A stretch of 64,000 nucleotides of DNA from a bacterium (GTDB lineage Bacteria > UBA8248). The DNA lies in contig OY843592.1 in the NCBI GenBank assembly GCA_963692865.2, forward strand, positions 1,504,001 through 1,568,000, read 5' to 3'. Shown piece by piece: positions 1-64,000 of this stretch. Numbering within the stretch: the first letter of the stretch is position 1; each line of letters opens with the position of its first letter. A program made the position numbers and the translations under genes. A model generated the notes under the pieces. It was not told the DNA's origin. It did not search any database and was given only the letters and a program-made list of their open reading frames with translations.

Positions 1-964
1 TTATCGTCGTCTCGTGCAGCCGCCCCTCGACGCACGCCATGAGGACGGGCAGCAGGTCCCCCTCCATGCGGGTGAGCAGCGGCTGGCATTCGGGGTCGCC
101 GAAGCGGCAGTTGAATTCCAGCACTTTCAGTTCATCGCCCTGCACCATGAGGCCGGCGTAGAGAACCCCCCGGTAGGGCGTTCCCCGCCTCGCCATGGCG
201 CGGATGGCGGGCTTGACCACGGTTTCGAGCGCGCGTTCCTCTAACGCGCCCGAGAGCACGGGCGCAGGCGAATACGCGCCCATGCCGCCCGTGTTGGGGC
301 CGGTGTCCCCCTCGCCGATGGCCTTGTGATCCTGCGCGGAGGCCATGGGGAGCGCGGTTTCCCCGTCTGCGAACGCGAGAAAACTCGCCTCCTCGCCCTC
401 CAGGAACTCCTCCACCACGCACTTCTCGCCCGCCTCGCCGAACGCTCTTTCCTCCATGATTTGCGCTATCGCCGCGTGCGCGCTCGCGGAGTCTGCGCAA
501 AGGAGAACGCCCTTGCCCGCGGCCAGGCCGTCGGCCTTCACCGCCCATGCGCCGCCGCGCTCGGATACGAAACGCTTCGCCGCTTGAGCGTCCTCGAAGA
601 CGCCGTAGGCGGCGGTGGGGATTCCCGCCTCGTCCATCAGGGCCTTGGAGAACGCCTTGCTCGCCTCGATGCGGGCGGCCTCGGCGGATGGACCGAACGC
701 CGGGATTCCGATCGCTTCGAGTTCATCGACGAGGCCTAAGGCGAGAGGGGCTTCGGGGCCGACGACGACGAGGCCCGGAGATTCTTCTTTCGTCAGCGAG
801 AGGAGGCCGGGGATGTCCTCGGCGCCGACGGCTGCATTCCGCCCGACTTGGGCGGTGCCCGCGTTTCCGGGCGCGCAGACGACTTCCTCCACGTCCGGGC
901 TTTGGCTGAGTTTCCATGCCAGGGCGTGCTCGCGCCCGCCCCCGCCGACAATGATGACCTTCAT
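1..964 (-). CDS. purD: Phosphoribosylamine--glycine ligase (3' end runs off window)
   Basis: Manual translation from ATG at 964: MKVIIVGGGGREHALAWKLSQ...APGNAG...VGPEAPL...KADGLAAGKGV...QDHK...GPNTGGMGAYSP...EFNCRFGDPE. Absent from the ORF track because it is open-ended. Confidence 0.95.
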   Translation of the reverse strand, partial: MKVIIVGGGGREHALAWKLSQSPDVEEVVCAPGNAGTAQVGRNAAVGAEDIPGLLSLTKEESPGLVVVGPEAPLALGLVDELEAIGIPAFGPSAEAARIEASKAFSKALMDEAGIPTAAYGVFEDAQAAKRFVSERGGAWAVKADGLAAGKGVLLCADSASAHAAIAQIMEERAFGEAGEKCVVEEFLEGEEASFLAFADGETALPMASAQDHKAIGEGDTGPNTGGMGAYSPAPVLSGALEERALETVVKPAIRAMARRGTPYRGVLYAGLMVQGDELKVLEFNCRFGDPECQPLLTRMEGDLLPVLMACVEGRLHETTI

Positions 965-1041
965 CGGATGTTCCCTTGGATAATGGTGATGCCCACAACC
1001 TAGTGCGGCGCGAAAATGGTGTCAAACGATTCCGGGGGGTA

Positions 1042-1812
1042 TCACCCCATGTCGCCGAGCGCGTGCTGAACGATGGTGAGGAGCGAAACGGGCGCGGTGT
1101 CCGCGCGGAGGATTCTGGGTCCCAGGGATACCGGCAGGAAACCGCCCTCCATCGCTCGTTGCGCCTCCTCGCTCGTGAGGTCGCCCTCGGGACCCGTGAG
1201 GACGGCGACGCGAAGCGGGGCTGCGGTGTTGGTTTCACCCGCGCGCGAGAGGGTTTCTTTGACTGAAAGCGCATCCTCTCCCAGATAGCCTAAGATTTTG
1301 AGGTCGAAATCCCTCGTCGCGGCGAAAAAGTCGTCCAGCCCGCCTAATGGATGCGCAACGGGCGGAGGCACGCGGTCGCACTGCTTGGCGGCTTCCAGGA
1401 CGATGCGCCGCCAGCGCCTGTGACGCTCCGCACGCCTTTTCTCCTGAATCCTTACCTCGCAGCGCTCGAGCGCCAGGGGATGGAAGGCATCGGCGCCCAG
1501 TTCGCAGCCTTTCTGGAGGACCCACTCGAATCGCTCCCCTTTGAGCAGGGGAAGGCCCAAGGCGATCGACAGGGGAGAGGGCGGCCTCCCCGGCATGCGC
1601 TCGATGATTTTGCCGACGCACTGCTCCTCGCCTATTTCCGTCAGCTCCACCTTGTATTCCTGGCCTTCTGAGGTTGCCACGCGGCAGATTGCGCCCGCCC
1701 CCATCTTGAGGACGCGGTGGACGTGCGCGGATTCCTCCGCTCCCAGAACGACCTCTTCGCCCTGAACCGCCTCGGAGGGAACGTAGAAAAGCCTGAATCC
1801 GTCGCGCGTCAT
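1042..1812 (-). CDS. rsmE: 16S rRNA m3U1498 methyltransferase
   Basis: HVHRVLKM, QKGCELG, EAAKQCDR, GPEGDL and SLGPRILRADTA motifs; start taken at MTRDGF, overlapping the prmA stop. Confidence 0.92.
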   Translation of the reverse strand: MTRDGFRLFYVPSEAVQGEEVVLGAEESAHVHRVLKMGAGAICRVATSEGQEYKVELTEIGEEQCVGKIIERMPGRPPSPLSIALGLPLLKGERFEWVLQKGCELGADAFHPLALERCEVRIQEKRRAERHRRWRRIVLEAAKQCDRVPPPVAHPLGGLDDFFAATRDFDLKILGYLGEDALSVKETLSRAGETNTAAPLRVAVLTGPEGDLTSEEAQRAMEGGFLPVSLGPRILRADTAPVSLLTIVQHALGDMG

Positions 1813-2687
1813 GGTTTTATTACCTCGATGCTCGCCCATTCCTCGATCCGGTTCGTCCCCTCGACCCTGAAACCGGCTTCTTCGTAGATGCGGGCGAGAG
1901 TTTCCGCCCCCTCGTAGCCGATACCTGCGAGAACGGCGCGGCCGCCGGGAGCGAGCGCTCCGTGAATTTGCGGCGCGAGTTCTCTCAGCGCGTCCAGAAA
2001 AATGTTCGCCGCGATGAAATCAACCCGGCCCCACCATTCTTCAAGCGCGCCGGGAGCAAGCGTCGTGTTTCGCGCCGTCATGCGACCTCCCACACCGTTT
2101 CGCTCCGCCAGGGCGGTGGTTTCCTCAACCGCTTTGGGGTCCAGGTCGAATGCGACGACGCGCCTTGCGCCAAAGAGCAGGGCGGCGACGCCCAGGATGC
2201 CGGAGCCGCAGCCCAAATCCACCATGCGCTTGGGAGGATCTTCGCCGCAGCGGCGTTCAATGGCGAGGAGAGCCAGACGGGTGGAGGGGTGTCTGCCCGT
2301 GCCGAAGGCGAGGCCGGGTTCGATGAGTAGTTCGACGCGCCCGCCCGGCGTTTCGCTTTCATCCCAGGGCGGCCTCACCCAGAGCCTCTCGCCGCAGGCT
2401 TCGCCCTTGAAATGACCGCGCGACAGGGCGACCCAGTCCTGATCCTCGATGTTCCTGAGCGTGATGGCGCTCTTCCCGACGCCCATGGCGGCGAGGAGCG
2501 CCTCTATCGCGCGGAGTTTCGCGGTCGCGCCGTCTCCAAAGGCGACGTGCGTGATGAGCACGGATGCGCCGCCGGCGCCGTCCCGCTCCTCCACGGCGGA
2601 TGCGCCCGCCTCCAGTATCCGGGCGGCGGCGTCCTCGGCCAGGGTCTCACGAACCTCGACGATGAGTTCGAGCCATTTTTTCTGCAC
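1809..2687 (-). CDS. prmA: Ribosomal protein L11 methyltransferase
   Basis: IEPGLAFGTGRHPST, DLGCGSGIL and AANI motifs; adjacent to rsmE. Confidence 0.92.
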   Translation of the reverse strand: MQKKWLELIVEVRETLAEDAAARILEAGASAVEERDGAGGASVLITHVAFGDGATAKLRAIEALLAAMGVGKSAITLRNIEDQDWVALSRGHFKGEACGERLWVRPPWDESETPGGRVELLIEPGLAFGTGRHPSTRLALLAIERRCGEDPPKRMVDLGCGSGILGVAALLFGARRVVAFDLDPKAVEETTALAERNGVGGRMTARNTTLAPGALEEWWGRVDFIAANIFLDALRELAPQIHGALAPGGRAVLAGIGYEGAETLARIYEEAGFRVEGTNRIEEWASIEVIKP

Positions 2688-2700
2688 AGGCTCTCGCGTT

Positions 2701-3786
2701 TTACTCCGGCAGCCGGACCACGGCGGAGCCGGCCGTCGCCAGCTCGCCCTCCTGGTTCGTTCCGGTGATCTCGACCTTCACGGTGCGCTCGGCCTCGTTC
2801 TTCTCGACCACTTGGCCCTTGTGCCAGATGGCGTCGCCGTAGATCATGGGGCGGCGCACCTGGACGTAGAGGTTCTTCAGGAACGCGTCGTCCCCCATCC
2901 AGTTCGTGATGAAGGGGCTCACCCAGGCGAAGCGCATGACGCCGTTGTCGAACGGTCCCGGCATCCCGCGCCCCGAGGCGAGGTTGAAATCCTCGTGCTG
3001 CTGGGAGTTCTTCACCTTGATCCCGATCTGCGGGATCAGGACGGCGTTGTGCGGCGCTTTTTGGAGATCCAGATAGCCGCGCCTTCCCGCCTTGTAGGAG
3101 GGGCCGTTGCCCGCGTTCCAGGCCACCATGTCGCCGATGGTGAGGGGGCCGCGAAGCATGGGCGGCAGTTCATCGCCCACGGACACTTCCGCGAAGCGTC
3201 GCTTCTCGCCGCCGCGTCTCTCCTCCGCCTGGTAGGCGTTTTCGATTTCAGTGAATTCCGCCTCGTCGTACTTCTTGACGGGCCGCTCGTAGAGGAGCGC
3301 GTTCCCCTCCTGGAGGGTGCGGATCATCGTGCCGACCCCCCTGGCGACGACCTCGTCCGCCTCGTTCCAGTAGGTGCACTCCGAGATGATGAAGATGAGT
3401 TGCCGGCCCGCCTTGTTCGTCTTGACGAAGGAATCCTTCTGGACCGACTCGGCGCGGAGTTTGGCTCCCTGGGAGATGGGTTTTTCCCACTCGAATTCCA
3501 CGCCCCCGATGAGGGAGGACAGCGGAACCTCCATCGGCGCGCCGTGGAGGATCGGGTAGAGGACCGACACCAGAAACGCCGGCGGCGCCATGATGCCCTT
3601 GTGAGATGTGCCGGACGCGTATCCGTCGTCCAGCCAGAGCGGGTTGTCGTCGTCGATGCCGTACGCGAAGTGGCGGATGGCGTCGGCGCTCGCCTCGTTG
3701 TTCCACGCCTCGCGCTCGCGCACGGGGCGGCCGTTCAGCGCTTGCGTCTTCTCGATGAACTCGTCTATGCGTGCTTGATTCGACAA
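2701..3786 (-). CDS. Tandem MaoC/FAS1-type hot-dog dehydratase
   Basis: AIRHFAYGIDDDNPLW...APP N-terminal hot-dog domain; second domain VGDELP...TNWMGDDAFL...RRPMIYGD. Confidence 0.75.
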   Translation of the reverse strand: MSNQARIDEFIEKTQALNGRPVREREAWNNEASADAIRHFAYGIDDDNPLWLDDGYASGTSHKGIMAPPAFLVSVLYPILHGAPMEVPLSSLIGGVEFEWEKPISQGAKLRAESVQKDSFVKTNKAGRQLIFIISECTYWNEADEVVARGVGTMIRTLQEGNALLYERPVKKYDEAEFTEIENAYQAEERRGGEKRRFAEVSVGDELPPMLRGPLTIGDMVAWNAGNGPSYKAGRRGYLDLQKAPHNAVLIPQIGIKVKNSQQHEDFNLASGRGMPGPFDNGVMRFAWVSPFITNWMGDDAFLKNLYVQVRRPMIYGDAIWHKGQVVEKNEAERTVKVEITGTNQEGELATAGSAVVRLPE

Positions 3787-3926
3787 TGTGGGATGCTCCT
3801 GTGTCTGTCATGCGTGGATATGTCGGATGGCGTTTGTTGTTCGGAAAAGTTATGTAGCAGGAAATTCCGGGCGCAACAAGGCGGGCCGGGCCGCCTCGTT
3901 CGGGATTGTTGAAAAGCCCTTCCCCG

Positions 3927-4365
3927 CCTCATCCTGAGTAGCGGCCCTTCGACAGGCTCAGGGCAGGCTCCGCCGTCCCCCCACCTTCCTCATCCTGAGT
4001 AGGCGCGTAAGCGCCGTATCGAAGGTCAACCGCAACCAATGCGGGAGCGATTGCCTCTCGCCCGGCGCGAGAGGCTTCGACTCCCCTCGCCCTTCGATGC
4101 AAACGCTCTTTTCCCGGGGCTGTCGAAAAACCCCGTTCCGGGGTCGGGCGGACACACAGGTCCGCCCCTGCGTTTCGTTTCGCAGAGGTTGGCAGGTCAG
4201 ACATATATGTCTGACATATCATGCGACCCGTATTGTGAAGGCGACAAGGCAGGGCCGCATGATATGCGGCCCCTACGGCGGGATCCCGACCGGCTCGCAA
4301 GGGGTTTTTCAACAGCCCCTTCTCAGTCGCGTTTGACCTCCGGCGGCTGCTCGGGGTGAGGAAAG
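3927..4365. repeat. Composite repeat: CATCCTGAG...TCGAAGG palindrome family carrying an inserted ~200-bp TIR-bounded element (4116-4319)
   Basis: ctcatcctgagtag copies at ~3928 and ~3989; element ggggctgtcgaaaaa...tttttcaacagcccc nearly identical to 63659-63861. Confidence 0.85.
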
Positions 4366-4413
4366 AGGCCTTGGCGGTTTGCGGGGGTCGCAGACAGGAT
4401 TTTTTCAACGGCC

Positions 4414-5499
4414 TCATTCGAGGAGGGGCCGCGTCTTCTCATGGAACGTCCGGGTTCTCGGATGGTTGGACGGCGAGGAGATGCGCTGCAACTCATCGAG
4501 GATTTCGCGCTGGCGCCCGCTCAGCTTGGCGGGCGTTTCCACGACCACGCGAATACGCATATCGCCGGTGTTGCGTCCCCCCGCAGGCGACAGCCCCTCT
4601 CCTCTCAAACGAAATTCCCGGCCCGACTGGGTTCCCGCGGGAATCTTTATCGTCCTTGCGTCCCGGAGCGTGGGTACTATGGCTTCATGGCCGAGGGCGG
4701 CCTGGGAGAAGCTCACCGGCAGATCGAGGAGGACGTCGTTGCCCTCCCTTCGGAATACGGGATGGGGCTTCGCGCGCACCGTGACGATGAGGTCTCCCGC
4801 CTCGCCCGAGCGCGCGCCCTCATCGCCCCTGCCCTTGATCTTGATTTGCGCGCCTTCTGCGCTCGCGGCGGGAACCTTCACCTTCAGATTCTCCCGAGTG
4901 CTCGTAAGGCCCTCTCCCCCGCATGCCCGGCACGCAAGACCCGTGTGCTCGCCGCTCCCGTCACAAGCCGAGCAGGGAACCCACAACTCCGCGAGGCCCT
5001 GCCTGTAGCGGACCTCGCCCGCGCCCTTGCACGCCGGGCAGGCGCTCGTGCGCGCGCCCGGCTCGGCGCCGCTTCCGGCGCACGAGGCGCAGCGAACGCG
5101 GCGTGATGCGGCGATCTCTTTTTCGGAATCTTTCGTCAATTCCTCGAGCGTCGCCTCGACCTGGGCGTGCAAATCCCGGGAAGCGCTTTTCTTCTCGTCC
5201 ACGGGTTCTCGCGCGGTTTTGAAGATATGGGAGAAAATGTCCTCCCACAATTCTTCGTATTCGCCTTTTCGGCGCGCCGACCTCCGCCCGCGAGGCGTTG
5301 CGCGGGCGGCGGCGCTTTTCGGGTTTTGGAGGGTTTCGTGGGCGATGACGACCAGTTTGAAGCGCTTTTCCGCCTCCGGGTCGCCGGGGTTTCTGTCCGG
5401 GTGGAATTCGAGGGCCAGCTTCTTGTAGGCGCTTTTGAGTTGAGACTTCGAGGGATTTTTCTCTAAACCCAGAATCTTGAGGGCGTCGGCGACGTTCAA
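4414..5499 (-). CDS. dnaJ: DnaJ chaperone (J domain, zinc finger, C-terminal domain)
   Basis: HPDRN motif, four CxxCxGxG repeats, C-terminal IPAGTQSG...GEG; TTG start. Confidence 0.88.
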   Translation of the reverse strand: MNVADALKILGLEKNPSKSQLKSAYKKLALEFHPDRNPGDPEAEKRFKLVVIAHETLQNPKSAAARATPRGRRSARRKGEYEELWEDIFSHIFKTAREPVDEKKSASRDLHAQVEATLEELTKDSEKEIAASRRVRCASCAGSGAEPGARTSACPACKGAGEVRYRQGLAELWVPCSACDGSGEHTGLACRACGGEGLTSTRENLKVKVPAASAEGAQIKIKGRGDEGARSGEAGDLIVTVRAKPHPVFRREGNDVLLDLPVSFSQAALGHEAIVPTLRDARTIKIPAGTQSGREFRLRGEGLSPAGGRNTGDMRIRVVVETPAKLSGRQREILDELQRISSPSNHPRTRTFHEKTRPLLE

Positions 5500-5547
5500 G
5501 TGTTCATGACCTCCGCCGGGGGAACCGGGGATACAAGCGCTTTTCGT

Positions 5548-6600
5548 CTACTGTTTTCCCGAGGAGAGGAATTTCGACACCGAGTCCGCCGTCCATTCCA
5601 CGAGCGAGACGGCGCGATCGTAGCGCATGCGCTTGGGGCCGATGATGCCGATGCTGCCCAGCGGGCGGTCGTCCATATAGTAGCGCTGGGCGACGACGCT
5701 GCAATCCTTCATCTCCTCGAAATCGTTCTCCGAGCCGATGAGAATCGTGATGTCCGAGGATCCGAGGCATTTGTCCAGCAGGCGCACGAGTTTTTCCCTC
5801 TCCTCGAACGTGCGGTAGAGAGTCTGGAGCTTTTCCGCGTTGGTGGCGAAATCGGGCTGTGAGAACACGCGCGAGGCCCCTTCCACGAAGACGGATTCCT
5901 GCGCGGCTTCGCTTTCCGAGAGCGCCTCCTTGCTGAGTTTGAGGGCTTGTTGGTAGAGGGTGTCGAGGCCCTCCCGCGCACGGGTCATTTTCTGGATGAT
6001 TTGCTCGCGCACCTCTCTCAAGGCGAGGCCGCTGAATTCTTCGTTCAGCAGGTTGGATATCCGGTTCAACTCCTCCTGGCTGATGGGGGTCTCCATGGGG
6101 ATGACGCGGTTTTGCACCACCCCGCTCATGGAGACGATGACGGCCAGGGTCTTTTCCTCCGACATCTTCACGAAGTTGATGTGCTTGAAGTGGAGCTGCT
6201 CCCCTGCGGGCAGAAGAACGAGCCCCGCCGTGTTGGTGAGTTCGGAGAGCACGCGCGTCGCCTGGGCGAGCACCTGTTCGATTTGGGCGGCCTGCGCGGA
6301 AGCGCCTAAGCGCATGGATTCCTGCTCCTCGCTCGTGAGGGTGTGCGAGTCCATGAGGTCGTCGACGAAAAAGCGGTAGCCCAGGTCGGTGGGGAGCCTG
6401 CCGGAGGAGACGTGGGGCTTGGTGAGGAAGCCCGCGTCGGCCAGGTCGCTCATGATGTTGCGGATGGTTGCGGGGCTCAGGGCGATGTCCGCGTGTTTCG
6501 AGAGCGTGCGGCTACCTACGGGTTCGCCCGTATCCACGAAAATGTTGATGATGGCGCGCAGGATTTCCCGGTTTCTCTGTGCAAGTTCCAGGGCGTCCAT
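5548..6600 (-). CDS. hrcA: Heat-inducible transcription repressor HrcA
   Basis: GEPVGSRTL, SPATIRNIMSDL, PHVSSGRLPTDLGYRFFVD, GIIGPKRMRY. Confidence 0.96.
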   Translation of the reverse strand: MDALELAQRNREILRAIINIFVDTGEPVGSRTLSKHADIALSPATIRNIMSDLADAGFLTKPHVSSGRLPTDLGYRFFVDDLMDSHTLTSEEQESMRLGASAQAAQIEQVLAQATRVLSELTNTAGLVLLPAGEQLHFKHINFVKMSEEKTLAVIVSMSGVVQNRVIPMETPISQEELNRISNLLNEEFSGLALREVREQIIQKMTRAREGLDTLYQQALKLSKEALSESEAAQESVFVEGASRVFSQPDFATNAEKLQTLYRTFEEREKLVRLLDKCLGSSDITILIGSENDFEEMKDCSVVAQRYYMDDRPLGSIGIIGPKRMRYDRAVSLVEWTADSVSKFLSSGKQ

Positions 6601-6644
6601 TTCGCGAGTCTCCCGGTGAGGCGTCATTCGCGCCGGATTCTGGT

Positions 6645-6671
6645 GTGGCACTCCGGCGCATGGGGTGCTAA
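6645..6671 (-). promoter_or_regulatory. CIRCE operator upstream of hrcA
   Basis: Minus strand TTAGCACCC-N9-GAGTGCCAC versus consensus TTAGCACTC-N9-GAGTGCTAA. Confidence 0.85.
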
Positions 6672-6678
6672 TTTGTGC

Positions 6679-6707
6679 AAGATATGAGGGGATTTTTCCC
6701 CTGTCAA
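6679..6707 (-). promoter_or_regulatory. Sigma70-type promoter of hrcA-dnaJ
   Basis: TTGACA-17 nt-TATCTT on the minus strand, immediately upstream of CIRCE. Confidence 0.75.
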
Positions 6708-6849
6708 GCACCTGGAGCCGGGGGTAAGGGAGTGTTTTCGGAGCCTGAATCTTGAAAACCGCATGAAAAGAACCCCCATCACTTAAAAGATGATTTAGAT
6801 CGTATCGAAGTTGAACGGAAAAACTTTTTACCTAAAGCGGTGGATTCTA

Positions 6850-7899
6850 ATGATTACCGATATTTTCGCGGATCGTTATTCCAATACGAATTTATGGGAT
6901 GAATTTGGAGAGGCGCAAAGACGGTTAATTGTGCAAATATTTCGCCTTCTTTCTGAACAGATTTGTCCTTACTGGGTAAATGTCAAAGAAAGTGAACCTG
7001 GAAAAATGTTCTGGACTGACATTCACAGCAGATTGTCAATGGAATTAGGCCTCAAGTCACTCTCGGCCCTTGCCTATGCGTACTCTACTAATTTGGGAGG
7101 GAAGCCACATACGGCATCTGGTACATGGCCGTTAATTACTGTCTGTGAAAATTGGATGCTAAAGGAGTTTGATCATTCCGTTTCTGCTGACCGGTTTATA
7201 AAGGAGCGTATTAGCTTGGTAGAGATTGGTTTTCGCAAGCGCGAGGAAGAAATCGACGCTGATAATGCCAAATTACCAGAGAGAATTTTGGCGGCGAAAA
7301 GACCGAGGCCAAGACGATCCGGCATACGCATTCCGGGTGATCCTGTGAAAGGGGTTATGGCGCGTAATGCTTCGATCAACAAGGCATTTCAAGAAGCTGT
7401 CAATGAACTGAATGCGCGTTTCAATCAGGCTGGATGCGCTCTTCATTATCACAATGGTTTTATTCAGTTGACAACTGATGAACTCACTCTGTGCCAAGTT
7501 GAAGAACCTTTTTGGGCACTTGTGGCCGACTCTGAATGGGAGAATGTCGATTTTGATATGAAAGAATCTTTGGACCTCCGCGATTCTAATAAAGGTGACC
7601 CCGCATTTCTCGCTGCCCGTGCACTCGAAAGCACGCTCAAAATCGTGTCAAATAAATTAGGTTTAACGGACGGCCGCGAAAAAGGTGCTCATAACTACAT
7701 CGAAAAACTTGCCTCAAAGGAAACGGGTTTTCTTGCGGATTGGGAATCTGAAGCGCTTAAAGGGTTTTTCACTAATATCCGTAATCCGTTTGGTCATGGA
7801 GCAGGGAATGCATCGAGGCCTGAACTGACGCAACAACAGACTGATTGGGCAATCGAAACATGCATGATTTGGATAAAAAGTATCATCCGTAGGCTCTGA
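6850..7899 (+). CDS. Low-GC AbiJ-like protein with C-terminal HEPN-type RxxxxH motif (putative anti-phage RNase)
   Basis: AT-rich relative to flanks; C-terminal AARALESTLKI...IRNPFGHG; N-terminus resembles AbiJ N-terminal-domain proteins (from memory). Confidence 0.6.
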   Translation: MITDIFADRYSNTNLWDEFGEAQRRLIVQIFRLLSEQICPYWVNVKESEPGKMFWTDIHSRLSMELGLKSLSALAYAYSTNLGGKPHTASGTWPLITVCENWMLKEFDHSVSADRFIKERISLVEIGFRKREEEIDADNAKLPERILAAKRPRPRRSGIRIPGDPVKGVMARNASINKAFQEAVNELNARFNQAGCALHYHNGFIQLTTDELTLCQVEEPFWALVADSEWENVDFDMKESLDLRDSNKGDPAFLAARALESTLKIVSNKLGLTDGREKGAHNYIEKLASKETGFLADWESEALKGFFTNIRNPFGHGAGNASRPELTQQQTDWAIETCMIWIKSIIRRL

Positions 7900-8021
7900 T
7901 AAAAGTATGCTCGCGTACTATTATTCATTCGCCGCTGGATAACAGTAAAACCATCTCCACCACCTTGCTTTTACTACTGCGTCGCCATTTGTAAATGAGT
8001 TAGAATGAAATCTGAACTCCG

Positions 8022-10301
8022 GTGTCCGGCGCCGGGAGTGATGCGAAAGCCGCCGATTTTCGAGGGATGCCGATGCCGAACGCATGGACGAGAGCCTTTC
8101 AGGCGGTTTTCAGGCGATGGCTCGGGCGGCGGACGCCGCCGCTCTCCGGACCGGCCCATGAAACCGGGGATTCGGCGCGCTCGCGCATCGCCCGCTCGCG
8201 CCGGGCGAACCGCAAGTTCCAGTACTGCACGATAGGCGCGGCGTTCGTTTTGATGGTGATATTGAGTCTCCTCTCCTATCAGCTTTACGCCGACACCAAG
8301 GCCGAGACCGAGGAGAGGTCCAACCGCCGCCAGCTTCTTCTCGTGGAGCAGGCGGGCGACCGGATCGCCTCGTTCCTGGAGGCGCTCACGGCCTCTTTGC
8401 GCTACAGCGCGGGGTTTCTGCGCACCATCGAACCCGATCATCCAGGGCGTATGGCGGTGATGATGGGTCTGTACGAAAGGCTGGGCGGAAGGTTTCGCGT
8501 GAGCGAACTGGGCTACTTGCAGCGAGCGGGTGAGCAGGCCGCCGCCATTCCCAGGGAATATCTCGAAAAACTGGCGAACTGCTTTTGGCCGCAGGGTGCC
8601 TGCATCCTCGTGGTTCGCGATGAAGCCCAAAGGGTCTCCTCCTTGTTCGCGGCGGCGCCGGTGGCGCCCAAAGGCGATGGAACGGAAGCACGAGAGGCGC
8701 AGCGAAAGCGCGACTGGCTCTACGCGCGAATTTCCATGGCGGATCTGGCGCGCGCCTTCGTCGAGCCCGTTCAATCGGGTGGCCGGGAGCGGGCGTGGCT
8801 CGTGGACGGCGAGGGCAGAATTATCCTCCCTCCGGGCATCCCCCCGCTGGAAGGGGTTCAATTGTCCACCCTCGCGCGCGAGTTGGGGGATGAAAGACTG
8901 AAAAAACTCGCCGGCCGCATGAAGAAAGAAGTGAATGGTTTCGACTGGCACCTCGACTTGAGGCCCGGGAAGAAAGAAAAGCGCATGCGCTACCTGACGG
9001 CTTTCAGCAACTTCCCCGTCGGACATGAGAAGTGGACTTTCGCTCTCACGGCGCCGTCTACCGAATTCGTCGGATTGATCGGACGCCTGTTCCGGAAGGG
9101 TCTGCTCCTGACGGCTTTCGGGTTCGTCGCCCTGGTCCTGGCCGCTCTTTTGATACTCGACCGTGAGCGCAGGCGCATACGGGCCGAAGACAGAATCCAC
9201 TGGTCCGAGCAGGTGCTGGAGAGCAACAGGCGGCTTCAGGCGCTGTTCGACGGCATCACGGACGCCATCGGCATTCTGGACGAGGATTTCCGCATACGGA
9301 TGCTCAATCGCTCGATGGGCAGGCTCTTCGGACGAGAGACGTCCGATTTGCTGGATCAGAAATGGGAGATATCGCTGCTCGGCGCCGTGCCGGAGCCCTT
9401 TGTCGAGCGCGCCATCGTGGGCGACACGTTCGCGACCGGCGAGCCGGGTTTTTTCGAAAAGTCGATTTCGTGGGAAGATGGGCGGCAGATGGATATGGAA
9501 TACTATACCTATCCGATTCTCGACGCCTCGGGAGCAACGCTCCAGGTGATTTTGTATTTGAAGGACGTGACCGGGCGCAAGGCGCTCGAAAAGGAAGTTC
9601 TCCAGAGCGAGAGGCTCTCGATCGTCGGCAAGATGAGCGAGCAGGTGGCGCATTCCATCCGCAACCCCCTATCGGCCATCAACCTGAACGCGGAATTGCT
9701 CGGCGATGAGTTGTCGCAATTCAAGGAGGAGGATACCTCCGAGGCATGGACGCTGCTCAAATCCGTGCGGGCGGAGGTGGATATCCTCAGGCAGGTGACG
9801 GCCGATTATCTCAAGTTCGTGCGGATGCCCAGTCTGGAGAGAGCGCCGGTCGCCTGCAACGAGATGATAGCGGATTTGCTGGACCTGCACGCGGAAGTGG
9901 CGGCGAGCAGAAAAATCCGGGTCGAAAAGGAGTTTGAAATGACCATCCCCGAGGTTGTCCTGGACGAAACGCAAATACGCGTCGCGGTTCAGAACCTCAT
10001 CCTGAACGGCTTCGACGCGATGCCCGACGGCGGTCGTCTCGTGGTGAAGACCGAACTGGAGAATCAACACCTCGCCATCCGTATATCGGACAGCGGGGCG
10101 GGCATCAGCCTCGAGGATCAGGCTTCTTTGTTCACGCCGTTTTTCACGACGAAGGCGAACGGAACCGGCCTCGGCCTCGTGCTGAGCCGCCAGATCATCA
10201 CCGAGCACGGGGGGAGCATCCATTTCGAGAGCGAGGAGGGGGCGGGCGCCACTTTCGTCGTCGAACTCCCGCTCGCCGTTGCCCAGGAGGCGAAGGCATG
10301 A
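8022..10301 (+). CDS. Membrane sensor histidine kinase (periplasmic Cache-like domain, PAS, HisKA, HATPase)
   Basis: Two TM segments, PAS (ALFDGITDAIGILD), H-box AHSIRNPL, N-box QNLILNGFDAM, DSGAGI, FTPFFTTK, GTGLGL; start uncertain. Confidence 0.9.
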   Translation: MSGAGSDAKAADFRGMPMPNAWTRAFQAVFRRWLGRRTPPLSGPAHETGDSARSRIARSRRANRKFQYCTIGAAFVLMVILSLLSYQLYADTKAETEERSNRRQLLLVEQAGDRIASFLEALTASLRYSAGFLRTIEPDHPGRMAVMMGLYERLGGRFRVSELGYLQRAGEQAAAIPREYLEKLANCFWPQGACILVVRDEAQRVSSLFAAAPVAPKGDGTEAREAQRKRDWLYARISMADLARAFVEPVQSGGRERAWLVDGEGRIILPPGIPPLEGVQLSTLARELGDERLKKLAGRMKKEVNGFDWHLDLRPGKKEKRMRYLTAFSNFPVGHEKWTFALTAPSTEFVGLIGRLFRKGLLLTAFGFVALVLAALLILDRERRRIRAEDRIHWSEQVLESNRRLQALFDGITDAIGILDEDFRIRMLNRSMGRLFGRETSDLLDQKWEISLLGAVPEPFVERAIVGDTFATGEPGFFEKSISWEDGRQMDMEYYTYPILDASGATLQVILYLKDVTGRKALEKEVLQSERLSIVGKMSEQVAHSIRNPLSAINLNAELLGDELSQFKEEDTSEAWTLLKSVRAEVDILRQVTADYLKFVRMPSLERAPVACNEMIADLLDLHAEVAASRKIRVEKEFEMTIPEVVLDETQIRVAVQNLILNGFDAMPDGGRLVVKTELENQHLAIRISDSGAGISLEDQASLFTPFFTTKANGTGLGLVLSRQIITEHGGSIHFESEEGAGATFVVELPLAVAQEAKA

Positions 10302-11677
10302 GCGGCCACGCCGGGGCGCGCATGCTGGTGGTGGACGACAAGCGCGGCAGCCGCGAAGCGCTCCAGAAGATGATCGCCAAGGAGGGGTTCGAGGTCGCTA
10401 TGGCGCACGATGCGGAGACCGCCGCCGAGATGTTCGGCGCCGACCCCGTGAATCTGGTCATCACCGACCTCAGAATGCCGGGGATGGACGGCATCGGCTT
10501 GCTGAAAGAGGTGAAGCGCGTGAGCCCGGATACGGAGGTTATCCTGATCTCCGGCGCCGGGAGCATCCAGTCGGCCGTCGAGGCGATGCGCGAGGGGGCG
10601 TATGACTTTCTCACCAAGCCTCTGGAGCGCGCCCTCGTCCTCAAGGCGATAGACAAGGCGCTCGAAAAACAGGCGCTCATGCGCGAGAACGCGGATTTGC
10701 GGGCGCAACTCCAGAGCCTCAGAGACGCATCCGGCATGATGGGGAATCATTCCTCGATCCGCCGGGTGAAGGACATGGTTCGCCAGGTCGCGTCCACTTC
10801 CGCCACGGTCCTGATCCTCGGCGAGAGCGGAACGGGCAAGGAACTGGTGGCGAGCGCCCTGCACGAGGAGAGCGAGAGGGCGGGCAAGGCCATGGTGAAG
10901 GTGAACTGCGCGGCGCTTCCCGAAACGCTCCTCGAGAGCGAACTGTTCGGCTACGAGCGCGGGGCGTTTACGGGCGCCGTGGGCCGCAAGGAGGGCCGGT
11001 TCAGGCTCGCCCACGAGGGCACGCTGTTTCTCGATGAAATCGGGGACATGCCGCTCGTTCTTCAGCCGAAGATTCTCCGCGTCTTGCAGGAGGGAGAATT
11101 CGAGCGCGTCGGCGGAACGGAGACTCTGAAGGTGGACGCGCGGATCGTGGCTTCCACGAACGTGGACCTGCAAACCGCCGTGGCCGAGGGGAAGTTTCGC
11201 GAGGATCTCTATTACCGCCTGAACGTGGTCCCCATCCACCTGCCCGCCCTGAGGGATCGGCGAAGCGACATTCCGCTGCTCGCCGAGCATTTCCTCCAGC
11301 GCTTCGCCGCGAAGAACAACCGGCCCGTTCTCGCGTTCTCGCGCGAGGCGCTCGACGCGATGTCGAACTATCATTGGCCCGGAAACGTGCGTGAACTCGA
11401 AAACATGGTGGAGCGCGCGGTGGTGCTGAGCCGGGGAGAGATTCTCTCGTTGGACGATCTCCCCGCGCAGGTCGCCCGGGGCGAGCCCGTGAACGGGGAG
11501 CAGGCCGCGGCGTCGGACGCGCCGCTCATCAACCTCGAGGTCGGCACCCCGCTCGCGGAAGTCGAGCGGCGGGTCATTCTGGAGACTCTCCGGCACACGG
11601 GCGGCGACAAGAGCGCCGCCGCACGCCTCCTGGGAATCGCCACGCGCACCATCTACCGGAAGCTGGACGGGAGTTGA
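10298..11677 (+). CDS. Sigma54-dependent response regulator (NtrC/AtoC family)
   Basis: REC domain ([10 protein letters not shown]), [35 protein letters not shown], Fis-type HTH. Confidence 0.95.
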
Positions 11678-11751
11678 TCGCCCGCGCATCGCTCGTTTCA
11701 TGAGCGGGTTGTGGTAAGGTGTGGCGCGAGAATCTGCGTAGGAGTTCGTCG

Positions 11752-12405
11752 ATGCGGGGTCGTTTCATCACGTTCGAGGGCGTGGAGGGTTGCGGCAAGT
11801 CGACCCAGATGGCGCGCCTGCGGGCGTGGATGGAAGGAGCGGGCCTCCCCGTTGTCGCCACGCGCGAGCCCGGCGGCACGAAGGTCGGGGAGGGGATTCG
11901 CGAGTTGCTCCTCGCCCCGCGGGATGAGGGTCTGGACGCGGAGACGGAACTCCTGCTCTACGAGGCGGCGCGGGCGCAGCACGTGAGCGAGGTGATTCGC
12001 CCGGCCCTGGAGGCGGGCGCCCACGTTCTTTGCGACCGGTTCTTCGACTCCACGACGGCGTACCAGGCGTTCGGGCGGGGACTGGACGAGGAGATGGTGC
12101 TGGAGTTGAACCGCATGGCGAGCGGGGGTCTCGTTCCCGACCTGACGCTGCTGTTTTCCGTATCGCTTGAGGAAGGCCTCGTTCGCGCGCGCGGCGAAAG
12201 CGCGGGCGACAGGCTCGAGGGCGAGAGTCTGTCGTTTCACCGCAAGGTGCAGGCGGGCTTCGAGGCGCTGGCGAAGCGCGAGCCCGAGCGTTTTCACGTA
12301 ATAGGCGATAGCGCGATTGAGCAGGTGCACGAAGAGGTGCTGACGATTCTGAAGGAAAGGTTCGAATGGGCTGGGAATCCATCCGCGGCCAGGACGCGGC
12401 TTTAG
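11752..12405 (+). CDS. tmk: Thymidylate kinase
   Basis: FITFEGVEGCGKSTQ, TREPGGT, LCDRFFDSTTAYQ. Confidence 0.96.
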   Translation: MRGRFITFEGVEGCGKSTQMARLRAWMEGAGLPVVATREPGGTKVGEGIRELLLAPRDEGLDAETELLLYEAARAQHVSEVIRPALEAGAHVLCDRFFDSTTAYQAFGRGLDEEMVLELNRMASGGLVPDLTLLFSVSLEEGLVRARGESAGDRLEGESLSFHRKVQAGFEALAKREPERFHVIGDSAIEQVHEEVLTILKERFEWAGNPSAARTRL

Positions 12406-13385
12406 ACCTGCTGCGGAGAGACTTATCCTCCGGGCAGGCGGCGGGCGCCTATCTGTTTCATGGTCCCGACGGGGTCGGCAAGGCGCTCGTTGCTCGCCTG
12501 TTCGCGCAGGCCTTGCAGTGCGCGGGCGGCGCGCCGCCTTGCGGGGCCTGCAGGGCGTGCGAGAAGACGCTCGCGAACGTACACCCCGACGTCGTCTCGA
12601 TTCGCCCCGAAGCGGGTTCTCGCTCCATCAAGGCGGAGGAGATCAGGGAAGAAGTGATTCGGCGCGCCCACCAGCGCCCCAACGAGGGGATGCGGCAGGT
12701 CTTCATCGTCGAGGACGCGCATCTGCTCACGCGGGTGAGCCAGAACGCCCTGCTCAAGACGCTGGAGGAGCCGAGCGCGGGCACGATCCTGATGCTGGTG
12801 ACGCCGAACCTCCACACCCTGTTGCCGACGATCATCTCGCGCTGCCGGAGGATCAGGTTTCAGGCGCTGGCGCGCGCGGATCTTGCCGCCGTTATCGGGG
12901 AGCGTTGCGCGGGCGAGGACGTGGAGAAGCTCGTTTCCCTCAGCATGGGCAGGCTGGGCGTCGCGATGTCGGCCGACGTCGAGGCCCTCTCCGAGCGCCG
13001 GGACGGGGCGATGCGGTTCCTGGAGGAGGTGAGCGCGCCTGCGGGCCGGGCGGACGAGGTGACCCTCATCACCCTCGCCACTGAGCGGGCGGGCAGCGGG
13101 GCTTCGGGCAGAAACGAAACAATTCTCTTTTTGGAAATGCTTCGCGGGCTGCTTCGCGATATACTTATCACCCGGGAAGCGCCCGAGACGATGGAATTGT
13201 GGCACACGGACATTCGGGCGGCATTGGCCGCCATGGGAGAGCGCTGGGGAAGCGCGGGCTTAACCCGTGCCCTCGAAAGGGCGGGGGAGGCCTTGCGCGA
13301 CGTGGACGGCGGGAACACCAACCCGTCCCTGACGCTCGAGGCTCTGGTATATTCCCTGCGGGAGACGGTTCCCGCCGGGGTTTGA
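12366..13385 (+). CDS. holB: DNA polymerase III delta-prime subunit
   Basis: AYLFHGPDGVGK, CGACRAC, HPDV, NALLKTLEEP, LPTIISRC. Confidence 0.93.
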   Translation: MGWESIRGQDAALDLLRRDLSSGQAAGAYLFHGPDGVGKALVARLFAQALQCAGGAPPCGACRACEKTLANVHPDVVSIRPEAGSRSIKAEEIREEVIRRAHQRPNEGMRQVFIVEDAHLLTRVSQNALLKTLEEPSAGTILMLVTPNLHTLLPTIISRCRRIRFQALARADLAAVIGERCAGEDVEKLVSLSMGRLGVAMSADVEALSERRDGAMRFLEEVSAPAGRADEVTLITLATERAGSGASGRNETILFLEMLRGLLRDILITREAPETMELWHTDIRAALAAMGERWGSAGLTRALERAGEALRDVDGGNTNPSLTLEALVYSLRETVPAGV

Positions 13386-13394
13386 GGTGAGCGA

Positions 13395-14333
13395 ATGAAT
13401 GAATCATCGAACGGCGGCGTCGCCGTCGAGGAGGCGCCCGAGACGCGCAAGCTGGGCGTGGTCGGGGTCAAGACGCGCTTCGGCGCGCGACCGGTTCATC
13501 ACACCTACGGGGCTCTTCGCCTTCGCGTCGGGATGAAGGTGATGGTCAAGAGCAAGGGCGAGGACGCGGAGTTCGGCGAGGTATCCGAAAACCCCCGCGT
13601 CATGGATGCGCGCTATTATCCCGGCTCCCTCCCCGAGGTGCTGCGGATAGCCACCGAGGATGACGAGAAAAAGGTGGCCCGAACCGAGGAGAACGAGAAG
13701 AGCGCCTACGATTTCTGCCGCATGAAGATATCCGAGCTAAAACTCCCCATGCGGCTGATCGAGGTCCGCTACATCCACTCGAACAAGAAGGCGATGTTTT
13801 ACTTCTCCTCCGACGGGCGCGTGGATTTCCGCAAGCTGGTGCGGGTGCTCGCCGAGCGGCTCTCCGTCCGCGTGGAGATGCGCCAGATAGGCGTGCGCGA
13901 CGAGGCGGGCATGAAGGGCGGCTGCGGGGATTGCGGGCGCACCTATTGCTGCAGTTCCTTCCTCAAGTCGTTCGACCCCATTTCCGTCCGCATGGCGAAG
14001 GACCAGAACCTGAGCCTGAACCCCGTCAAGCTCTCCGGCGGCTGCGGGCGGCTCAAGTGCTGCCTTCGCTTCGAGCATTCCCACTACGTGTCGGTGAAGA
14101 AGAAACTGCCCGCCTGCAAGAAGAAAGTCGGCGGCTGCGACTGCGGCGCGACCGTCGTGCGCCAGGACCTCCTGAAGGAAGAGGTGACCCTCGCGCTCGA
14201 AACGGGAGACTTCATGACGGTTCGCGCGGAGGACCTGATGCGCCTGCCCACGGGCCAATTCTCGCTTAAAACCGGCGTCCAGGACGATGCGTCCCTCAAC
14301 GTCTTGCCCAAGGAAAACGGCCCCAAACGATGA
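13395..14333 (+). CDS. PSP1-domain / RicT (YaaT)-like Fe-S protein
   Basis: RVDFRKLV, EMRQIGVRDEA, GGCGDCGRTYCC, MAKDQNLSLNP, GGCGRLKCCL; canonical position between holB and metG. Confidence 0.9.
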   Translation: MNESSNGGVAVEEAPETRKLGVVGVKTRFGARPVHHTYGALRLRVGMKVMVKSKGEDAEFGEVSENPRVMDARYYPGSLPEVLRIATEDDEKKVARTEENEKSAYDFCRMKISELKLPMRLIEVRYIHSNKKAMFYFSSDGRVDFRKLVRVLAERLSVRVEMRQIGVRDEAGMKGGCGDCGRTYCCSSFLKSFDPISVRMAKDQNLSLNPVKLSGGCGRLKCCLRFEHSHYVSVKKKLPACKKKVGGCDCGATVVRQDLLKEEVTLALETGDFMTVRAEDLMRLPTGQFSLKTGVQDDASLNVLPKENGPKR

Positions 14334-16279
14334 GCAAAAAACCGTTTTACGTCTCCACGCCGATATATTACGTGAACGACAAGCCGCACCTGGGCCACGC
14401 CTACACGACGGTGGCTTGCGACGCCAAGGCGCGCTTCCACAGGCTGCGCGGCGAGCCGGCGCATTTTCTCACCGGAACCGACGAGCACGGCCAGAAGCTC
14501 CAGCGCGCGGCCCGCGAGGCCGGCATGGACCCCCTCGCGTTCTGCGACATGAACAGCGCGAAGTTCCGCGAACTCTGGGAGAAGCTCGACATCTCCTACG
14601 ACGATTACATCCGCACGACCGAGGAGCGCCATGTTCGCGGCGTGCAGGAACTCTGGCGGCGCGTGGAGGCGGCGGGCGACATCTACCTGGGCGCATACGC
14701 CGGCTGGTACGCCGTCCGCGACGAGGCTTTCTACACCGAGAGCGAACTCACCGAAGGCCCCGACGGAGCGAAGCTCGCGCCCACGGGCGCGGAAGTCGAA
14801 TGGGTGGAGGAGCCGAGCTATTTCTTCCGCCTGAGCAAGTACGCCGAGCCTCTCCTCGATCACTACGAGAAAAACCCCCGGTTCGTTCAGCCCGAGAGCC
14901 GCAGAAACGAGGTGATGAGCTTCGTGCGGGGCGGACTCAAGGATCTTTCCCTTTCGCGCACGAGCTTTCAGTGGGGGATCCCCGTGCCGGGGGACGAAAG
15001 CCACGTCATCTACGTGTGGTTCGACGCGCTGAGCAACTACCTGACCGCGCCGGGCTTCGATGAGAACGGGGTTCGCGAGGGGAGCCCCTGGCCGACGGAC
15101 CAGCATTTCATCGGCAAGGACATCCTGCGGTTCCACGCGGTCTACTGGCCCGCCTTCCTGCTCTCCGCGGGCGTCCCCCTGCCGGGGCAGGTCTTCAGCC
15201 ACGGGTGGTGGACGGTCGAGGGCCAGAAGATGTCCAAGAGCCTGGGCAACGCGGTCGACCCGCACTGGCTGATCGAGGAATACGGGGTCGACGCCATCCG
15301 CTACTTCCTGCTCAAGGAGATCCCCTTCGGGCTGGACGGCGATTTCTCCCACGGCGCGCTGATCGACCGCATCAACAGCGATCTGGCGAACGATCTGGGG
15401 AACCTCCTCTACCGCACCCTGAACATGGTGAAGCGCTACACGGAGGGCCGGCTCGAACGCTCCGCGGCAGGCGATACCGAGGCGGAGAGCGCGTTTTGCG
15501 AATTCGTCGCCGATGCGGCCGCGCGGTATGAGAACGGCATGGCGGCGACGCACTTCCAGAACGGCCTGAGAGCCGCCTGGGAGGTGATTTCCTGCGCCAA
15601 CAAATACATCGACGCGAACGCCCCCTGGACGCTCGCGAAAGAGGGCGACGATGCCCGCCTGTGCTCGGTGCTATGGCACGCCGTGGCGGCGATTCGCGTC
15701 GTCGCGGCCATGATTTCGCCCGTCATGCCGGCCACCGCTGGGAAGATAGCGGCGCAAATCGGCCTGTCAGAGGACTGGGCGGGCGCTCCTTATGCGGAGT
15801 TGATGGACATGCGGGGGCTGCCGGAGGAGCTGGTCACCAGCCTTGGGCCGCCTCTTTTCCCGCGCATCGAGGACGAGGCGAAACAGGCCATACAGGAGAA
15901 GGTGGCCAGGCGCATCGCAGGCGGCGAGGAGGCCGCGCCCGCAGAAGACGCGAAAGAGCGGATATCCTTCGAGGAATTCCAGAAAATGGATCTGCGCGCA
16001 GCGCAAGTACTGGAGGCCGAGCGGATGCCCAAGTCGAAAAACCTGCTCAAGCTCACCGTTTCCTTAGGCGAGGAAACCCGCACCGTCGTGGCGGGCATTG
16101 CGAAACACTACGCGCCCGAGGATTTGCCGGGCCGCAAGGTGATCCTCGTGGCCAACCTCGCGCCGGCCAGGCTCATGGGCGTGGAGTCCCAGGGCATGGT
16201 TCTCGCCGCCGAAGACGGCGGGCATCTGCTGCTCGCGGGCGTGGACGAGGCGGTGACGCCGGGCGCGCCGATCAGGTAA
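14330..16279 (+). CDS. metG: Methionine--tRNA ligase with C-terminal tRNA-binding domain
   Basis: YYVNDKPHLGH, GTDEHGQK, YVWFDAL, KMSKS, C-terminal OB fold (GVESQGMVLAA). Confidence 0.97.
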   Translation: MSKKPFYVSTPIYYVNDKPHLGHAYTTVACDAKARFHRLRGEPAHFLTGTDEHGQKLQRAAREAGMDPLAFCDMNSAKFRELWEKLDISYDDYIRTTEERHVRGVQELWRRVEAAGDIYLGAYAGWYAVRDEAFYTESELTEGPDGAKLAPTGAEVEWVEEPSYFFRLSKYAEPLLDHYEKNPRFVQPESRRNEVMSFVRGGLKDLSLSRTSFQWGIPVPGDESHVIYVWFDALSNYLTAPGFDENGVREGSPWPTDQHFIGKDILRFHAVYWPAFLLSAGVPLPGQVFSHGWWTVEGQKMSKSLGNAVDPHWLIEEYGVDAIRYFLLKEIPFGLDGDFSHGALIDRINSDLANDLGNLLYRTLNMVKRYTEGRLERSAAGDTEAESAFCEFVADAAARYENGMAATHFQNGLRAAWEVISCANKYIDANAPWTLAKEGDDARLCSVLWHAVAAIRVVAAMISPVMPATAGKIAAQIGLSEDWAGAPYAELMDMRGLPEELVTSLGPPLFPRIEDEAKQAIQEKVARRIAGGEEAAPAEDAKERISFEEFQKMDLRAAQVLEAERMPKSKNLLKLTVSLGEETRTVVAGIAKHYAPEDLPGRKVILVANLAPARLMGVESQGMVLAAEDGGHLLLAGVDEAVTPGAPIR

Positions 16280-16316
16280 AACAAAACGCCCCGCCCGGGA
16301 GATTGGAGTTTTTGGA

Positions 16317-18047
16317 GTGAACGAATCATCGGAATCCGCGCCGGATTCATCCGGCGATAAGGACCCATTCGCGGGTCAGGACAGAAAAGGACGCCCCAAT
16401 CGCCGCAGAAGAAGGCGAGGCCGAAGGGGCGGGAAACGTCCGGAAGCCATAGAACGGCAGAATACGCCCGGGAATGCGGAGACCGCCGCGCAAACGCAAA
16501 GCGGGGGCAAAGCCGCCCCGCGCCCTGAAAACGGCGGTTCGCGCGACGCCGATTCCCGGCGCGGGCGGGGCGGACGCAAGACCAAGAACCGCTGGCGGCA
16601 CCAGCGGAGGAAAAAAGCCCAGCCCCAGGTCATCATCGCCGAACTGCCCGATACGAACGGCCTGCCCGTACTGGTGGATACCCACGCCCATCTCATCGAC
16701 AAGGCTTTCGATCCGGACCGCCAGGGAGTGGTGGAGCGCGCCATCGAGGAGGGGGTGCACTACATCATCTCGATGGGCGCCTGTCTGGAGTCGAGCCGCC
16801 GGACCCTCGATCTCGCGGCGTCCTACGCGGGCGTCTACGCGGCGGTCGGCGTGCATCCGAGCGACGTCAAGGACATAAACGAGCGGACCATCCGGGATAT
16901 CGCCAAACTGACCGATGATCCCAAAGCGGTGGCCGTCGGCGAGATCGGGCTGGACTACTATCGGGATAACGCCCCGCGCAAGACCCAGCGCAGGTGGTTT
17001 CGGGAGCAAATCCGGCTGGCCGTCGAGGCGGGCAAGCCCATCGTCGTCCATTGCCGCGACTCGGCGGATGACATCCATGAGATTTTGGAAGCGGAAAGGG
17101 CGTGGCGAGCGGGCGGGGTGATCCACTGCTTCACGGGCGACGGCGAGCAGGCCCGGAAATTCCTGGACATCGATTTTCATCTGGGCGCGGGCGGGGCCAT
17201 CACCTTCTCGCGCTCGGAAGAACTCCGCGAAGTCTTCGAGCGGGTCCCCATCGAGCGCGTGCTCCTCGAAACGGACAGCCCCTATCTCGCCCCCCCGCCC
17301 CACCGGGGCAAGCGGAATGAGCCGGCCTACGTCGCGCACGTGGCGGAGACTCTCGCCGAACTCCGCGGGATGTCGACCGAGGAGGTGACGCGCCTCACCA
17401 CGGAGAACGCGCGCCGCCTGTTCGGGGTGGGGCCGCCGCGCGAGGAGGGGAGCATCGCCTACGCTCTCGGCGATACGCTCTATCTCAACGTCACGAACGA
17501 TTGCCAGAACTCATGTTTTTTCTGCGGTCTCCTGAGCGACTGCGTCTACAAGGGCCACAATCTGACGCTCGAAGGAGAACCCGACGCGGGCGAGGTTCTC
17601 GCCGCCGCCGGCGACCCGACCCGCTTCGCCGAAGTCGTATTCAGCGGCTTCGGCGAGCCCACGCTCAGGCTCGACGTCGTGAAGGAGGTGGCCGGCGAAC
17701 TCAAGCGCCGGGGCGCGAAGCGCATCCGCCTGGTGACGAACGGGCTCGCGAACAAGACGCACGAGAGAAACATCCTGCCCGAACTCGGCGGCCTCGTGGA
17801 CGCGATATCCATCAGCATGCAGGCGGAAAGCCCGGAAGCCTATGCGAAGGTCTGCAAGACCAGGGGCGTGGAAGACCCCTACCCGCAGGTCAAGGAGTTC
17901 GTCCGGTGGTCCAAGAACTACATCCCCGAGGTGGAGGTGACGGCCGTCAAGATGAACGGCCTCATCGACATCGAGGCGTGCGAGAAGGTGGCGACCGAGG
18001 AGCTGGGCGTGCCCTTCCGCGCGCATGATTACGTGCGCATGGATTAA
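16317..18047 (+). CDS. TatD-family nuclease fused to TatD-associated radical SAM domain, with Arg-rich N-terminal extension
   Basis: DTHAH, GVHP, GEIGLDY, HCR, ETDSPYL...RGKRNEP, then LYLNVTNDCQNSCFFC (CxxxCxxC) and FSGFGEPT. Confidence 0.88.
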   Translation: MNESSESAPDSSGDKDPFAGQDRKGRPNRRRRRRGRRGGKRPEAIERQNTPGNAETAAQTQSGGKAAPRPENGGSRDADSRRGRGGRKTKNRWRHQRRKKAQPQVIIAELPDTNGLPVLVDTHAHLIDKAFDPDRQGVVERAIEEGVHYIISMGACLESSRRTLDLAASYAGVYAAVGVHPSDVKDINERTIRDIAKLTDDPKAVAVGEIGLDYYRDNAPRKTQRRWFREQIRLAVEAGKPIVVHCRDSADDIHEILEAERAWRAGGVIHCFTGDGEQARKFLDIDFHLGAGGAITFSRSEELREVFERVPIERVLLETDSPYLAPPPHRGKRNEPAYVAHVAETLAELRGMSTEEVTRLTTENARRLFGVGPPREEGSIAYALGDTLYLNVTNDCQNSCFFCGLLSDCVYKGHNLTLEGEPDAGEVLAAAGDPTRFAEVVFSGFGEPTLRLDVVKEVAGELKRRGAKRIRLVTNGLANKTHERNILPELGGLVDAISISMQAESPEAYAKVCKTRGVEDPYPQVKEFVRWSKNYIPEVEVTAVKMNGLIDIEACEKVATEELGVPFRAHDYVRMD

Positions 18048-18059
18048 GGCAATCCAGGT

Positions 18060-18472
18060 CGGGGACGTGTTGAAAAATCCCTCTTCGCTCGGTCGATTCC
18101 TTCCTCATCGGTCGGAACCGACCGCCGCCGTCATTCCGGCGAAAGCCGGAATCCATTTTCAAGCAGAATGACAATGCTCCGGTTTTCCGTCTCCCCGTCA
18201 TAGGCGGGAACCAAGCAGAAAAGAAAAAAAAAGCAAAACAAATGGATTCCGTCGAACCCTCCCTCCCCGGTCGTCTCCGACACCGGAATGACGAACAAAA
18301 CCGCATTCACCTGTAATAGGGCGGCCCTTTATGGCCGCCCTACCCCCCGTGGCCGCCCTTATCGGGTATGCCTATCCTTTCTGGTTGTCCCTTACCAGGA
18401 CAGGCACGGGGGCCTGTCCCTGCGGGAGCGGAATCCGCATCAGTGCAGGGGCCGTTCGCGAACGGCCTCTAC
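18060..18472. repeat. Intergenic palindrome mosaic (TIR-like end, GTCATTCCGG...CCGGAATGAC family, GTAG/GCAG REP-like hairpins)
   Basis: gtgttgaaaaatccc; gtcattccggcgaaagccggaatcc; agggcggccctttatggccgccct; ggggccgttcgcgaacggcc. Confidence 0.7.
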
Positions 18473-18587
18473 TGAACAACCGTGCCCGTTTGCGCTAGAA
18501 TGCCCCCATGACTAACCAGCGTGCCTCCAACGATTTTACCGATCCATCTGAGCCAAACGCGCGCATCGTCCCACGGAAAAACCCCCG

Positions 18588-19514
18588 ATGAGCAAGCCCT
18601 TCTACATCCTCTCGCTCGACGGCGGGGGATCGTTAGGTGTCTACACCCTGGGCGTGCTGGCGGAAACCGAGCGCGCGCTGGGCCGCCCGCTGCACGAGGC
18701 GTTCGACCTCGTGTACGGCGTCAGCACGGGCTCCATCATCGCCTCGATGGTCGCGCTGGGCGACCCGGTCGACCCGACGATTGCGGATCGCTATTTCGAG
18801 CTCGCGCCCGACGTGCTGGGGCCTCTGCTCGCGCGCAACAAGACGAGCGCGCTCGATCGGCACGCGCATAGAATCTACGGCGACAGGACTTTCGGGGATT
18901 TCAAGCTGGACGTCGGCATCCTCGTCACGTACGCGGAACGCGACCGCCCCATGGTGTTCAAGCGAGACTTCGCGCAAGACGGCGCGGATGGTTTCCTCTC
19001 GGTCGCGGGTCTCAAGGTTTCGGACGCGATCATGGCGTCGTGCGCCGCGCATCCGTTCCTGAAGCACAAGCGCATCGACTTGGCCGATCACGGGGAGCGC
19101 ACCGCGCTTGACGGCGGGTTCACGGCGAACAACCCGGCGCTTTTCGCCATCGCCGACGCCACCGGGCCGCTCGGCGTCGCTCGGGAGGACATCCGCATAT
19201 TAAGCGTCGGGACGGGGAGTTACCCCGAATCGAGGAAGTGGACGCGGCGGATCATCGCGGGCGTCCGGCCGCTCAGGACCTACATGACGCTCTCAAGGAC
19301 GAGTTCGAACACCGTCGACACGCTGCGCGGGCTGTTCTTCCCGGACGTCGAAACCTTGCGGATCAACGACTCGTTCACCGACCGCGCCTACGAGACGGAC
19401 TTCATGGAGCACGACCCGCGCAAGCTCAAGATGATATTCCAACTCGGGCGCAAATCCTTCGAGCGTGCGGAGGCGCGCGTGCGGGATTTTTTTGGGGATG
19501 CGCGTGGAGGGTAA
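18588..19514 (+). CDS. Patatin-like phospholipase
   Basis: LSLDGGG, GVSTG nucleophile elbow, DGG, ANNP, LSVGTG. Confidence 0.9.
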   Translation: MSKPFYILSLDGGGSLGVYTLGVLAETERALGRPLHEAFDLVYGVSTGSIIASMVALGDPVDPTIADRYFELAPDVLGPLLARNKTSALDRHAHRIYGDRTFGDFKLDVGILVTYAERDRPMVFKRDFAQDGADGFLSVAGLKVSDAIMASCAAHPFLKHKRIDLADHGERTALDGGFTANNPALFAIADATGPLGVAREDIRILSVGTGSYPESRKWTRRIIAGVRPLRTYMTLSRTSSNTVDTLRGLFFPDVETLRINDSFTDRAYETDFMEHDPRKLKMIFQLGRKSFERAEARVRDFFGDARGG

Positions 19515-19532
19515 GGGGTGAGGTTTTGACTT

Positions 19533-20065
19533 TGTAGGGGAGGACCTATGTGTCCTCCCTTTTTGTTTACCGTCCTGATCGCATTTAATCTCTGGTTGCG
19601 GGCGGACACGCAGGTCCGCCCCTACGGTCCCCATTCAAGAGGGAGAATGTGTAGGGGGTCGCCGGTCGGGATTGATCCACCGCGCGGCCTCGGGCTTAGC
19701 AGAACGCTTGACGCCCTCATCCCGGTACCCCAAACCCTCATCCTGAGTAGGCGCGTTAGCGCCGTATCGAAGGATGGGGGGCGCATCTCTACGGCAGGCG
19801 CGAATTTCGCCCTTCGATACAAACGCTCCTTCATCAGTCGCGTTTTACTTTCGACCGCTACTCAGGGTGAGGGAAAGGGGATTCGGCGGAGCCTGTCCCG
19901 AGCTTGTCGAAGGGCCCCTGCACGAGGTGAGGCGGAGCGGCGGACTGTGCAGGACGAGGAGAGGATTGCGCCGCATCGGGCTTTTTCAACAACCCCATGT
20001 ATGCGTCCCCTACACTTCCGTTGACGTGAACGACGCCGGACAGGCGTGGGGGCCTGTCCCTACGG
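19533..20065. repeat. Intergenic palindrome mosaic including an uninterrupted CATCCTGAG-family repeat (~19735-19880)
   Basis: gtaggggaggacctatgtgtcctccc; gggcggacacgcaggtccgcccctac; ctcatcctgagtaggcgcgttagcgccgtatcgaagga...ccttcgatac...ctcagggtgag. Confidence 0.75.
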
Positions 20066-20146
20066 TTGCCGTTCACGAACGATAGAAAACGTGTATCTGA
20101 GAACCACCCTTCCATCCCGCTCCGTTTGGGGTAGAATGTCCACGCT

Positions 20147-23100
20147 ATGGACGGACACTCCTTTCATCCGCTGATCGCGCGCTGGTTCGAAGAGAAGTTC
20201 TCCGAGCCGAGCGCGCCCCAGGAGGCCGGCTGGCCCGAGATTGCCACCGGGCGCGACACCCTCATCGCCGCCCCCACGGGCACGGGCAAGACGCTGGCCG
20301 CCTTCCTGTGGTCGCTCGACGGTCTGATTCGGGACGCGCTCGGGGGCGATCTGGAAGACGCCTGCCGCCTCGTCTACATCTCTCCCTTGAAGGCGCTCGG
20401 AAACGACATCCAGAAGAACTTACAAGAACCTTTGAGCGAGATCCGCGCGCTCGCGAAGAAAGAGGGCGCCGATCTTCCCGAGCTCCGCGTGGCGGTGCGC
20501 TCGGGCGACACGCCTGCGCGCGAGCGCAGGCTCATGCTCAAGAAGCGCCCCCACATCCTCATCACGACGCCCGAGTCGCTCTACATCCTCCTGACGGCCG
20601 CGCGCAGCCGGAAGGTGCTGGAGACCGCGCGCGCCGTCATCGTGGACGAGATTCACGCGGTCGCAGGGGATAAGCGCGGCGCGCACCTGGCGCTCTCCCT
20701 GGAGCGGCTCGACGCCCTTTGCGGTGAGCGCATACAGCGCATCGGCCTGAGCGCGACGCAAAAGCCGATTGAGGATATCGCGCGCCTGCTCATCGGCGCG
20801 GGGAGGAGTAGAGAGGACGGCGCTCCCGATTGCGCGGTGGTGGACGTGGGCCACAAGCGCGAGATGTCGCTCTCCATAGAGGTGGCCGATCAGGATATCG
20901 GCCCCATCGCCTCGCACGAGTACTGGGACGAGGTGTTCGACCGCATCGCCGCCCACATCGAGAGCCACCGCACGACCATCGTGTTCGTCCACACGCGGCG
21001 GCTGGCCGAGCGCGTCGCCCACCGCCTTACGCAAAAGCTGGGCGAGGGCCGCGCCGCCGCGCACCACGGGTCGCTGTCGCGCAAGATCAGGCTGGACGCC
21101 GAGGAGCGTCTCAAATCGGGCGCGTTGTCCGCCATCGTCGCCACGGCGTCCCTGGAACTCGGCATCGACATCGGCCACGTCGACCTGGTCTGCCATCTGG
21201 GCGCGCCGCGAACGCTCGCCTCCCTGCTCCAGCGCGTGGGGCGCTCCGGCCACTGGAAGGGCGCTATCCCTAAGGGAATCGTCTTTCCCATGACGCGGGA
21301 CGAACTGCTCCAGAGCGCCGCCGCGGTCCGCTCGGTGCGGGAAGGCGCGCTCGATAAGGTCATCTTCCCCGTGGCGCCGCTCGACATCCTCGCCCAGCAG
21401 ATGGTGGCCGAGGCCGCCGCGCAGGAAGAGGTGGGAGAGGAGGCGCTCTGGTCGCTCGTCCGGCGCGCGCAGCCGTACGGGGCGCTCGCGCGGGACGTTT
21501 TCGAGGACGTGCTCGAGATGCTGACCGAGGGCATTTCCACCAGCCGGGGCAGGCGCACCGCCTATCTCCACAGGGATCGCGTGAACGCGCTCCTGAAACC
21601 GAGGCGCGGGGCGCGGCTTTGCGCCATCACGTCGGGCGGCGCGATTCCCGACACGGCGGATTACGACGTGGTGGAGGGAGCGGCGGAGACCTTCGTGGGC
21701 AAGGTGAACGAGGATTTCGCCATCGAGTCGAACGCGGGCGACATCTTCCTGCTCGGAAACCACTCCTGGCGCGTGAAGCGCGTGGAGCGCGACAAGGTGC
21801 GCGTGGAGGACGCCGAGGGCCTCCCGCCCAACATCCCCTTCTGGCTGGGCGAGGCGCCCTCGCGCACGGCGGAACTCTCGGAATCCGTCTCGACGCTCCG
21901 GGCCGAACTGGCGGAACGCCTCACGGAGCCCGCCGAAGCCATCCGCCGGCTGCGCGCCGAATGCGGTCTTTGCGCGCAGGGCGCGTCGCAGATTATCGAC
22001 TACGTGCGCGAGACCGTGCGGGTGCTGGGGCGCGCCCCCACGCAACAGGAGATCGTGGCGGAGCGGTTCTTCGACGAGGCGGGCGGGATGCAGCTCGTCA
22101 TCCACTCGCCCTTCGGCGGGCGGGTCAACCGCGCGTGGGGCCACACGCTCAGGAAGCGCTTTTGCCTCACGTTCGACTTCGAACTCCAGGCCGCCGCGAC
22201 GGACGACGGCATCGTGTTATCGCTCTCCTCGCAGCACAGCTTCCCTATTGAGGCCATTTTCGGTTTCGCGCGCCTCGCATCGCTCAGGAAGGACATGCTC
22301 CAGTCCGCCTTGCAATCGCCCATGTTCACCAACCGCTGGCGCTGGAACGCGGCGCGCGCGCTCGCGCTCCCCAGGCGCAGCGGGGGCAGGAAGGTCCCCG
22401 TCGCGATACAGCGCATGCGGGCCGAGGACTTGCTCGCCGCCGTCTTCCCGGCCCAGCTCGCCTGCCAGGACAACCACCACGGCCCGGTCGAGCCGCCCGA
22501 CCACCCCCTGGTGAACGAGACGGTGGAGAACTGCCTGACCGAGGCGATGGACATCGAGAGTTTAAGGAGCCTCGTCAGAGATATGGAAAGCGGGAAGATT
22601 AAAACCTTCGGCGTGGAGACGCCCGCGCCCTCGCCCATGTCGCACGAGATTCTGAACGCGAACCCCTACGCCTTCATCGACGACGCGCCCTTAGAGGAGC
22701 GCCGCTCGCGCGCCGTGCCGCTCCGGCGCGCCCTGCCCGATGACGCGGAGAGCGCCCGGCTCGACCCGGACGTGATAGAAGAGGTGCGCGAGGGGGCATG
22801 GCCGTCGCCGCGCGACGCGGACGAGCTGCACGACGCGCTGCTCTCCCTGTGCGTATTGCCCGCGGAGGAGGCGGAAGAATGGGCCGCCCGGGTGGATGAA
22901 CTCCTCGCCCGCAACCGCGCCGCGAAGGCGGTCTGGGAGGCGGATGGCGCCTGTCGGGAAGGCTGGGTGGCCGCCGAGAGAATGGCGCTCGCCCGCGCGG
23001 CGATTCCGGGAATCAGGCTTGAGCCTGAGACGATCCCCTTCCAGGGGGACGACGGAAAAACGCCCGCGCAGGACGAGGCGGCGCTCGCCGTCGTCAGGGG

Positions 23101-24472
23101 CTGGATGGAGGCGTCGGGCCCGGTGACGGCGAATGAGCTCGCCTCGCGCGTCGGCCTCGCGCTGTCGGATGTCGAGATAGCCCTCGCCGCCCTGGAGGGA
23201 GAGGGAGCGGTTCTCAGGGGCCGCTTCGCGCGCCTCGGCGCCGGGACGCAAGTCGAGTGGTGCGACCGCGTGCTGCTGGCCCGCATCCACCGCATGACGC
23301 TGGGCAAGTTGAGGCGCGAGATAGAACCCGTCACGGCGGCGGATTTCGTCCGGTTCCTGCTCAGGTGGCAGCACGTGCACGAGGACGCCATGCTGCACGG
23401 GCGAGACGGCGTGCTCGAGGTGATCCGCCGGCTTCAGGGGCTGGAGCTTCCCGCCCCCGCCTGGGAGGAGCAGATTCTGCCCGCGCGCATCAGGAACTAC
23501 GACCCCGCCGATCTGGAGGCGCTCTGCCTCTCGGGCCTGGTCGCGTGGGGACGCCTGCGACCCGGCGCGCCGCCCGAGCCGGATGGCGACGCGGCGAACG
23601 GAAGACGCGCGGGGACGCCCCGGAGCGCCGCGCCCACGCGCCGCGCGCTCCTGGCCTTCCTGGTGCGCGAGGAGGCGGGCCTGTTCCTGAAGCCACGCGA
23701 AGCCGAAGAGGCGTGGCGGGGGAGTCTCTCCAGACCCGCGCTCGAAATACTCGACTTTCTGAAAAGCCGGGGCGCGTCGTTCCTCGCCGACATCACGGCG
23801 GCGACGGGCAGGCTGCCGACGGAGGCCGAAGAGGCGCTCTGGGAGCTCGTCGCGCGCGGCCTCGTGACGGGCGACGGCGTGGCGGGCCTGCGGGCGCTCA
23901 TCGTGAACGCGAAGGAGAAGAAAAGGGGCGAGCGCAGGCTGCGCGCCCTGCCGGGCGGGCGTGCCATATCGCGCGAGGCGAAAAAGCGCTTCATGCCCGT
24001 GGGACGCTGGTCGCTCTGGGGGAGCGCGGACGCCCCGCTCGACGCCGAAGCGGCGCGAGAAGCCCATGCGCGGCAGTTGCTCACGCGCTACGGCGTCGCG
24101 CTGCGCGAGCTGGCCGTCCGCGAATCCATTGCGCCGCGCTGGCGCGAGCTGGTTCGGGTGTTCAGGCGCATGGAGGCGAGGGGCGAGATTCGCGGCGGGC
24201 GTTTCGTCTCCGGCTTCACGGGCGAGCAGTTCGCCCTGCCCGAGGCGGTCGAGGCGCTGCGCGCCGTGCGGCGGATTCCCGCGCGGGGCAAGCCCACGAT
24301 GGTCCACGCGAGCGACCCGATGAACCTCGTGGGCGTCATCGTTCCGGGAGCGAAAATATCGCCCAGATCGCGCGAGGTCATCCTCTACCGCGACGGCCTG
24401 GCGGCCGACAGCGGCCCGCTCGGCGAGGTGCGGAGCCGGATGCGGAACGAGTCGCTCACGGGCGGGGGATGA
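20147..24472 (+). CDS. lhr: Lhr-family ATP-dependent SF2 helicase
   Basis: APTGTGKT, SPLKALGNDI, TTPESLY, DEIH, GLSAT, HHGSL, SLELGID, QRVGRSGH; long C-terminal region. Confidence 0.92.
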   Translation: MDGHSFHPLIARWFEEKFSEPSAPQEAGWPEIATGRDTLIAAPTGTGKTLAAFLWSLDGLIRDALGGDLEDACRLVYISPLKALGNDIQKNLQEPLSEIRALAKKEGADLPELRVAVRSGDTPARERRLMLKKRPHILITTPESLYILLTAARSRKVLETARAVIVDEIHAVAGDKRGAHLALSLERLDALCGERIQRIGLSATQKPIEDIARLLIGAGRSREDGAPDCAVVDVGHKREMSLSIEVADQDIGPIASHEYWDEVFDRIAAHIESHRTTIVFVHTRRLAERVAHRLTQKLGEGRAAAHHGSLSRKIRLDAEERLKSGALSAIVATASLELGIDIGHVDLVCHLGAPRTLASLLQRVGRSGHWKGAIPKGIVFPMTRDELLQSAAAVRSVREGALDKVIFPVAPLDILAQQMVAEAAAQEEVGEEALWSLVRRAQPYGALARDVFEDVLEMLTEGISTSRGRRTAYLHRDRVNALLKPRRGARLCAITSGGAIPDTADYDVVEGAAETFVGKVNEDFAIESNAGDIFLLGNHSWRVKRVERDKVRVEDAEGLPPNIPFWLGEAPSRTAELSESVSTLRAELAERLTEPAEAIRRLRAECGLCAQGASQIIDYVRETVRVLGRAPTQQEIVAERFFDEAGGMQLVIHSPFGGRVNRAWGHTLRKRFCLTFDFELQAAATDDGIVLSLSSQHSFPIEAIFGFARLASLRKDMLQSALQSPMFTNRWRWNAARALALPRRSGGRKVPVAIQRMRAEDLLAAVFPAQLACQDNHHGPVEPPDHPLVNETVENCLTEAMDIESLRSLVRDMESGKIKTFGVETPAPSPMSHEILNANPYAFIDDAPLEERRSRAVPLRRALPDDAESARLDPDVIEEVREGAWPSPRDADELHDALLSLCVLPAEEAEEWAARVDELLARNRAAKAVWEADGACREGWVAAERMALARAAIPGIRLEPETIPFQGDDGKTPAQDEAALAVVRGWMEASGPVTANELASRVGLALSDVEIALAALEGEGAVLRGRFARLGAGTQVEWCDRVLLARIHRMTLGKLRREIEPVTAADFVRFLLRWQHVHEDAMLHGRDGVLEVIRRLQGLELPAPAWEEQILPARIRNYDPADLEALCLSGLVAWGRLRPGAPPEPDGDAANGRRAGTPRSAAPTRRALLAFLVREEAGLFLKPREAEEAWRGSLSRPALEILDFLKSRGASFLADITAATGRLPTEAEEALWELVARGLVTGDGVAGLRALIVNAKEKKRGERRLRALPGGRAISREAKKRFMPVGRWSLWGSADAPLDAEAAREAHARQLLTRYGVALRELAVRESIAPRWRELVRVFRRMEARGEIRGGRFVSGFTGEQFALPEAVEALRAVRRIPARGKPTMVHASDPMNLVGVIVPGAKISPRSREVILYRDGLAADSGPLGEVRSRMRNESLTGGG

Positions 24473-24572
24473 AGTAGATAATCAATTGTAGGGACAGGCC
24501 CCCGCGCCTGTCCCTGCGAACAAGAAAACCCCGGCGGCGCGCGCCGGGGTTTCCTTGTTTCCGGAAGCGTGG

Positions 24573-25115
24573 TTACTTCTTCTTTTTCTTCTTGCGGAAC
24601 GACCTGTGGCACGCGCCGCACTGCCTGCCGATGAGGCCCACCGCCTTCCTGATGGCCGCGGGGCCGCCCTTGTAGTGGATTTGCGCGAGGGCGGCGGCGT
24701 TCGCGGCGAGGCCGTCCGCGATGAGGCCGAACTTCGCCCTGTCCTTCCAGATGGCGGGGGACGACGTCGTCTTGCCCGCCAGGGTGTTCTTCCTGAACGC
24801 CTTCTTGATCCTGGACGCCTTCTTGTACATGCCGCCCGCGGCCTGGCGCACCTGCTCCTCGACCACCCGGCCGCTGCCCTGTTTCATCGCGGTTCTGATG
24901 CGCTTCATGTCGGCGCCGATGCCGCGCATGAGTTTCCGGCGCGCCGCGACGGCGGCGTCCGCGCCGCCCTTCGTCATCTTTTTCTCGCCCGCCGCCTTCC
25001 CGGCCTTCATGGCCGCCTTCTTCTGGCCCGTCATCCTGCCGTCCGCGCAGCCCGCTGCGAGCGCGCCCGCCGCGGCCAGGACGGCCAGGCTCCTGAATAC
25101 GTCTCGTTTTTTCAT
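24573..25115 (-). CDS. Cytochrome c'/c556 (class II), probable lipoprotein
   Basis: C-terminal CGACH heme motif, ARRKLM, PAIWKDRAKF; N-terminal LAAGC lipobox. Confidence 0.85.
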   Translation of the reverse strand: MKKRDVFRSLAVLAAAGALAAGCADGRMTGQKKAAMKAGKAAGEKKMTKGGADAAVAARRKLMRGIGADMKRIRTAMKQGSGRVVEEQVRQAAGGMYKKASRIKKAFRKNTLAGKTTSSPAIWKDRAKFGLIADGLAANAAALAQIHYKGGPAAIRKAVGLIGRQCGACHRSFRKKKKKK

Positions 25116-25335
25116 GACCGGATTTCCCCCACGAAATCAGAAACGAAAAAGACAATCAGGCGGAACTGTATGAAACCCCCTCTCGGCGCCCCCGCGCGTG
25201 AAAACGAACCATGGGCGGTCGTCCGCCGGCCTTCATCGCGTATGGGTTCATGTTAGCCGAAAAGCGGTCCGGCGGCCAGCCCCGGAAAACGGGGGGGGGG
25301 TGGTTTTCAGGCCGGGAACAGGGGGGCTGGTTTCC

Positions 25336-26160
25336 GTAGGTGACAACCCCTCCTCGGGGTTGTCCCACGCATACCATGCGGCCCGTGTCGGGCGGCGAAA
25401 AAATCAGGGCCGCATGATATGTCTGACCTACGGAGCGTCTCGCGTTTGCGGAGGGGAGACCGCCCTTCGATACGCCGCCTCCGGCGTCGTCCTGCTACAC
25501 GCCTCATTCGGGTGTCGGTGTAGGGGCCGCATACCATGCGGCCCGTTCAGGTCGGGCTCCGCGGTCGCGTCGTGGAAACGTCTTCAGGAATTGCGTCGCA
25601 TGGGCGAGATTGTAATCGTCGGCGGCGAAAACCACTCTGCGCGGGTCGCATGATATGTCCGACCTGCAATACCATTTTGATTGACGGCTGTAGGGGCCGC
25701 ATATTATGCGGCCCGTCGCCGTTCGATATGCGGGTCGCATGGTATGCGACCCCTACAACAGAAACGGCAATGCCGCCGGAATGGCGGCGAACGATTCGAT
25801 GATCGGGATCCCCTCCCGCGCCAATCGGGTTTTCACCCGTAGGTCGGACATGCCATGCGGCCCATGACGGGACGGCGAAAAAACCGGGCCGCATGATATG
25901 TCAGACATATATGTCTGACCTACGGTGGGAGCCCGACCGGCGGCGGGGTTTTCAACGGCCCCGTGCGTGGTTCCTGTGCGCCCCTCGAATGACGACTGTA
26001 GGGGCCGCATACCATGCGGCCCGTCGCCGTTCGATATGCGGGTCGCGTCTGGGCGGCGAAAAAGGCCGGGTCGCATGGTATGTCGGACATATATGTCCGA
26101 CCTACAATACCGTCTTGAATGACGACCGCAGGGGCGGACGCGCGGGTCCGCCCCTGCGAA
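25336..26160. repeat. REP/BIME-like mosaic array (left part)
   Basis: Repeated gtaggggccgcat(a/c)(c/t)catgcggccc, gggtcgcatg(g/a)tatgcgacccctac and gtc(a/g)gacatatatgtc(t/c)gacctac units. Confidence 0.9.
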
Positions 26161-26384
26161 ACCTGAACCGAAGGTCGCCCGCGTTCCACAACCCTCCGGG
26201 CGGCGTTGATCCCGGCGCCCGTTTGTGAAACCTTGGGATATCCTGAAGGGTTCGTGGCGGCTCACCCGCAGGCCCGGCGCAGGCCGGTTGTCGGGGAGGC
26301 ATGAGAGACGCCGCGAAGTTCGCGCGTGAAAACCTGATTTCATTCGCCGCCGGGCGGGCGGCCCCATTTTCGAAAGGAGCGGAC

Positions 26385-26678
26385 ATGAGCGCATACGTGG
26401 TCGGACACATCACCGTGAAGGACGAGGAGGGCTTCGGCAACTACGCCGAGCAGGGGCTCGCCATCGTCGCCTCCGTCGGGGGCGAGGTGGCGGCGAGCGG
26501 ACAGCTCGTGAAGGTGCTCACCGGCGCGCACGACAGGCGGATGTTCGTCCTCCTCAAGTTCCCCGACCAGGCGGCGGTGGAGAAGTGGTATTACTCCGAC
26601 GCCTACCAGGCCCTCATCCCCGGCCGCAACCAGGCGGCGGACATCACGTTCATCTCCTACGACGAGCCGGAGGAGTAG
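26385..26678 (+). CDS. DUF1330-family protein
   Basis: MSAYVVGHITVKD...LLKFPDQAAVEKWYYSDAYQALI..R pattern; AAAGGAG SD. Confidence 0.85.
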   Translation: MSAYVVGHITVKDEEGFGNYAEQGLAIVASVGGEVAASGQLVKVLTGAHDRRMFVLLKFPDQAAVEKWYYSDAYQALIPGRNQAADITFISYDEPEE

Positions 26679-26706
26679 GCGTCCGGGGAGCGGGCGGGAT
26701 GGTCGC

Positions 26707-27560
26707 GATCCCCTCCCGCGCCAATCGGGTTTTCACCCGTAGGTCGGACATATATGTCCGACATACCATGCGGCCCGTTGTCGTTCGGTATGCGGCCCGT
26801 CGCCGTTCGATACGCGGCCCGCGTCGGGCGAAAAAAACCGGGTCGCATGATATGCGACCCCTACCACGGAAACGGCGATGCCGCCGGAATGACGGCGAAC
26901 GATTCGGTGATCGGGATCCCCTCCCGCGCCAATCGGGTTTTCGCCCGCAGGTCGGACATATATGTCCGACATACCATGCGGCCCGTCGCCGTTCGATATG
27001 CGGCCCGCGTCGGGCGAAAAAAACCGGGTCGCATGGTATGCGACCCCTACAACAGAAACGGCGATGCCGCCGGAATGACGGCGAACGATTCGGTGATCGG
27101 GATCCCCTCCCGCGCCAATCGGGTTTTCGCCCGCAGGTCGGACATATATGTCTGACCTACGGTGGGATCCCGACCGGCGGCGGGGTTTTCAACGGCCCCG
27201 CGCGTGGTTCCTGTGCGCCCCTCGAATGACGACTGTAGGGGCCGCATATCATGCGGCCCGTGTCCGGGCGGCGCGGTTTTTGTAGGTGACAACCCCTCCT
27301 CGGGGTTGTCCCACGCATACCATGCGGCCCGTCGCCGTTCGATATGCGGGTCGCATGGTATGCGACCCCTACAACAGAAACGGCAATGCCGCCGGAATGA
27401 CGGCGAACGATTCGATGATCGGGATCCCCTCCCGCGCCAATCGGGTTTTCACCCGTAGGGGCCGCATACCATGCGGCCCGTTGCCGGAGGGGCGAAAAGG
27501 CCGGGTCGCGAAAAAAACCGGGTCGCATGATATGTCAGACATATATGTCCGACCTACGGG
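26707..27560. repeat. REP/BIME-like tandem array upstream of RAYT
   Basis: ~190-200-bp units starting gatcccctcccgcgccaatcgggttttc at ~26707, 26915, 27101 and 27423, with GTAG palindromes. Confidence 0.9.
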
Positions 27561-27609
27561 ATCATCGCGTTGCCGGACGGGCGCAGGAGAAAGGGTTGCG
27601 CTTTTGGAA

Positions 27610-28143
27610 ATGAAAAAACGAAAAGCGAACAGGTTGCGCGATCATGATTATTCCGGGAGAGGATGCTATTTCGTAACCATCTGCACGCTGAAACACGCCC
27701 GGTGTTTCGGCGGGATCACGAACGAAAGGATGCGGTTAAACGAAATCGGCGTGATCGCGCACCGGCATTGGCGGGAAATTCCGAATTGTTTTCCGAATGC
27801 GAGTCTCGATGAATTCATCATGATGCCGAACCACATTCATGGCGTTTTGTTCATCGGCGATAAAACCCGCTCCACCCGCTCCGCGCGGGCCGCATGTATG
27901 AATCCCCTGCAATCGCAGCAAGAAGACATTGACCGCTCGAAGATGTATTTGTCGAAAATCATCCAGGGATTCAAATCCTCCGTCACCCGTACGGTCGGAA
28001 AACGCCGGGACGACCATGCTTTCGGCTGGCAGCGATCATTCTACGACCACGTTATCCGGGACGATGCGAATCTGAACCGCATCCGGGAATACGTCCGGAA
28101 CAACCCCCTGAAATGGGCGTTCGATAAATACAATCCGGAATGA
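27610..28143 (+). mobile_element. REP-associated tyrosine (HUH, Y1) transposase, RAYT/TnpA-REP
   Basis: RLRDHDYS..GCYFVTICT, MPNHIHG (HUH), FKS, WQRSFYDHVIR, EYVRNNPLKW; flanked on both sides by REP arrays. Confidence 0.92.
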
Positions 28144-28147
28144 CGAC

Positions 28148-28580
28148 CGCAGGGGCGACATGTATGCGTCCCCTGCAAAAACGCGTAATGGTCGCGTAGG
28201 GGCCGCATACCATGCGGCCCGCGTTCGGGCGGCGAAAAAACCGGGTCGCATGATATGTCTGACCTGCAAAAGCGCGCAATGGTCGCGTAGGGGCCGCATA
28301 GTATGCGGCCCGTTGTCGTTCGGTATGCGGCCCGCGTCGGGCGAAAAAAACCGGGTCGCATGGTATGCGACCCCTACGGGCGGCGTTCGGGTGTCGGTGT
28401 AGGGGCCGCATATCATGCGGCCCGTGTCGGGGCGGGGGGGTTGCAACGGCCCCGCGCGCCCCCTCGAATGACGACTGTAGGTCGGACATATATGTCCGAC
28501 ATAGTATGCGGCCCGTCGCCGTTCGATATGCGGCCCGCGTCGGGCGAAAAAACCGGGTCGCATGGTATGCGACCCCTACA
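28148..28580. repeat. REP array downstream of RAYT
   Basis: Several gtaggggccgcat...atgcggccc and gggtcgcatggtatgcgacccctac copies. Confidence 0.9.
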
Positions 28581-28625
28581 ATCGAATCCTGATCGACCCG
28601 CGGCGCGCCTCTCGCGCGGCCGCCG

Positions 28626-29612
28626 TCACGGGCCGTAGCGCAGCCGCGCCACCGCGCCCCGCTGGGCGAGCTGGCCCTGCGCGTAGCGCCCCGGCATGGA
28701 CGGCGAGCGCCAGCGGCCGGCGAGCTGCATCTCGACCAGCGACGCCCCCGCGCTCGCCAGGCTCTGCGCGCTGCCCACGCGCAGGCTGTGCCCGCTGACG
28801 CGCCCCTCCACGCCCGCCTCCCGGGCGCGGCGGATGATGATGCGCCGGACGCTCCTCTCCGTCAGGCGCCCCGCGCTCACCCGGCCCGACCTGTGGACGG
28901 CCCGGAACAGCGGCCCCTCCGCCAGGGCGGCGGCCAGCAGCCACGCCCGGACGCGCGCCACGGTCGGCCCGCCCAGGAACTGCGCGGCGCCCCCGCCCTC
29001 CTGGTCGGTCTTCGAGCGCCGCACCAGCGCCGTCTTCTCGTCCAGGTCCACGTCGCCCACGTCGAGCGCCGATATCTCCGACACCCGGAGCAGCGCGTCG
29101 CTCGCCACCGCCACGATGGCCGCGTCGCGCAGCCCGGCCAGGCCCCCCGCGCGCTCGGCCATCGCCGCCGCCCGGTCCGCCTGCTCCCAGCGCACCCCCG
29201 CCACCTGCCCGCGGCCGCGCTCGGCGGCCATCCGCCTGAACCCGGCGAGAACCCGCTCCGCCGCCGGGCCCACCGGAGAGGGCCGGCCCCGGAGCCTGGC
29301 CCGGAAGCGCAGCGCCGCGACCGCCATGGCGGCGCAGGCCGCGGAGAGCCCCGCCTCGTAGAGGTCCCCCAGGTAGGCCGCCACCCCGGCGTCGGTCTCG
29401 GGCCGCCCCGAACGCGCGAACCCCCGGAGCGCCGCCTCGTAGGCCCGCCGCGTGTTGCGCGCCATCGAGGCCTCCGCCAGGTCCGCGGCCGCGCCGGCCG
29501 GGCGGGCCAGGGCCTGCGCCCTCGCCGAAGCGGCGTCCCGTGCCGGGTCGGGTGGTGTCGCCCCCGTGGTCATGGCGAGAAGCCAACCTTCCGGGTCCGT
29601 AGCTGTTTCCAT
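28626..29612 (-). CDS. Cre-like tyrosine site-specific recombinase
   Basis: ARNTRRAY N-terminal domain, RDAAIV..LLRVSE (R), RRSKTDQEG (K), SGHSLRVGSA (HxxR), GRWRS (W), PGRYA (Y); start at METATD or MTTGAT (29573). Confidence 0.9.
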   Translation of the reverse strand: METATDPEGWLLAMTTGATPPDPARDAASARAQALARPAGAAADLAEASMARNTRRAYEAALRGFARSGRPETDAGVAAYLGDLYEAGLSAACAAMAVAALRFRARLRGRPSPVGPAAERVLAGFRRMAAERGRGQVAGVRWEQADRAAAMAERAGGLAGLRDAAIVAVASDALLRVSEISALDVGDVDLDEKTALVRRSKTDQEGGGAAQFLGGPTVARVRAWLLAAALAEGPLFRAVHRSGRVSAGRLTERSVRRIIIRRAREAGVEGRVSGHSLRVGSAQSLASAGASLVEMQLAGRWRSPSMPGRYAQGQLAQRGAVARLRYGP

Positions 29613-29745
29613 CGCCTGGTGTCGTTCAGGCGCCTCGTGGATTACCGGGTATGATAGACCATGGCGGGGATGGGCGATAGCGGGGAATTCCCGGAAAAAA
29701 AGCCGTCTTCGCAGATGGAGATCGAAGCGGGGCCGTGGATATTGG

Positions 29746-29940
29746 ATTCTGATAATTATTGTTACGGGACGCCGGAAACCCCGTTCTCCGCCGTGAGGCT
29801 CGTTCCGGGGCGCACACGGACTTTGAATGAGCGGAAAAAGACGCAAAACGGCGCAAAAAAATCCCTCGGAGACTTCAAAATCGCGCTTGACATGTTCTTG
29901 AGAAGTGATATATCGTCTGATAACAATAATTAGCGGCGGG
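29746..29940. promoter_or_regulatory. Putative invertible promoter segment bounded by inverted TAA-N6-TTA recombination sites
   Basis: TAATTATTGTTA (29753-29764) and TAACAATAATTA (29921-29932) are exact reverse complements; internal TTGACA (29887-29892)-18 nt-TATCGT (29911-29916) faces the lipoprotein gene. Confidence 0.65.
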
Positions 29941-30203
29941 CAGATTTTATGCGAGGCAGCCGAAAGATATGCAGCTTCTGGAGGGCCGGAAAAGGCGTGG
30001 ACATGCCGCAAGAGTTCGCGTCCCGCGGAAAGCGCCGCTACCGCCCCGAACATGAGTCGTTAAATCCAAATCCGCCGTATTTCAAGTTGCTGTGAAAATA
30101 ACCGATTTGTAAAGGCCCGTAAAAGGAGGAAAGGAGGTTCATCGGAGAAAGCCGGAAATTCACGGAAAATCCCTTTTTCTATGTTTTCAGGAGGATTCAC
30201 TCA

Positions 30204-33200
30204 ATGACGTGGAGAAATAAACCAATTCACAAGCTGTACGCTTTCGCGGTGGCGGCGGTCTTCGCGCTGACGCTGGCGGGCTGCGGCGGCGGCGGTGGAA
30301 GCGCCTCGCCTCCTCCGGGCCCGACGCCGATTGAAAGCGCCAAACTGCGTGTGCAGGCTCTTTACGACGCGGCGAAGAAAGCAGCGGCGGACGCGCAGAC
30401 GGAACTCGATGGCTTGGATGCCAAGGCGTTTGCTGCTCAGAGCGCTTATGCGGCGGCCCTGGATGCGGCTCGGGCGGCTCAGCAGGCGGCCGACGCTGCG
30501 GGCGACGCGAATAGCGTGGCCCAGGGTGCGAGCGAACTCTCCGTGGTGGAGGCGCAGGAGAAGGTCGCTACGACCGCAAAAGAGAGGGCCGACGCTGCGA
30601 AGGCTGATACCATGAAGCATGCCAAAGCAGTTGGCGACGCTCATACAACGTACATGGCGGCTGTGGATGCCGGTGTAAAAGCGGCGAACAAGGCGGCTGT
30701 GGACGCTAAAGCGGATGTGACTACGTTGCAAAAAGAGCTCGATGCCTTGGAGCCGGAACAAAAGGCGGCCGGCGCCGCTGCCTACGAGAATGCCATGGAT
30801 CAGTTGGAGGCTGCCAAAGCGGCGGCGGCGGCGGCTCAGCAGGCGGCGGACGCGGCGGATGCGGCGTCCAAAACAACCCCTCCCGACAAGGCCCAGGTGG
30901 AAGCGAATCTGGCTCTGGCGAAAGCAGAGCGGGATAAGGCCTCTGATGCGCTCGCGGCCGGGCGGACCGCTATCGGTATCGTGATAGCGAGTTATCACGG
31001 GGACCGGAGAACGAAGGCTATAGCTGCGGCGAAGCTTGCGCTGGAAACGGCGAAAACAGCGAAGACCGGGGCGGTGAGTAAATTGGCCGAGCTCATCGCG
31101 TACAGCAAGACATTTGGCACCGATGACGAAGAAGTAGTCGAGCCTACGAAGCAGCAGGTGTCGGATGCCACGGAAGAGAAGAACAAGGCCGTCCAGGCTG
31201 AGGCGAATGCGATGGCCGCGGTCCAAAAGGCCGAGGCTTGCGGCTCTACTGACTACAAATGTGCAGAAGGCGCTAAGGAGGAGGCCGAGACGGCGCTTGA
31301 TGCCGCGGAGAAGGCGGCGAAGGCGATCACCGATGCAATAGCGGCTCTGGACGCTCGTGTGGTTGTGGTAAACAAAAGGATCGAAGATACGGGCGAGCTG
31401 AATAAAGCTGGCACAGCCGCCGACACCGCCGCGAAAGACGCCGAAGCCAAAGCGAAAACGGCCGAAGAGAATGCGAAAAAGGTCGCAGATCTCACATCGA
31501 GCAGTTCCCCGGGGGCTATAGCGGCCAAAAATGCGGCGGATGCAGCAAGAGCCGCTGCGAACAGGGCCAAAGCGGCGGCGGACAAGGTTAAGGACGCCGT
31601 GATGAAGGGCACGGACAACAGCAAGGACAGGTTGGACCCGGTGAAGAGAGGCGAACATCTCGCAACAGCGAAGAGCGAGCTGGCCAAGGTCGAGGAAGAA
31701 CAGGCCAAGGTCGTAGCCCAGTTGGCCATAGTCGATAACGAGCTCGCGCTTGCGGATTCGAGGGATCAACAGCGAAGGCTCGCCGCCGCGCGGACAGACG
31801 CGAAGACGTACGCGGATATGGCGAAAGGCCACTACGATTCGGCGATGAGTAAGGCGACGCAGGCCAGGGCGGAGGCCGTCAAAGCCAGGGACGCCGCGAA
31901 CAAGGCCAAGGCCGCCAGGACGGATTACGCCAACGCGGACAAGGAGGCCAAGAAAGCGGAGGATGCCGCCACGGCCGCCGAGAAGGCGCGTGATGCCGCG
32001 AAAACCGCGTCGGACGCCGCGAAAGCCGAGTATGATAAAGCTATGGCGGCAGACGTCACCGTCGCGGACGCCGAGGCGGCGCGGGACGAGGCGAAGAAAC
32101 AAAACGGCATAGCCCAAGCGAACGACACGGGCGCCGGCGGCGCGGGTCCGCAGTATATGGCCGCGAAGGCCGCGGCGGACATGGCGGCGAAGGCGGCCAA
32201 CACCCACGTCCTCGGGTTGTTCAAGATAGCGAACGCTTATCACATCGTGACGGCGGCCGATCCGGACGCCAACACGGATGACACGGAAGCCGGACTCATC
32301 GCGAAGAACAAGGCTGCCCACGTGGACGCGGTGAGTTCCGCCATCGCCACGGCGGCAGCGGACGCGGACAACAGTCAGGGAACCACCAGCGTCACGGATC
32401 ACAATACCGGCGGCGGGGCCTTTGACTCTACCGACGATACGGGAACCAGGTGGCCCTACAACGCCGACAACGACGCCACGAACGGTAGTGGCGACGGCAA
32501 GATCACGGTCGTGGTAGATATCAATAACACGTCTTACACGACAACGCGGGACGACCCGAGCACCAAAGATACTGACGAAACCAACTTCACTTCAGAGGCG
32601 GGTCTCGGCAGCTTCAACCACGGGTTCGAGATATCTCACGATACCGTCGAGCAAGGTGATGATAACACGAAGGTTGACGTGGGTGATACAAAGACCCGCA
32701 TCCTCGTGTTCACGGACAAGAAACAGGGCAGCGCGAGGAAAGCCTCGGTTAACGTATCTATCAATAATCGCCCGGCTGTGGCCGGCCGGATACAGATAGG
32801 TGCTACCGACACTGATTTAAGCAACGCTACTTACGACCACGACGGAGACGGGAAGAATTACCTCAGTGGCGCCACTTTCGCATGCCCAACCGGAACTGAT
32901 TGCGACTATACAATTAGTGCTGGCAAGGTAACCACTATGACCGGTTACCGTGTCACCGTATCGGGCGTGATACCAGCGGTGAACCCCACGGAAGACCTGA
33001 GCTACCTTGCCTTCGGGATCTGGCTGCAGGAAACGCTGACGGCAGCCAACACCCCGAATACCTACCAATTCGGCGCCTTCGCCGACGGTGGGTCCGCGGT
33101 AACTGCAACTCTGGCGGGGGTTACAGGTGATGCGACCTACACGGGCAAGGCGGCGGGCGTCTACACCAACGGCGCCAAAGTCGATTACTTCGAGGGCGAC

Positions 33201-33596
33201 GCTAAGCTCACGGCCGACTTCGACGATTCGACCATCACCGGGATGATCAACAACATCGTGGCGGGCGGCGTGTCCATGACCGACGTCATCAACCTGAACG
33301 ACGATGGGACTCCTGCTGACGGCAACATTGGAAACGGCACCTTCAACGGAGACGCCCGGATGGGCACCGGCACGACGAAGGACAACGTCACGACGTATAC
33401 CTACAACGGCACCTGGAGCGGCCAATTCTACAATCCGGCCGATGAAGACGACGGCAATAATGCCATCAACAAGGCGCCCGGCTCCGCCGCCGGCACCTTC
33501 GGCGTTACCGGAACGGACAAAATGGGGACGCCGGACGACTCCAAGGACGACGTCACCACGAGTTACGTGGGCGCGTTCGGCGCGCACAAGCAGTAG
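30204..33596 (+). CDS. Large surface lipoprotein: Ala-rich coiled-coil stalk plus C-terminal TbpB-like beta-barrel
   Basis: Lipobox LAGC then Gly/Pro linker; ~650 aa Ala/Lys/Asp helical region; C-terminal GDATYTGKAAG..LTADF..WSGQFY..AGTFG..VGAFGAHKQ; AGGAGG SD. Confidence 0.8.
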   Translation: MTWRNKPIHKLYAFAVAAVFALTLAGCGGGGGSASPPPGPTPIESAKLRVQALYDAAKKAAADAQTELDGLDAKAFAAQSAYAAALDAARAAQQAADAAGDANSVAQGASELSVVEAQEKVATTAKERADAAKADTMKHAKAVGDAHTTYMAAVDAGVKAANKAAVDAKADVTTLQKELDALEPEQKAAGAAAYENAMDQLEAAKAAAAAAQQAADAADAASKTTPPDKAQVEANLALAKAERDKASDALAAGRTAIGIVIASYHGDRRTKAIAAAKLALETAKTAKTGAVSKLAELIAYSKTFGTDDEEVVEPTKQQVSDATEEKNKAVQAEANAMAAVQKAEACGSTDYKCAEGAKEEAETALDAAEKAAKAITDAIAALDARVVVVNKRIEDTGELNKAGTAADTAAKDAEAKAKTAEENAKKVADLTSSSSPGAIAAKNAADAARAAANRAKAAADKVKDAVMKGTDNSKDRLDPVKRGEHLATAKSELAKVEEEQAKVVAQLAIVDNELALADSRDQQRRLAAARTDAKTYADMAKGHYDSAMSKATQARAEAVKARDAANKAKAARTDYANADKEAKKAEDAATAAEKARDAAKTASDAAKAEYDKAMAADVTVADAEAARDEAKKQNGIAQANDTGAGGAGPQYMAAKAAADMAAKAANTHVLGLFKIANAYHIVTAADPDANTDDTEAGLIAKNKAAHVDAVSSAIATAAADADNSQGTTSVTDHNTGGGAFDSTDDTGTRWPYNADNDATNGSGDGKITVVVDINNTSYTTTRDDPSTKDTDETNFTSEAGLGSFNHGFEISHDTVEQGDDNTKVDVGDTKTRILVFTDKKQGSARKASVNVSINNRPAVAGRIQIGATDTDLSNATYDHDGDGKNYLSGATFACPTGTDCDYTISAGKVTTMTGYRVTVSGVIPAVNPTEDLSYLAFGIWLQETLTAANTPNTYQFGAFADGGSAVTATLAGVTGDATYTGKAAGVYTNGAKVDYFEGDAKLTADFDDSTITGMINNIVAGGVSMTDVINLNDDGTPADGNIGNGTFNGDARMGTGTTKDNVTTYTYNGTWSGQFYNPADEDDGNNAINKAPGSAAGTFGVTGTDKMGTPDDSKDDVTTSYVGAFGAHKQ

Positions 33597-33657
33597 AACG
33601 AAACGCGACGCCTTCGGCCTCGGGCTTTGCGGCCCGGGGCCGGGGCGGTTGAAGGAG

Positions 33658-33780
33658 AGCGAAAAGGGGGTTGCCCGTTGGTTGCTTCCCTCGTGATAAG
33701 CAAACTGTACCGCTCCCTGCTTATGAGTTTGAGTCCTCCGAGGAGGGAGCGGGAACAACCGGGCAGCCCCCGTTTTCGCT
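33658..33780. other. Long nested stem-loop downstream of the lipoprotein gene
   Basis: agcgaaaagggggttgcccg pairs with cgggcagcccccgttttcgct; inner ccgctccct/agggagcgg stem. Confidence 0.55.
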
Positions 33781-34116
33781 TCATGCAATCAGGCCGACGC
33801 GCCGGATGCGAACAAGGCGGGCGCCGGCTCCGAAAACGGCGAGACCCGGGACCCCCTGACGGACGACCCGGCGGCGAGGCGGCCGCCGCGGCGGGGCGAA
33901 ACGCGCCGTTTAAGGACGCGAGGGCGGCGCTCGCCGCCCCGGAAGACGCAGCGAGCGGCGGCGGGAGGCCATGACCCGCTTCACGCAACCAGGCCGACGC
34001 CCCGGTTCGGCCCGGCCCGGTTTCGCCTCAGGGGTTGCGCCGCGCAATTCCCGCCTTCAGCCGGCCGTCGAGGGGCGCCCCGGCCCTTTTGCTTCGCAGA
34101 ACCCGGCCCCTTCAAG

Positions 34117-35013
34117 CGGTTGTTGAAAACCCCTCCTTGCCCGGTCGATTCCTCCCTCATCGCTCGGAACCGGCCACCGCCGTCATTGCCGTTTCGATTG
34201 TAGGGGCTGTTGTAGGTCAGACATATATGTCTGACATATCATGCGGCCCTGTTTTTTCGCCGCGCCCGGACGCGGGCCGCATACTATGCGGCCCCTACAG
34301 TCGTCAATCGAGGGGCGCGCAGGAACCGCGCACGGGGCCGCCGAACCTCCCCCGCCGGTCGGTCAGGACCCCGCCGCAGGCCGGACATATAGGTCCGGCA
34401 TACCATGCGGCCCTGATTTTTCGCCGTCCGAACGCGGGCCGCATGGTATGCGGCCCCTGCGGAAAGCAACCCTCGAGGGGCTGTTGGAAAAGTCCCTCGA
34501 TGCGGGAAAACCACCGTCATTCCGGCCTTGAGCCGGAATCCATTTTATGATTTTCGCTTTCGTTTTCGCATTTGATTCCGACTCGCTGGTGGGAGCGCCG
34601 CGCCCGGATCCGGAACGGATGAGGCGGATATATATGGGGCGTCCGTATCTTCCCCGTCCGGGAGCGAGGACGTCCGGTCGAAGGGCCAAAGACAAAGGCG
34701 AAAATGGATTCCGGCTCAAGGCCGGAATGACGATCAAAACCGTCGAACCCTCCCCGCAGGCCGGACATATATGTCCGACGTACCATGCGGCCCTGATTTT
34801 TCGCCGCCCGAACGCGGGCCGCATGATATGCGGCCCCTACGGGTGAAAGCCCGACCGGCGCGGGAGGGAATCCCGATCACCGAATTGCCCGCCGTCATTC
34901 CGGCGGCATTGGCGTTTCTGTTGTATGTCGGACATATACGTCTGACCCTGCGTTCCGAATGCGGGACGATGGCGCGCGGCGCCCGCTCCCGGGCCGGGTT
35001 TATCAACAACCCC
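34117..35013. repeat. Intergenic mosaic of REP, GTCATTCCGG palindromes and TIR-like ends
   Basis: gttgttgaaaacccc; gtaggtcagacatatatgtctgac; gtcattccggccttgagccggaatcc paired with ggattccggctcaaggccggaatgac. Confidence 0.8.
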
Positions 35014-35020
35014 TGGAGGC

Positions 35021-35185
35021 TCAGCCCTTCACCGCGCCGGCCGTCATGCCGGCGATGATCTGCCGCGCGGAGAAGAAGGTGAAGATCAGCGGTGGTATGA
35101 CGATGAGCGTGCCCATGGCCATGATGCGCCCCCATTCGGGGCCCGCGTCCGTGAGGAACAGGCTGGTGGCGGCCGGCGCGCGCAT
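35021..35185 (-). pseudogene. 3' fragment of a MalG-type carbohydrate ABC permease
   Basis: Translates ...SLFLTDAGPEWGRIMAMGTLIVIPPLIFTFFSARQIIAGMTAGAVKG*, the typical MalG C-terminus; no upstream part. Confidence 0.75.
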
Positions 35186-35556
35186 TTCCCCGCAACTGCG
35201 ATGGCGTCAGAAGGGAAGAGCGCGCGTATGATGGCGGCGCCGGGCGGTTCGTTCGGGGGATGGGGAATTCCTGAAAAATTGGATAAAATTGTATAAATTC
35301 AGGGGGTTTTTCGATAAATAGATGGCAAATTGTTTTGGGGGATACGGCGCCGCGGAATCCGGGCGCAGGGGGATTGTGGCGCGATCCGCCTCCCGCGCGA
35401 TGACGGCAAATGCGCGGAATTGCGGGGAATTGCGCCCCCGCCCGGGGCGCGCGCCCGGCGCGTCGAGAGGGCGTTCTCCCGGTCATGAACGCCGCGAGCG
35501 GCTCTCATCCCGCGCGCCGCGCCTGGGGGCGTTACGCCGTAAGGAATTGATATCGC

Positions 35557-36333
<777 letters not shown>

Positions 36334-36567
36334 TTCGTCGAACTCCTTTCGCGTTGCGTATACGGGGTTCTCCATTGCGAGGAGAAGTATGGAAACTCTG
36401 ATTCGGCGAGAAGATAGCTTATGGGACGGCGTTCGTCATCCGGTGATGCGACGGGAGGGATGATTGTAAAGAATTTCAGAAAATTTCCCGCGCCGGATTC
36501 TTTCCGTTCTACATGACAGGCGGATAAGTGAAAAAGAATCAGCAAGCTGAGTGAAAAGAATTTATTG

Positions 36568-36594
36568 TTAGCAGCCGGACGACCTGAGTGCTAA
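36568..36594 (+). promoter_or_regulatory. CIRCE operator upstream of groES
   Basis: TTAGCAGCC-N9-GAGTGCTAA, followed by TTGACA (36601)-17 nt-TATACA. Confidence 0.88.
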
Positions 36595-36745
36595 TGGCGC
36601 TTGACAAACATTCACATTTTCCATATACAGACTCGCGCAGAAACATAGGGCCTCGTCTTCGGATAGCGCTTTCCCCCGAAGACGGCCCCGCAGTTCCAAA
36701 TATTTGTTTCCAATCGCAACAATTGCAATCCACAAGGAGGAAGTG

Positions 36746-37048
36746 ATGGCAAAGGTCAAAACCAGGATACAGCCTCTTCAGGACCGCATTTTGGTGAAAC
36801 GCCTGGATGCGGAAGAGGAGCAGATCGGCGGGATCATCATCCCTGATTCCGCGAAAGAGAAGCCCCAGGAAGGGGAAGTGATCGCCGTAGGCCCCGGCAA
36901 GGTGACGGATGACGGGAAGAGGCAGGCGCCCGAGGTGGGCGAGGGCGACAAAATTCTTTTCGCCAAGTATGCGGGCACGGAAGTCAAGTCCGACGGCGAA
37001 GAATATCTGATCATGCGCGAAGACGACGTGCTGGCGGTCATCAACTAG
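36746..37048 (+). CDS. groES: Co-chaperonin GroES
   Basis: [35 protein letters not shown]; AAGGAGG SD. Confidence 0.97.
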
Positions 37049-38719
<1,671 letters not shown>

Positions 38720-38736
38720 GCATTTGCCTGGTGCTC

Positions 38737-38766
38737 AAGGGGGCCTCTCCGAGGCCCCCTTTTTTT
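38737..38766 (+). terminator. Intrinsic terminator of groESL
   Basis: aagggggcctc-tcc-gaggccccc followed by a T run. Confidence 0.85.
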
Positions 38767-38908
38767 GTGAAGATTCTCAAATGGATGTCTTGAAGAGGAG
38801 CAACTCGTCTCATAAGATGAAGCGTGGGGAGTGTTCGACGACTCGTTCCGACGATTCGCCTGCCGGCGCGTATTCAGCCGGTCGCGGAGATCGAATGGAG
38901 GGGAGCAT

Positions 38909-40168
38909 ATGAGGAAAAATGAGTCGAAAAGGCTCCCTCTCATCCTCTTCCTGATATCGTTATCGCTGCACCTGTTCGTCTTCGCGGCCTCGAGCCATGA
39001 ATACGTTTGGAGAAAATCGGCCCGGACGAATCGACCCATCAAGTTTCAGTTGGTATCCGTCGAAAAACCCGAGCAAAAACTTCTCCCGAACCCCCGAAGC
39101 CGGTTTTTATCCAATGCCAACCGAAAAGAAAGTGGCTCCGGCAAACCCGGCAAGACCCCGCGCCTAAAGCGCGAATCTAAAGACCAGATTCCATCTCGTA
39201 GAGGTAGGCTCGGCCCTGAGATTGCGCCTTTAGCGCCGGTTCCAAAACCGAAGGGCCAAGTTCCAGCCCTCCCGCCGGCGAGTCCAAAACCCCCGGCAGT
39301 CGTAACGCCAAAACCTGAGCTTAGAAAGGCGGAAAAACCGAAGGAAAGGAAATCTCCCGCAACTTCGGAGATAACGGAAACGCCCCGGCCGACGGAGACG
39401 GCGAGCCTGGCGCCGGCGCCAAAGCCTTCGGTCAGGGCCCCGTCGCCCGCGATTCCCCAAAAGGCGCAACCGAAGGCAAAGCCGCCGGCGGATAAAAAGC
39501 CGGAGAGAGAAAAAATAGAGGCCGAAGCGATTCCGAAGATAAAGCGCAAGCCCAAACCGGTGGTCAGGAAGAAAACGGAAAAAGTGGTCGTAAAGAAAAA
39601 GCCCCGAGAGAAGAACAGGAAAGCCGAGGCGAAGAAAAAGACGAAGGAGAGGGTTGAACTGGCCGCGTTGAAACCGGTTTCTCGACCCGTCCGACCGCGC
39701 CGTCCAGTTCCGAAACAGCCACAACCGAAAGACCCTTTGGCGCTGTTTCGAGTGAAGCCCCGGCCCGAAAGTAAACCCGAGCGCCCCAAATTCGGGCTCT
39801 CGGACGAGGCGGCGGACAGAATCGCGAAAAGAAGTTTGCCGGATGAAGATCTGAAAAAAGAAGAAGGCGATGCCATTTCGCTCGACACGCGCGATTTTCG
39901 GTACGCCTCTTATTTCGCCCATATCAAGAGGCGAATCCAGAACGCCTGGATTTGGCCTGTGGAGGCGCAGAAAAACAGGGGCGAACTGTTGTTGCGCTTT
40001 AAGCTGAGAAAAAACGGAACTTTGGAGGAAGTGCGTCTGGTCAGGTCCGCAGGGGTTCGAATTCTCGATGATCTGGCGATGGCCGCCGTCACCAAGGCGG
40101 CGCCGTTCGAGCCGTTTCCGGCAGGTCTTGAACGCAAGCCGATTACCGCCACTTTCGTGTATGAGTGA
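38909..40168 (+). CDS. TonB/TolA-family energy transducer
   Basis: N-terminal TM with SLSLH, long Pro/Lys-rich linker, C-terminal YFAHIKRRIQNAW...RSAG...LDDLAMAAV..AAPF. Confidence 0.8.
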   Translation: MRKNESKRLPLILFLISLSLHLFVFAASSHEYVWRKSARTNRPIKFQLVSVEKPEQKLLPNPRSRFLSNANRKESGSGKPGKTPRLKRESKDQIPSRRGRLGPEIAPLAPVPKPKGQVPALPPASPKPPAVVTPKPELRKAEKPKERKSPATSEITETPRPTETASLAPAPKPSVRAPSPAIPQKAQPKAKPPADKKPEREKIEAEAIPKIKRKPKPVVRKKTEKVVVKKKPREKNRKAEAKKKTKERVELAALKPVSRPVRPRRPVPKQPQPKDPLALFRVKPRPESKPERPKFGLSDEAADRIAKRSLPDEDLKKEEGDAISLDTRDFRYASYFAHIKRRIQNAWIWPVEAQKNRGELLLRFKLRKNGTLEEVRLVRSAGVRILDDLAMAAVTKAAPFEPFPAGLERKPITATFVYE

Positions 40169-40278
40169 GCCGGGGGCATCGTTTCCGAATTTTGGGGCGA
40201 TCTGTTTGGTTGACACCCGCAAGTGCTGATTTTAGGATGATTTTTTCTGCGATTCACTGCGAATCAGAGGACTGCCCT

Positions 40279-40950
40279 TTGCCCGAATCATCGCCGCGGT
40301 TGAGCAAACAGATCGAAGATTATTTGAAGAACATCTTCAAGCTTCAACAGGAATCGTCTCCCGTGGCGACGAGCGCGATTGCGGAGTGCATGGAAATCTC
40401 GGCGGCGTCGGTGACGAGCATGGTCAAGAAGCTCGATCACCAGGGACTGCTCACATATACGCCGTATAAGGGGGTCGTCTTAAGCCCAAGGGGAGAGAAG
40501 GTCGCCCTGGAGATTATCAGGCACCACCGGTTGCTCGAATTGTATCTCAACCAAAAGATGGGAATCGAGTGGGACAAGGTGGATGTCGAGGCCGAGGAAT
40601 TGGAGCACGTCTTGAGCGAGGAGCTGGAAGCCGTTTTGGACAAGGAACTCGGTTACCCCACCCTCGATCCCCACGGGGATCCGATTCCCGCAAAAGACGG
40701 CACCATGGTTGACACGAAGGAAATTGGCCTCCTCTCGCTCGAGGCGGGGCGGGCCACGAAGATCACCCGCGTATTGCAGGACGATCCGAACATATTGCGC
40801 TACCTGGGCGAGCTTGGCTTTTTCCCCGAAATGCCCATCGAGGTCATCGAGCAATCGCCTCTCGCCGGCACGGTAACGCTGCTCGTAAACGGAACCAGAC
40901 ATACCTTGGGCCGCGATATCGCCTCTCGAATTTTCGCGCTGAATGAATAA
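40279..40950 (+). CDS. DtxR/MntR-family metal-dependent regulator with FeoA domain
   Basis: EDYLKNIF, SVTSMVKKL, RHHRLLELYL, EAEELEH, DPHGDPIP; TTG start inferred. Confidence 0.9.
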   Translation: MPESSPRLSKQIEDYLKNIFKLQQESSPVATSAIAECMEISAASVTSMVKKLDHQGLLTYTPYKGVVLSPRGEKVALEIIRHHRLLELYLNQKMGIEWDKVDVEAEELEHVLSEELEAVLDKELGYPTLDPHGDPIPAKDGTMVDTKEIGLLSLEAGRATKITRVLQDDPNILRYLGELGFFPEMPIEVIEQSPLAGTVTLLVNGTRHTLGRDIASRIFALNE

Positions 40951-40995
40951 AACCATCATCGCTGCGTTCTTGACGCAATTTCATTAGGAGAAGAC

Positions 40996-41559
40996 ATGCC
41001 CGCCAGGAAAAGGACCACCAGGGAAAAGACCGCCAAACAGGATTTCGACCACCGCTTCCGCGCCACCTACGACAAGGACGTCGAGTGGCAGGAAGACGTG
41101 AGCAACGAACTGCTGACCCTGCCGCCGGGGGTGAAGGTGAAGATTTTCGCCCATGATCCGGTGATGAAGCGGATCGACATGAAGGTGAAGTTCCCGAAAG
41201 GCTACGTGGAGCCTCGCCACACGCACAAGAGCTGGCATTCCATTCTGGTGACCCGGGGCAGGATGTGCGTGGCGGGCAAGGACTTGAGGCCGGGCGATTA
41301 CGTTTTCGGATGGGACTTGCCGCACGGCCCGTATGAATACCCCGACGGCTGCGAGGTTTTCGTCGTCTTCATGGGCGAGGGCACGCAGCACGTCTGGGAG
41401 GAAGAAAAGCACCTCAAGCACAAACTGAAATGGGAGGCGAGGTCGGCCGCGGGCAAAAAAGCCGTAGCCAAAGGCGACACGGCGAGGAAGGAAGCCTTGG
41501 CCGAAAAAAGAGCGGACGCGAGGTCCGCGGCGAAGAGAAAGACGCGCCGCTCGGGATGA
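40996..41559 (+). CDS. Cupin-domain protein (ChrR-like)
   Basis: FPKGYVEPRHTH, LRPGDYV, PHGP; basic tails. Confidence 0.7.
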   Translation: MPARKRTTREKTAKQDFDHRFRATYDKDVEWQEDVSNELLTLPPGVKVKIFAHDPVMKRIDMKVKFPKGYVEPRHTHKSWHSILVTRGRMCVAGKDLRPGDYVFGWDLPHGPYEYPDGCEVFVVFMGEGTQHVWEEEKHLKHKLKWEARSAAGKKAVAKGDTARKEALAEKRADARSAAKRKTRRSG

Positions 41560-41563
41560 GACG

Positions 41564-42583
41564 ATGACGCCGCAGCGAATCGCCGTCATCGGCGCCGGCG
41601 CCTGGGGGACGGCGTTGGCGGATTTGTTCTCCGGTACCGGCCACGAGGTGATGCTCTGGGTTTTCGAGGCCGACCTTTGCGCCCGCATGGCGTCGGATCG
41701 CGAGAACGACTTGTATCTGCCCGGCGTCGCCCTGCACGAGAATTTGCGCTTCACCTCCGATCTGGCCGAAGCCGCCTCGGCGGGCCAGGACGTTCTCGTG
41801 AGCGTGATGCCGAGCCACGTCGTCCGGGCGGTGTGGACGAAGCTCGCGCCCTCGGTTCACGAGGAAACGCTCATCGCGAGCGCCACGAAGGGCGTGGAGG
41901 AGAAGACCCTCCTCCTGCCCACCCGGATTATCTCCGAATGCATCGGCGAGGCGGGCGGCGCCGAGCGCGCCCTCGCCTGCCTCTCGGGACCGACGTTCGC
42001 CCGCGAGCTCGCGGAGAGAAAACCCACGGCCATCACGGCGGCGTCGGACGATTCCGGGGCGGCGAAGGCGATTCAGGAGGCGCTCTCGGCGCCTGGTTTC
42101 AGGATATACACGGGCGCCGACCCGGTCGGCGTCCAGCTCGGCGGGGCGCTCAAGAACGTCATCGCCTTGGCGGCGGGTATCGCGGACGGGATGGAGCTCG
42201 GCTACAACGCGCGGGCGGCGCTCATCGTGCGCGGTCTGGCGGAAATCGCTCGACTCGGCGCCGCGATGGGCGGCCGGGCGGAGACGTTCGCGGGCCTGGC
42301 CGGAATGGGCGATCTGGTGCTGACGTGCACGGGCGACCTGAGCCGGAACAGGACGGTGGGCGTGCGGTTGGGCAGGGGAGAGCCTCTCCGGAAGATACTC
42401 GAATCCATGACGGCGGTGGCCGAGGGCGTATCCACCACGCCGGCGGCGGTGGGACTCGCGGATGAGCACGGCGTGGAGATGCCCATATGCCGCGAGGTGC
42501 ACGCCGTGTTGTTCGAGGGACGCAATCCCGAAGACGCCGTGCGCGACCTCATGGCGCGTCCGCTCAAGGCCGAACTTCCCTAG
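41564..42583 (+). CDS. gpsA: NAD(P)H-dependent glycerol-3-phosphate dehydrogenase
   Basis: GAGAWGTA, ATKG, SGPTFA, GGALKNVIA, GLAGMGDLVLTC, SRNR. Confidence 0.96.
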   Translation: MTPQRIAVIGAGAWGTALADLFSGTGHEVMLWVFEADLCARMASDRENDLYLPGVALHENLRFTSDLAEAASAGQDVLVSVMPSHVVRAVWTKLAPSVHEETLIASATKGVEEKTLLLPTRIISECIGEAGGAERALACLSGPTFARELAERKPTAITAASDDSGAAKAIQEALSAPGFRIYTGADPVGVQLGGALKNVIALAAGIADGMELGYNARAALIVRGLAEIARLGAAMGGRAETFAGLAGMGDLVLTCTGDLSRNRTVGVRLGRGEPLRKILESMTAVAEGVSTTPAAVGLADEHGVEMPICREVHAVLFEGRNPEDAVRDLMARPLKAELP

Positions 42584-43175
42584 GGGGTCAAACGCGAGTG
42601 AGGAGCGAGCGTTTGCAGACCGAGGAGAGGGGGTGCCGGCGTGATGCGATGCGAGAGGAAATGCGGGCGGTTGCGGGGAAATGCGCGGTCGGCGAAAAAC
42701 TTTTTTTGCCGCCGTATCTGAGTGCCGGACGCTAAGATTTATATGACAACCCTTTTGATTACAACCACTTGCAAGAGATAAAATTTTCAGGAATTTATCC
42801 AAAAACCCCGTGAATTTATACAAATTTATACAAAATATCATTATTATCATTATCAACCGTTTCCCTGTACCCACCGGCGTCGCCCCTCCGGCTGCGGCGG
42901 TCAAACCTTGGCAAAGAGCAAGAATCCATTCCAACCGAAGAAGCAGGAATTGACAGCCCGATGACGGGAGATTTCCGGGCCAAGTAAAAAGATTTGCCGT
43001 TTTCACTCCCGCCGCACCACTGAATCCCATGAGAAACCTCCGCTCTTTCCGTTCAATTCCAGACGATACGGGAAACCGCTTTCCCGCGCCGCGCGCACGA
43101 TACCGCAGGGCGGGATTTCGGGGGGAAGAGGAATTGCGGGGAAATGCGTGGGTGAGGCTGTATGGCGACGGGAAA

Positions 43176-43670
43176 CACTCCCCCCTTGAGGGGGAGTCAA
43201 CGAGGCAAGGGCGAAGCCCGCAGGCGAGTTGGTGGGGGGACATGCCACAGAAAAAGCTCCCCCCACCGAATCGGCCTTCGCACAAACCGCTCGGCCTCTT
43301 CGACTCCCCCTCAAGGGGGGAGTGATTTCACCAACGATTGGGCAGGAATTTTGCTCTTGTAGAGGTGTCGAATTTCCCCGAGGAGGGGAAGTTCGAGCGT
43401 GGCCGCCCGCGCTTCTTCGAGATTCCCGTCATTCCATTCAGGTTGCCGTCATTCCGGTGTCAGACCCGACTGGACAAGGAGGGTTTGACGGAATCCGGAA
43501 CGGATTTGGTGTGCGCGTTGCGGCGTTTCATCCGCCTGCCGTGAAGTCGGAAAACCGACAGAATAAAGGCAAAGGCAAACCAATGGATTCCGGCATACGC
43601 CGGAATGACGGCGATGGTGAATTCCGAGCTAGAAGGGGTTTTCAACAACTCCCTCAAGGGGAGTAATTCA
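43176..43670. repeat. CTCCCCCTTGAGGGGGAG and GTCATTCCGG palindrome mosaic
   Basis: cactccccccttgagggggagtc...gactccccctcaaggggggagtga; a related copy lies at ~57852-57999. Confidence 0.8.
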
Positions 43671-43804
43671 GTCCTTCAATTCTTTCCCACAATCGGGCGG
43701 CTCACGAGCCGCCCCTACGCATTTCTCTCGTATAGAAACGAACTAGCGGGGGTATCGAATTTCCGATTTGATGGCGTGGTGCGAAATACACTTCATTACG
43801 GCGA

Positions 43805-44506
43805 TTACCTGAACTCAATGCTTCCACTCAGCCATTCTTTGTTGATATCGGCACTATCGATACGCATGGCAATATCACCGATGTCCCCGATGTCCAATTC
43901 AATATGGTCGGTTCCAATGATGAGGGGCTCAAAGACAAATCTATACTCTCTTTGGTGGCTATATTCGTCGCGCTTTTTGAAAATGGCTTCTTTGTCGGAA
44001 AAACTTCCATGGAAAGTTTCCGGGTCATAGTATTCAATTAATCTTCGACCAAATCGATAACCTTCAGATTTCGCGCTTTTTTCAATACGGTTAAAAAATT
44101 CAGTAACATTTTTAACCACAACCGCATATTTTCCGAGTTCCAGGCAGGCTTCAGGTATCTCTAGTTGCTTTCTGAGGAGGCCGGTGTTTTCAGAAAATAT
44201 ATTTTCTAAACCCAGATCACCGGTGTGGCCTGCATACACACAATAAATACATAAATGATTAAGCCAGTTCTTTTGTATTTCAATTGGGCCATCGAGGTCA
44301 GGGGTGAAATCTATGCCATTTAATACAAGATGACCTTGATCGGGTTGAAGCCAACTAACAACGCCTTCATGCCTATCATTACGATTGGCGCTTTCTGTAT
44401 CTTCAATTTTTTTGAAATAAGACAAATTTTTTGCGTAAATTTTTCCTCCAATCAGGTCATTGACGTGCTGTTCTTCTTTCAAAAACTTCACAAGGAAAAA
44501 TATCAT
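43805..44506 (-). CDS. Hypothetical low-GC protein (C-terminal K...YSHQREYRF motif)
   Basis: Open 233-aa frame, AT-rich relative to the core genome. Confidence 0.6.
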   Translation of the reverse strand: MIFFLVKFLKEEQHVNDLIGGKIYAKNLSYFKKIEDTESANRNDRHEGVVSWLQPDQGHLVLNGIDFTPDLDGPIEIQKNWLNHLCIYCVYAGHTGDLGLENIFSENTGLLRKQLEIPEACLELGKYAVVVKNVTEFFNRIEKSAKSEGYRFGRRLIEYYDPETFHGSFSDKEAIFKKRDEYSHQREYRFVFEPLIIGTDHIELDIGDIGDIAMRIDSADINKEWLSGSIEFR

Positions 44507-44629
44507 TTTTGGATTTCGCCTCCGTTTGCGGCGCATTTATAGTCAGCCCGTTTACGAAAGACTGTGAGTCCATCCCACGATATAGGGATACAAAAACCTA
44601 TTCAATTATCCCCCCAAAACCATCGAACG

Positions 44630-44790
44630 CACCCACTCGGGAAGGCCATTTCCGAATCAATCAGGGCGAATGGTTAATTGAAGATGAAAGAAGAAGAAAG
44701 CGCCGGAAACGAGAGTTACCGCCATCGTGATTTCCATGGGCGAGGTCGAAATGGTAGAGTTTTTGAACGCCCCTCCTATGAACGGATAAA
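44630..44790 (+). pseudogene. Frameshifted 3' remnant paralogous to the 45014-45622 gene
   Basis: PTREGHFRINQGEWLIE...(shift)...TAIVISMGEVEMVEF versus RPDEGHFRITEGEWLFE...SAILIPVGEVEMVEF. Confidence 0.75.
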
Positions 44791-44800
44791 GAGACGTATC

Positions 44801-44938
44801 ATGGCCAAGGAACGAACACCGAGCCCTTCAGAATCGCCGGGAAGTACCAAACTGAAAACAGGAGGCGTGTCTCCTAAACCCGAAGGCGCTTTCAAACCCA
44901 AACCGCCTCCCGCCCCGCCTCCCAAGAAAAGTGATTAG
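44801..44938 (+). CDS. Small Pro-rich peptide, copy 1 (45 aa)
   Basis: MAKERTPSPS...GGVSPKPEGAFKPKPPPAPPPKKSD; paralog of 45626-45754. Confidence 0.6.
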   Translation: MAKERTPSPSESPGSTKLKTGGVSPKPEGAFKPKPPPAPPPKKSD

Positions 44939-45013
44939 CACCTTGCGGTATTTCTGGAAGTAGCGAGCAGGTGAGCCGGGCCGTATTGGTCATATTATGG
45001 GGACATATAGCGT

Positions 45014-45622
45014 ATGAATTGGGCATCCGGTGGAATCGTCGATGCGCTCAAGTTTCTTCTGCCGGGGTTCGTGTCAGCCGCCATTTACTATTCGTTCACA
45101 TCGCACTCCAAACCCGGCGAGTTCGGCCTTGTCGTTCAAGCTCTGATTTTCACCATCGTCGGGGAAGCGGTAATCACGGCGCTCTTGTTAATGGACTCCT
45201 TCGCCTGGATGAAAGGCCGGGGAGTCGTATTATCCGTTCCGGTCGCGGTACTCCTCGGGTTGGTGGCCGCTTACTTTTCGAACAATGATACGGTGCATAG
45301 GCTATTTCGCCGGCTGGGCGTTACAAGGGAAACATCCTACCCCTCGGAATGGTATTCCACTTTTGCGCGTACCGATTGCTATGTCGTGCTACACCTGAAA
45401 GGTGAACGCCGTCTCTATGGATGGCCCGAAGAGTGGCCCAGCCGCCCGGACGAAGGTCATTTCCGAATCACGGAGGGAGAGTGGCTTTTCGAAACCGGAA
45501 CCGAGGATGAATACCAGAAGAAGATGCCCGCGACGGAAATTTCTGCTATCCTGATACCCGTGGGCGAGGTCGAAATGGTGGAGTTCGTGAGCGCTTCGCC
45601 TGATGAAGAAACGGAGGAGTAA
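45014..45622 (+). CDS. Membrane protein, DUF6338-like
   Basis: LKFLLPGFV, three TM segments, PSEW..F, VVLHLKGERRLYGW pattern (family recalled, not searched). Confidence 0.65.
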   Translation: MNWASGGIVDALKFLLPGFVSAAIYYSFTSHSKPGEFGLVVQALIFTIVGEAVITALLLMDSFAWMKGRGVVLSVPVAVLLGLVAAYFSNNDTVHRLFRRLGVTRETSYPSEWYSTFARTDCYVVLHLKGERRLYGWPEEWPSRPDEGHFRITEGEWLFETGTEDEYQKKMPATEISAILIPVGEVEMVEFVSASPDEETEE

Positions 45623-45625
45623 ACA

Positions 45626-45754
45626 ATGGCCAAAGAACCGATACCGCCACCTTCGAAACGCTTTGTCCGGGTTGGTGATGGCGTATCGTCCAAGCCCAGG
45701 AATTTCGCCAAACCCAAGCCGCCTCCCGCACCGCCGCCCAAGAAGCAAGCCTGA
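45626..45754 (+). CDS. Small Pro-rich peptide, copy 2 (42 aa)
   Basis: GGAGGAG SD; MAKEPIPPPSKRFVRVGDGVSSKPRNFAKPKPPPAPPPKKQA. Confidence 0.65.
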   Translation: MAKEPIPPPSKRFVRVGDGVSSKPRNFAKPKPPPAPPPKKQA

Positions 45755-46019
45755 CGTTCAGCGGCGCGTTCAGACCGAAGTGAAAAGCGCGAGCGGCTCG
45801 CGAGCCGCGACCTCCAAATCATCACCGCCGCCGAACTCCCAAATACCCGCGCAGGTTATCGGGGTAACCCATCGCCGCCTCGCCTCCGGCCGTGGTCGTT
45901 CGCAAGATCGGAACCAGTTGAGCCGAAGTCGTATCGATTATGTCGATTATTGTATTTATCTCGATTATGATTTATATTTGCAATGTTTTGATATCTCAAG
46001 ATTGCAGGGGAGATTGGCC

Positions 46020-46484
46020 ATGATAGACACGGCAACCCGGTTCGCAACGGCGCTTCCCAGCCCTCGGGATGTGAGTCTCGCGCAGGCGTCCGCGCGGATG
46101 CTTACGCTAAAGCTCGGGGACCGTCCCGATAAGGTGGCGATTCGGCTCGCCGAGGATGAACGCGACGTCATTGAATTGCCCTTTGCGGCGGTTCGCCTGC
46201 TTATCGATCTGCTGGGCGAAATGTCCAAGGGCAACGCCGTATCGCTGATACCCATGAACGCGGAACTGACGACCCAGCAGGCTGCGGATTTGCTGAATGT
46301 CTCCCGGGGATTTCTCGTCAAACTTCTCGAGAATCGAGAGATACCCCATCGAATGGTCGGGACCCACAGGCGCGTTTTGTTCAACGACTTGAAGGCTTAT
46401 GAAGAGCGAACCAAACGGGCGCGCCTGAAGGCTCTGGACCGGCTTACGGAAGAGAGCCAGGAACTCGGAATCGGGTACGAGTAA
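46020..46484 (+). CDS. Excisionase-family HTH protein (putative antitoxin)
   Basis: ELTTQQAADLLNVSRGFLVKLLE..IP..MVGTHRRV; directly upstream of the PIN gene. Confidence 0.85.
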   Translation: MIDTATRFATALPSPRDVSLAQASARMLTLKLGDRPDKVAIRLAEDERDVIELPFAAVRLLIDLLGEMSKGNAVSLIPMNAELTTQQAADLLNVSRGFLVKLLENREIPHRMVGTHRRVLFNDLKAYEERTKRARLKALDRLTEESQELGIGYE

Positions 46485-46492
46485 GTTTCTGA

Positions 46493-47059
46493 ATGGCGTT
46501 TACCGCTCTGTTCGACGCCAATGTGCTGTTCCCGGCTCCGCTCCGCGACCTGCTGCTCCAGCTCGCGACCACCAAGCTGTTTCGCGCGCGCTGGTCGAAT
46601 GCGATCCACGAGGAATGGATGAGGGTCGCGAAGAAGACCAGACCGGACATCCCCGACACGAATTGGGATGAGCTTCGCAGGCTCATGGATGCGCACGCGG
46701 AGGATTGCCTCGTCACGGACTTCGAACCGCTAATCGAAACCCTCTCGCTCCCGGATCCGGATGACCGGCACGTACTGGCGGCGGCGATCGAGGGCCGGGC
46801 GGACGTCATCGTCACCTTCAATCTGAAACATTTCCCGGAAGCCGATTTGAACACATACGACCTCACCGCACAGCATCCGGATGTCTTTATCAGGCATTTG
46901 ATCGATATGGAGCCCGACGCCGTTGCGGAATCCGCCCGGATGGTGCGCGCCAGATTGAAGAAACCTTCCGTATCGGTCGACCAATATCTGAATACTCTTC
47001 ACAGGCAGGGACTGGTCGAAACCGTAACTAAGTTACGTTTGTTCCAAGAGGTTCTCTAA
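46493..47059 (+). CDS. PIN-domain protein (VapC-like toxin)
   Basis: FDANVL, RWSNAIHEEW, LPDPDDRHVLAAA, IVTFNLKHFP, HPDVF. Confidence 0.88.
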   Translation: MAFTALFDANVLFPAPLRDLLLQLATTKLFRARWSNAIHEEWMRVAKKTRPDIPDTNWDELRRLMDAHAEDCLVTDFEPLIETLSLPDPDDRHVLAAAIEGRADVIVTFNLKHFPEADLNTYDLTAQHPDVFIRHLIDMEPDAVAESARMVRARLKKPSVSVDQYLNTLHRQGLVETVTKLRLFQEVL

Positions 47060-47079
47060 CTCTTGCTTCTCTTTCTCCC

Positions 47080-47520
47080 CTATCCCCCGAGATACCCACT
47101 CAGATTCTCCAGGCACTCGGCCCAGCCTCCCCGGTGCTCGTCGCGCATGTTCTCGTCGGGGAATCCCTCGTGCGTCAGGACGACGGCGGTCTCATCGCCC
47201 TCCTGGGTGAAATCGACCCTCACCAGGGTTTCTGGATAATCCCAATCCCCCCGCTCCCAGCGGAAGGTGAAGACGAGACGCTCGGGAGGCCGTATCTCGA
47301 CGAACGCCCCGTTCAGGTAGAACGACTCCCCCTCGTCGGTCCGCATCTCGACGCGGTATTTTCCGCCGACGCTTACATCCATTTCGACCGAAGGCGCGGT
47401 GTGGCCCTCCGTTCCCCACCACTGCTTTAGCGCCTCGGCTTGCGTCCACGCGGCGAAGACTCTCTCCCTGGGCGCCTGGAAGGTTCGTTTGATGAGCAGC
47501 GTCATTTTCGTTTCGATCAT
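47080..47520 (-). CDS. SRPBCC/AHSA1-domain protein
   Basis: RTFQAPRERVFAAWT, PPERLVFTFRWE, HRGGW. Confidence 0.88.
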   Translation of the reverse strand: MIETKMTLLIKRTFQAPRERVFAAWTQAEALKQWWGTEGHTAPSVEMDVSVGGKYRVEMRTDEGESFYLNGAFVEIRPPERLVFTFRWERGDWDYPETLVRVDFTQEGDETAVVLTHEGFPDENMRDEHRGGWAECLENLSGYLGG

Positions 47521-47867
47521 TTTTGAGTCTCCGTGTCTGTCGTTTCATCGAGATATCGGGCGAGGGAATCGAGTCCCTCCTCCCAGAACCGTTTGTGGAA
47601 ATCGAGCCATTCGGACGCCTCGCGCATCGCTTCGGCCTTGAGGCTCAGACGATGGACGCGGCCCCTTTTCTCTCTATGGATCAGGCCGGCGCGCTCGAGA
47701 ACGCGCAGGTGCTTCGAAATCGCCGGCAGGGAAATATCGAATGGCGCGGCGAGGCCGGTGACGGTCGCTTCTCCCCGGGAGAGACGCGAGAGGATGGCCC
47801 GCCTCGTGGGGTCGGAAAGCGCGGAAAAAGTCGCGTCGAGACCGGCTTGCGCGTTCATGATCGGCAT
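47517..47867 (-). CDS. ArsR/SmtB-family regulator
   Basis: FSALSDPTRRAIL, SLPAISKHLRVLERAGL, RGR. Confidence 0.9.
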   Translation of the reverse strand: MPIMNAQAGLDATFSALSDPTRRAILSRLSRGEATVTGLAAPFDISLPAISKHLRVLERAGLIHREKRGRVHRLSLKAEAMREASEWLDFHKRFWEEGLDSLARYLDETTDTETQK

Positions 47868-48081
47868 GACCTCCTTGGTGAGAGGAATTCACTCCCAGCT
47901 AACGTGGTTGCGGGCTTCTCTCTTGAACAACATTGCTAACCAACGAGAGAGAAGAGAATCACTCCCCCTCAAGGGGGGAGTGAACTTCCAAAGCGTGCGC
48001 GCAACCCAAATCGCTTCCCGGGACTTTTTCAACAATCCCCCCCCGGTCGGGTCCAACCTTCCCTCATCGGTCAGGTTGTAT

Positions 48082-48600
48082 CTAAAACGCCCAGCCGAAA
48101 CCGGTGATGAATCCCCGGAGGTAGCATATCTGCCCGCAATGCTGGTGATAGTCGCTGGCTACCCTTCCCAGGTATTCTCCGGTTTTGATGGCGCCTCCTC
48201 CGATGTCGGTGATTTCCTTTTCGAGGTCTTCCGTCGAAAGTGATTTCAGGACCGGAGTCGTCCTCGCCCGGACGGCGTTGGCGTAGCCGATCACGTCCTG
48301 TTTCGTGACTTTTAAGCGCATCACCTGTTCGAGCGAGTCGCCGAAGCCGATCTGTTTCGGCTCTGCGCCCAAGTCGAATTTCTCGTGCCATTTTTCAGAT
48401 ATCCAGACCTGCTCCTCACAGGCTATCGCCGCCAAGGCGCAGTCCTCGACCCGCGTCTTGTGCCACATCAGCCAGCCGATGGGGTTGTCCTGGTCGCTGG
48501 GCCGTTTCATGAGGTCCGCATCATCGAGACCCTTCAGGGCCCGTTTCACGAGGCCGTCGCTCATCTCGAATGTGAAGGCGATCATTTGCGCTCCGTTCAT
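48082..48600 (-). CDS. DinB-family protein
   Basis: NPIGWLMWH..R.ED and HCGQICYLRG metal-binding pattern. Confidence 0.8.
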   Translation of the reverse strand: MNGAQMIAFTFEMSDGLVKRALKGLDDADLMKRPSDQDNPIGWLMWHKTRVEDCALAAIACEEQVWISEKWHEKFDLGAEPKQIGFGDSLEQVMRLKVTKQDVIGYANAVRARTTPVLKSLSTEDLEKEITDIGGGAIKTGEYLGRVASDYHQHCGQICYLRGFITGFGWAF

Positions 48601-48680
48601 GGAAAGCTCCTGTCATTGAGTAGTGCGTGAAATGATTTAACGATGAATCATATAACTCCCGGTTTCTGGTTCCATGCTTT

Positions 48681-49097
48681 TCAGATGAATTTCTCTTCGC
48701 GGTGGATGAAGCCGATGCAAAGGCCGAACAGTCCGAATTGCAGCGCGAGATAGAGCGTTTCCATTAAGACAAACGCAGACGCGCCCGGCACCTGCTGCTT
48801 GGCGACGAAGGCGAGCACGTGGGAAGTCCAGAAGAAGGCGCCCGTGATGAGGGCGAACCTGAACCCTCGCCGGAAACTGCTTCCCCCGGTCTTCAGCATC
48901 GGAAACAGGGCGGAAAGCAGAACCCCCTGAAGCACGATGGTGAGCAGACCGAGGAGAAAATCCGGCTCCCCCTCGAAGTAGCCGAACGATTCGTATCTCT
49001 CCTTGAAAAGCGCCACATGCCAGATCACGGCGAGAGAGAACGTGCAGATCGTATAGGCGGCGGTCCCCATGACCAGCTTCCCGGCGCCCTTCATCAT
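48681..49097 (-). CDS. Small four-TM membrane protein of unknown function
   Basis: Hydrophobic ORF with WH motif; start at MMKGAG. Confidence 0.65.
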   Translation of the reverse strand: MMKGAGKLVMGTAAYTICTFSLAVIWHVALFKERYESFGYFEGEPDFLLGLLTIVLQGVLLSALFPMLKTGGSSFRRGFRFALITGAFFWTSHVLAFVAKQQVPGASAFVLMETLYLALQFGLFGLCIGFIHREEKFI

Positions 49098-49353
49098 GCC
49101 CCCGCGCCCGGTTGAATGGGGGATGTCTCGTCCGCTTTTGAAGCGGCGGAAGGCGGTCTTCTCTCCAGGTCGTCTCCCGCTTCGATGGCTCGGCCCGGTA
49201 TGCCGGAAACGATTTGCGCGCCGTTCATGGGAAGCTCCTGCTTTTGAATGGTCATGAAACGACTTAATGATTAACCACATGGTTAAGTATATAGCTTTCC
49301 GATCTTTCGGTCAACACGCCGCCGGGACCGGATTTGCGACCGCCCGCCTTGCC

Positions 49354-49547
49354 GGGATTGTTGAAAAAGCCTCATCAATCGGGTTTGGTCTGTAGGGGCC
49401 GCATATCATGCGGCCCTGCCTTTTCGCCTTTACAATACGGGTCGCATGATATGCGTGGGGCGCTCCCTCCTCGGGAGCGCCACCTAGAAAAGCCACCCTT
49501 CCCGGTTATGCCGAACACTCGTTCATCGGGACTCTTTCAACAACCCC
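49354..49547. mobile_element. TIR-bounded MITE-like shell carrying REP cargo
   Basis: gggattgttgaaaaag...ctctttcaacaacccc enclosing an inverted partial copy of the 4116-4319 interior. Confidence 0.65.
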
Positions 49548-49672
49548 GATGAGGGAGGAATCGACCGAGCTGGAAGGGGGTGTTCCGGCAACCCGCCTTG
49601 CCGGGGAGCGGGATATGGGCCATGCTTGCGTGGCGTTCGCCTCGCCGCCCGAGGGTTTGAGCGGGTGAGTCC

Positions 49673-50386
49673 ATGAAGCAGCTTCTCATGAGGCCCCTGG
49701 CCTGGATGGCCGCCGTATTCCTGCTGCCCGCCTGCTGGGGGGCGGCGGTCTCGTTCGCCAGGATTCTCCCGGCCGCATTTCTCGCGGGCGGCGGTTCGTA
49801 TCTGCCTGCGCCCGAGGGCTGGGCCTTCACCGCGGGCGTGGCCGCCTACGCCGTCTGGCACAGGCTGAAGCCGCCCGAGTTTCTCTACGCCTTCGTGCAC
49901 GAGTTCACGCACATGGCCTTCGCTCTGCTCACGGGGAAGAAGGTGCGCTCGTTCGAGGTGAACCAGGGCAGCGGGAAGGTCGGTTTGAGCGGCACGAACC
50001 CCGTGATCACCCTGGCGCCCTATTTCTTCCCGCTCCCGACGATGGTGGTCCTGATCCTGGGCGCGCTGCTCGACTGGGCTTTCGGATACCCGCTGATTCG
50101 GCAGGCTGCGGCGTTTCTCTCGGGCCTCACGCTGTGCCTGCACGTGCTCATGACGCTGCGCGCGCTGGGCGCGTCGCAGCCCGACATCGCGCGCGGCGGG
50201 CGGATTTTCTCCTGGGTCTTCATCTTTTTCTTCGGACTCGTCTTCATCGGCGGCGCCGCGCTCGTCTCGGCGGGGGGGTGGGGAGTGGCGGCCTTGTACG
50301 GCTTGTCGATATGGCGCGAAAGCCTGGATGCGTATGCGCTTCTGTTCGACCTGGTGGCGCGAATCGCATGGCGCATCGGTTCTTGA
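49673..50386 (+). CDS. Membrane metallopeptidase, M50-like
   Basis: HEFTH zinc motif, LAPY, several TM segments. Confidence 0.7.
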   Translation: MKQLLMRPLAWMAAVFLLPACWGAAVSFARILPAAFLAGGGSYLPAPEGWAFTAGVAAYAVWHRLKPPEFLYAFVHEFTHMAFALLTGKKVRSFEVNQGSGKVGLSGTNPVITLAPYFFPLPTMVVLILGALLDWAFGYPLIRQAAAFLSGLTLCLHVLMTLRALGASQPDIARGGRIFSWVFIFFFGLVFIGGAALVSAGGWGVAALYGLSIWRESLDAYALLFDLVARIAWRIGS

Positions 50387-50391
50387 ATCGC

Positions 50392-51000
50392 ATGGCGCAT
50401 GAATTGAGGTTCAGGCTTTGGTGGGCAGCGCTTTTGCTCCTCGGGACGACGGGCTGCGCCTATGAGATATCGACGATACAAGGCGTCGCCAGACCGGAGA
50501 AGATACGAGCGCTCGAACGCCTCGCCGTCGCTCCTTTTCGCTATCCGAACGATTGGACGGGGCTTTTCCGCGACGTCTACGCGCAGGCGGGGCTCCGGGC
50601 GCCCGATGTGAGGAAAATCGAGATGATAGAGGGCGCCTTCCTGATTCGAGACGCCTTGAGCGCCAAGGGCCATCTGGTCGTCCGCTGGCCCAAAAGTCTC
50701 GAAATAAAGAAGATGGACGATTTGCTAAACGAAGAAGGAGAAATCGCCGAGGCCCATCTTCCGTTGCTCGTGGATTCGGGCGCGCAGGCGGTGGTGGTCG
50801 CCCGAGGCGGGCGCGCCTGCCCGGACGTCGAGGTGTGCGCCGCGAGGGTGGAGATACGCCTGCTGGACTTGACTTCCCGGGAAGTGTTGTGGAGGTCGCA
50901 AGCCGCCGCGACGACGGCGTTCTCCCAGGGGGACGAGATGAAGGCCGCCGTCGCCGAGGCGCTCGACGCCTTTCCCGGAAAATCGGCTTCTTCCGAGTGA
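50392..51000 (+). CDS. Putative lipoprotein
   Basis: Signal peptide ending TTGC; LAVAPF...EIRLLD..SREVLWRS penicillin-binding-activator/CsgG-like pattern. Confidence 0.6.
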   Translation: MAHELRFRLWWAALLLLGTTGCAYEISTIQGVARPEKIRALERLAVAPFRYPNDWTGLFRDVYAQAGLRAPDVRKIEMIEGAFLIRDALSAKGHLVVRWPKSLEIKKMDDLLNEEGEIAEAHLPLLVDSGAQAVVVARGGRACPDVEVCAARVEIRLLDLTSREVLWRSQAAATTAFSQGDEMKAAVAEALDAFPGKSASSE

Positions 51001-51332
51001 GGGCGGGAATCTCGCAGTGACGGATATCGGGTAGGGGCCGTTCGCGAACGTGGGGCGTTCATAAACGCCCCACCCGGAGAAACGGGCGCTTCACGAAGCG
51101 CCCCTACGCCGTCTCGGCCCGCAGATCATCGTCATTCCGGCTTTTGCCGGAATGACGGCAAACCCTCCCGCATCGGGCTTTTTCAACGCTCCCGTTTTCC
51201 GCTGTTTGGACAACCCCCGTCATGACGTTTTGTCGTCACTGTCCGGCGTCTTGTGACAAAATGGCAACTCGGCCAACCAACGCACATTTGTATTTCATTG
51301 ATATGTAAGGACTTGTTTAGGTTTTTGGGAAA

Positions 51333-51348
51333 TGGCACGGGAATTGCT
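51333..51348 (+). promoter_or_regulatory. Sigma54 (-24/-12) promoter
   Basis: TGGCAC-GGGAA-TTGCT exact consensus, with an AT-rich IHF-like tract and candidate enhancer sites upstream. Confidence 0.8.
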
Positions 51349-51359
51349 TTATATAAGGG

Positions 51360-51577
51360 CAAGCCGGCCGGAGCGTTCATGAGAAAGATGAACGCAGATG
51401 GAACCGTGCGGCGTCCAAACAACATATAATCGCTGATCGGGGCGTTCATAGGCGGCACGCCCCGGTTGGCAGGCGAGAGGAGTGGCCGATTGGGTCGGCG
51501 CTCCTCCGCCACGCAATCATACGTCTCGCGGCTATCCCCTGCGAGAGCCTCCTCCCGGAGACGGGAGGAGGTTTTTT
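51360..51577 (+). ncRNA. Candidate sigma54-dependent structured small RNA or leader
   Basis: Lies between the sigma54 promoter and terminator cctcctccc-ggagac-gggaggagg-T6; three additional hairpins. Confidence 0.55.
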
Positions 51578-51709
51578 ATCGGCCTGATTTCCCTCCGCCC
51601 GGTTTTCAAGCGCGCGTCGTTGGGTTATGGTGCGTCCCGTACGAAATCATACGGCGTCCGTTCGATGAGACGCCGGGAATTCATCCATTCAGCGAGTGAG
51701 GAGTCAACA

Positions 51710-52708
51710 ATGGCTACGGACAAGGTGCGCCTCGCCTCTATCGGGCTGGGCTGGTGGGGCGGCGTTCTGGTGGAGGCGCTGGGCCGCAGCGGCGCGGGCG
51801 AGGTGGTGACGGGTTTCGCGCGCAGCGAGGACGCCCGCAAGGCGTTTTCCGAAAAACACGGCTGCCGGACGGCGGGCAGTCTGGACGAAGTCTGGAACGA
51901 CCCGGAAGTCGAGGGCGTCATCGTCGCGACGCCCCACTCCACGCACCTCGATATGATCTCCTCGGCCGCGTCGGCGGGGAAGCACGTGTTCGTCGAAAAG
52001 CCGCTCACCCTCACGGTCGATGAGGCCAAAAAGGCGGTCGAGGCAACCTCGAGCGCGAGCGTCACCCTGCAGGTCGGCCATCACCGCCGCCGCTTCGGCG
52101 CGAACCGCAAGATGCGCGAGATGATCGAGGGCGGCGAGCTCGGCATGGTGCACCAGGTGGAGGCGAACCTCTCGCTCCCCATGGGTTTCGAATCCAGGCC
52201 GGGCTGGCGCAACGACCCCGCCGAATGCCCCGCCGGCTCGATGACGGGCCTCGGCGTCCACATGATCGACAACCTGCAGTACCTCGCCGGCCCCGCGAAG
52301 CGGGTGGCCGCGTTCAGCAAGAAGCTGCTCGGCAAGACGAATCTGGACGACGCGACGAGCATCATCATCGAGTACGAGAGCGGCCCCCTCGGCCACATCG
52401 GCTCCTCTTTCGTCGTCCCCAAGATCTGCGACACGGCGGCCTTCGGCACGAAGATGCGCGCCTACAGCGAAGAAGAGGGCGGAAAGCTCTACGTGGCCAA
52501 GGTGGGCGAGGAGGCCCGCACGGAAGTCGAGGTCGTGGGCGGAGACGCCCTGGCGGATGAGATGGACGAGTTCTGCAAGTGCATCCGGGGCGAGGCGACT
52601 CCCGAGACGGGCGGGCCCGAGGGGCTCGAGGTCGTCGCCGTGCTCGAGGCGGTCGTGCGGAGCGCGGCGACGGGCGAGGTGGTGGACGTGGCGGCCCTTC
52701 GCGGATAG
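51710..52708 (+). CDS. Gfo/Idh/MocA-family oxidoreductase
   Basis: IGLGWWG, VATPHSTH, AGKHVFVEKPL, VGHHRRF, GVHMID. Confidence 0.92.
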   Translation: MATDKVRLASIGLGWWGGVLVEALGRSGAGEVVTGFARSEDARKAFSEKHGCRTAGSLDEVWNDPEVEGVIVATPHSTHLDMISSAASAGKHVFVEKPLTLTVDEAKKAVEATSSASVTLQVGHHRRRFGANRKMREMIEGGELGMVHQVEANLSLPMGFESRPGWRNDPAECPAGSMTGLGVHMIDNLQYLAGPAKRVAAFSKKLLGKTNLDDATSIIIEYESGPLGHIGSSFVVPKICDTAAFGTKMRAYSEEEGGKLYVAKVGEEARTEVEVVGGDALADEMDEFCKCIRGEATPETGGPEGLEVVAVLEAVVRSAATGEVVDVAALRG

Positions 52709-52735
52709 CTTTTTGGAATTACTCTGGAGGAGACG

Positions 52736-54982
52736 ATGGCTCAGTTGACGCACGTCGGCGCGTCGCCGACGAAAGAGGACGCCCTGGCCAAGGCGGTCGG
52801 CGATACGGTCTACGGCGATGATTTCCACATGCCGGGCGAGATATACGGGAAAGCCGTCCGCGCCACGATGACGCCGGCGAAGATCAAGAAAATAGACGCA
52901 GGCGAGGCGCTCGCCCTGCCGGGCGTGCACTGCGTCCTCACGGCGAAGGACATCCCCGGACTGAACGCGGGCCGCTACCCCGATTACCCGGTGCTTGCCG
53001 AAGACCTCGTGGTCGACATCGGCGACGCGGTCGCGCTCGTGGCCGCCGACACCCGGGACTTGGCCGAAGAGGCGGCCTCGCTCGTGCGCGTCGTCTACGA
53101 GCCGCTGCCGGGCGCTTACGATTTCGCCGGTCTCGAAGAGGGCGAGGTGGTCTGCGACTGGAAGACGGACAAGGGAGACGTGGAGGCGGGCTTCGCCGAG
53201 GCGGACGTGATCGTGGAGAAGACCTATTTCTCCGCCTGTCTGGATCACGCCTTCATCGAGCCCGAAGGCGGCGTCGCCTGGGTGGACGAGCGCGGGGTGG
53301 TGAACATCCGCGTGCCCACGCAGATGATCGAGAACTACCAGAACGTGGCGCGCACGTTGGATCTTCCGCTCAGCCGCGTGCGGTACGACTGCCCGATGCT
53401 GGGCGGCGCGTTCGGCGGCAAGGAGCACCCCCTGCTCGGCGCTTTCATGGCGCTCTTGTCGATCCGGACGGGGCGCCCCGTGCGCATGGCCTACTCGCGC
53501 GAGGAGACCATGAACACCGGCAGCAAGAAGCACCCCTTCCTCATGAAGTACAGGACGGGCGCCACGAAGGACGGAAAACTCACCGCGATAGAAGTCGACA
53601 TCGTCGGCGACGCGGGCGGCTACACGGCCAACAGCAAGGGCCTGCTCCTGGGCGCGCTCGTGGTGAGCGGGGGGCCCTACGAGATCCCCAACGCCCGGGG
53701 CCGCGCGCGCGCCGTCAGGACGAACAACCCCTTCACCGAGGCGATGCGCGGCGTGGGCGCGAACCAGGTGTGCTTCGCCTACGAGGCGCAGATGGACGAA
53801 CTCGCCGCGCGGCTGGGGATGGACCCCCTGGAGTTCCGCGAGAAGAACTTCATCGCCAGGGGCGAGACCCTCATGCAGAACCAGCCCGTGCCCTCGCGCG
53901 TGATGCTGCCCGAACTGGTCGAGGAAACGAAGAAGCTCATCGGCCGCTCGGCGGGCCGGGTTCCCGAGAAGGATCACGGCCCCTGGCGCGCCGGCGTCGG
54001 GTACGTCGCGAACATCGGCGGTTACGGGAGGCCGAGGAACGAGGGCGAGGTCTACGTGGGCATCGACGCCGACGGCAGCGTGAACGTGCGCACCGGTGCT
54101 TCGGACGTGGGCGCGGGCCAGACCGAGACGAACCGCCAGATAGCGGCCGAAGCGCTGGGCATTTCCTTGGAGGACGTGACGGTCACGATGTCGGATTCCC
54201 ACGTCACCCCGCTCGTGGGCGTTACGGCAGGGTCGCGCCAGACGATGATCTCGGGCGGCTCGTGCTACCGCGCCTCGGCGGAGCTGAAAGACAGAATCCT
54301 GAAGGGCGCGGCTGAGCTTCTCGAAGCGAACCCGGAAGACTTGGACATCCGCGAGGGGCGCGTCTACGTGAAGGCCGCCGAGGAGCGCGGGGTCGCCTTC
54401 GGGGAAGCCGTGGCCCAGTGCAAAAAGATGGGAATCGACCTCCACACCGTGGGCAAGACGAAGCTCGGCGTCCACGAGTACGAGGGCAACGAGCAATACG
54501 GCGACGCGGGCGGCTGGATGGATTACGTGTTCGGCATCCACGCGGCGGAAGTCGAGGTGAACGTCGATACGGGCGAGCTTCGCGTGCTCAACTACTGGTC
54601 GGGCCACGACGTGGGCCAGTCCATCAACGTACAGCACGTGGAAGGCCAGTTCGAGGGCGGCACGATGATGGGCGTCGGCCACGCCCTGACCGAAGAGGTC
54701 CTCACGCAAAAGGGCGCGCTCCTGAACAACGAGTTCCACGGCTACCTCATCCCCACCTCGGTGGACACGCCCGAGTGGGACAACGTGATCCTGGAATCCG
54801 GCGAAGGCCTGGGCCCCTACGGGGCGAAAGGCATCGGCGAGCCGCCCTGCACGGCGGGCGCCGCGGCGGTGGCCTGCGCGGCGGGCCAGGCGATTGGGGC
54901 GCGCATCACGCGCATCCCCATCACGCCGGACCACGTGCTGGAGGTGCTGGGACGGCTCAAGACGAACGGAAGCCAAGGCTAG
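52736..54982 (+). CDS. Xanthine dehydrogenase-family molybdopterin-binding subunit
   Basis: HAFIEPE, GGAFGGK, AMRGVG, GQFEGG, GPYGAKGIGEPP. Confidence 0.92.
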   Translation: MAQLTHVGASPTKEDALAKAVGDTVYGDDFHMPGEIYGKAVRATMTPAKIKKIDAGEALALPGVHCVLTAKDIPGLNAGRYPDYPVLAEDLVVDIGDAVALVAADTRDLAEEAASLVRVVYEPLPGAYDFAGLEEGEVVCDWKTDKGDVEAGFAEADVIVEKTYFSACLDHAFIEPEGGVAWVDERGVVNIRVPTQMIENYQNVARTLDLPLSRVRYDCPMLGGAFGGKEHPLLGAFMALLSIRTGRPVRMAYSREETMNTGSKKHPFLMKYRTGATKDGKLTAIEVDIVGDAGGYTANSKGLLLGALVVSGGPYEIPNARGRARAVRTNNPFTEAMRGVGANQVCFAYEAQMDELAARLGMDPLEFREKNFIARGETLMQNQPVPSRVMLPELVEETKKLIGRSAGRVPEKDHGPWRAGVGYVANIGGYGRPRNEGEVYVGIDADGSVNVRTGASDVGAGQTETNRQIAAEALGISLEDVTVTMSDSHVTPLVGVTAGSRQTMISGGSCYRASAELKDRILKGAAELLEANPEDLDIREGRVYVKAAEERGVAFGEAVAQCKKMGIDLHTVGKTKLGVHEYEGNEQYGDAGGWMDYVFGIHAAEVEVNVDTGELRVLNYWSGHDVGQSINVQHVEGQFEGGTMMGVGHALTEEVLTQKGALLNNEFHGYLIPTSVDTPEWDNVILESGEGLGPYGAKGIGEPPCTAGAAAVACAAGQAIGARITRIPITPDHVLEVLGRLKTNGSQG

Positions 54983-55013
54983 ACGAGCATATCAGCAGAC
55001 ATTCACTGAACAT

Positions 55014-55045
55014 AAAACGCCCCGCACGCGCTGCGGGGCGTTTTT
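55014..55045 (+). terminator. Intrinsic (bidirectional-type) terminator
   Basis: aaaacgccccgca-cgcgc-tgcggggcgttttt. Confidence 0.8.
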
Positions 55046-55077
55046 GCGTCGTCCGTTAAGACGTTAAGAGAAAAAAA

Positions 55078-55485
55078 CCACTCCCCCCTTGAGAGCTGTT
55101 GCCGATTTAGTAGGGACAGGTCGCGACCTGTCCCTACAATTTGAAGGTCTCCATTTTCTTGCTCATAAGCCGTAGGGACAGGCCCCTGTGCCTGTCCTGA
55201 CGGGGGACAACCACGGGGGGTTGTCCCTACGGTTTCGTATTCTCCATAAGCCTGAATCGGTGATTGCCGTCATTGCGGCTTCGATTGTAGGGGCCGTTCG
55301 CGAACGGCCCTTACGGGTTCGTTTCGATCTATGAGGGGTGCGTAGCCGGACAGGCCCAGGAGCCTGTCCGGGGACCGACGTGTCCGCCCGATTGGCCGGA
55401 AAGAGCGGGAGAACACGTAGTCAGACATATATGTCTGACCCCACGAAACCGGATTATTCAACAACCTCAAGTGGGAAGTGAATTC
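55078..55485. repeat. CTCCCCCTT palindrome interrupted by a TIR-like shell containing GTAG REPs
   Basis: cactcccccctt[gagagctgttg...ttcaacaacctc]aagtgggaagtga; inner gtagggacaggtcgcgacctgtccctac and others. Confidence 0.65.
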
Positions 55486-55581
55486 AAGCTCTCAAGAGAC
55501 CTCGCGCTCTGGTTATGCAGTTCGGAATCCAAACGGATGGAGCCCGCCGAAGGGAAGCGTTCGGTTTGAAAATCATGACAT

Positions 55582-56265
55582 TCACTGAATTCGCACATAT
55601 TTGAGCGCCTCGCGCCGGCTTAGATCAGAGAGCCCGGAATGGGTTTCGACGAACTCCTTCACCCAGCCCGGATCGGTCTTGGAGTACTCTCGCAACGCCC
55701 AGCCGATGCCCTTGCGCAGGAAGGACTCCGTCCCGCCGATGGATGGCCGGACCACGTCTGCCAGCAACTTCGTGTCCGTCGCTCGCCTGGCCCGGAGTTG
55801 AGCGAGAATGGCGGTCCGCCGCTTCCAGATGTCGTCGTCCTTCGCCCATTCGCGCAGCACGGCCTTCAGCGGATGAGGGTGGGCGGCGAGCATGGCGCCC
55901 ACCCCTCGGGCGGCAATCGCGTCCACGTAGTCCCACCAGGCCCCGGTAACGATTAACTCCTCGATCATGGGAATTCTGTCCGGCTCCAGCCAGCCGGAAT
56001 AGCGCTTGAAGAGCAGAAGTTCGATTGCCGCGTAGCGTTCTTCACGGTAGGCGGCCTTGCGCCACAGGGAGAGAATCGTCTCCTCCCAGGCGCGGGCGTC
56101 GGGCAGCGGGCGTGTCTCGTACACGGCAGTGGCGATACGCCGGCAGTGCGTTACGCCTACGCCGAAATACGGCATATCGGACTTCATGTAGGCCTGTTGC
56201 TTCGGCGCTCTGGCCGGGTCGGCGACTTTGCGCAATGCGGCGATAACAGAGTGCCGAATATCCAT
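55582..56265 (-). CDS. DNA alkylation repair protein (AlkD-like)
   Basis: QAYMKSDMPYFGV, REERYAA, WWDYVD, WKRRTA, FLRKGIGWALREYSK. Confidence 0.88.
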   Translation of the reverse strand: MDIRHSVIAALRKVADPARAPKQQAYMKSDMPYFGVGVTHCRRIATAVYETRPLPDARAWEETILSLWRKAAYREERYAAIELLLFKRYSGWLEPDRIPMIEELIVTGAWWDYVDAIAARGVGAMLAAHPHPLKAVLREWAKDDDIWKRRTAILAQLRARRATDTKLLADVVRPSIGGTESFLRKGIGWALREYSKTDPGWVKEFVETHSGLSDLSRREALKYVRIQ

Positions 56266-56572
56266 TTCCGCCTCGTGGCCGGGATTGTATTCTGCGAACA
56301 ACTCGCGATTATCTCTTGCATACGGCATATCGAATTCTGCAATAATCCAGCGAAGCCCGCCTGGTCAACCCGCTTATCCTTTCAACTCTCGTAGCGCAGT
56401 TCTGCATTTCGATAAATGGAACCCGACCCTGTCCCAACATTAGACGGGTCGAGATCAAGGGTTCTGATGAACGGTTGCCGCCGATGGGGATGGACGGGAA
56501 TTACCGCTTGCCTTGCGATACGGAGGAGATTAACGCCGCCGGGACGGGAGCGATCAGGAGAGGAGACAGGCC

Positions 56573-57736
56573 ATGTCCACCACACTGTCGAACGAGGGCC
56601 CGGTTCTCCGGGCATGGGCCGTATCGAGACCGTTCCGGGCGTACGGCGCCGCCGTTCTGGCCGCCTGCGCGGTCGCAATCGGATTGCCGCTTGCAACACC
56701 CGCCGAGGCGGCGGGGAAGGGTTATCGCCTGAGCGGCCCCTACACGCAGGAAAATCTCGCCGTCTATCTGATCCACCGCGAGGGCCGAAACGCCGGCTCC
56801 GCGCCGCTCACCCTCGCCGAAGCGATGAGGCGGGACCTCGTCAAGGTCGTCGAAACCGGCACCGTCAGCCGGCTCATGGTCCGCAATCTGGGCGACCGCG
56901 AGGTCTTCGTCCAGTCGGGCGACATCGTCAAGGGCGGCAAGCAGGACCGCGTCCTGGTCGCCAGCCTAATCGTCCCCCCGAACTCGGGCTACATTCCCAT
57001 CGGCGCCTTTTGCGTCGAGGCGGGGCGATGGGCCCCGCGCGGATTGGAGAGCGTGAGCGCATTTTCGGCGTCCGCGTACCGCATGCCCTCTCGGGCCGGC
57101 AAGATTGCGATCATGAAAAGCATGCGGCGAGAGACCGCTCCCGAAGCCGGTCGAAGCGGGAGATTGGGGGAGAGATGGCCCGGATTGAGAATCAGGCCCG
57201 GGGCGCGGCGGCGCACAGGCTCGTACTATCAGGGCGAGGTGTGGCGCTCGGTCGCGATGATGCAGAAGGGGTTGGGCCGGGCGGTGCGGGCGCGCGTCGC
57301 CGACGAACGCTCGCGCATGAGCCTCCAGCTATCGCTCGAAAACAAGCGCCTCGCTTCGGCGCTGGGGGATTATGAAAGAGCCTTGGGACGCCTGCTGGAT
57401 GAGCACCCCGACGCCGTGGGTTATGTTTTTGCGGTAGGCGGCAGGCTCAACAGCGGAGACGAGTTCCAAAGCGCCGGCCTGTTCCGGAAACTGTGGCTGC
57501 GGCAGCTCAAGGCGGCGGCGACGGAAGCCATCGCCGAAAAAGGCGCGCAGAGGCACGAGCAGCCGACGCTCGCCGAGGTCGCCGCGTTCATCGACTCCGC
57601 GCGCGTAGCGAAGCCCGCCGGGAGAGCGATGCCGGGCGGCATGAGCCTGGAGACGCGCGTGGCGGACGGGTCGTTCTACATGGAAGTCCGTCGGGGGAAC
57701 GGCCATTGGGTGCACCGCAACTTCATCGCCCGCTAG
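56573..57736 (+). CDS. Secreted DUF6569/ARPP-1-like protein
   Basis: Signal-peptide-like N-terminus; GDIVKGGKQDR, FCVEAGRW, QGEVW motifs (family recalled). Confidence 0.65.
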   Translation: MSTTLSNEGPVLRAWAVSRPFRAYGAAVLAACAVAIGLPLATPAEAAGKGYRLSGPYTQENLAVYLIHREGRNAGSAPLTLAEAMRRDLVKVVETGTVSRLMVRNLGDREVFVQSGDIVKGGKQDRVLVASLIVPPNSGYIPIGAFCVEAGRWAPRGLESVSAFSASAYRMPSRAGKIAIMKSMRRETAPEAGRSGRLGERWPGLRIRPGARRRTGSYYQGEVWRSVAMMQKGLGRAVRARVADERSRMSLQLSLENKRLASALGDYERALGRLLDEHPDAVGYVFAVGGRLNSGDEFQSAGLFRKLWLRQLKAAATEAIAEKGAQRHEQPTLAEVAAFIDSARVAKPAGRAMPGGMSLETRVADGSFYMEVRRGNGHWVHRNFIAR

Positions 57737-57784
57737 CCCGGAGCATATCGAAACCAAAGCGCCAGAGAATCACTCCCCTCTTGA

Positions 57785-58216
57785 TGGGGTTGTTGAAAAA
57801 GTCCTTTCGGATCGAGCCGAACCATTCTCCCCTTGCAAAGCCCTCAACAACCACTCCCCCCTTGAGGGGGAGTCAACGCGGCAAGGACAATGTCCGCAGC
57901 CGCGTTGGTGGGGGGGGAGCTTTTTACTGTGGCAGTCCCCCCACCAGCTCGACTTCGGGCTTCGCCCTCGTCTCTCTGACTCCCCCTCAAGGGGGGAGTG
58001 AACTTCAAAAGCGAGCGCGCAACCGAAATCGCTTCCTAGAGGTTTTTCAACAACCCCTTTTGGGTTCGATTGCAAAGCCGTCATTCCGGCGCATGCCGGA
58101 ATCCAGGGAATTTGCCTTTTGCTTTTCGCCGCTAATCCCGTTCGATTAAAGACGGAATGAAATACCGAAATGTGCCCACCCTTATCGGCTCTGGATTCCG
58201 GCATGCGCCGGAATGA
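57785..58216. repeat. TIR shell (57785-58057) with CTCCCCC palindromes, followed by a GTCATTCCGG pair
   Basis: ggggttgttgaaaaa...tttttcaacaacccc; gtcattccggcgcatgccggaatcc...ggattccggcatgcgccggaatgac. Confidence 0.75.
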
Positions 58217-58404
58217 CGCGCAAAGGCCACGGGGGACTGGCGCCAATCGACGAAAGAAGAGAATCACTGCCCTCGAAGGGGGTAATACCCTATCGGAGAG
58301 GGAGGGTCTCTTCTGGCTGTATCAGCAAGACCCGCCGTATCGCATCTTGTTTCTTATCCGTGTAGGATGCTTCCTACGCCCGCCCATTCGTAGAGACGCG
58401 CGTC

Positions 58405-60234
58405 ATGCTCTCGACTCTGGACTGGTCGCTCATCCTCGCCTACGTCGCGTTCGCGCTGCTCGTCGGCGCGCTCACTTCGCGCTCGGCGTCCAAGAGTCTC
58501 GCCTCATACTTCGTGGCCGGGCGCAGCCTGCCCTGGTGGTGGATAGGCGCCTCGATGGTGGCGACCACGTTCGCCTCGGACACCCCCCTCGTCGTGGCCG
58601 GCATCGTCGCCAAGCGCGGCATCTCTGGGAACTGGTTCTGGTGGGCGTGGGTCATCGGCAACGTGGGCGTCGCGGTGTTCTTCGCCCCCCTGTGGCGGCG
58701 CGCGGGCGTGGTGACCGACGCCGAACTCATCGAGCTGCGCTACGGCGGCGGCCCCGGCGCTTTCTTAAGGGGCTTCAAGGCCGTCTATTCCTCCCTCATC
58801 GTGAACCTGATCGTCCTGGGTTGGGTGTTCCGCGCCATGGCGAAGATAGCCGAGCCCTTCCTGCGGTGGGAGGAGATTCTGCCCCTGAACCTGTGGACGG
58901 CGATAGAGGCGCACTGGCCCGACGTCCTCACGATGGGAAGCGTGAACGAGAGCGTAACGGTCGCCCTGCTCGTCCTGATGATTGCGGCGTATTCGAGCGC
59001 GGGCGGCATCCGCGGCGTCATGCTCACGGATCTCTTCCAGTTCGTCATCGCGATGGCCGGCAGTTGCCTCTTCGCCTGGTACGCCGTCGAGGCCGTGGGC
59101 GGGCTGTCGGGCATGAGCGCGAAACTGGACGAGACTTACGGCGCCGAGGGCGCGGCGAATATCCTCTCCTTCCTCCCGCCCGAGGGCGCGGGATGGGCGG
59201 GGGCGCAGGTGATCCTCATCTACCTGTTCGTGGTCTGGTGGGCGCACAACAACGCCGACGGCGGCGGCTACATCGGCCAGAGACTGTGCTCGGCGCGCTC
59301 GCCGAGGGACGCCCAGGCGGGCGCTTTCCTCTTCACGGTGGCGAACTACGTCCTGAGGCCCTGGCCGTGGATATTGATCGGCCTCGTGAGCCTGATCCTC
59401 GTGCCCAAGGGGATGGACGCGCTCCCGGGCACCATGGAGGCCAGGATTCTCGCCGACCGCGAGGCGGCCTATCCCCTGCTGATGGAGAAGCTACTCCCGG
59501 CGGGGGTGCTGGGCCTGGTGATGGTGGGTCTGCTGGGCGCGTTCATGAGCACGGTGGACACGCACCTGAACTGGGGGATGAGCTATCTCGTGAACGACGT
59601 GTATGCGCGTTTCATCCGAAAGAAAGCGGGCGCGCGCGAAGTCGTCTTCGTGAGCCGACTGGGCGTGCTGATCATGGCGCTCGGCGCTTTCGCCGTGGCG
59701 GGGCAGATCAAGAGCATCGAGGTGGCGTGGAAGTTCCACATCTCGCTCGGGGCGGGGCTGGGGCTTCCGGTGATCCTGCGCTGGCTGTGGTGGCGCGCGA
59801 ACGCCTGGACGGAAATTTCAGGAATGCTGGCCGCCGGCGCGACCGCCCTCTATCTCCACTGGGAGGGGAAGCCGCCCGATTTTCCCGTATTGCTGGCCGC
59901 GGAGGTGGGCGTGGGCTTCGCCGCGATGATGATTGCGACTCTCCTCACGAGGCCCGCGCGCGTGGAAGTGCTCAAGAATTTCTGGAGCAAGGTGCGCCCG
60001 CCGGGCGCATGGGGGCGGGTGCGCGGGGAGGACAGGCGCGCAGCCCCCATATTCGCTCTCGCGGGCCTGTGGGTGGCTTTAAGCGTATTCGTCTTCGCGC
60101 TGATGTTCCTGGTCGGGGCGCTGCTCGTCGGGACCTGGGAGCAGGCGGGCGGACTCGCGCTCCTGACGGGGTTCGCCCTGTGCATGGCGTGGGGGATCGA
60201 TAGAAGATACAAGTACGGGATATTGTTCGTGTAG
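58405..60234 (+). CDS. Sodium:solute symporter family protein
   Basis: YFVAGRSLPWW, ATTFASDTP, LWRRAGVVTD.E..ELRY, AFMSTVDTHLN; many TM segments. Confidence 0.92.
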   Translation: MLSTLDWSLILAYVAFALLVGALTSRSASKSLASYFVAGRSLPWWWIGASMVATTFASDTPLVVAGIVAKRGISGNWFWWAWVIGNVGVAVFFAPLWRRAGVVTDAELIELRYGGGPGAFLRGFKAVYSSLIVNLIVLGWVFRAMAKIAEPFLRWEEILPLNLWTAIEAHWPDVLTMGSVNESVTVALLVLMIAAYSSAGGIRGVMLTDLFQFVIAMAGSCLFAWYAVEAVGGLSGMSAKLDETYGAEGAANILSFLPPEGAGWAGAQVILIYLFVVWWAHNNADGGGYIGQRLCSARSPRDAQAGAFLFTVANYVLRPWPWILIGLVSLILVPKGMDALPGTMEARILADREAAYPLLMEKLLPAGVLGLVMVGLLGAFMSTVDTHLNWGMSYLVNDVYARFIRKKAGAREVVFVSRLGVLIMALGAFAVAGQIKSIEVAWKFHISLGAGLGLPVILRWLWWRANAWTEISGMLAAGATALYLHWEGKPPDFPVLLAAEVGVGFAAMMIATLLTRPARVEVLKNFWSKVRPPGAWGRVRGEDRRAAPIFALAGLWVALSVFVFALMFLVGALLVGTWEQAGGLALLTGFALCMAWGIDRRYKYGILFV

Positions 60235-60460
60235 GGTGAATTCCGAGCGAGGAGCCAGGGAAACCCCCGCCCCCTCATCCTGAGTAGGCCCGCAGGGCCG
60301 TATCTAAGGATGGGGGAAGGAGCGTCCCTTCGCCGGGCGCGCCCCTCGATACGCGGCTTCGCCGCTACTCGGGGTGAGGGGGTGCGGGGGACGGCGCAAG
60401 GACAGGTCGCGACCTGTCCCTACGGGGCGCATGGCTCTCGGGCGACGGCCTTCCGCCCTC

Positions 60461-60937
60461 CTACTCGTCCACCTCCTCGAACTCCGCCGTGTATTCGACC
60501 GCGATGCCCCGCTGCACGCTCTGACTCGCCGGGCAGCCCTTCTCGTGCACGGCGAGGGCGCGCTCGGCGTCTTCGCGCTTGCCCCTGGGGATGCGGCACT
60601 TGTAGTGCACCTTGATCCGGGTGACCAGGGCCATGCCGTCCACGTTCTCGATGATGCCTTCGACTTCCGCCACGAGGTTGTCGGGGCTGCTCTTGATCCC
60701 GCGCGCATCCAGCGCGCCTCCCATGTTGCCGGTCAGTCACCCGGCGACGGCGGCGGCGAGGTGGTCCAGCGTGGCCGGACGCTCCTCTTCGGGTTCGGCC
60801 TTGTAGAAGTTCTTGATGCCCCCGTGGATGCCGTAGGGGATCGGCTCCTCGGGGAAGGCGTCGAGATAGCCCGTCTTCATGCCCCTGCCGGGCTCCTTGA
60901 CGATGCGGGCCTTGGTGACGTGAATGACTTCGCCCAT
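60461..60937 (-). CDS. OsmC/Ohr-family selenoprotein (in-frame UGA at 60737-60739)
   Basis: The two ORF-track pieces are in frame: ...LDHLAAAVAG-U-LTGNMGGALDARG...HEKGCPASQS; the UGA aligns with the first catalytic Cys; downstream hairpin present. Confidence 0.8.
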
Positions 60938-61037
60938 CTTGTTCTCCTTGTCGGATGAGGATTCGAAAATTCCCTGAATAAAAAGACGCTCAAGGGTAGC
61001 ACCCTCATGAGGCGAGGGGAACTCTCCCCCGGCCTCC

Positions 61038-61946
61038 TCAGGTGATGACGACGATGGTGCCCGCAACGGTCAGGAGCGCGCCCAGGACGAGCCGGGGCGT
61101 GATGTTCTCCATCTCGCGCAGGAACAGCCAGCCGAGCGCCAGCACGATGAGCGGCTGGGCGGAAACGAGGGCCGTCACGCGAACGGCGAGCGTGTGGACG
61201 AACGCGAAGTTGTAGAACGGCACGGCGATCGACTGGCAGACGGCCGCGGCGAGAATCCACCTCCAGGCCGAAGCGGGTATGGGGCCGCGCGATTCCTCGC
61301 CCCTGCTCAGCGTCATCAGCAGCAAGGCCGTGGCGGCCCCCACCCAGAGCGCTATCGCGGCGGTGGCGAGCGGATGGAGGTTCAGTGACGCCTTTTTGAA
61401 GAAGATGGCGGCCACGCCCCAGAGCAGCGAGGTGACGCCCGCGGAAATCCAGCCGAACAGCTTCCACCTCGCGCCGCGGGTTTCGCCTTCCGCATCCCGG
61501 GATGGTTCGGCCTGAACGATGAGCGTGATGCCGACGAGGAGAATCGCGAGACCGGCGAAGATGGAGAGAGTCGGCGTCTCGCTCAGCATGAACGACGCCG
61601 CAACGGCGGTTATGGCGGGATACGTCAACGCGATGGGGATGGAGCGGTTCGGCCCGATGCGGTGGATGGCGCGGTAGTAGAACGAGCGCGATATGCCGAT
61701 GTGGAAAAAGCCCGCGATGAAGGCGAAAGCCAGAGTGGCCTTGGTGACGCCCTGAAAATCGTCGATAGAGATGAAGCCGATGGCGATGAGCGTCACGATA
61801 GCGGCGTTTACGGTCGTGACGGCGGCGGTGACCTTGAGGACGGGCGCGTTCATGAGCGCGCGCTTGATGAAATAGACGAACACCGCCCATGCGGCCGAGG
61901 CTATCGAGCCAAGCAATACGCCGTAGGCGTTCGATTCGGGGGTCAT
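61038..61946 (-). CDS. EamA/DMT-family transporter
   Basis: About ten TM segments in two EamA repeats (YYRAIHRIGP, FMLSE / LFLRE). Confidence 0.85.
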   Translation of the reverse strand: MTPESNAYGVLLGSIASAAWAVFVYFIKRALMNAPVLKVTAAVTTVNAAIVTLIAIGFISIDDFQGVTKATLAFAFIAGFFHIGISRSFYYRAIHRIGPNRSIPIALTYPAITAVAASFMLSETPTLSIFAGLAILLVGITLIVQAEPSRDAEGETRGARWKLFGWISAGVTSLLWGVAAIFFKKASLNLHPLATAAIALWVGAATALLLMTLSRGEESRGPIPASAWRWILAAAVCQSIAVPFYNFAFVHTLAVRVTALVSAQPLIVLALGWLFLREMENITPRLVLGALLTVAGTIVVIT

Positions 61947-62009
61947 CTCAGCGGCGCCGCGCGGACGGATGCGCCGCGCGCCGGGACCTTCGAGGGGCGG
62001 CCAATGAGG

Positions 62010-62633
62010 TTATTTGTCGGGATTGATGCAGAGCACCGCGCGCCAGTAGTCGAAGATGTTCACGCGCTCCTGGTGTTCGAGGAGCAGGTTGTTCGCCTCG
62101 AGGAGGGGCTCCAGGTCCAGCGTGGTCTCCCAGCCGAATTTCTTGCAGACGCCGTTGATGAGTTCTTCGAACTTCGCCAGCAGGAACTTCTGGCTCTTGA
62201 AATGGTTGATGAAGACGATGCGCCCGCCCGGCTTGCACACGCGGCATATCTCCGAGACGACCTTGTGCGGGTCGGGGGCCGCGCTCACCACGTAGCAGGC
62301 GGTCACGCAGTCGAAGGTGTCGTCCGCATACTCCATGTTCTGCGCGTCCATGACGGAGAGCTTTACGTTGTCGAGTCCGAGCTTCTCTATCTTCTCCTTC
62401 GCCTTCTCGAGCATTTTCGAGGAGATGTCGATGGCGATGATCTCCGACGTCGACGGGTAGAGCGGCAGGGAGAGTCCGGTGCCCACGCCCACTTCCAGCA
62501 GCTTCTCGCCCGGCTGGAGGTCGAGCATGTCGACGCAGACGGTTCGGCCCTCGTTAAACACGTCCTTGAATACGAAGTCGTAGAATTTGCCCCAGCGATC
62601 GTATATCTTGATGACAGAGTCCGGTGATTCCAC
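62010..62633 (-). CDS. Class I SAM methyltransferase, phospholipid N-methyltransferase (PmtA)-like
   Basis: YDRWGKFYD, LEVGVGTGLSL, YVVSAAPDP, RVCKPGG...NHF; GTG start inferred. Confidence 0.8.
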   Translation of the reverse strand: MESPDSVIKIYDRWGKFYDFVFKDVFNEGRTVCVDMLDLQPGEKLLEVGVGTGLSLPLYPSTSEIIAIDISSKMLEKAKEKIEKLGLDNVKLSVMDAQNMEYADDTFDCVTACYVVSAAPDPHKVVSEICRVCKPGGRIVFINHFKSQKFLLAKFEELINGVCKKFGWETTLDLEPLLEANNLLLEHQERVNIFDYWRAVLCINPDK

Positions 62634-62838
62634 TTTACATCCCTCAATCAAGTTTCCGCGCCCGCAACTGCGCGGAATCCGTCGGGCGATGGCCGCAACT
62701 ACGGAAAAACGTCCGGGCGTGCTTCCCGGATTGATATGAGCCTCTTCCTTCCAACTTCGGAAGATATGCCATATTCTAGGCAAAATGAAAAAATTTTTCC
62801 ACATCCACGAACGATAGTGATTACGGGAGAGTATGATC

Positions 62839-63624
62839 ATGGCGTGGGAGACCATCGATTTCGAGGAGGAGAACGGCCTGGCCCTCGTTCGGCTCAACCG
62901 CCCCGAGGCGCTCAACGCGCTCGACCGCCAGATGGCGAAAGACTTGTACGAGGTATGCGAGCGGTGCGACGAACCCGAGGTCCGCGCGATGGTCCTGAGC
63001 GGGGCGGGGCGCGCCTTCTGCGCGGGCGGGGATTTGAAGGAAATCGAGGCGCGCATCCGGGCGGGGGAGCGTATGGAGGAGTTCCTCTGGCCGGACTATC
63101 AAAGAGCGCTGGCGAAGCTCCACGAGGTCCGCTGCCCGACGATAGCCGCCGTCCATGGTTTCGCCGTGGGCGCGGGATGTGATATCGCTTTGGCCTGCGA
63201 CATCCGCCTGGCGGGCGAGGGCGCCTCGTTCGGGCAGGTGTACTCGAAGGTGGGGCTCGTCCCCGATTGCGGGGGCACGTTTTTCCTGCCCCGCGTCGTG
63301 GGCGGTGCGAAAGCCCTGGAGTTGATACTGACGGGCGAGGTCATCGACGCGCGCGAGGCGCTGGCCATCGGTCTCGTCCGCTCGGTTCATCATGACGATG
63401 CCCTCATGGAGGAGGCGATCGCCTTCGGAAGAAGGCTCGCCGAGGGACCCTCGATTGCGCTTCGCGCGGCGAAGAAGCTCGTTCGCGGCTCGGGCGGCCT
63501 CGACGCGGCGACGGCGCTTCGCGCGGAAGCGGGCGCGCAGGCCGAGACCGTCGCCAGCCGGGATTTTCAGGAAGGCATCGCCGCTTTCCTGGAGAAGAGA
63601 AAACCCCGGTTCCGGGGCGAATGA
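62839..63624 (+). CDS. Enoyl-CoA hydratase/isomerase
   Basis: LNRPEALNAL, AFCAGGDL, AVHGFAVGAG, GLVPDCGG, DFQEGIAAFLEKRKP. Confidence 0.92.
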   Translation: MAWETIDFEEENGLALVRLNRPEALNALDRQMAKDLYEVCERCDEPEVRAMVLSGAGRAFCAGGDLKEIEARIRAGERMEEFLWPDYQRALAKLHEVRCPTIAAVHGFAVGAGCDIALACDIRLAGEGASFGQVYSKVGLVPDCGGTFFLPRVVGGAKALELILTGEVIDAREALAIGLVRSVHHDDALMEEAIAFGRRLAEGPSIALRAAKKLVRGSGGLDAATALRAEAGAQAETVASRDFQEGIAAFLEKRKPRFRGE

Positions 63625-63658
63625 CGGCTCCCCGGCGGTTCGGGGCCGGCGCCATGCA

Positions 63659-63861
63659 GGGGCCGTTGGAAAACCCTGTTCCGGGGTCGGGCGGACACAC
63701 AGGTCCACCCCTGCGTTTCGTTTCGCAGAGGTTGGCAGGTCAGACATATATGTCTGACATATCATGCGACCCGTATTGTGAAGGCGACAAGGCAGGGCCG
63801 CATGATATGCGGCCCCTACGGTGAGATCCCGACAGGCTCGCAAGGGGTTTTTCAACACCCC
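63659..63861. mobile_element. ~200-bp TIR-bounded MITE-like element, copy 2
   Basis: Near-identical to 4116-4319 with only scattered substitutions. Confidence 0.8.
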
Positions 63862-64000
63862 CGAGAAAGGAGCGTTTGTATCGAAGGGCGAGCAGGCATC
63901 CTTCGATACGCGGCTTCGCCGCTACTCAGGATGAGGCGGAGAAGGGTTTTTCAACAACCCCATCGAGGGGGAGTCATTCCATGAGCGTATGTCGATTGAA

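What the first reader, a model, noticed from the sequence alone, without database searches (positions are those of the whole stretch)
28626..33596. Putative DNA-inversion (phase-variation) switch: Cre-like recombinase, invertible promoter and giant TbpB-like surface lipoprotein
Seen: a tyrosine recombinase (minus strand, R-K-HxxR-W-Y residues intact) and a 1130-aa lipoprotein (plus strand) are divergent. Between them lie two sites, tctgaTAA-TTATTG-TTAcgggacg (29748-29771) and cgtctgaTAA-CAATAA-TTAgcggcg (29914-29938). Their 12-bp cores are exact reverse complements, so the asymmetric 6-bp spacers are identical but inverted. Inside the ~170-bp interval, TTGACA-18-TATCGT abuts the right site and points at the lipoprotein. 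Established: TAA-N6-TTA is the core geometry of dif/Xer-type tyrosine-recombinase sites, inverted sites with matching spacers give inversion, and fimS-type switches work this way. Inference: this is an ON/OFF switch for a surface antigen, assembled here in the ON state. Flipping would aim the promoter at the recombinase gene itself, giving built-in feedback. I do not know of a described switch pairing a Cre-like recombinase with a TbpB-barrel lipoprotein.
Basis: partly seen in the sequence, partly recalled or inferred. Interest (0 to 1): 0.9.

Follow-up and report, generated by a model that had tools for sequence, protein, structure and literature searches.

The report
Invertible promoter switch for surface lipoprotein
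A short stretch of DNA carrying a promoter sits between a Cre-like recombinase gene and a surface lipoprotein gene and can be flipped, so that it reads either one gene or the other; related genomes hold many copies of this switch, mostly flipped the other way.

Summary
Window 29753-29764 and 29921-29932 are exact inverted TAA-N6-TTA cores. They flank a 156-bp segment holding a sigma-70-like promoter, between a Cre-like tyrosine recombinase (28626-29573, minus) and a 1130-aa lipoprotein (30204-33596, plus).

- **Opposite orientation in relatives.** In 15 of 16 alignable public loci, and in 37 of 40 switch copies in same-genus genomes, the flanks align one way and the segment the other way. There the promoter faces the recombinase; here it faces the lipoprotein.
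- **Covarying arms.** The 6-bp spacer differs between loci (9 variants in 18 loci), yet the two arms of each locus are always exact reverse complements.
- **Contig breaks.** Independent read-derived contigs break exactly at the two cores. A strain-variant contig of this genome starts exactly at the right core.
- **Cargo.** Its C-terminal domain has the fold of Slam-dependent surface lipoproteins (NHBA, hemophilin, fHbp). The genome encodes one Slam.

Not shown: switching within one clone, the transcription start, or recombinase activity. I read it as a new variant of the known invertible-promoter kind, with the recombinase gene itself under the invertible promoter. Six literature searches found no description.

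The parts
28626..29573 (-). Cre-like tyrosine recombinase gene, 315 aa, about 80% G+C
   Evidence: PF00589 at 62 bits. Best solved relative is Cre, E 5e-14, with the R/K/HxxR/W/Y columns aligned. G+C is 0.77-0.82 against 0.61 for the genome. More than 2339 homologues, the closest at 70-85% identity.
29574..29747 (.). Spacer between the recombinase start codon and the left site; leader of the recombinase mRNA in the flipped state
   Evidence: Conserved with the recombinase gene in relatives as one block, window 28616-29764. No promoter-like site on the minus strand.
29748..29771 (.). Left (recombinase-proximal) recombination site; core TAA-TTATTG-TTA at 29753-29764
   Evidence: A read-derived contig of run X4 breaks exactly at 29753.
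29765..29920 (.). Invertible segment, 156 bp
   Evidence: Aligns in the opposite orientation to its flanks in 15 of 16 loci and in 37 of 40 copies in relatives. Flip test.
29887..29916 (+). Sigma-70-like promoter inside the segment, here facing the lipoprotein gene
   Evidence: TTGACA-18-TATCGT, 10 of 12 positions. The block GCGCTTGACATG is conserved in the relatives. My own alternative reading is TTGACA-16-TATATC with TG upstream.
29914..29938 (.). Right (cargo-proximal) recombination site; core TAA-CAATAA-TTA at 29921-29932
   Evidence: Contig C8 of the same assembly starts one base before this core. Contigs of X2 and X4 start at 29903, and one contig of X3 starts at 29921.
29933..30203 (+). 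271-nt 5' leader of the lipoprotein gene, conserved between loci
   Evidence: 77% identical to C8:2-250. 73-88% identical to leaders in relatives. No Rfam family.
30204..33596 (+). Cargo: a 1130-aa lipoprotein. Signal peptide with lipobox (residues 1-27), an Ala/Lys-rich helical region, and a C-terminal handle-plus-barrel domain (residues 800-1130, window 32601-33593)
   Evidence: sequence. AF2 model with mean pLDDT 87.7. Foldseek matches: NHBA C-domain E 2.3e-5, hemophilin, fHbp, HpuA, LbpB. 145 homologues of the domain, none named.
33657..33780 (+). Conserved structured element just after the cargo gene; possibly the 3' boundary of the cargo cassette. Its role is unknown.
   Evidence: 87-91% identical in 11 related loci and in C8. 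Fold of 33597-33810: -115 kcal/mol, z -5.8. No Rfam match.

Best explanation
This is a site-specific DNA-inversion switch (an inverton).

**Mechanism.** A Cre-like tyrosine recombinase, encoded next to the switch, recombines two inverted sites. Each site has arms close to C(T/C)GATAA around a 6-bp spacer. Recombination flips the 156-bp segment between them, which carries one outward-reading promoter.

**State in this window.** The promoter reads across the right site and a 271-nt leader into a surface lipoprotein gene: cargo ON. The recombinase gene then has no consensus promoter of its own.

**Flipped state.** This is the common one in relatives. The same promoter reads into the recombinase gene and the lipoprotein gene is left without it: cargo OFF, recombinase ON. 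The enzyme's own supply therefore depends on the state of the switch.

**Shown here:** the sites, the promoter-like motif, the recombinase family, both orientations among homologous loci, covarying arms, and the cargo fold.

**Inferred:**
- that the neighbouring recombinase is the enzyme that flips the segment;
- that the promoter is active;
- that flipping goes on within populations today;
- that the lipoprotein is displayed on the surface through the genome's Slam protein.
For: 1. **Geometry.** Exact inverted 12-bp cores 168 bp apart, with a promoter abutting one of them.

2. **Both orientations exist.**
   - By blastn, the window flanks 28616-29764 and 29921-30308 align on one strand and 29753-29936 on the other in 15 loci. 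They are colinear only in L011.
   - The flipped window aligns with 7 of 7 loci tested; the native one does not.
   - In 61 related genomes, 37 segment hits lie opposite to their flank hits and 3 are window-like. The three window-like loci were fetched, and in each the promoter faces the cargo flank.

3. **Covariation.** 18 loci (17 plus the window) show 9 different spacers, and every pair is a perfect reverse complement. Three further loci behave the same way.

4. **Conserved placement.** 21 of 26 close recombinase loci have a perfect repeat of 12 nt or more, 158-183 nt apart, 93-467 nt upstream of the recombinase start. In the 16-nt-arm scan (at most 2 mismatches), control stretches behind the gene gave no hit in 15 of the 17 close loci that had a control stretch.

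5. **Site goes with the enzyme.** In more distant recombinase loci the full palindromic site GATAA-N6-TTATC occurs 11 times in 10 of 54 loci, against 0.5 expected. All lie within about 1.7 kb of the recombinase gene.

6. **Read-derived contigs.**
   - X1 spans 29091-30226 in the window state with no differences, so the state is not a misassembly.
   - X4 contigs break at 29753 and 29903.
   - An X2 contig joins 29692 to 29936 on opposite strands.
   - Contig C8, a strain variant of this locus, starts one base before the right core.

7. **Enzyme.** Cre is the best solved relative, and all catalytic columns are kept.

8. **Cargo is always a surface or secreted protein.** Lipoproteins with a near-identical signal peptide occur in 11 loci plus the window. 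Other loci carry giant adhesin-like proteins with Calx-beta, fn3 and SWM repeats, a PAP2 lipoprotein, or a collagen-like protein.
Against: - No reads were seen that show both orientations within one strain. The opposite-strand joint in X2 lies in a contig that differs from the window at 10 of 88 flank positions, so it may come from a second strain or species.
- Contigs cannot give proportions of the two states.
- No transcription start or expression data exist.
- The promoter is a consensus match only.
- The flipped state predominates (37 of 40). If the recombinase were freely active whenever it is transcribed, one would expect the cargo-ON state to accumulate. Extra control or bias must therefore be assumed.
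- One window-like locus (L172) has a recombinase broken over three frames and degenerate arms. Another (L171) has no adjacent recombinase. Some copies may therefore be frozen.
- The counts overlap in genomes, and kin are not independent.
Confidence: 0.85

Rival explanations
1. A fossil rather than a live switch. Inversions did occur at these sites in the past, but in this genome the segment is now fixed facing the lipoprotein, giving constitutive expression and no ongoing phase variation.
For: In the window state the recombinase gene has no promoter-like site of its own. Two of the three other window-like loci look decayed or orphaned: L172 has a recombinase in three frames and degenerate arms, and L171 has no adjacent recombinase. 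No within-strain mixed reads were seen.
Against: The window recombinase ORF is intact and all catalytic columns are kept. Both cores are perfect, and three of the four arms are close to consensus. Contig breaks fall exactly at the cores in X2, X3, X4 and at the start of C8, which suggests mixed junctions in these samples. L170 is window-like with an intact recombinase.
Confidence: 0.08
2. The two sites are protein-binding operators rather than crossover sites. They could be autoregulatory sites of the recombinase, or Fur-type iron boxes for an iron-regulated TbpB-like gene. On this view the orientation differences are unrelated rearrangements.
For: The arms (GATAA / TTATC) look superficially like Fur-box hexamers; that consensus is recalled, not tested. 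The right site overlaps the expected transcription start, so a bound protein would repress transcription.
Against: The 6-bp centres differ between loci while staying exactly complementary within each locus. That is expected for crossover regions and not for operators. The breakpoints of the orientation change coincide with the cores in every locus. Cargo is not limited to possible iron-uptake proteins.
Confidence: 0.03
3. The sites are resolution, integration or dif-like sites of a mobile element that carries the recombinase. The apparent inversion would be a by-product.
For: The recombinase gene has about 80% G+C in a 61% genome. It is multi-copy in relatives, and its family occurs in MAGs labelled with many phyla. 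The TAA-N6-TTA geometry is recalled as Xer/dif-like.
Against: The sites are inverted, which gives inversion and not excision. They always bracket the same about 160-bp promoter segment at a fixed distance from the gene. XerC and XerD models score 40 and 34 bits against cut-offs of 335 and 330. No direct-repeat partner or element ends were found.
Confidence: 0.03
4. An assembly artefact: the orientation in the window is a misassembly at a short inverted repeat.
For: Inverted repeats can confuse assemblers, and the assembly contains strain-variant contigs.
Against: The repeat is only 12-19 nt. An independently built contig of run X1 covers 29091-30226 with no difference from the window, though X1 may be the source sample. 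Three other genomes show the same state.
Confidence: 0.01

Closest known systems
fimS switch of Escherichia coli type 1 fimbriae (FimB/FimE tyrosine recombinases). Recalled from general knowledge; no paper read here.
   Same: A short invertible segment bounded by short inverted repeats carries the promoter of a surface-structure gene. The tyrosine recombinase is encoded next to it. Recombinase supply depends on switch orientation. Some related loci here have two tandem recombinase genes (L017, L020, L023), as fim does.
   Different: - The NCBIfam model for tyrosine-type DNA invertases (NF007371) scores 23 bits against a cut-off of 222. The enzyme is nearest to Cre.
- The promoter itself alternates between the cargo and the recombinase gene. 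In fim, orientational control of fimE is recalled to act on the transcript.
- The sites have a Cre/Xer-like layout of arm, 6-bp spacer and arm.
- There are many copies per genome, with locus-specific spacers.
Cre/loxP of phage P1
   Same: Cre is the best solved-structure relative: E 5e-14 over residues 54-311, with the catalytic R, K, H-x-x-R, W and Y columns shared, including the Trp typical of Cre. Sites are two inverted arms around an asymmetric spacer whose identity between partners is required. One enzyme with inverted sites gives inversion.
   Different: Identity to Cre is low. The arms here are about 7-9 bp, shorter than the arms I recall for loxP. The role is gene regulation in a chromosome, not plasmid maintenance. 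Nothing was tested biochemically.
Invertible promoters of Mycoplasma penetrans mpl lipoprotein genes, and the Xer1-driven Vpma system of M. agalactiae. The first is recalled. For the second I saw only the search listing and the start of the abstract of PMC2268961 and PMC5634654.
   Same: Families of variable surface lipoprotein genes are switched by tyrosine-recombinase site-specific recombination. In M. penetrans (recalled) each gene has its own small invertible promoter, as in the multi-copy relatives here.
   Different: Here each switch usually carries its own recombinase gene, which is the alternative target of the promoter. The spacers differ between loci. The hosts are diderm, and the cargo has the Slam-lipoprotein fold. 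Vpma switching moves genes to one expression site, whereas here only the promoter segment turns.
RecV-dependent switches of Clostridioides difficile and invertible promoters of Bacteroides. Seen only as search listings and starts of abstracts: PMC7446863, PMC4747536, PMC5903667.
   Same: Many small invertible regulatory segments per genome control surface structures.
   Different: In those systems one or a few recombinases, encoded elsewhere, act on many sites. Here the recombinase is local, and locus-specific spacers should keep the loci apart.
Slam-dependent surface lipoproteins (TbpB, LbpB, HpuA, fHbp, NHBA, hemophilin). Seen only as the listing of the review PMC7857515.
   Same: An N-terminal lipobox and a C-terminal handle plus 8-stranded barrel by predicted fold. 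One Slam gene in the genome lies beside a paralogous lipoprotein.
   Different: No sequence-family match. There is a very long Ala/Lys-rich helical N-terminal part. The ligand is unknown. TM-scores are modest (0.64 on the NHBA domain, about 0.3 on the query).

Membership tests
Tyrosine recombinase (Pfam Phage_integrase), Cre-like branch | PF00589 catalytic domain scoring above the curated cut-off | tested here: met
   62 bits against 27.1, residues 134-299.
Tyrosine recombinase (Pfam Phage_integrase), Cre-like branch | Catalytic R, K, H-x-x-R, (H/W) and Y residues present | tested here: met
   In the alignment to Cre chain 7rhz_B, llRvsE, RsKt, GHSlRvG, GrW and grY match the Cre columns. H262, R265, W288 and Y297 are invariant and R163 nearly invariant in 29 homologues; K188 is not on either list.
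Tyrosine recombinase (Pfam Phage_integrase), Cre-like branch | Recombination activity on its sites | not testable with these tools
   Needs an inversion assay.
Invertible promoter switch (inverton, fimS type) | A short DNA segment bounded by inverted repeats | tested here: met
   12-bp exact cores, 19 nt at 84%, with 156 bp between them.
Invertible promoter switch (inverton, fimS type) | An outward-reading promoter inside the segment | tested here: inconclusive
   A consensus match of 10 of 12 positions, conserved in relatives. No transcription start data.
Invertible promoter switch (inverton, fimS type) | Both orientations found in nature, with breakpoints at the repeats | tested here: met
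   15 loci inverted and 1 colinear. 37 copies inverted and 3 window-like. Flip test.
Invertible promoter switch (inverton, fimS type) | Both orientations present within one clonal population (phase variation) | tested here: inconclusive
   Contig breaks at the cores and one opposite-strand joint in a variant contig. C8 starts at the core. Strain mixture cannot be excluded.
Invertible promoter switch (inverton, fimS type) | A site-specific recombinase that acts on the repeats | tested here: inconclusive
   It is adjacent in the window and in 21 of 26 close loci. The site type co-occurs with distant family members. Activity was not tested.
XerC/XerD-dif chromosome dimer resolution | Protein reaches the XerC or XerD equivalog score | tested here: not met
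   40.1 bits against 335, and 33.9 against 330.
XerC/XerD-dif chromosome dimer resolution | A single site per replicon | tested here: not met
   Paired inverted sites beside the gene, and up to 7 copies per related genome.
Slam-dependent surface lipoprotein (TbpB/fHbp/NHBA/hemophilin) | Lipoprotein signal peptide with lipobox | tested here: met
   LTLAGC, with Cys at residue 27. No dedicated predictor was run.
Slam-dependent surface lipoprotein (TbpB/fHbp/NHBA/hemophilin) | C-terminal 8-stranded barrel with handle | tested here: met
   AF2 mean pLDDT 87.7. The top Foldseek hits are all of this family: NHBA 2.3e-5, HphA 1.2e-4, fHbp, HpuA, LbpB.
Slam-dependent surface lipoprotein (TbpB/fHbp/NHBA/hemophilin) | A Slam translocon in the genome | tested here: met
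   PF04575 at 99 bits at C1:1253133-1254002, beside a paralogous lipoprotein. It is not adjacent to the window gene.
Slam-dependent surface lipoprotein (TbpB/fHbp/NHBA/hemophilin) | Sequence membership in a TbpB or related Pfam/NCBIfam family | tested here: not met
   No family at E 0.1 for the C-terminal domain. None for the whole protein.
Fur-type or other operator pair | Sequence of the site conserved between regulated loci | tested here: not met
   The central 6 bp differ between loci and covary within each locus.
Shufflon or multi-gene expression-site systems (vsa, vpma) | Several sites per locus that rearrange coding segments or move genes to one expression site | tested here: not met
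   There are two sites per locus, and only the promoter segment differs in orientation.

The most novel reading that the evidence does not exclude
A self-wired toggle. One invertible promoter transcribes either its own Cre-like recombinase or a surface-protein gene, and unequal arm strengths set the resting state.

In the window group of loci, the end of the segment away from the promoter has a poor arm (TTA-cggg), and the cargo-side flank has a one-mismatch arm. The common recombinase-ON state therefore puts both weak arms in one site, which makes a poor substrate.

This would be a natural counterpart of the engineered left-element/right-element mutant lox strategy (recalled). It would explain why 37 of 40 copies rest with the cargo OFF.

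Locus-specific 6-bp spacers would make up to seven or more switches per genome independent of each other. The result would be combinatorial variation of Slam-type lipoproteins and adhesins.
Probability: 0.35. Interest if true: 0.78.

Novelty: new variant of a known kind. Interest (0 to 1): 0.66.

Why it matters
Invertible promoters are well known in gut and pathogenic bacteria. This family has several features that set it apart.

- **Host.** It lies in uncultured bacteria known only from metagenome-assembled genomes.
- **Enzyme.** It uses a Cre-like recombinase.
- **Wiring.** The recombinase gene is the alternative target of the promoter that it flips.
- **Cargo.** It controls Slam-type surface lipoproteins and giant adhesins. 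My searches found no report that these are switched by DNA inversion.
- **Repertoire.** Same-genus genomes carry up to seven copies with different spacers, mostly OFF. This looks like a repertoire of variable surface proteins, and it offers a handle on how such bacteria vary their surface towards a host, phages or grazers.

For tool builders, it is a natural set of Cre relatives with short sites and seemingly free choice of spacer, and perhaps with a built-in directional bias.

Tried and rejected
- **Fur-box idea.** The arms resemble GATAAT-type hexamers (recalled). I rejected this because the centres covary within loci and differ between loci.
- **Metagenome pattern scan.** Scanning for promoter plus site, to count states in independent samples, gave 86 stretches. 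None had a recombinase hit or a partner repeat, so all are chance matches.
- **Repeats upstream of distant recombinases** (66% identity or less; 16-nt arms with at most 2 mismatches, within 700 nt upstream). None of the expected type was found. Full palindromic sites appeared instead, sometimes flanking the recombinase gene itself. This was only partly followed.
- **Rfam** on the intergenic region and on the 3' element gave nothing near threshold.
- **Pfam and NCBIfam on the lipoprotein.** No family was found. A weak NF058595 'invert_tail' match (21 bits against a cut-off of 37) lies on the signal peptide and was disregarded.
- **PDB sequence search with the lipoprotein** gave only a coiled-coil chance hit at E 0.31.
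- **Third copy of the 12-mer** at C1:1116302. It has no recombinase-type arms and lies in an ordinary intergenic region, so I treat it as chance.
- **Idea that C8 is a second, paralogous locus.** Rejected: C2-C8 are strain-variant contigs, mostly about 96-98% identical to parts of C1 (C3 and C4 partly lower). C8 matches the window region on both sides of a different lipoprotein body, though only at 88-98%.
- **Holes and low shares in the read table** (X3 has no cover at 29570-29904; runs X5-X10 hold small shares). No conclusion was drawn.
- **Literature.** Searches found no description of this switch. Only listings and starts of abstracts were seen, no paper was read, and supplements are closed.
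- **Sponge origin.** My impression that several named MAGs come from sponge microbiomes rests on recalled isolate-name prefixes. It was not tested and is not used.

Full report
**What is in the sequence**

- Window 28626-29573 (minus strand) encodes a 315-aa protein with a Phage_integrase domain, 62 bits. The longer ORF listed on that strand (28626-30053) runs through the intergenic region and is not the gene.
- Cre is its best solved relative, E 5e-14 over residues 54-311. The alignment keeps the Arg, Lys, His-x-x-Arg, Trp and Tyr columns. The Xer and invertase models of NCBIfam score far below their cut-offs.
- The gene has 77-82% G+C in a genome of 61%.
- Window 30204-33596 (plus strand) encodes a 1130-aa protein. 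It has a lipobox (LAGC, Cys27), a long Ala/Lys-rich region and a C-terminal domain.
The cores TAA-TTATTG-TTA (29753-29764) and TAA-CAATAA-TTA (29921-29932) are exact reverse complements, and the repeat extends inward to 19 nt at 84%.
- The best promoter-like match of the region, TTGACA-18-TATCGT, ends two bases into the right site and points at the lipoprotein gene. No promoter-like match lies on the minus strand.
- A perfect 12-nt inverted repeat at this spacing arose in 6 of 2000 shuffles of the intergenic region.

**The decisive comparison**

The recombinase has more than 2339 homologues, the closest at 70-85% identity. A scan of one genome per species returned 80 loci.

- Of the 26 closest loci (L003-L027 and L050), 21 carry a perfect inverted repeat of at least 12 nt. 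The arms are 158-183 nt apart and lie 93-467 nt upstream of the recombinase start. L003 has the same repeat with one mismatch.
- By blastn, the window's recombinase side (28616-29764) and its leader side (29921-30308) align with these loci on one strand. The piece between the cores (29753-29936) aligns on the other strand in 15 loci: L004-L010, L015, L016, L021-L023, L025, L027 and L050. It is colinear only in L011. The other ten close loci had no alignable segment.
- I flipped the window segment in silico, and it then aligned end to end with 7 of 7 loci tested. The native orientation did not.
- In those loci the conserved promoter block (GCGCTTGACATG ... TATATT) abuts the site next to the recombinase gene and points into it.
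- A search of 61 related genomes gave the same picture. 37 segment hits lie on the strand opposite to their neighbouring flank hits: G002 6, G003 6, G013 6, G011 4, G012 4, G016 3, G018 3, G021 2, and G005, G008 and G017 one each. Three hits are colinear like the window.
- DNA matches were essentially confined to the window's own genus, 16 of 22 genomes.
- I fetched the three colinear loci, and in each the promoter faces the cargo flank.
- The sets share genomes, and kin are not independent. The counts describe the situation; they are not a statistical test.

**The sites behave as crossover sites**

- Across 17 loci plus the window there are nine different 6-bp centres: TTATTG, TTATTA, TTGTTG, TTGATG, TTGACG, TTGCTG, TTACTG, TTGCGA and CTGTTA. 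In every locus the two arms are exact reverse complements.
- Three further loci add the centres TCACTA and TTACTA.
- This is expected if partner sites must share their central region. It is not expected of operators, so I dropped my own Fur-box idea.
- The arm consensus is C(T/C)GATAA on each side of the centre.
- In more distant recombinase loci (51-64% identity), the full palindromic site GATAA-N6-TTATC occurs 11 times in 10 of 54 loci, where 0.5 is expected. It always lies within about 1.7 kb of the recombinase gene.
- In three of them (L052, L057, L066) an inverted pair brackets the recombinase gene itself.
- The site type therefore travels with the enzyme family, while the architecture varies.

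**Evidence from this organism's own samples**

- The seven small contigs of the assembly are strain variants of parts of the main contig, mostly about 96-98% identical.
- C8 is the variant of this very locus. It starts one base before the right core and continues through a 77%-identical leader and the conserved signal peptide. It then encodes a different, shorter lipoprotein body and rejoins the window sequence at the last codons.
- Four public runs hold the stretch. Only their contigs could be laid.
  - In X1 one contig covers 29091-30226 without a difference, so the window state is not a misassembly. X1 may be the source sample.
  - In X4 contigs break at 29753, the first base of the left core, and restart at 29903.
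  - In X2 a contig also starts at 29903. That position begins the 30-mer that ends with the last base of the right core.
  - In X3 a variant contig starts at 29921.
  - In X2 a contig of a variant (10 differences in 88 flank positions) joins 29692 to 29936 on opposite strands. This is what the flipped left junction looks like.
- These breaks are what mixed junctions would produce in a k-mer graph. Strain or species mixtures could produce them too, so within-clone switching is not shown.

**The cargo**

- An AlphaFold2 model of residues 800-1130, built on 33 sequences, has mean pLDDT 87.7.
- Its best Foldseek matches in the PDB are all Slam-type surface lipoproteins. They are the NHBA C-domain (E 2.3e-5, TM 0.64 on the target), hemophilin HphA, fHbp, HpuA and the LbpB N-lobe.
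- No sequence family matches. The 145 homologues of the domain are unnamed.
- The genome has one Slam gene (PF04575, 99 bits), beside a paralogous lipoprotein.
- In 11 related loci the cargo is a lipoprotein with an almost identical signal peptide and a leader of 236-272 nt (about 555 nt in L021 and L022). Nine loci show the same barrel domain.
- Other switches face different cargo. These are giant proteins with Calx-beta, fn3, cadherin-like or SWM repeats (L009, L011, L018), a PAP2-type lipoprotein (L012, L013), or a collagen-like protein (L020).
- All cargo proteins are exported or surface proteins.
- A structured 125-nt element follows the cargo gene here, in C8 and in 11 loci.

**How I think it works**

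- The neighbouring recombinase flips the 156-bp segment.
- In the window state the promoter reads through the right core and the leader into the lipoprotein gene, and the recombinase gene has no consensus promoter.
- In the flipped state the same promoter reads into the recombinase gene, and the cargo is left without it.
- Because the -10 element abuts a recombinase-binding arm, bound enzyme should also dampen the promoter.
- Flipped copies predominate, 37 of 40. This argues that transcription of the recombinase alone does not quickly turn the switch.
- One possible reason is visible in the arms. In the window's group of loci, the end of the segment away from the promoter has a poor arm, and the cargo flank has a one-mismatch arm. 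The flipped state therefore joins both weaker arms in one site. This part is speculation.
- Some copies look frozen. L172 has a recombinase split over three frames and degenerate arms. L171 has no adjacent recombinase but shares its spacer with L010 of the same genome.

**Comparison and novelty**

- In function this is an invertible promoter of the fimS kind.
- In enzyme and site layout it is nearest to Cre/lox.
- In biology it recalls the individually switched lipoprotein genes of Mycoplasma penetrans (recalled) and the multi-switch genomes of Bacteroides and Clostridioides. For those I saw only search listings: PMC4747536, PMC7446863, PMC5903667 and PMC2268961.
- It fails membership of Xer/dif and of the FimB-type invertase model on score.
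- Six full-text searches found no description of it. No paper was read in full, and supplements are closed.
- I rate it a new variant of a known kind.

Noticed in passing
G000 contig C8:1-2500 against window 29921-34144: Co-occurring strains carry different lipoprotein bodies at the same locus. One is about 550 aa and the other 1130 aa; only the barrel is alike, at 30%. The bodies lie between conserved ends: leader plus signal peptide at 88%, and last codons plus 3' element at 93-97%. This looks like cassette replacement by homologous recombination at the conserved ends.
   Followed up: partly
window 33657-33780: A conserved, strongly folded element follows the cargo gene (z -5.8 for the fold of 33597-33810). 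It is 87-91% identical in 11 related loci, with a second copy at C1:1831514 beside a fragment of a lipoprotein 3' end. No Rfam family matches.
   Followed up: partly
L052, L057, L066 (about 4590-5960 in each): In three gammaproteobacterial loci with a recombinase about 51% identical, an inverted pair of GATAA-N6-TTATC-type sites brackets the whole recombinase gene (about 1.3 kb). This resembles Hin-type segments that carry their own invertase.
   Followed up: no
L171 (G002:C1:2669500-2675500), sites at 3040 and 3219: An orphan switch with the promoter facing a lipoprotein gene and no recombinase within 3 kb. It has the same TTGCTG spacer as locus L010 of the same genome, so it may be served in trans or may have arisen by exchange between loci.
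   Followed up: partly
L017, L020, L023 (second recombinase hit about 1.1 kb from the first): Two tandem recombinase genes sit beside one switch in three loci.
   Followed up: no
window 25500-28550; also 34500-34930, 43170-43600 and 57780-58210: Dense palindromic short repeats, with words such as GCATACCATGCG and GACATATATGTC, and longer hairpin repeats present in many copies genome-wide. An ORF at 27286-28143 has a weak IS200-like Y1 transposase match (22.2 bits against a cut-off of 23). Together these suggest REP-type elements with their transposase.
   Followed up: no
window 30240-30306: The signal-peptide and lipobox coding stretch is shared by many contigs that diverge on both sides. Summed contig depth there rises to 58-97 in three of the four runs. 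It belongs to a large lipoprotein gene family in these samples.
   Followed up: no
G000:C1:1116302: A third exact copy of the 12-mer core lies in an intergenic region, without recombinase-type arms. It is probably chance.
   Followed up: partly
window 28626-29573 and homologues: The recombinase gene has about 80% G+C in a 61% genome. Its family occurs at 50-85% identity in MAGs labelled with many phyla, often in several copies per genome. This suggests horizontal spread of the enzyme.
   Followed up: partly
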